In this document: piece after piece, positions 1 to 5,049 of the stretch | How the letters are laid out: every line of letters starts with the position of its first letter | Position numbering within the stretch: position 1 is the stretch's first letter | IMG/VR virus record: IMGVR_UViG_3300022758_000133 | Location: 1 to 5,049 of that record | Reading direction: 5' to 3' (one strand) | Origin: a virus | DNA length: 5,049 nucleotides | Program-made: the position numbers and the translations under genes | Notes under the pieces: generated by a model | The model's input: the letters and a program-made list of their open reading frames with translations, nothing else | Databases searched by the model: none | What the model was told of the DNA's origin: nothing

Positions 1-118
1 AGGACGCGATTTTGAAGATACTGGCGAAGCTTCGCCGCAACGTCTATCAGTTCGTGAACGCGTCCAAGAACTGAAAGCCGCTAAACTCAGGCGCGTTATG
101 GAAGAGAATCAATCATGA
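1..118 (+). CDS. VP4: VP4 replication initiator, C-terminal fragment; a duplicate of 4923-5040 caused by circular wrap-around.
   Basis: Reading from base 2 gives GRDFEDTGEASPQRLSVRERVQELKAAKLRRVMEENQS*, identical to the C-terminus of the 305-aa ORF at 4123-5040. The stop is TGA at 116-118. Confidence 0.9.
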   Translation, partial: GRDFEDTGEASPQRLSVRERVQELKAAKLRRVMEENQS

Positions 119-127
119 TCCTTAAGG
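1..127. repeat. Terminal direct repeat, copy 1; identical to 4923-5049. This is the wrap-around overlap of a circular 4922-nt genome.
   Basis: Base-by-base comparison shows 1-127 and 4923-5049 are identical over 127 nt. The repeat carries the VP4 C-terminus, its stop codon and the VP5 ATG. Confidence 0.97.
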
Positions 128-406
128 ATTTTTTCCGTTTTCGACTCTAAACTTCAGGTTTTTAATACGCCGTTCTTCAGCCGTTCTGCAGCTGATGCAT
201 CTCGGTCTTTCTCTGATCTCGTTCGTGATAGTCGTACCACTGTTGGTCAGCATCCCGATGATTTCTTTCTTTATGAGATTGGTCAGTACTCTGATGAGAC
301 TGGAGAGCTTGTAGCTTCTGCCCCGACCCAGATTGCCGCTGCGACAGCTTTTGTATCTACGATTGAGGACCTCAAAGCGGCCGCGCCTGCTAAGTCTGAA
401 GTCTAA
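115..406 (+). CDS. VP5: VP5-like non-structural protein, frame-disrupted as sequenced. ATG 115 is in frame 1; the conserved body at 119-406 is in frame 2.
   Basis: Frame 2 (119-406) reads ..SVFDSKLQVFNTPFFSRSAADASRSFSDLVRDSRTTVGQHPDDFFLYEIGQYSDETGELVASAPTQIAAATAFVSTIEDLKAAAPAKSEV*. This matches the remembered gokushovirus VP5 pattern (VFD.K...F..PFF...A.R.F....HP(E/D)DF.LYEIG.(Y/F)D..TG) and has strong T3 codon bias. That frame contains no ATG, GTG or TTG at all. The only start is ATG 115-117, which overlaps the VP4 stop (ATGA) in frame 1 and terminates after 11 codons. Removing one T from the T6 run at 129-134 gives MILKDFSVFDSK..., a typical VP5 N-terminus. Confidence 0.75.
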
Positions 407-422
407 GTACAGACGCGGCCGC
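377..422. repeat. GC-only 9-bp inverted repeat (GCGGCCGCG / CGCGGCCGC) bracketing the VP5 stop codon.
   Basis: Positions 377-385 are the exact reverse complement of 414-422. The loop is 28 nt and contains an inner TCTG/CAGA helix (395-398 / 410-413). Each arm contains the octamer GCGGCCGC. Confidence 0.8.
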
Positions 423-443
423 AACACGGAGATTCTTCTAATC

Positions 444-471
444 AGTCCTTGCGTAGTGCGAGGACTTTTTT
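444..471 (+). terminator. Intrinsic-terminator-like hairpin between VP5 and VP3.
   Basis: AGTCCTTGCG (444-453) pairs with TGCGAGGACT (457-466): 10 bp including 2 G-T wobbles, with a 3-nt TAG loop. A T-run follows at 467-471, immediately upstream of the VP3 SD. Confidence 0.5.
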
Positions 472-484
472 ATATGGAGCTTAT

Positions 485-934
485 ATGAAGTTCAAAATTA
501 ATCACACAAACGCTACTGCTGAAGGCATTGTCTTTACTGAACCGTCGATGACTCAACAGCATTTCAAAGATGAGACGATGATTGATAACATTCTTCAGAA
601 ATATGCTGAGACAGGCTTTTTGACTGATCCTTTTACGCCGAAGCGCCCGATTCAGTTCGGTGACTTTTCTGACGTCACAGATTTTCAGACTGCTCAGAAT
701 GCTGTTGCTCGTGCCACAGAGTACTTTGAAAGTTTGCCATCGCGCATTCGCGCTTCTTTTAGTAACTCTCCTGCCGAATTTCTTCAGGCGCTCAATGACC
801 CTGAGCAGAGGAGTAAGTTTGAAGATCTGGGCTTTGTCGCTTCTGAAGAAGTTAAGTCTCCTGAGCCTTCTAAAGAGCCTCAGCCTGCTCCAGCGACTGA
901 GGTTAAACCGTCTGCTTCTGACAACAACGGGTAA
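485..934 (+). CDS. VP3: VP3 internal scaffolding protein (149 aa from ATG 485).
   Basis: The translation MKFKINHTNATAEGIVFTEPSMTQQHFKDETMIDNILQKYAETG...QFGDFSDVTDFQTAQNAVARATEYFESLPSRIRASFSNSPAEFLQAL matches the remembered gokushovirus VP3 signature (S.TQQ.FK.E.DIN.I...TG...GDF...D...A.N.....F..LP..IR..F.N.P..F). GGAG at 476-479 lies 5 nt upstream of ATG 485. The TTG at 449 reported in the ORF track has no SD and lies inside the terminator hairpin. Confidence 0.9.
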   Translation: MKFKINHTNATAEGIVFTEPSMTQQHFKDETMIDNILQKYAETGFLTDPFTPKRPIQFGDFSDVTDFQTAQNAVARATEYFESLPSRIRASFSNSPAEFLQALNDPEQRSKFEDLGFVASEEVKSPEPSKEPQPAPATEVKPSASDNNG

Positions 935-951
935 TTACTAATAACTCATAT

Positions 952-972
952 AAGGGATGGTTTCCATCCTTT
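952..972 (+). terminator. Small hairpin downstream of the VP3 stop.
   Basis: AAGGGATGG (952-960) pairs with CCATCCTTT (964-972) around a TTT loop, with one G-T wobble. T-rich sequence follows. Confidence 0.3.
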
Positions 973-984
973 CAAAATCCTTTC

Positions 985-1013
985 GATCGCCCGCTTGCGG
1001 CGATCTTTTTTTT
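985..1013 (+). terminator. Rho-independent-type terminator downstream of VP3.
   Basis: GATCGCC (985-991) pairs with GGCGATC (999-1005) around a 7-nt loop. An uninterrupted T8 run follows directly at 1006-1013. Confidence 0.65.
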
Positions 1014-1030
1014 CAGATATCTCAACGATT

Positions 1031-1100
1031 TGCGCACGGGTACACACCGGAACCAGTTACATACTTGATGTAACTGGTTCCGGTGACACCCCGGTGCGCG
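1031..1100. repeat. Large intergenic stem-loop with a perfect 18-bp inverted repeat core (1045-1062 / 1068-1085). Candidate replication origin or VP4 nick site.
   Basis: CACCGGAACCAGTTACAT (1045-1062) is the exact reverse complement of ATGTAACTGGTTCCGGTG (1068-1085). The loop is ACTTG (1063-1067). An imperfect outer helix adds GCGCAC (1032-1037) pairing with GTGCGC (1094-1099), and GG (1039-1040) pairing with CC (1091-1092). Confidence 0.85.
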
Positions 1101-1129
1101 TGCGGGTAACCAACGCACTGCTCGAATGT

Positions 1130-1157
1130 TTGCTTTCTCTTTGACTTGTGGTATATG
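1130..1157 (+). promoter_or_regulatory. Weak sigma70-like promoter candidate upstream of VP1.
   Basis: TTGCTT (1130-1135), a 16-nt spacer, then TGgTATATG (1149-1157), which has the form of an extended -10. A better -35 hexamer, TTGACT (1141-1146), has no properly spaced -10. The host is unknown, so the consensus may not apply. Confidence 0.25.
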
Positions 1158-1205
1158 CTTTGCCTTACGGTGATAAAGCTTTTAAGTCTTGTGTTTTAGA
1201 GCCGT

Positions 1206-1249
1206 AAGGCGGCTAGACGACGGGGTTCTCGGTCTAAGCCGCCTTTTTT
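1206..1249 (+). terminator. Strong terminator-like hairpin plus T6, 26 nt upstream of the VP1 ATG.
   Basis: GGCGGCTAGAC (1208-1218) pairs with GTCTAAGCCGCC (1232-1243): 11 bp with one bulged A at 1236. The loop has an inner helix, and T6 follows at 1244-1249. The left arm overlaps the right arm of a second 9-bp helix, GCCTTACGG (1162-1170) / CCGTAAGGC (1202-1210). Confidence 0.55.
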
Positions 1250-1275
1250 GTTATCTATAGCTATTGGATAGGTAC

Positions 1276-2940
1276 ATGTCTTCTGTTAATCGCGCTACAC
1301 AGCATCTTTTCTCGCAGGTTCCTTCGACTCAGATTCCTCGATCAGTCTTTGACCGTTCTCATGGATATAAGACGACTTTTGATTCTGGTTATCTTGTACC
1401 TTTTTATGTAGATGAAGTACTTCCTGGCGATAGCTTTAAGCTGACAGCTACTTTGTTTGCTCGTTTAGCTACGCCGATTGTCCCTTTTATGGACAATCTT
1501 TATTTGGAGACTTTCTTTTTCTTTGTTCCTAATCGACTTCTTTGGGACAACTGGCAGAAGTTCAATGGTGAGCAGAAGAACCCTACTGACTCTACAGACT
1601 TTTTGATTCCTACGGTTTCCGGCACGAATGTTCAGAATCAGACTCTTTGGGATTACTTTGGTCTTCCTACGAATGTGAATAAAGCGCTTGAAGTTAATGC
1701 GTTGCCTTTCCGCGCTTACAATTTGATTTTTAATGAGTGGTTTAGAGACGAGAATCTTCAGGAGTCTTTGAAAGTCCCGACTGGCGACGGTCCTGACAAT
1801 TTGTCTGACTACAACTTAGTTCGTCGTGGTAAGCGTCATGACTACTTCACGTCATGTTTGCCGTGGCCGCAAAAAGGTCCAGGTGTAGAAATTTCGCTTG
1901 GTGGCTCTGCGAAGGTTAATGGCGACGTTACTTTGGCGGCTCAGTACGGTTCGTATCATGTTGATAATGGCATTGGTTCTGTTGCCAATTGGTCTAACTC
2001 TTATCCTGTTGCTTTTACTGATTCTGTCAATTTAGGTTCGAAGGATCAGAAATGGCCGCAAGTTTCTAAAACCATTCCTTTGAGTATTACTGCAACTAAT
2101 CCTTCAGATCCAGGAGGAATTTCTTTTTATGCTGGTCGTGGTTTAGTTTTAGCTAACAATTTGTCCGCTGATTTGTCTGGTGCTACTCCGATTTCAATCA
2201 ATGATCTTCGTCAAGCTTTCCAGATCCAGAAGCTCTATGAGCGTGACGCACGCGGCGGTACGCGATACACAGAGATCTTGCGTTCTCACTTTGGCGTAAT
2301 TTCTCCTGACGCTCGCTTGCAACGACCTGAATATCTTGGCGGATCTTCTGCTCGAATTTCGATCAATCCTGTCCAACAGACTTCTGCATCGAGCGATGTG
2401 ACTCCCCAGGGAAATCTTGCAGCTTATGGTGTAGTCTCAGACAGTTTCCATGGTTTCTCGAAGTCTTTTGTTGAGCATGGCTACGTCTTCGGCTTTGTGA
2501 ATGTTCGTGCTGATTTGACTTATCAGCAAGGCCTTAATAGGATGTGGTCGCGCCAAGGCCGCTTCGATTTTTATTGGCCTGTGCTCGCGCATCTTGGCGA
2601 ACAAGCTGTTCTCAATAAAGAGATTTACGCTCAAGGCACTGCTGACGACGATGATGTTTTTGGTTATCAAGAACGTTATGCAGAATATCGTTATTATCCT
2701 GGCCAAATTACAGGTAAGTTCCGTTCGACCGATCCTCAACCTTTGGATTCTTGGCATTTAGCGCAGAAGTTCAGCTCTTTGCCAACGCTTTCTTTTCAAT
2801 TCATTCAAGATAATCCGCCCGTCGATCGCGTAGTTGCCGTTAAGGATGAGCCGCAGTTTTTGTTTGACTCGTATATTCGTTTGAAGTGTGCTCGTCCGAT
2901 GCCTGTGTATTCAGTGCCTGGTTTAGTTGATCATTTTTAA
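1276..2940 (+). CDS. VP1: VP1 major capsid protein (554 aa from ATG 1276).
   Basis: The N-terminus MSSVNRATQHLFSQVPSTQIPRSVFDRSHGYKTTFDSGYLVPFYVDEVLPGDSFKL, and later ...INDLRQAFQIQKLYERDARGGTRYTEILRSHFGV..., are hallmark gokushovirus VP1 (F-like capsid) blocks as I remember them. The frame is long, intact and T3-biased. The ORF track starts at TTG 1264; ATG 1276 is the more likely start. Confidence 0.95.
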   Translation: MSSVNRATQHLFSQVPSTQIPRSVFDRSHGYKTTFDSGYLVPFYVDEVLPGDSFKLTATLFARLATPIVPFMDNLYLETFFFFVPNRLLWDNWQKFNGEQKNPTDSTDFLIPTVSGTNVQNQTLWDYFGLPTNVNKALEVNALPFRAYNLIFNEWFRDENLQESLKVPTGDGPDNLSDYNLVRRGKRHDYFTSCLPWPQKGPGVEISLGGSAKVNGDVTLAAQYGSYHVDNGIGSVANWSNSYPVAFTDSVNLGSKDQKWPQVSKTIPLSITATNPSDPGGISFYAGRGLVLANNLSADLSGATPISINDLRQAFQIQKLYERDARGGTRYTEILRSHFGVISPDARLQRPEYLGGSSARISINPVQQTSASSDVTPQGNLAAYGVVSDSFHGFSKSFVEHGYVFGFVNVRADLTYQQGLNRMWSRQGRFDFYWPVLAHLGEQAVLNKEIYAQGTADDDDVFGYQERYAEYRYYPGQITGKFRSTDPQPLDSWHLAQKFSSLPTLSFQFIQDNPPVDRVVAVKDEPQFLFDSYIRLKCARPMPVYSVPGLVDHF

Positions 2941-2949
2941 GGAGTTGCT

Positions 2950-3012
2950 ATGGCTTTAGTTATTTGGCTTGCTGTTGTTAGTACTGTTGTTATCTTTGCT
3001 TTAGGACAGTGA
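2950..3012 (+). CDS. 20-aa hydrophobic mini-ORF (MALVIWLAVVSTVVIFALGQ); putative single-pass membrane peptide or coupling leader ORF.
   Basis: A consensus SD, AAGGAG (2939-2944), overlaps the VP1 stop and lies 5 nt upstream of ATG 2950. The peptide has no charged residue. 13 of 20 codons end in T, as in the bona fide genes. The stop TGA 3010-3012 is 1 nt before the VP2 ATG at 3014. It falls below the ORF-track length cutoff. Confidence 0.45.
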   Translation: MALVIWLAVVSTVVIFALGQ

Positions 3013-3013
3013 T

Positions 3014-3616
3014 ATGGGTTTTGCTTTGTCAGAAGCAATTGGCGGAATCGCTAATTTAGGTAGTTCTGCTACATCAGCTTATTTTAGTTGGAAGCATCAG
3101 AAAGAAGCGATGCGGAATCGTCATCAGTGGGGAAGTTGAAGATCTTCGCAAAGCAGGTCTTAAATCCAATTCTTTCGTCTGGCGGTCAAGGTGCTTCAGG
3201 CAACGCTCCGATCATTGAGCCGGTTGACGTTGCTGGTGCTATGCATTCTGGTGCTGATACAGAGCTTAAGAAAGCTCAGGCTAAGCAGGTTGAAGTTCAG
3301 AATTCTGCTTTGGCTGCGGATACTGAGCTTAAGAAAGCTCAGACTGAAGTTGCTAAAGAAGCTTCAACACTCACTTATGCGCAAGCTGTTGGCCAAGGCT
3401 GGCAGAATCGCATATATGATGAGACTTTGAAGCAAGCTCAGAATGCTACTGAAAATTTCTGCTTTGGCTACTGAGCGAAATAAGATGGTTTTTGACTATA
3501 TGAAGCAGAATCCTACTGCTTGGAAAGCAGGTCAGTTTATGCAATTGCTTAATCCTTTTGGTACTGCTGCGCCTGTAGTCAATTCTGCTGTTGGCGCTGC
3601 GAGGCTGGCTAAGTGA
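3014..3616 (+). CDS. VP2: VP2 DNA pilot/minor capsid protein, split as sequenced into four segments over three frames (about 199 aa when reconstructed).
   Basis: Segment a, 3014-3130, frame 2: MGFALSEAIGGIANLGSSATSAYFSWKHQKEAMRNRHQW (in-frame stop at 3137). Segment b, 3132-3161, frame 0: EVEDLRKAGL. Segment c, 3163 to about 3453, frame 1: NPILSSGGQGASGNAP...LKQAQNATE; this is the body of the 128-aa track ORF 3088-3474. Segment d, 3455-3616, frame 2: ISALATERNKMVFDYMKQNPTAWKAGQFMQLLNPFGTAAPVVNSAVGAARLAK*. Joined, a-b-c recreate the remembered VP2 motif ..E.M.N..HQ.EVEDL.KAGLNPIL... The T3 codon bias switches frame at exactly these junctions. For example, 3132-3161 has 5 of 10 T3 codons in frame 0 and 0 of 10 in frame 1. 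Confidence 0.8.
3256..3342 (+). repeat. Internal direct repeat in VP2: a 24-nt unit present twice, 63 nt (21 codons) apart.
   Basis: GATACAGAGCTTAAGAAAGCTCAG (3256-3279) versus GATACTGAGCTTAAGAAAGCTCAG (3319-3342), with 1 mismatch. Both encode DTELKKAQ. Confidence 0.85.
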
Positions 3617-3711
3617 TAGATACGATCTTAAAGTTCGTTAATGTTTTGCTGAATTCCGGTTCAGCGATTTGGGAAGCCTTTAAGGCTGTTAAGAAGTTTT
3701 TTAAAAATTGA
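3613..3711 (+). CDS. 32-aa small ORF (GTG start), amphipathic and basic at the C-terminus; hypothetical.
   Basis: It reads (M)IDTILKFVNVLLNSGSAIWEAFKAVKKFFKN*. GTG 3613 overlaps the VP2 stop (GTGA), with GAGG at 3601-3604 lying 8 nt upstream. Its stop, TGA 3709-3711, overlaps the SD of ORF8. 13 of 32 codons end in T. It fills an otherwise unexplained 100-nt gap. Confidence 0.3.
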   Translation: MIDTILKFVNVLLNSGSAIWEAFKAVKKFFKN

Positions 3712-3718
3712 GGTTCAT

Positions 3719-3838
3719 ATGCGTAAACGTCATAAGCTTTCTCGTAAGGCGTCTAAGAAGATTTTTCGTAAAGGCGCTTCTCGTATTAAGACTTTGAATA
3801 TACGCGCTACGCCTATGCGCGGCGGTTTTCGCATTTAA
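3719..3838 (+). CDS. ORF8: ORF8-like small, highly basic DNA-binding/packaging protein (39 aa).
   Basis: MRKRHKLSRKASKKIFRKGASRIKTLNIRATPMRGGFRI* is Arg/Lys-rich and has the C-terminal MRGG.R motif I recall from gokushovirus ORF8 (a J-like protein). GAGG at 3710-3713 lies 5 nt upstream of the ATG. Confidence 0.85.
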   Translation: MRKRHKLSRKASKKIFRKGASRIKTLNIRATPMRGGFRI

Positions 3839-3913
3839 GCGTTAACCCTTGTTACATGCCGCGGTCGTCATAGTTATCATTTTGAACATCTCAATTTCAT
3901 TTGGAACTTCGCT

Positions 3914-4144
3914 ATGGCTACTGCGGCTTTTCGTTTGACTCTTAAAGACTTTGGCGTTTGCTGGCTTATCCCTGTCGAAGAAAGCTATGTTGGTCGTCGC
4001 AAGTTAGTGACTTGGACGCTTTATCGCGATCGCCCTTGGGCCGCTCTTTGTTCATTTCAGGTTCGTTTTCGTTCTTCTCGTGAGACGATTCTTCGTGAGC
4101 TTCATATTGCGTGTCTTGAAAAATGCCTTGCTTTCACCCGATAA
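3914..4144 (+). CDS. Hypothetical 76-aa protein (Arg/Trp/Cys-rich) overlapping the VP4 start by 22 nt.
   Basis: It is an ATG-initiated ORF from the track. 41 of 76 codons end in T, the same periodicity as VP1 and VP4, which supports real coding. There is no obvious SD and I recognise no family motif. Confidence 0.55.
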   Translation: MATAAFRLTLKDFGVCWLIPVEESYVGRRKLVTWTLYRDRPWAALCSFQVRFRSSRETILRELHIACLEKCLAFTR

Positions 4145-5040
4145 CAGCTTATCGACTCGCCGGATCTAAGACTAAAGACGATACTCGCAACGCTGTAACT
4201 TTTGATCCTTCGAAGGCTATTCCGTTTTCTGAGTTTAAGATTCCTTGCGGTCAATGCATTGGTTGTCGTCTTTCTAAGTCTCGTGAATGGGCTGCTCGAT
4301 GTGTAGTTGAAGCTAAGTCACATAAGAACAACATGTTTCTTACGCTGACTTATGATGATGCTCATTTGCCTGAAGATGGCTCTCTTCACTATGAGCACTT
4401 CCAGTTGTTCATGAAGCGCATGCGTAAATACTTCATGAGCCGTTTTGGTCAGCAACTTCGCTTTTTTATGTGCGGTGAGTATGGCGATAAGCTTGGTCGT
4501 CCTCACTATCACGCCATAATTTTTGGCGTGACGTTTGTAGATAAACAGCTCTGGTCGATTCGTCGAGGCAATAACTTATATCGTAGTCGTACGCTTGAGA
4601 AACTTTGGCCGTATGGTTTTAGTTCAATTGGCGCAGTCAATTTTGAGACTGCGGCTTATGTTGCTCGTTATGTTACGAAGAAAATCACAGGTCCTTTAAA
4701 GCTTGAGCATTATGACGGCAAAGTTGCTGAGTTTTGTCATTGCTCTTTAAAGCCTGGTATTGGTCATGATTTTTGTGAAAAGTACATGACTGACATTTAT
4801 ACTAATGACCGTCTTATTCTTAGTGAGAAGATAATGATGTCTCCTCCGGCTTACTTTGATAAGTTGCTTGAGCGTTCTGATATCGTTCGCTTTGAAGAGA
4901 TTAAGCGTCTTCGAGAAAAGCGAGGACGCGATTTTGAAGATACTGGCGAAGCTTCGCCGCAACGTCTATCAGTTCGTGAACGCGTCCAAGAACTGAAAGC
5001 CGCTAAACTCAGGCGCGTTATGGAAGAGAATCAATCATGA
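4123..5040 (+). CDS. VP4: VP4 rolling-circle replication initiator (HUH endonuclease superfamily), 305 aa.
   Basis: It begins MPCFHPITAY.., a typical gokushovirus VP4 N-terminus, and has a Cys cluster PCGQCIGCR. Motif 1 is FLTLTY. The HUH motif is RPHYHAIIF, with HYH at nt 4504-4512. The catalytic di-tyrosine helix is AAYVARYVTKK, with the two Tyr spaced i/i+4 as in the phiX174 A protein. The stop is TGA 5038-5040. Confidence 0.95.
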   Translation: MPCFHPITAYRLAGSKTKDDTRNAVTFDPSKAIPFSEFKIPCGQCIGCRLSKSREWAARCVVEAKSHKNNMFLTLTYDDAHLPEDGSLHYEHFQLFMKRMRKYFMSRFGQQLRFFMCGEYGDKLGRPHYHAIIFGVTFVDKQLWSIRRGNNLYRSRTLEKLWPYGFSSIGAVNFETAAYVARYVTKKITGPLKLEHYDGKVAEFCHCSLKPGIGHDFCEKYMTDIYTNDRLILSEKIMMSPPAYFDKLLERSDIVRFEEIKRLREKRGRDFEDTGEASPQRLSVRERVQELKAAKLRRVMEENQS

Positions 5041-5049
5041 TCCTTAAGG
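4923..5049. repeat. Terminal direct repeat, copy 2; identical to 1-127.
   Basis: It is an exact 127-nt match to the window start. It includes the VP4 stop and the VP5 ATG (5037-5039). Confidence 0.97.

Follow-up and report, generated by a model that had tools for sequence, protein, structure and literature searches.

The window, by which we mean the whole 5,049-nt stretch of IMG/VR record IMGVR_UViG_3300022758_000133 that was analysed, holds a gokushovirus genome of about 4.9 kb in which only one non-coding stretch exceeds about 110 nt, the 341-nt intergenic region between VP3 and VP1 (935-1275). Within this region, CACCGGAACCAGTTACAT (1045-1062), ACTTG (1063-1067) and ATGTAACTGGTTCCGGTG (1068-1085) make up a perfect 18-nt inverted repeat with a 5-nt spacer. 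Folded as single-stranded DNA, positions 1020-1110 reach -31.6 kcal/mol, compared with -13.3 +/- 2.3 in 200 dinucleotide shuffles (z = -8.07, none of the 200 as good), and the core from 1040 to 1095 folds at -21.8 kcal/mol (z = -7.95). The hairpin is also the lowest-energy 80-nt segment of the genome, at -49.5, where the mean is -17.0 (sd 5.3) and the runner-up -35.5, in a scan of the plus strand that used RNA parameters as a proxy. These measurements agree with an earlier sequence-only reading of the window, which had described an 18-bp perfect stem around an ACTTG loop as the strongest structure in the genome and placed it in the only long non-coding region. No Rfam family matched the hairpin region in a scan of the window, the sole match being a chance-level snoRNA elsewhere.

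The candidate partner of this element is VP4, an HUH rolling-circle initiator of 305 aa encoded on the plus strand (4123-5040, with its 3' end in the terminal redundancy) and presumed to act in trans; in the window the element is intergenic and lies 3 kb from it. VP4 matches the Pfam family PF23343 (REP_ORF2-G2P, E = 3e-25) and, weakly, PF05840 (Phage_GPA), and its nuclease region is the only part of the protein that matches Pfam families. The HUH and YxxxY motifs that had been attributed to it are indeed present as H128-Y-H130 and Y179-VAR-Y183, and they resemble those of the phiX174 A protein: HYHAI and YVARYVTKK in VP4 are nearly identical to HFHAV and YVAKYVNKK in phiX A. Gokushovirus and phiX Reps have been reported to be monophyletic (PMC6668415).

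Conservation of the hairpin and its loop

Across seven close relatives, 16 of the 18 stem pairs are invariant. The pair C1053-G1077 is replaced by A-T in two of the seven, a compensated change, and A1061-T1069 is found only in the window, with G.T in three relatives and a mismatch in three; position 1061 is A, T or G among these genomes and varies without compensation. An outer helix (1032-1040 with 1090-1099, plus strand) had been proposed to extend the stem to about 70 nt. It is predicted in the fold of the window and 81% of its cells are paired in the close relatives, but three of its nine pairs are broken without compensation in two to six of the seven, and it is absent in other clades. 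The outer helix is therefore doubtful, and relatives give no support for counting it in the element. Because the top pairs and the outer helix break in close relatives, what this clade conserves is a 16-bp stem closing a 9-nt loop, NTACTTGAT, rather than 18 perfect pairs or a helix of 70 nt; the perfection of 18 bp holds for the window genome, but its top two pairs are unconserved and the general stem is shorter.

We accordingly delimit the element on the plus strand as a 5' arm, CACCGGAACCAGTTAC (1045-1060), which belongs to the perfect inverted repeat and whose pairing reaches 1062 in the window genome, a loop, ATACTTGAT (1061-1069), which includes the near-invariant motif TACTTGAT at 1062-1069, and a 3' arm, GTAACTGGTTCCGGTG (1070-1085), defined by the inverted repeat, the fold and the relatives. 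Pairing of 1061-1062 with 1068-1069, seen in the window only, leaves the 5-nt loop ACTTG (1063-1067). The 3' arm runs into a distal box, TGACACC (1084-1090), to which VP4 may bind; counted from the putative nick discussed below, it spans +17 to +23.

Over larger distances the stem changes by covariation. Double changes occur at nine of the ten pairs of the lower stem, where compensated cells number 114, against 38.8 +/- 4.8 after shuffling (0/500) and 18-32 with the partner slid, counts that ignore phylogeny and come from an alignment of elements pre-filtered for some arm complementarity. Without any pairing filter, the lower arm of each genome agrees with its own partner at 6.07 of 7 positions and with the arms of other genomes at 4.20 of 7, with 26 distinct heptamers represented. 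The upper stem is swapped with compensation in other clades. In the comparison with relatives that the sequence-only reading had proposed as a check, both the stem, with compensatory changes, and the loop motif are kept, and this holds from genomes that are 86% identical to those whose VP4 proteins are 36-50% identical.

The loop follows a different rule, since YACTWGAT is kept even where the entire stem is replaced. Numbered from the putative nick, C-4, T-3, G-1 and T+2 are invariant among 49 distinct elements, and A-5, T-2 and A+1 are 90-96% conserved. The motif falls in the loop of the predicted folds of the window, an E. coli prophage, phiMH2K, SpV4 and a further contig (L069); in the minimum-energy fold of Chp2, A+1 and T+2 are paired. 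TGACACC occupies +17 to +23 in about 45 of the 49 elements, although the box was not required for their selection. By inspection, the TGAC box is unpaired, paired upstream or paired downstream depending on lineage, with its sequence and spacing fixed. Judged from these alignments, the constraint on the sequence of loop and box is independent of pairing.

Distribution among gokushoviruses

In a sample of 80 contigs picked solely by VP4 protein similarity, the loop core and the TGAC box occur together on the VP4 strand in 76 and on the other strand in three. The exact 14-mer TACTTGATGTAACT is present in more than 120 IMG/VR contigs, mostly microvirus genomes of 4-6 kb in which it has a hairpin context, and a 44-nt consensus matches 437 GenBank phage records, all of them microviruses. 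The element was also found in Chp2, phiMH2K, SpV4 and the enterogokushovirus prophages of E. coli. Its place is regular too: in 66 of 71 genomes it follows VP3 by no more than 400 nt, and the start of VP4 lies downstream of it in 54 of the 71, at a median of 203 nt. The distant Alistipes prophage L130, whose VP4 is 27% identical, yielded no comparable hairpin, and the element may therefore not reach all microvirus subfamilies.

None of the 60 GenBank matches listed carries an origin or stem-loop annotation. The accessible literature contains no description of the hairpin element, a prior mention of a phiX-like gokushovirus sequence in older genome papers being possible, and a literature text search with sequence strings returned just primers and unrelated sequence. 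We found no experimental nick mapping for any gokushovirus and no paper that locates a gokushovirus origin.

Comparison with phiX174 and other origins

The origin of phiX174 is the only mapped microvirus origin. In NC_001422 it reads CAACTTGATATTAATAACACTATAGACCAC (4299-4328), with rep_origin annotated at 4306, which confirms the origin sequence given in the sequence-only reading and the heptamer ACTTGAT said there to be shared with it. The ACTTG/AT of the gokushovirus loop is the phiX174 cleavage site, G4305/A4306, and alignment to CAACTTG/ATA places a putative scissile bond in the window between G1067 and A1068 (1067-1068, plus strand). A1068 is base-paired in the minimum-energy fold of the window, so that the proposed bond lies at the loop-stem junction. 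The window contains one copy of ACTTGAT, a count that is not significant in itself, since the heptamer turns up once or more in 123 of 200 shuffles; about 0.9 copies are expected by chance in a genome of this size, and a 7-mer match alone is weak.

Further likeness extends around the heptamer. Both the phiX174 origin and the gokushovirus element have GAC at +18 to +20, with the AGACCAC of phiX174 at the same offset as the gokushovirus TGACACC, and of the 17 positions that 44 or more of the 49 gokushovirus elements conserve, the phiX origin has the same base at 14. Two contigs (L174 and L192) carry ACTTGATATTA, an 11-nt identity with the phiX origin, and some gokushoviruses have ACTTGATA(TTA) at the cleavage-site region. 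Outside the heptamer, the two bases on its 5' side are AT in the window, YT in the consensus and CA in phiX, and +3 is G where phiX has A. A weight matrix built on gokushovirus elements ranks the phiX origin fourth with a score of -0.6, compared with maxima of 0.4 +/- 3.3 in shuffled genomes; masking the heptamer leaves the phiX origin at z = 1.83 and rank 363 of 10,772, in the top 3.4% of phiX positions. The same matrix also missed the true element of Chp2, and we attribute both misses to clade-specific stem bases that dominate the profile. The 30-nt phiX174-type ori(+) as a whole, including its AT-rich spacer, is not matched by the gokushovirus element. The heptamer is the main sequence link to phiX, and similarity beyond it is modest.

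In organization the two systems share membership of one family, homologous two-tyrosine HUH initiators and a cleavage box and distal box about 17 nt apart. The architecture of the gokushovirus element is nevertheless different: the phiX174 origin has no hairpin (z = +0.67) and has an AT-rich spacer in place of the GC-containing 3' stem arm, and it lies within gene A, whereas the gokushovirus element is intergenic.

A structural parallel is offered by the CRESS-DNA viruses (geminiviruses, circoviruses and nanoviruses), whose origins have a loop nonanucleotide of the type NANTATTAC that is cut at TAATATT/AC. A loop motif of about 9 nt, a covarying stem, a position adjoining rep and cutting by an HUH Rep are the points of likeness, and if the phiX register holds, the gokushovirus cut would likewise fall two nucleotides before the 3' arm. 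The loop sequences are unrelated, no iterons are established for the gokushovirus element, and VP4 has two tyrosines and no helicase, whereas the Reps of CRESS-DNA viruses combine a single catalytic tyrosine with a fused SF3 helicase (PMC6668415). The core CTTGAT(A) is shared with double-strand origins of the pC194/pUB110 type, that of pC194 containing CTTGATA (PMC7072734); those replicons are plasmids with a Rep of the Pfam family Rep_1 and are not encapsidated, whereas VP4 matches REP_ORF2-G2P and Phage_GPA. Three features of the general class of HUH hairpin-loop origins are present, namely a covarying inverted repeat, a conserved loop sequence independent of the stem and an HUH initiator encoded by the replicon itself; for a fourth, an adjacent initiator binding site, the TGACACC box at its fixed spacing is a candidate.

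Strand orientation and nucleotide composition

The element lies on the non-coding strand in 33 genomes from at least three VP4 lineages. In every one of these genomes the third codon positions are A-rich, with skews of -0.10 to -0.63. By contrast, the 116 genomes with the element in the same sense as the genes have a mean third-position skew of +0.30, and one of them falls below -0.3; some same-sense genomes are negative too, with third-position skews down to -0.44. The skew flips with the strand of the element, so that its orientation is coupled to the composition bias and not to transcription. The T-bias at third codon positions suggests that the element is on the packaged strand itself. This placement fits a minus-strand origin or a packaging signal equally well, and it therefore does not discriminate between these and a plus origin.

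Proposed function

Taken together, the structure and its covariation, the fixed loop and box, the distribution, the identity with the phiX cleavage site, the Rep motifs and the coupling of orientation to skew lead us to read the hairpin as the viral-strand (plus) origin of gokushovirus rolling-circle replication, with a probability of roughly three in four. Comparison among genomes thereby lends support to the origin proposed for the window from its sequence. In the supercoiled replicative form, the inverted repeat would extrude, or the region would melt, so that the loop NTACTTGAT becomes single-stranded. VP4, with Y179 and Y183 in its HUH nuclease, would dock at two places, the loop and, 17 nt downstream, the TGACACC box as its putative binding site, and would cut between G1067 and A1068, becoming covalently linked to the 5' phosphate of A1068. 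The 3'-OH of G1067 would then prime displacement synthesis. After one round, the hairpin re-formed on the displaced strand would offer the same site to the second tyrosine, which would cut and rejoin to release a circular single strand for packaging. The element may thus also act in termination or packaging of the displaced strand as part of the same process.

The hairpin could instead be a complementary-strand (minus) origin, at which host RNA polymerase, primase or PriA primes synthesis on the incoming single strand, as at the phiX174 n' site, the G4 oric, the filamentous phage minus origin and the sso of rolling-circle plasmids. No microvirus can do without a signal of this kind, and we know of none for gokushoviruses; an intergenic place and a stable hairpin on the inferred packaged strand are in keeping with this role, the latter being a feature shared with the plus-origin reading. 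Yet the invariant loop is the plus-strand cleavage site of phiX, accompanied by a phiX-like box spacing, and is unlike the phiX minus origin, and other hairpins nearby (e.g. 1206-1245 with T6) could fill the role. Moreover, a host-dependent signal would probably not be identical in phages of Chlamydia, Spiroplasma, Bdellovibrio and Escherichia, and we infer that recognition by the phage Rep fits the presence of one element in all of them better than host factors do. A published precedent does exist in other small microviruses, the reekeekee- and roodoodooviruses, whose Rep-adjacent intergenic hairpins are described as having identical loops and compensatory stem changes across divergent genomes and were tentatively assigned to minus-strand initiation, with no link made to the phiX cleavage site (Bardy et al. 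2022, PMC9865509). On balance we consider a minus origin unlikely. Recognition of the virion strand by the procapsid or a DNA-binding protein, so that the hairpin is a packaging or other cis signal and not a nick site, would suit a strand-specific, conserved and structured element whose orientation follows the T-biased strand. It would leave unexplained the match to a Rep cleavage site and the usual place just upstream of the Rep gene. The packaging of phiX174 DNA goes together with the strand synthesis that its A protein drives from the origin, which also counts against a separate signal, and we know of no separate packaging sequence described for that phage; we regard this explanation as quite improbable.

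A role in transcription, as a terminator for VP3 or as a promoter with TGACA as its -35 box, is suggested by the GC-rich stem after VP3, by TTGACA in the distal box of some lineages and by the VP4 or VP1 gene that follows the element. There is, however, no T-run 3' of the stem (ACACCCCGG), an invariant loop is no property of terminators, and at least 33 genomes have the element antisense to their genes. A scan for terminators omits the element, and an intrinsic-terminator-like hairpin with a T8 run, located after VP3 at 985-1013 on the plus strand, lies 30 nt upstream and shows that termination is provided apart from the element; close relatives keep this terminator, PV067908 with a single substitution in its loop. 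The missing T-run, the upstream terminator and the opposite-sense clades largely rule out this reading, which we consider very improbable. Some gokushoviruses integrate at dif (PMC7062461), and by inspection the GGTGCGC at 1092-1098 looks like the beginning of a XerC arm, so that a dif-like XerC/XerD site for lysogeny, perhaps as a folded single strand as in CTXphi, was also considered. In the E. coli prophages, however, the dif motifs lie between VP2 and VP4 (about 2607-2634 and 7172-7200 in L202), separate from the hairpin element, which is in the VP3-VP1 region at 4291-4333 of the same contig. With dif elsewhere in the prophages, GGTGCGC unconserved in the close relatives of the window and no match between the window and any E. 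coli genome, this reading is ruled out as well, and we give it next to no weight.

In viromes from the gut and the environment, gokushoviruses rank among the most abundant phages with single-stranded DNA, and thousands of their genomes are known. If the reading is correct, a 45-nt signature (a covarying stem, a YACTWGAT loop and a TGAC box at +17) would give them a defined, testable origin and cut site, and an E. coli system, that of EC6098-type prophages, already carries the element. It would further provide a natural zero coordinate and strand for the annotation of microvirus genomes, connect the phiX174 origin, which lacks a hairpin, with the stem-loop origins that other HUH replicons have, and make gokushovirus-based phagemids or single-strand DNA production possible. 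Even if the origin reading is wrong, the subfamily has here a cis element that is highly conserved and calls for an explanation.

A broader and more tentative proposal, to which we give somewhat less than even odds, is that the element is the universal viral-strand origin of the Gokushovirinae, with phiX-type boxes mounted on a hairpin in the manner of CRESS-DNA viruses, and that its orientation sets the packaged strand. The opposite-sense clades (relatives of L104, L118, L053 and L123) would then be negative-sense microviruses, and the origin module would have flipped repeatedly in the course of gokushovirus evolution. To our knowledge, negative-sense microviruses are undescribed for the family, and the orientation of the element would flag candidates. 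Virions of the L104, L118, L053 and L123 relatives would, on this proposal, hold the strand complementary to all of their genes.

Structure of the hairpin

On evidence that is comparative throughout, we regard the conserved element of the window, comprising the hairpin at 1045-1062/1068-1085, its loop motif YACTWGAT and a distal TGAC box, as the probable viral-strand replication origin (probability roughly 0.75), and we hold with somewhat less confidence that the exact bond G1067|A1068 is the cut site. The perfect 18-nt inverted repeat around ACTTG is present exactly as the sequence-only reading had claimed, in the 341-nt VP3-VP1 intergenic region that is indeed the sole long non-coding stretch, and the hairpin does prove to be the strongest structure, more stable than any other 80-nt segment of the genome. 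Folded as single-stranded DNA, 1020-1110 reaches -31.6 kcal/mol, compared with -13.3 +/- 2.3 in shuffles (z = -8.07). The 18-bp stem with its outer helix holds for the window sequence but not for its six close relatives: they have T or G at 1061 while T1069 is constant, so the A1061-T1069 pair is restricted to the window, and 3 of the 9 outer pairs are broken without compensation. The clade-level structure is a 16-bp stem with the 9-nt loop NTACTTGAT, in which C1053-G1077 has become A-T, one compensated change, in MG945560 and KX513869.

On both sides of the hairpin lies a direct repeat, CGGGTAC (1037-1043 and 1102-1108, the second window copy reading CGGGTAA), represented in KX513869 by the 12-mer GCGCACGGGTAC, repeated exactly; it is iteron-like in look and was seen in the window clade only. 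A second strong hairpin at 1206-1251 (AAGGCGGCT.AGAC / GGTCTAAGCCGCCTT) is followed by T6, 25 nt ahead of the VP1 start; close relatives have another sequence at this place, with pairing and T-run kept. It could act in termination or attenuation, or be a candidate origin of the minus strand. The stretch TGTGGTATATG at 1147-1157, invariant in all seven close genomes, resembles an extended -10 (TGnTATAAT), and a nearby TTGACT varies among them; this is a possible VP1 promoter, which a consensus scan did not report.

Conservation and covariation

More than 120 IMG/VR contigs contain the 14-mer TACTTGATGTAACT. Of those we fetched, about 75 are 4-6 kb genomes whose VP4 is only 36-51% identical to that of the window, and in these the 14-mer lies inside a hairpin followed by (G/T)TGACAC; where the 14-mer lies in long non-microvirus contigs, this context is missing and the matches look fortuitous. 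A few projects predominate in these IMG/VR samples, and elements were found by hand-made patterns. In a motif-blind sample of 80 contigs picked by VP4 protein alignment alone, the exact 13-mer is present in 46, with one to three changes in most others, and the element, anchored on loop core and TGAC box only, is on the VP4 strand in 76/80 and on the opposite strand in 3/80. In GenBank, 437 phage records match a 44-nt consensus, and every one is a microvirus (a VP4 homologue is found in 3,754 records); among the 60 matches listed, none has an annotated origin or stem-loop and most have no feature there at all.

The cultured type phages Chp2 (ctagcgtataacag-tctACTTGAT-ctgttatacgctag-gtgata), phiMH2K (gttcggctac-ggaccctACTTGTTgtaa-gtagccgaac-tcacag) and SpV4 (ggggcatatat-tACTTGTT-ataatatgcccc-aTTGACgac) carry the element on the coding strand in intergenic DNA, and E. 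coli enterogokushovirus prophages have the consensus form in the VP3-VP1 region, as in the window (4291-4333 in the prophage locus L202). In the distant rodent microvirus PQ007342 the match is confined to the hairpin core, immediately 5' of the Rep gene, where changes in the lower stem are compensated. The hairpin folds in the window, the E. coli prophage, phiMH2K, SpV4, microvirus locus L069 and Chp2 (z from -3.2 to -8), with the motif in the loop in the first five; the minimum-energy fold of Chp2 places the A and T that follow the putative cut in base pairs.

When 68 distinct elements were aligned with MAFFT, blind to structure, pairing over the ten lower-stem pairs came to 85.9%, with double changes in 9 of 10, and compensated cells numbered 114, against 38.8 +/- 4.8 in shuffles (0/500) and 18-32 in slid controls, phylogeny being ignored. 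Some arm complementarity had been required for entry to this set; the test was therefore repeated on the contigs selected by protein, without any demand for pairing. There, 5' arms match their own 3' arm at 9.96/12 positions and the arms of other genomes at 7.42/12; for the seven lowest pairs, comprising 26 different heptamers, the values are 6.07/7 and 4.20/7. Other clades replace the upper stem GTAAC and their 5' arms compensate (e.g. TACTTGAT-ctagatgg, -taagaggg, -atcctatc). Whatever the stem, C-4, T-3, G-1 and T+2 (numbered from the putative cut) are invariant in 49/49 distinct elements, and A-5, T-2 and A+1 are 90-96% conserved. The comparison of relatives thus recovers both a hairpin with compensatory changes and a conserved loop sequence across gokushoviruses.

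Counted from the putative cut, TGACACC occupies +17 to +23 in ~45/49 elements, even where it was not used for selection. By inspection it is paired upstream in some lineages, including the window, paired downstream in others, and unpaired in many, so that the constraint on this distal box appears to be on sequence and spacing, not on structure. In several lineages, among them L185, L121, L043, L050, L076, L037 and L104 (compared microvirus loci), TGACAC begins a second palindrome (TGACAC...GTGTCA), of which it forms the left half, just past the main hairpin, with a T-run after it in some cases; in the window clade the box pairs upstream instead. Directly 5' of the element, L087, L008, L040, L047, L034 and many other gokushovirus lineages have a short GC-rich hairpin with loop GAATA, GTAA or GTCTAA and no T-run.

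Comparison with phiX174 and other origins

The phiX174 origin stands in NC_001422 as the sequence-only reading gave it (4299-4328 = CAACTTGATATTAATAACACTATAGACCAC, annotated at 4306), and the loop core does share its cleavage heptamer, ACTTG|AT. Cleavage there falls at G4305/A4306, with roles for Tyr343 and Tyr347 (restated in a 2026 preprint). Both phiX174 and the gokushoviruses have GAC at +18 to +20; the phiX origin has the same base at 14 of the 17 positions that at least 44 of 49 gokushovirus elements conserve, and two contigs read ACTTGATATTA, matching phiX over 11 nt. The HUH and two-tyrosine motifs claimed for VP4 (HYHAI, YVARYVTKK) are nearly the same as those of phiX A (HFHAV, YVAKYVNKK), and gokushovirus and phiX Reps are reported to be monophyletic (PMC6668415). 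The pC194 plasmid origin also contains CTTGATA (PMC7072734). The link calls for caution: a gokushovirus-only weight matrix put the phiX origin in 4th place within its genome, inside the shuffled-genome range (z = 1.83 with the heptamer masked), and the phiX matches at +4, +6 and +8 sit in a stretch not conserved in all gokushovirus clades; the phiX argument therefore combines cut-site identity, distal GAC spacing and a homologous enzyme.

The phiX174 origin has no hairpin fold (z = +0.67), whereas the gokushovirus elements fold. The element is not a strict member of the Bullavirinae 30-nt origin family, from which it differs in its hairpin, intergenic location and dissimilar spacer, nor is it a CRESS-type origin, because loop motif and Rep architecture both differ. 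A cut two nt before the 3' arm, in the phiX register, has the geometry of the geminivirus/circovirus nonanucleotide. We think the element best described as a stem-loop that presents a cleavage box of the phiX type, and it probably works like an HUH rolling-circle origin: VP4 would recognise the loop and TGAC box, cut G1067|A1068 once the hairpin is extruded or melted in the supercoiled replicative form, and stay on the 5' end; host polymerase would extend from G1067, and on the hairpin regenerated on the displaced strand the second tyrosine would cut and rejoin.

Strand bias and alternative functions

The element lies within 400 nt past the VP3 end in 66/71 genomes (median 107 nt), and VP4 starts within 400 nt downstream in 54/71 (median 203 nt); VP1 takes the place after the element in the window clade and a few other lineages. 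Gene order is VP3-element-VP4 in most clades and VP3-element-VP1 in the window clade and E. coli prophages, and since the element always adjoins the VP3 3' end, the rearrangement breakpoint lies beside it.

An unexpected arrangement occurs in some genomes, whose large ORFs all share one strand while the element lies on the opposite one; their base composition is reversed too. Same-sense genomes, with the element on the coding strand, have T-rich third codon positions (mean (T-A)/(T+A) +0.30; 1/116 below -0.3, though some are negative, as low as -0.44), whereas 4 of the first 5 opposite-sense genomes lie at -0.40 to -0.62. When relatives of three opposite-sense genomes were fetched by VP4, skew was negative in all 33 opposite-sense genomes of these lineages (-0.10 to -0.63). 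The opposite-sense loci are L104, L118/L028/L097, L053, L123 (a further one beyond the 33) and relatives among L204-L363, IMG/VR contigs. A same-sense subclade (L213, L215, L217, L220, L225) nested inside the L104 clade indicates that the module flipped more than once, and in a 26-sequence alignment the nearest VP4 relatives of inverted genomes are same-sense. The opposite-sense clades are possibly negative-sense microviruses.

This arrangement decouples the element from transcription and ties it to whatever sets strand composition bias, most simply the strand that is single-stranded for a time and packaged, if T-bias is assumed to mark the packaged strand. Strand bias does not by itself tell a plus origin from a minus-strand origin or a packaging signal, either of which would likewise be structured, strand-specific and on the packaged strand. 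Neither would account for the identity at the cut site, for a distal box spaced as in phiX or for conservation across phages of unrelated hosts; we consider a minus-strand origin unlikely and a packaging signal distinctly improbable. The opposite-sense clades, a missing T-run and a separate terminator at 985-1013 make a terminator or promoter very hard to credit, and a dif-like site has next to no likelihood, since dif motifs and hairpin lie apart in the E. coli prophages.

We found no description of a gokushovirus origin or of this hairpin in full-text searches, the main microvirus surveys (Kirchberger and Ochman 2020; Kirchberger et al. 2022; Kazlauskas et al. 2019), a 2023 ssDNA and RNA phage review, or chlamydiaphage papers; an earlier remark elsewhere, for instance in the original SpV4, Chp2, phiMH2K and Chp4 genome papers or the 2023 Annual Review, is possible. 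Bardy et al. 2022 (PMC9865509) described analogous conserved hairpins in two tiny-microvirus clades, tentatively linked to minus-strand synthesis.

Other features of the genomes

The exact 127-nt repeat at the two ends of the window (1-127 = 4923-5049, inside VP4) marks it as a circular gokushovirus genome, ~4,922 nt long and written with overlap; in GenBank it is closest, at 85-88% identity, to gokushoviruses associated with humans (e.g. PV067910, KX513869, KT264829). The plus strand encodes VP5 (about 116-407), VP2 (3014-3616), VP3 (485-934; Pfam Chlamy_scaf), VP1 (1276-2940; Pfam Phage_F), a small basic protein (3719-3838), a conserved 76-codon ORF (3914-4144) overlapping the VP4 start, and VP4/Rep (4123-5040; Pfam REP_ORF2-G2P, E = 3e-25). 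The 76-codon ORF has no Pfam match; an ORF at 3321-3551 in the related locus L017 has equal length and position relative to VP4.

Relative to L017, where VP5 (96 aa) and VP2 (207 aa) are intact, four sites of the window carry a single additional base: an A preceding the T6 run at ~128, which interrupts VP5 after 11 codons, and G, A and T at ~3130, ~3163 and ~3456, which leave VP2 in three frames. These are probably sequencing or assembly errors, or else the genome is defective. Contigs L028, L107, L118, L085 and L075 are longer than one genome and hold two element copies with differing flanks; they could be assembly joins at the 30-nt common sequence, or natural multimers or recombinants formed at the origin. 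Between VP1 and VP2 of the window, a strongly hydrophobic 20-codon ORF (MALVIWLAVVSTVVIFALGQ) at 2950-3012 possibly encodes a small membrane peptide.

What the first reader, a model, noticed from the sequence alone, without database searches (positions are those of the whole stretch)
2939..3013. Strongly signalled 20-codon all-hydrophobic mini-gene between VP1 and VP2
AAGGAG is the best SD in the genome. It overlaps the VP1 stop and sits 5 nt upstream of an ATG that opens MALVIWLAVVSTVVIFALGQ. That peptide has no charged residue and is about the length of a short transmembrane helix. Its codon bias matches the real genes. Its stop is one base before the VP2 ATG. As far as I recall, no lysis gene has been assigned in gokushoviruses, which lack a phiX174 E homologue. 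A highly translated micro-membrane peptide is therefore a plausible candidate for a lysis, membrane-perturbing or superinfection-exclusion factor. The less novel alternative is a leader ORF that delivers ribosomes to VP2 by termination-reinitiation.
Basis: partly seen in the sequence, partly recalled or inferred. Interest (0 to 1): 0.65.

Follow-up and report, generated by a model that had tools for sequence, protein, structure and literature searches.

The report
Conserved 20-codon membrane-peptide gene in gokushovirus
A never-annotated 20-codon gene for an all-hydrophobic, membrane-helix-sized peptide sits between the capsid and pilot-protein genes of a common human-gut gokushovirus lineage; it is kept intact by selection on the peptide, which makes it a directly testable candidate for the unknown lysis or membrane function of these phages.

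Summary
VP1 stops at TAA 2938-2940. AAGGAG (2939-2944) overlaps that stop. ATG is at 2950, the ORF runs 2950-3012 and encodes MALVIWLAVVSTVVIFALGQ, and the VP2 ATG follows at 3014.

The window is a complete 4,922-nt circular gokushovirus genome. Across 76 unique junction sequences of its clade (human-gut viromes, metagenomes, six GenBank genomes), 73 carry the ORF at exactly 20 codons. One has 19 codons, one is frameshift-fused to VP2, and one otherwise intact genome (L041) lacks it cleanly.

Substitutions show coding-type constraint. Nucleotide changes by codon position are 53/13/117. 41% of codon changes alter the amino acid, against 71% expected (p=3e-15). None of 53 replacements in codons 2-19 introduces a polar, charged, Pro or stop codon. 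Codons 16-19 are also frozen at synonymous sites because they carry VP2's own SD (AGGA).

No database, annotation or paper names this ORF. It is clade-specific. Other gokushovirus lineages carry unrelated small transmembrane ORFs in the same slot, and in six genomes one follows a LAS-fold peptidase-like gene.

Best reading: a real, highly translated membrane micropeptide gene that is also linked to VP2 translation. A lysis or membrane-permeabilising role is the leading hypothesis but is untested.

The parts
1276..2940 (+). VP1 major capsid gene. Its TAA stop (2938-2940) overlaps the SD of the mini-ORF.
   Evidence: ORF list; Pfam Phage_F E=5e-193.
2939..2944 (+). Shine-Dalgarno AAGGAG, 5 nt upstream of the mini-ORF ATG. 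It is the strongest SD in the genome. In outgroups and in L041 the homologous TAAGGAG serves VP2 directly.
   Evidence: SD variants across the clade: AAGGAG in 41 of 47, the rest AAGAGG, GAGGAGG, AAGGAT or TGAGG. Outgroup junctions.
2950..3012 (+). 20-codon ORF plus TGA, encoding MALVIWLAVVSTVVIFALGQ. This is a clade-specific, unannotated micro-gene for a single hydrophobic helix.
   Evidence: Present in 75 of 76 unique clade junctions. Purifying selection in this frame only among the sense frames. Stop codon varies TGA/TAA/TAG at a fixed position. Gene-like codon usage. Absent from a 15-billion-protein collection.
3003..3006 (+). AGGA, VP2's own SD core, embedded in codons 18-19 (TTA GGA) of the mini-ORF, 7 nt before the VP2 ATG.
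   Evidence: Codons 16-19 show 1.5 synonymous changes per codon against 9.0 for codons 7-15 (Poisson p=8e-10). They use non-preferred codons TTA and GGA.
3014..3616 (+). VP2 DNA pilot protein gene. Its start lies 1 nt after the mini-ORF stop. In this window the gene is broken by three single-base insertions (~3129, ~3162, ~3456).
   Evidence: Alignment with KX513869 VP2 and L045. GenBank annotations of relatives. Intact VP2 in L041.

Best explanation
The ORF at 2950-3012 is a real protein-coding micro-gene, specific to one human-gut gokushovirus clade. It lies in about 64 nt found between the ancestral 'VP1-stop/SD' (TAAGGAG) and the VP2 start codon.

Shown:
- It has the strongest ribosome-binding site in the genome, placed where ribosomes terminate on the most highly translated gene.
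- It is kept at 20 codons with a fixed stop position.
- Its sequence evolves under purifying selection that preserves an uninterrupted hydrophobic helix. Only small residues are tolerated at position 11 (G/S/A/C) and position 12 is mostly T.
- Its last four codons double as VP2's own SD, and its stop lies 1-4 nt from the VP2 ATG.

Inferred:
- The peptide is made in large amounts late in infection, roughly in proportion to capsid protein.
- It partitions into the host cytoplasmic membrane as a roughly 19-residue helix and acts there.
- My preferred mechanism is concentration-dependent membrane perturbation or depolarisation, which contributes to the timing or execution of host lysis. This would resemble a holin or a single-gene lysis protein.
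- Ribosomes finishing the ORF are handed to, or unmask, the VP2 start. VP1, the peptide and VP2 would then form a translational relay that helps set VP2 dosage.

My sub-confidences are: real translated gene about 0.85; membrane-inserted functional peptide about 0.7; lysis or membrane-permeabilising role about 0.3-0.35; some coupling to VP2 translation about 0.5.
For: Anatomy.

Conservation:
- All six GenBank relatives have the ORF in an unannotated 73-74-nt gap.
- 56 IMG/VR contigs match an ORF-specific pattern, and 25 further metagenome loci were found.
- Of the 76 unique clade junctions, 73 have 20 codons, 1 has 19, 1 is frameshift-fused and 1 lacks the ORF.

Selection, by Fitch counts on an NJ tree of 65 unique sequences:
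- 157 codon changes, of which 64 change the amino acid. That is 0.41 against 0.71 expected (p=3e-15).
- The other sense frames give 0.78 and 0.96.
- Nucleotide changes by codon position are 53/13/117.
- Restricted to codons 2-15, outside the VP2 SD, 53 of 140 changes alter the amino acid (p=4e-15).
- None of 53 replacements in codons 2-19 goes to a polar, charged, Pro or stop codon, although 28% of possible replacements would (p=2e-8).
- pN/pS is 0.28, against 0.81 and 2.1 in the other sense frames.

Other features:
- The frame relation to VP2 varies (spacer of 1 or 2 nt, all three stop codons used), so this is an independent ORF and not part of VP2.
- Codon usage is gene-like.
- There is no RNA structure (z=+0.76) and no terminator that could explain the conservation.

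Context:
- No peptidase or endolysin domain is encoded in the window.
- Gokushoviruses are reported to lack a lysis gene (PMC7062461).
- In other gokushovirus lineages the same VP1-VP2 slot holds unrelated 25-37-aa TM ORFs. Five of 16 gaps of at least 66 nt have one, against 0.5 expected from shuffles.
- In 6 of 6 genomes examined, a LAS-fold peptidase-like gene in this slot is followed by a conserved ~30-aa TM ORF just before VP2. That looks like an endolysin plus holin-like cassette.
- A Bacillota-MAG microvirus repeats the TAAGGAG, 28-aa TM ORF, TAAGGAGG architecture.
Against: No experiment or expression data exist; the function is inferred from sequence alone.

- The peptide is only 20 residues, with no charged flanks and no soluble domain. 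It is shorter than any characterised phage lysis protein and below the 25-codon cut-off used for Sgl candidates (PMC7693330).
- One otherwise intact clade genome (L041) lacks it, so it may be dispensable.
- Most gokushoviruses have no equivalent, so lysis in the subfamily cannot depend on it in general.
- A second conserved unannotated ORF (32 aa, amphipathic and basic, 3613-3711) is an equally untested lysis candidate.
- High expression of a membrane toxin from the start of late translation would seem to risk premature killing.
- The antisense frame that shares wobble positions is open in 65 of 65 sequences and shows the same syn/nonsyn ratio. dN/dS alone therefore does not prove the sense frame. 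The sense frame is favoured by its SD, fixed start and stop, the position-2 conservation pattern, and the single-strand coding of all known Microviridae genes (PMC3394797).
- No homology to any known lysis, holin or toxin family was found.
Confidence: 0.4

Rival explanations
1. Pure translational relay or leader ORF. The ORF exists only to capture ribosomes at the strong SD or at the VP1 stop and deliver them to the VP2 start by termination-reinitiation. The peptide itself is an inert by-product.
For: The stop-to-VP2-ATG distance is 1-4 nt in every genome. The VP1 stop overlaps the SD. The 3' end of the ORF carries VP2's ribosome-binding site and is frozen at synonymous sites. In outgroups VP2 is directly coupled to VP1.
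Against: Codons 2-15, outside the VP2 ribosome-binding site, are under amino-acid-level purifying selection (53 of 140 changes non-synonymous against 70% expected, p=4e-15). Hydrophobicity is strictly retained (0 of 53 polar replacements), and length is fixed at 20 codons in 73 of 75 ORF-bearing junctions. None of this is needed for coupling. VP2 has its own SD (AGGA, 7-nt spacing). L041 and all outgroups translate VP2 from the same TAAGGAG without any leader.
Confidence: 0.12
2. A membrane micropeptide with a non-lytic role. Possibilities are a partner or antagonist of the pilot protein VP2's glycine-rich hydrophobic N-terminus (a chaperone or targeting factor during assembly), a superinfection-exclusion factor that blocks incoming VP2/DNA translocation, or a modulator of a host membrane protein.
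For: The ORF is genetically and translationally linked to VP2. Position 11 accepts only small residues (G57/S6/A1/C1) and position 12 is mostly T, a pattern typical of helix-helix packing faces (my inference). The peptide has no charged flanks, unlike most holins. It may be dispensable for basic propagation (L041). Superinfection immunity of unknown mechanism exists in an E. coli gokushovirus (PMC7062461), although that phage lacks this ORF.
Against: There is no direct evidence. No sequence similarity to the VP2 N-terminus was found. Very high expression signals are unusual for a stoichiometric partner of a roughly 12-copy virion protein.
Confidence: 0.22
3. Not a sense-strand gene. The conservation would reflect the antisense ORF that shares third-codon positions (window 3038-2937, 33 aa), or a nucleotide-level element.
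For: Antisense frame 1 is open across the ORF in 65 of 65 sequences and gives the same non-synonymous fraction, 0.38.
Against: The antisense open block has no conserved start, and its N-terminal extent varies from 23 to 73 codons. Its codon positions would vary 10/51/110, with position 2 more variable than position 1, unlike the real genes here. No complementary-strand genes had been reported in Microviridae before the single exception noted in PMC3394797. The sense ORF has an SD, an ATG (GTG in one sequence) and a fixed stop. There is no significant RNA fold (z=+0.76), terminator or promoter.
Confidence: 0.04
4. A chance ORF in a T-rich spacer with no function.
For: T-rich sequence readily yields hydrophobic ORFs. 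One clade genome lacks it.
Against: It is retained intact in 75 of 76 unique junctions, while flanking VP1 synonymous sites and the VP2 N-terminus diverge. Periodicity and selection statistics are as above. One premature stop was observed, at the last codon, against roughly 7 that I estimate under neutrality (inference).
Confidence: 0.02

Closest known systems
Single-gene lysis proteins of small phages (phiX174 E; ssRNA-phage Sgl such as L, LysM and the candidates of Chamakura et al. 2020, PMC7693330)
   Same: A small phage without a holin-endolysin pair. A short ORF with a legitimate SD and one hydrophobic transmembrane-like segment. A lineage-specific gene with no homologues elsewhere, consistent with de novo birth. 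PMC7693330 reports one functional candidate below 25 codons.
   Different: It is 20 residues, against 91 for E (my knowledge) and mostly 25 or more for Sgl candidates. It is not overprinted on another gene. It has no soluble or charged domain. Its translation signals are very strong, whereas E is weakly expressed (my knowledge). No sequence similarity was found. Lytic activity is untested.
Holin-like ~30-aa TM peptide that follows a LAS-fold peptidase-like gene in the VP1-VP2 slot of other gokushoviruses (found here: L075, L081, L247-L250; consensus ..NWDxIxLIxTNxxALFxKSP..)
   Same: The same genomic slot, ending immediately before VP2. A single hydrophobic helix of similar size. Unannotated in GenBank MH572422.
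   Different: The window genome encodes no peptidase. The mini-peptide lacks the acidic N-terminal and basic C-terminal flanks. Profile-profile comparison finds no relationship (probability 0.1%).
Ibs-type type I toxin peptides of enterobacteria (18-19 aa, almost entirely hydrophobic, membrane-depolarising when over-expressed; from my own knowledge, not tested here)
   Same: Length and composition. They show that an uncharged peptide of about 19 aa can insert into the membrane and be toxic.
   Different: Ibs genes are chromosomal toxin-antitoxin loci repressed by antisense Sib RNAs. No such antisense regulator or homology is evident here.
Translationally coupled small hydrophobic genes or leader ORFs (e.g. 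Ff phage gene VII coupled to gene V; gene VII and IX products of 32-33 aa; my knowledge)
   Same: An ssDNA phage with a tiny hydrophobic product. The start lies next to the stop of a highly translated upstream gene, and the stop abuts the next gene's start.
   Different: The Ff products are virion cap proteins of filamentous phages. Here nothing indicates a structural role, and the downstream gene has its own SD.

Membership tests
Single-gene lysis (Sgl/amurin) proteins | Expression alone causes host lysis or growth arrest | not testable with these tools
   Requires cloning and induction; nothing computational substitutes for it.
Single-gene lysis (Sgl/amurin) proteins | Candidate criteria of PMC7693330: legitimate SD, predicted TMD and ORF of at least 25 codons | tested here: not met
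   The SD AAGGAG is present. Residues 2-18 form an uninterrupted hydrophobic stretch. The length is 20 codons, below the 25-codon cut-off. That paper did find one functional gene below 25 codons.
Single-gene lysis (Sgl/amurin) proteins | Homology to phiX174 E or a known Sgl | tested here: not met
   No Pfam, PHROGs or NCBIfam hit better than E=0.1.
Holins | At least one transmembrane domain | tested here: inconclusive
   A 17-19-residue uncharged hydrophobic segment is conserved. No dedicated TM predictor was available. From remembered Hessa-scale values I estimate that membrane insertion is favourable (about -2 kcal/mol).
Holins | Charged, hydrophilic C-terminal (cytoplasmic) tail | tested here: not met
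   The peptide ends ..FALGQ. Only position 20 occasionally carries R or H.
Holins | Genetic linkage to an endolysin gene | tested here: not met
   No peptidase or muramidase domain is found in any window ORF. By contrast, L075, L081 and L247-L250 have a LAS-fold gene next to their TM ORF.
Leader ORF acting only through termination-reinitiation | Stop codon within a few nt of the downstream start | tested here: met
   The spacing is 1-4 nt in all clade sequences.
Leader ORF acting only through termination-reinitiation | Encoded peptide sequence free to vary; downstream gene lacks an independent ribosome-binding site | tested here: not met
   The peptide is under purifying selection. VP2 has a conserved AGGA 7 nt upstream.
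Type I toxin peptides (Ibs-like) | Cis-encoded antisense RNA antitoxin; chromosomal or plasmid toxin-antitoxin locus | tested here: not met
   No promoter-like site on the minus strand near the ORF. The locus is a phage structural-gene junction. No homology was found.
VP2 (pilot protein) N-terminal segment, split or duplicated | Sequence similarity to the VP2 5' end, or a fixed frame relation to VP2 | tested here: not met
   Shuffle tests give p=0.23 for protein and p=0.73 for DNA. The spacer of 1 or 2 nt changes the frame relation between relatives. The VP2 N-terminus is itself intact and homologous to that of outgroups.

The most novel reading that the evidence does not exclude
The 20-residue peptide is the lysis effector of this abundant human-gut gokushovirus clade, acting as a holin-like or Sgl-like factor. 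It would be the shortest phage lysis protein known. The unrelated TM micro-ORFs found in the same VP1-VP2 slot of other lineages, some paired with a LAS peptidase, would then show that gokushoviruses repeatedly invent lysis genes de novo at this junction, as ssRNA phages do with sgl genes. That would solve the long-standing question of how gokushoviruses lyse their hosts.
Probability: 0.3. Interest if true: 0.8.

Novelty: new variant of a known kind. Interest (0 to 1): 0.6.

Why it matters
Gokushoviruses are among the most abundant ssDNA phages in the human gut and in the environment. No lysis gene has been assigned to them (PMC7062461). Large surveys deliberately skip tiny or overprinted ORFs (PMC9239249).

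This ORF is invisible to gene callers; the exact peptide is absent from a collection of 15 billion predicted proteins. Yet it is as constrained as the start of VP2. It offers a 63-nt, synthesis-ready candidate that can be tested directly for lysis, membrane depolarisation, exclusion or VP2 dosage control.

The survey also points to the VP1-VP2 junction as a hotspot where microviruses place small membrane-protein genes. One example is a previously unremarked peptidase plus ~30-aa TM cassette. If the peptides are membrane-active, they are minimal models for peptide antibiotics and for de novo gene birth in very small genomes.

Tried and rejected
1. Origin by duplication of the VP2 5' end (SD plus first codons). 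A visual resemblance did not survive shuffle tests (protein p=0.23, DNA p=0.73).
2. RNA structure or terminator in the gap as the conserved element. MFE z-score is +0.76, and there is no terminator- or promoter-like site there.
3. Homology to known families. Pfam, PHROGs and NCBIfam gave only noise: FixQ-like and ilv leader peptide hits with E of 0.07 or worse.
4. Homology to the peptidase-associated TM family. hhalign probability is 0.1%.
5. Antisense ORF. It cannot be excluded by dN/dS, which gives the same ratio, but it lacks a conserved start and fits the positional pattern worse.
6. My first pattern scan of IMG/VR was mis-specified by one N and found nothing. The corrected scan found 56 contigs.
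7. Search for further deletion variants like L041 in IMG/VR. None beyond L041; the two other hits are unrelated phages.
8. Host identification through the genome collection. The closest match is only 68% VP1 identity, in a Veillonella-binned contig without the ORF, so there is no host assignment.
9. Eight literature searches for gokushovirus lysis, hydrophobic or small-protein work found no description of this ORF.
10. A structure prediction of the peptide itself was not possible, because it is below the 30-aa limit.
Full report
WHAT THE WINDOW IS

The 5,049-nt window ends with a 127-nt copy of its beginning, so it is one complete circular genome of 4,922 nt. Its ORFs and Pfam matches identify a gokushovirus:
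- VP4 replication protein (REP_ORF2-G2P)
- VP5 (Phage_ORF5)
- VP3 scaffold (Chlamy_scaf)
- VP1 capsid (Phage_F, E=5e-193)
- VP2 pilot protein
- a 39-aa basic VP8-like ORF

The nearest GenBank records are six human-associated gokushovirus genomes at 85-88% nucleotide identity: KX513869, KT264829, PV067908-10 and MG945560.

CHECKING THE OBSERVATION

- VP1 stop TAA at 2938-2940
- AAGGAG at 2939-2944, overlapping that stop
- a 5-nt spacer
- ATG at 2950
- 20 sense codons encoding MALVIWLAVVSTVVIFALGQ
- TGA at 3010-3012
- one base, then the VP2 ATG at 3014

AGGAG occurs four times on the + strand, and only this copy precedes a start codon. The other genes have SD cores of 4 nt or less.

Codon usage is gene-like. 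The CAI-type index is 0.686. In-frame windows of VP1, VP3 and VP4 average 0.708 +/- 0.10. Open off-frame windows average 0.376, and none of 480 reaches the ORF's value.

AAGGAG cannot serve VP2 in this genome. It lies 70 nt upstream of the VP2 ATG, and the VP2 frame is closed by TAG at 3002-3004.

CONSERVATION

All six GenBank relatives have an unannotated 73-74-nt gap between VP1 and VP2. In all of them the gap contains the same ORF, with the ATG and stop in register.

A VP1-based scan of IMG/VR returned 80 loci. Every locus with VP1 identity of 79% or more carries the ORF, except L041. An ORF-specific DNA pattern finds 56 IMG/VR contigs, all of microvirus size. A peptide-based scan of metagenomes adds 25 loci, mostly labelled human-gut and all from the same clade.

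Of the 76 unique clade junction sequences, 73 have exactly 20 codons. One has 19 codons (Q20 changed to stop). One has an extra T in a T-run that fuses the ORF to VP2, probably an error. One (L041) lacks the ORF.

The stop codon is TGA, TAA or TAG at the same position. The spacer to the VP2 ATG is 1, 2 or 4 nt. The ORF's frame relative to VP2 therefore differs between relatives. That rules out a conserved fusion or frameshift product and shows an independent cistron whose end is held next to the VP2 start.

IS IT CODING?

I counted changes on a neighbour-joining tree of 65 unique sequences.
- Nucleotide changes fall 53/13/117 on codon positions 1/2/3.
- 64 of 157 codon changes alter the amino acid. 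That is 0.41 against 0.71 expected (p=3e-15).
- The two other sense frames give 0.78 and 0.96.
- For comparison, the first 25 codons of VP2 give 0.38 and the last 50 codons of VP1 give 0.23.
- Pairwise pN/pS is 0.28 in frame, against 0.81 and 2.1 out of frame.

The 53 replacements in codons 2-19 are all exchanges among A, V, I, L, F, G, S, T and C. None creates a charged, polar, Pro or stop codon, although 28% of possible single-base replacements would (p=2e-8). W6, L7, A8, V10 and F16-G19 are invariant. Position 11 accepts only G, S, A or C. Position 20 is free (Q, R, H, N, C, G or stop).

One caveat applies. The antisense frame that shares wobble positions is open in all sequences and shows the same ratio, 0.38. 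I reject it for four reasons:
- It has no conserved start, and its extent varies from 23 to 73 codons.
- Its second codon position would vary more than its first.
- The sense ORF has an SD, an ATG and a fixed stop.
- All known Microviridae genes are read from one strand (PMC3394797).

No RNA structure (z=+0.76), terminator or promoter accounts for the conservation.

A SECOND, NUCLEOTIDE-LEVEL LAYER

Codons 16-19 (TTT GCT TTA GGA) show 1.5 synonymous changes per codon. Codons 7-15 show 9.0 (Poisson p=8e-10). Codons 18 and 19 also use non-preferred codons. They spell AGGA (3003-3006), 7 nt before the VP2 ATG, which is VP2's own SD. So the 3' end of the mini-gene is also the VP2 ribosome-binding site.

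With codons 16-20 excluded, the peptide-level constraint remains. In codons 2-15, 53 of 140 changes are non-synonymous (p=4e-15).

EVOLUTIONARY SETTING

In L041 the sequence reads TAAGGAGTTGATT-ATG(VP2), a clean absence of 64 nt in an otherwise intact genome. No other such variant exists in IMG/VR.

Among 88 unique junctions from other gokushoviruses, about three quarters have the VP2 start within 18 nt of the VP1 stop, typically as TAAGGAG(G)-N6-8-ATG. I therefore infer that the mini-gene sequence was gained between an ancestral SD and VP2 at the base of one clade. The next relatives, at 68% VP1 identity or less, lack it.

A duplication of the VP2 5' end is not supported as the source.

THE SAME SLOT IN OTHER LINEAGES

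Larger VP1-VP2 gaps in other lineages hold hairpins, hydrophilic ORFs or unrelated small TM ORFs:
- L054: 25-37 aa
- L071: 32 aa
- L073: 30 aa
- L160 and L149: a homologous pair of about 30 aa

Five of 16 gaps of at least 66 nt contain a TM-like ORF, against 0.5 expected from shuffled gaps.

A Bacillota-MAG microvirus (L219) repeats the architecture: TAAGGAG, then a 28-aa TM ORF, then TAAGGAGG and the next gene.

The most informative case is a ~100-aa ORF in the slot of L075 and L081. It belongs to a large family with an invariant H-x6-D...H-x-H motif.
- Its profile matches the Hedgehog N-terminal (LAS zinc-peptidase) fold at E=3e-6.
- Its AlphaFold model (pLDDT 96) superposes on Sonic hedgehog N-domain (TM 0.74).
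- The model also hits, more weakly (TM 0.54), the zinc-containing C-terminal domain of pneumococcal VldE.

In all six genomes examined (L075, L081, L247, L248, L249 and GenBank MH572422), this gene is followed by a homologous ~30-aa TM ORF that ends just before VP2. That arrangement looks like an endolysin plus holin-like cassette.

The window's peptide is not homologous to that family, and the window encodes no peptidase. The analogy is positional only.

WHAT IS KNOWN

The eLife study of E. coli gokushoviruses states that gokushoviruses lack the phiX174-type lysis gene (PMC7062461). Roux et al. found M15-type peptidases in a minority of genomes (PMC3394797). The global microvirus survey omits overprinted and tiny ORFs (PMC9239249).

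For ssRNA phages, lysis genes are small, TMD-bearing, SD-led, lineage-specific ORFs that arise de novo. One functional example was below 25 codons (PMC7693330).

The exact 20-aa peptide is absent from a 15-billion-protein collection. None of the GenBank relatives annotates it. My literature searches found no description of it.

INTERPRETATION

I am confident (about 0.85) that this is a translated gene. I consider it likely (about 0.7) that its product is a functional membrane-embedded helix.

I prefer a membrane-perturbing or lysis-timing role, possibly working with host autolysins. Four points favour it:
- The genome has no other assigned lysis function.
- The gene satisfies the SD and TMD logic used successfully for Sgl discovery.
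- The same slot elsewhere holds a peptidase plus TM-peptide pair.
- From my own knowledge, uncharged peptides of about 19 aa (Ibs toxins) are known to depolarise membranes.

This role is unproven (about 0.3-0.35). Points against it:
- the peptide's extreme shortness and lack of charged flanks
- its very strong expression signals
- its absence from L041 and from most gokushoviruses
- a second conserved micro-ORF (3613-3711, 32 aa, amphipathic and basic) that is an equally untested candidate

A contribution to VP2 translation through stop-start juxtaposition is plausible (about 0.5), but it cannot be the whole story. A VP2-partner or superinfection-exclusion role remains open (about 0.2).

VERDICT

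The feature is a new, unannotated, clade-specific micro-gene of a known general kind: small phage membrane peptides. It has real but unproven relevance to the open question of gokushovirus lysis. Interest 0.6.

Noticed in passing
window 3613-3711 (+): A second unannotated micro-ORF: 32 aa, VIDTILKFVNVLLNSGSAIWEAFKAVKKFFKN, amphipathic with a basic C-terminus. Its GTG/ATG start overlaps the VP2 stop. It is conserved in 60 of 63 unique clade sequences. Gene callers label it 'hypothetical protein' in more than 500 contigs. It is an alternative lysis or membrane candidate.
   Followed up: partly
window ~128, ~3129, ~3162, ~3456: Four single-base insertions relative to all relatives break VP5 (an extra A at ~128) and VP2 (extra bases in a G-run, an A-run and a T-run). 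They are probably sequencing or assembly errors. The mini-ORF itself is intact.
   Followed up: yes
window 1-127 and 4923-5049: An exact 127-nt terminal direct repeat. The window is a circular 4,922-nt genome read slightly more than once.
   Followed up: yes
window 3914-4144 (+): A 76-aa ORF upstream of and overlapping the VP4 start. It is also open in L041 (80 aa). It has no Pfam match and its function is unknown.
   Followed up: partly
window 935-1275: A roughly 340-nt non-coding spacer between VP3 and VP1. It contains a terminator-like hairpin (985-1005, followed by T8), a perfect 18-bp inverted repeat (1045-1062 and 1068-1085), and a second imperfect one (1162-1210). It may be an origin, packaging or terminator region.
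   Followed up: no
L075 61-465, L081 57-461 (offsets from the first base of the VP1 stop codon); L247 1354-1770; L248 796-1211; L249 2501-2921; L250 (MH572422) 701-1114: In another gokushovirus lineage the VP1-VP2 slot holds a ~100-aa LAS-fold (Hedgehog-N-like, H-x6-D...HxH) peptidase-like gene. A homologous ~30-aa TM ORF (..NWDxIxLIxTNxxALFxKSP..) follows immediately. This is a candidate endolysin plus very small holin cassette. The TM ORF is unannotated in GenBank MH572422.
   Followed up: partly
L219 ~5479-5600: A distant microvirus in a Bacillota MAG contig (VP1 47% identical) has TAAGGAG-N8-ATG, then a 28-aa TM ORF (MDTIKKVFKVFIWFMLIMCVFYLLGLLL), then TAAGGAGG and the next gene. This is the same architecture as the finding.
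   Followed up: no
L041 1986-2001: The only clade genome without the mini-ORF. It shows a clean 64-nt absence, so AAGGAG directly serves VP2. All other genes are intact.
   Followed up: yes
L246 2501-2600: An extra T in the T-run of codons 15-16 puts the mini-ORF in frame with VP2, giving MALVIWLAVVGTVIVFCFRTVIMGFGW... It is either a homopolymer error or a natural fusion variant.
   Followed up: no
L160 (30 codons, starting 4 nt into the VP1 stop codon) and L149/L074 (31 codons): Two environmental gokushoviruses share a homologous ~30-aa TM ORF that overlaps the VP2 start: MDWKETWAAIVDGIIYLVLAIFEFIKGDRQ and MGHPGQWWADIVDGITYLILAIWEFIKGDDE. This is another independent family in the same slot.
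   Followed up: no
L212 (URZS01000056.1): The closest relative in the bacterial genome collection (VP1 68%) is a 6.9-kb contig binned with an uncultured Veillonella. It has no mini-ORF. This is a weak host hint only.
   Followed up: no
window 3038-2937 (-): An antisense 33-codon ORF (TTG start) shares wobble positions with the mini-ORF. The corresponding frame is stop-free across the mini-ORF in 65 of 65 relatives, but it has no conserved start.
   Followed up: yes
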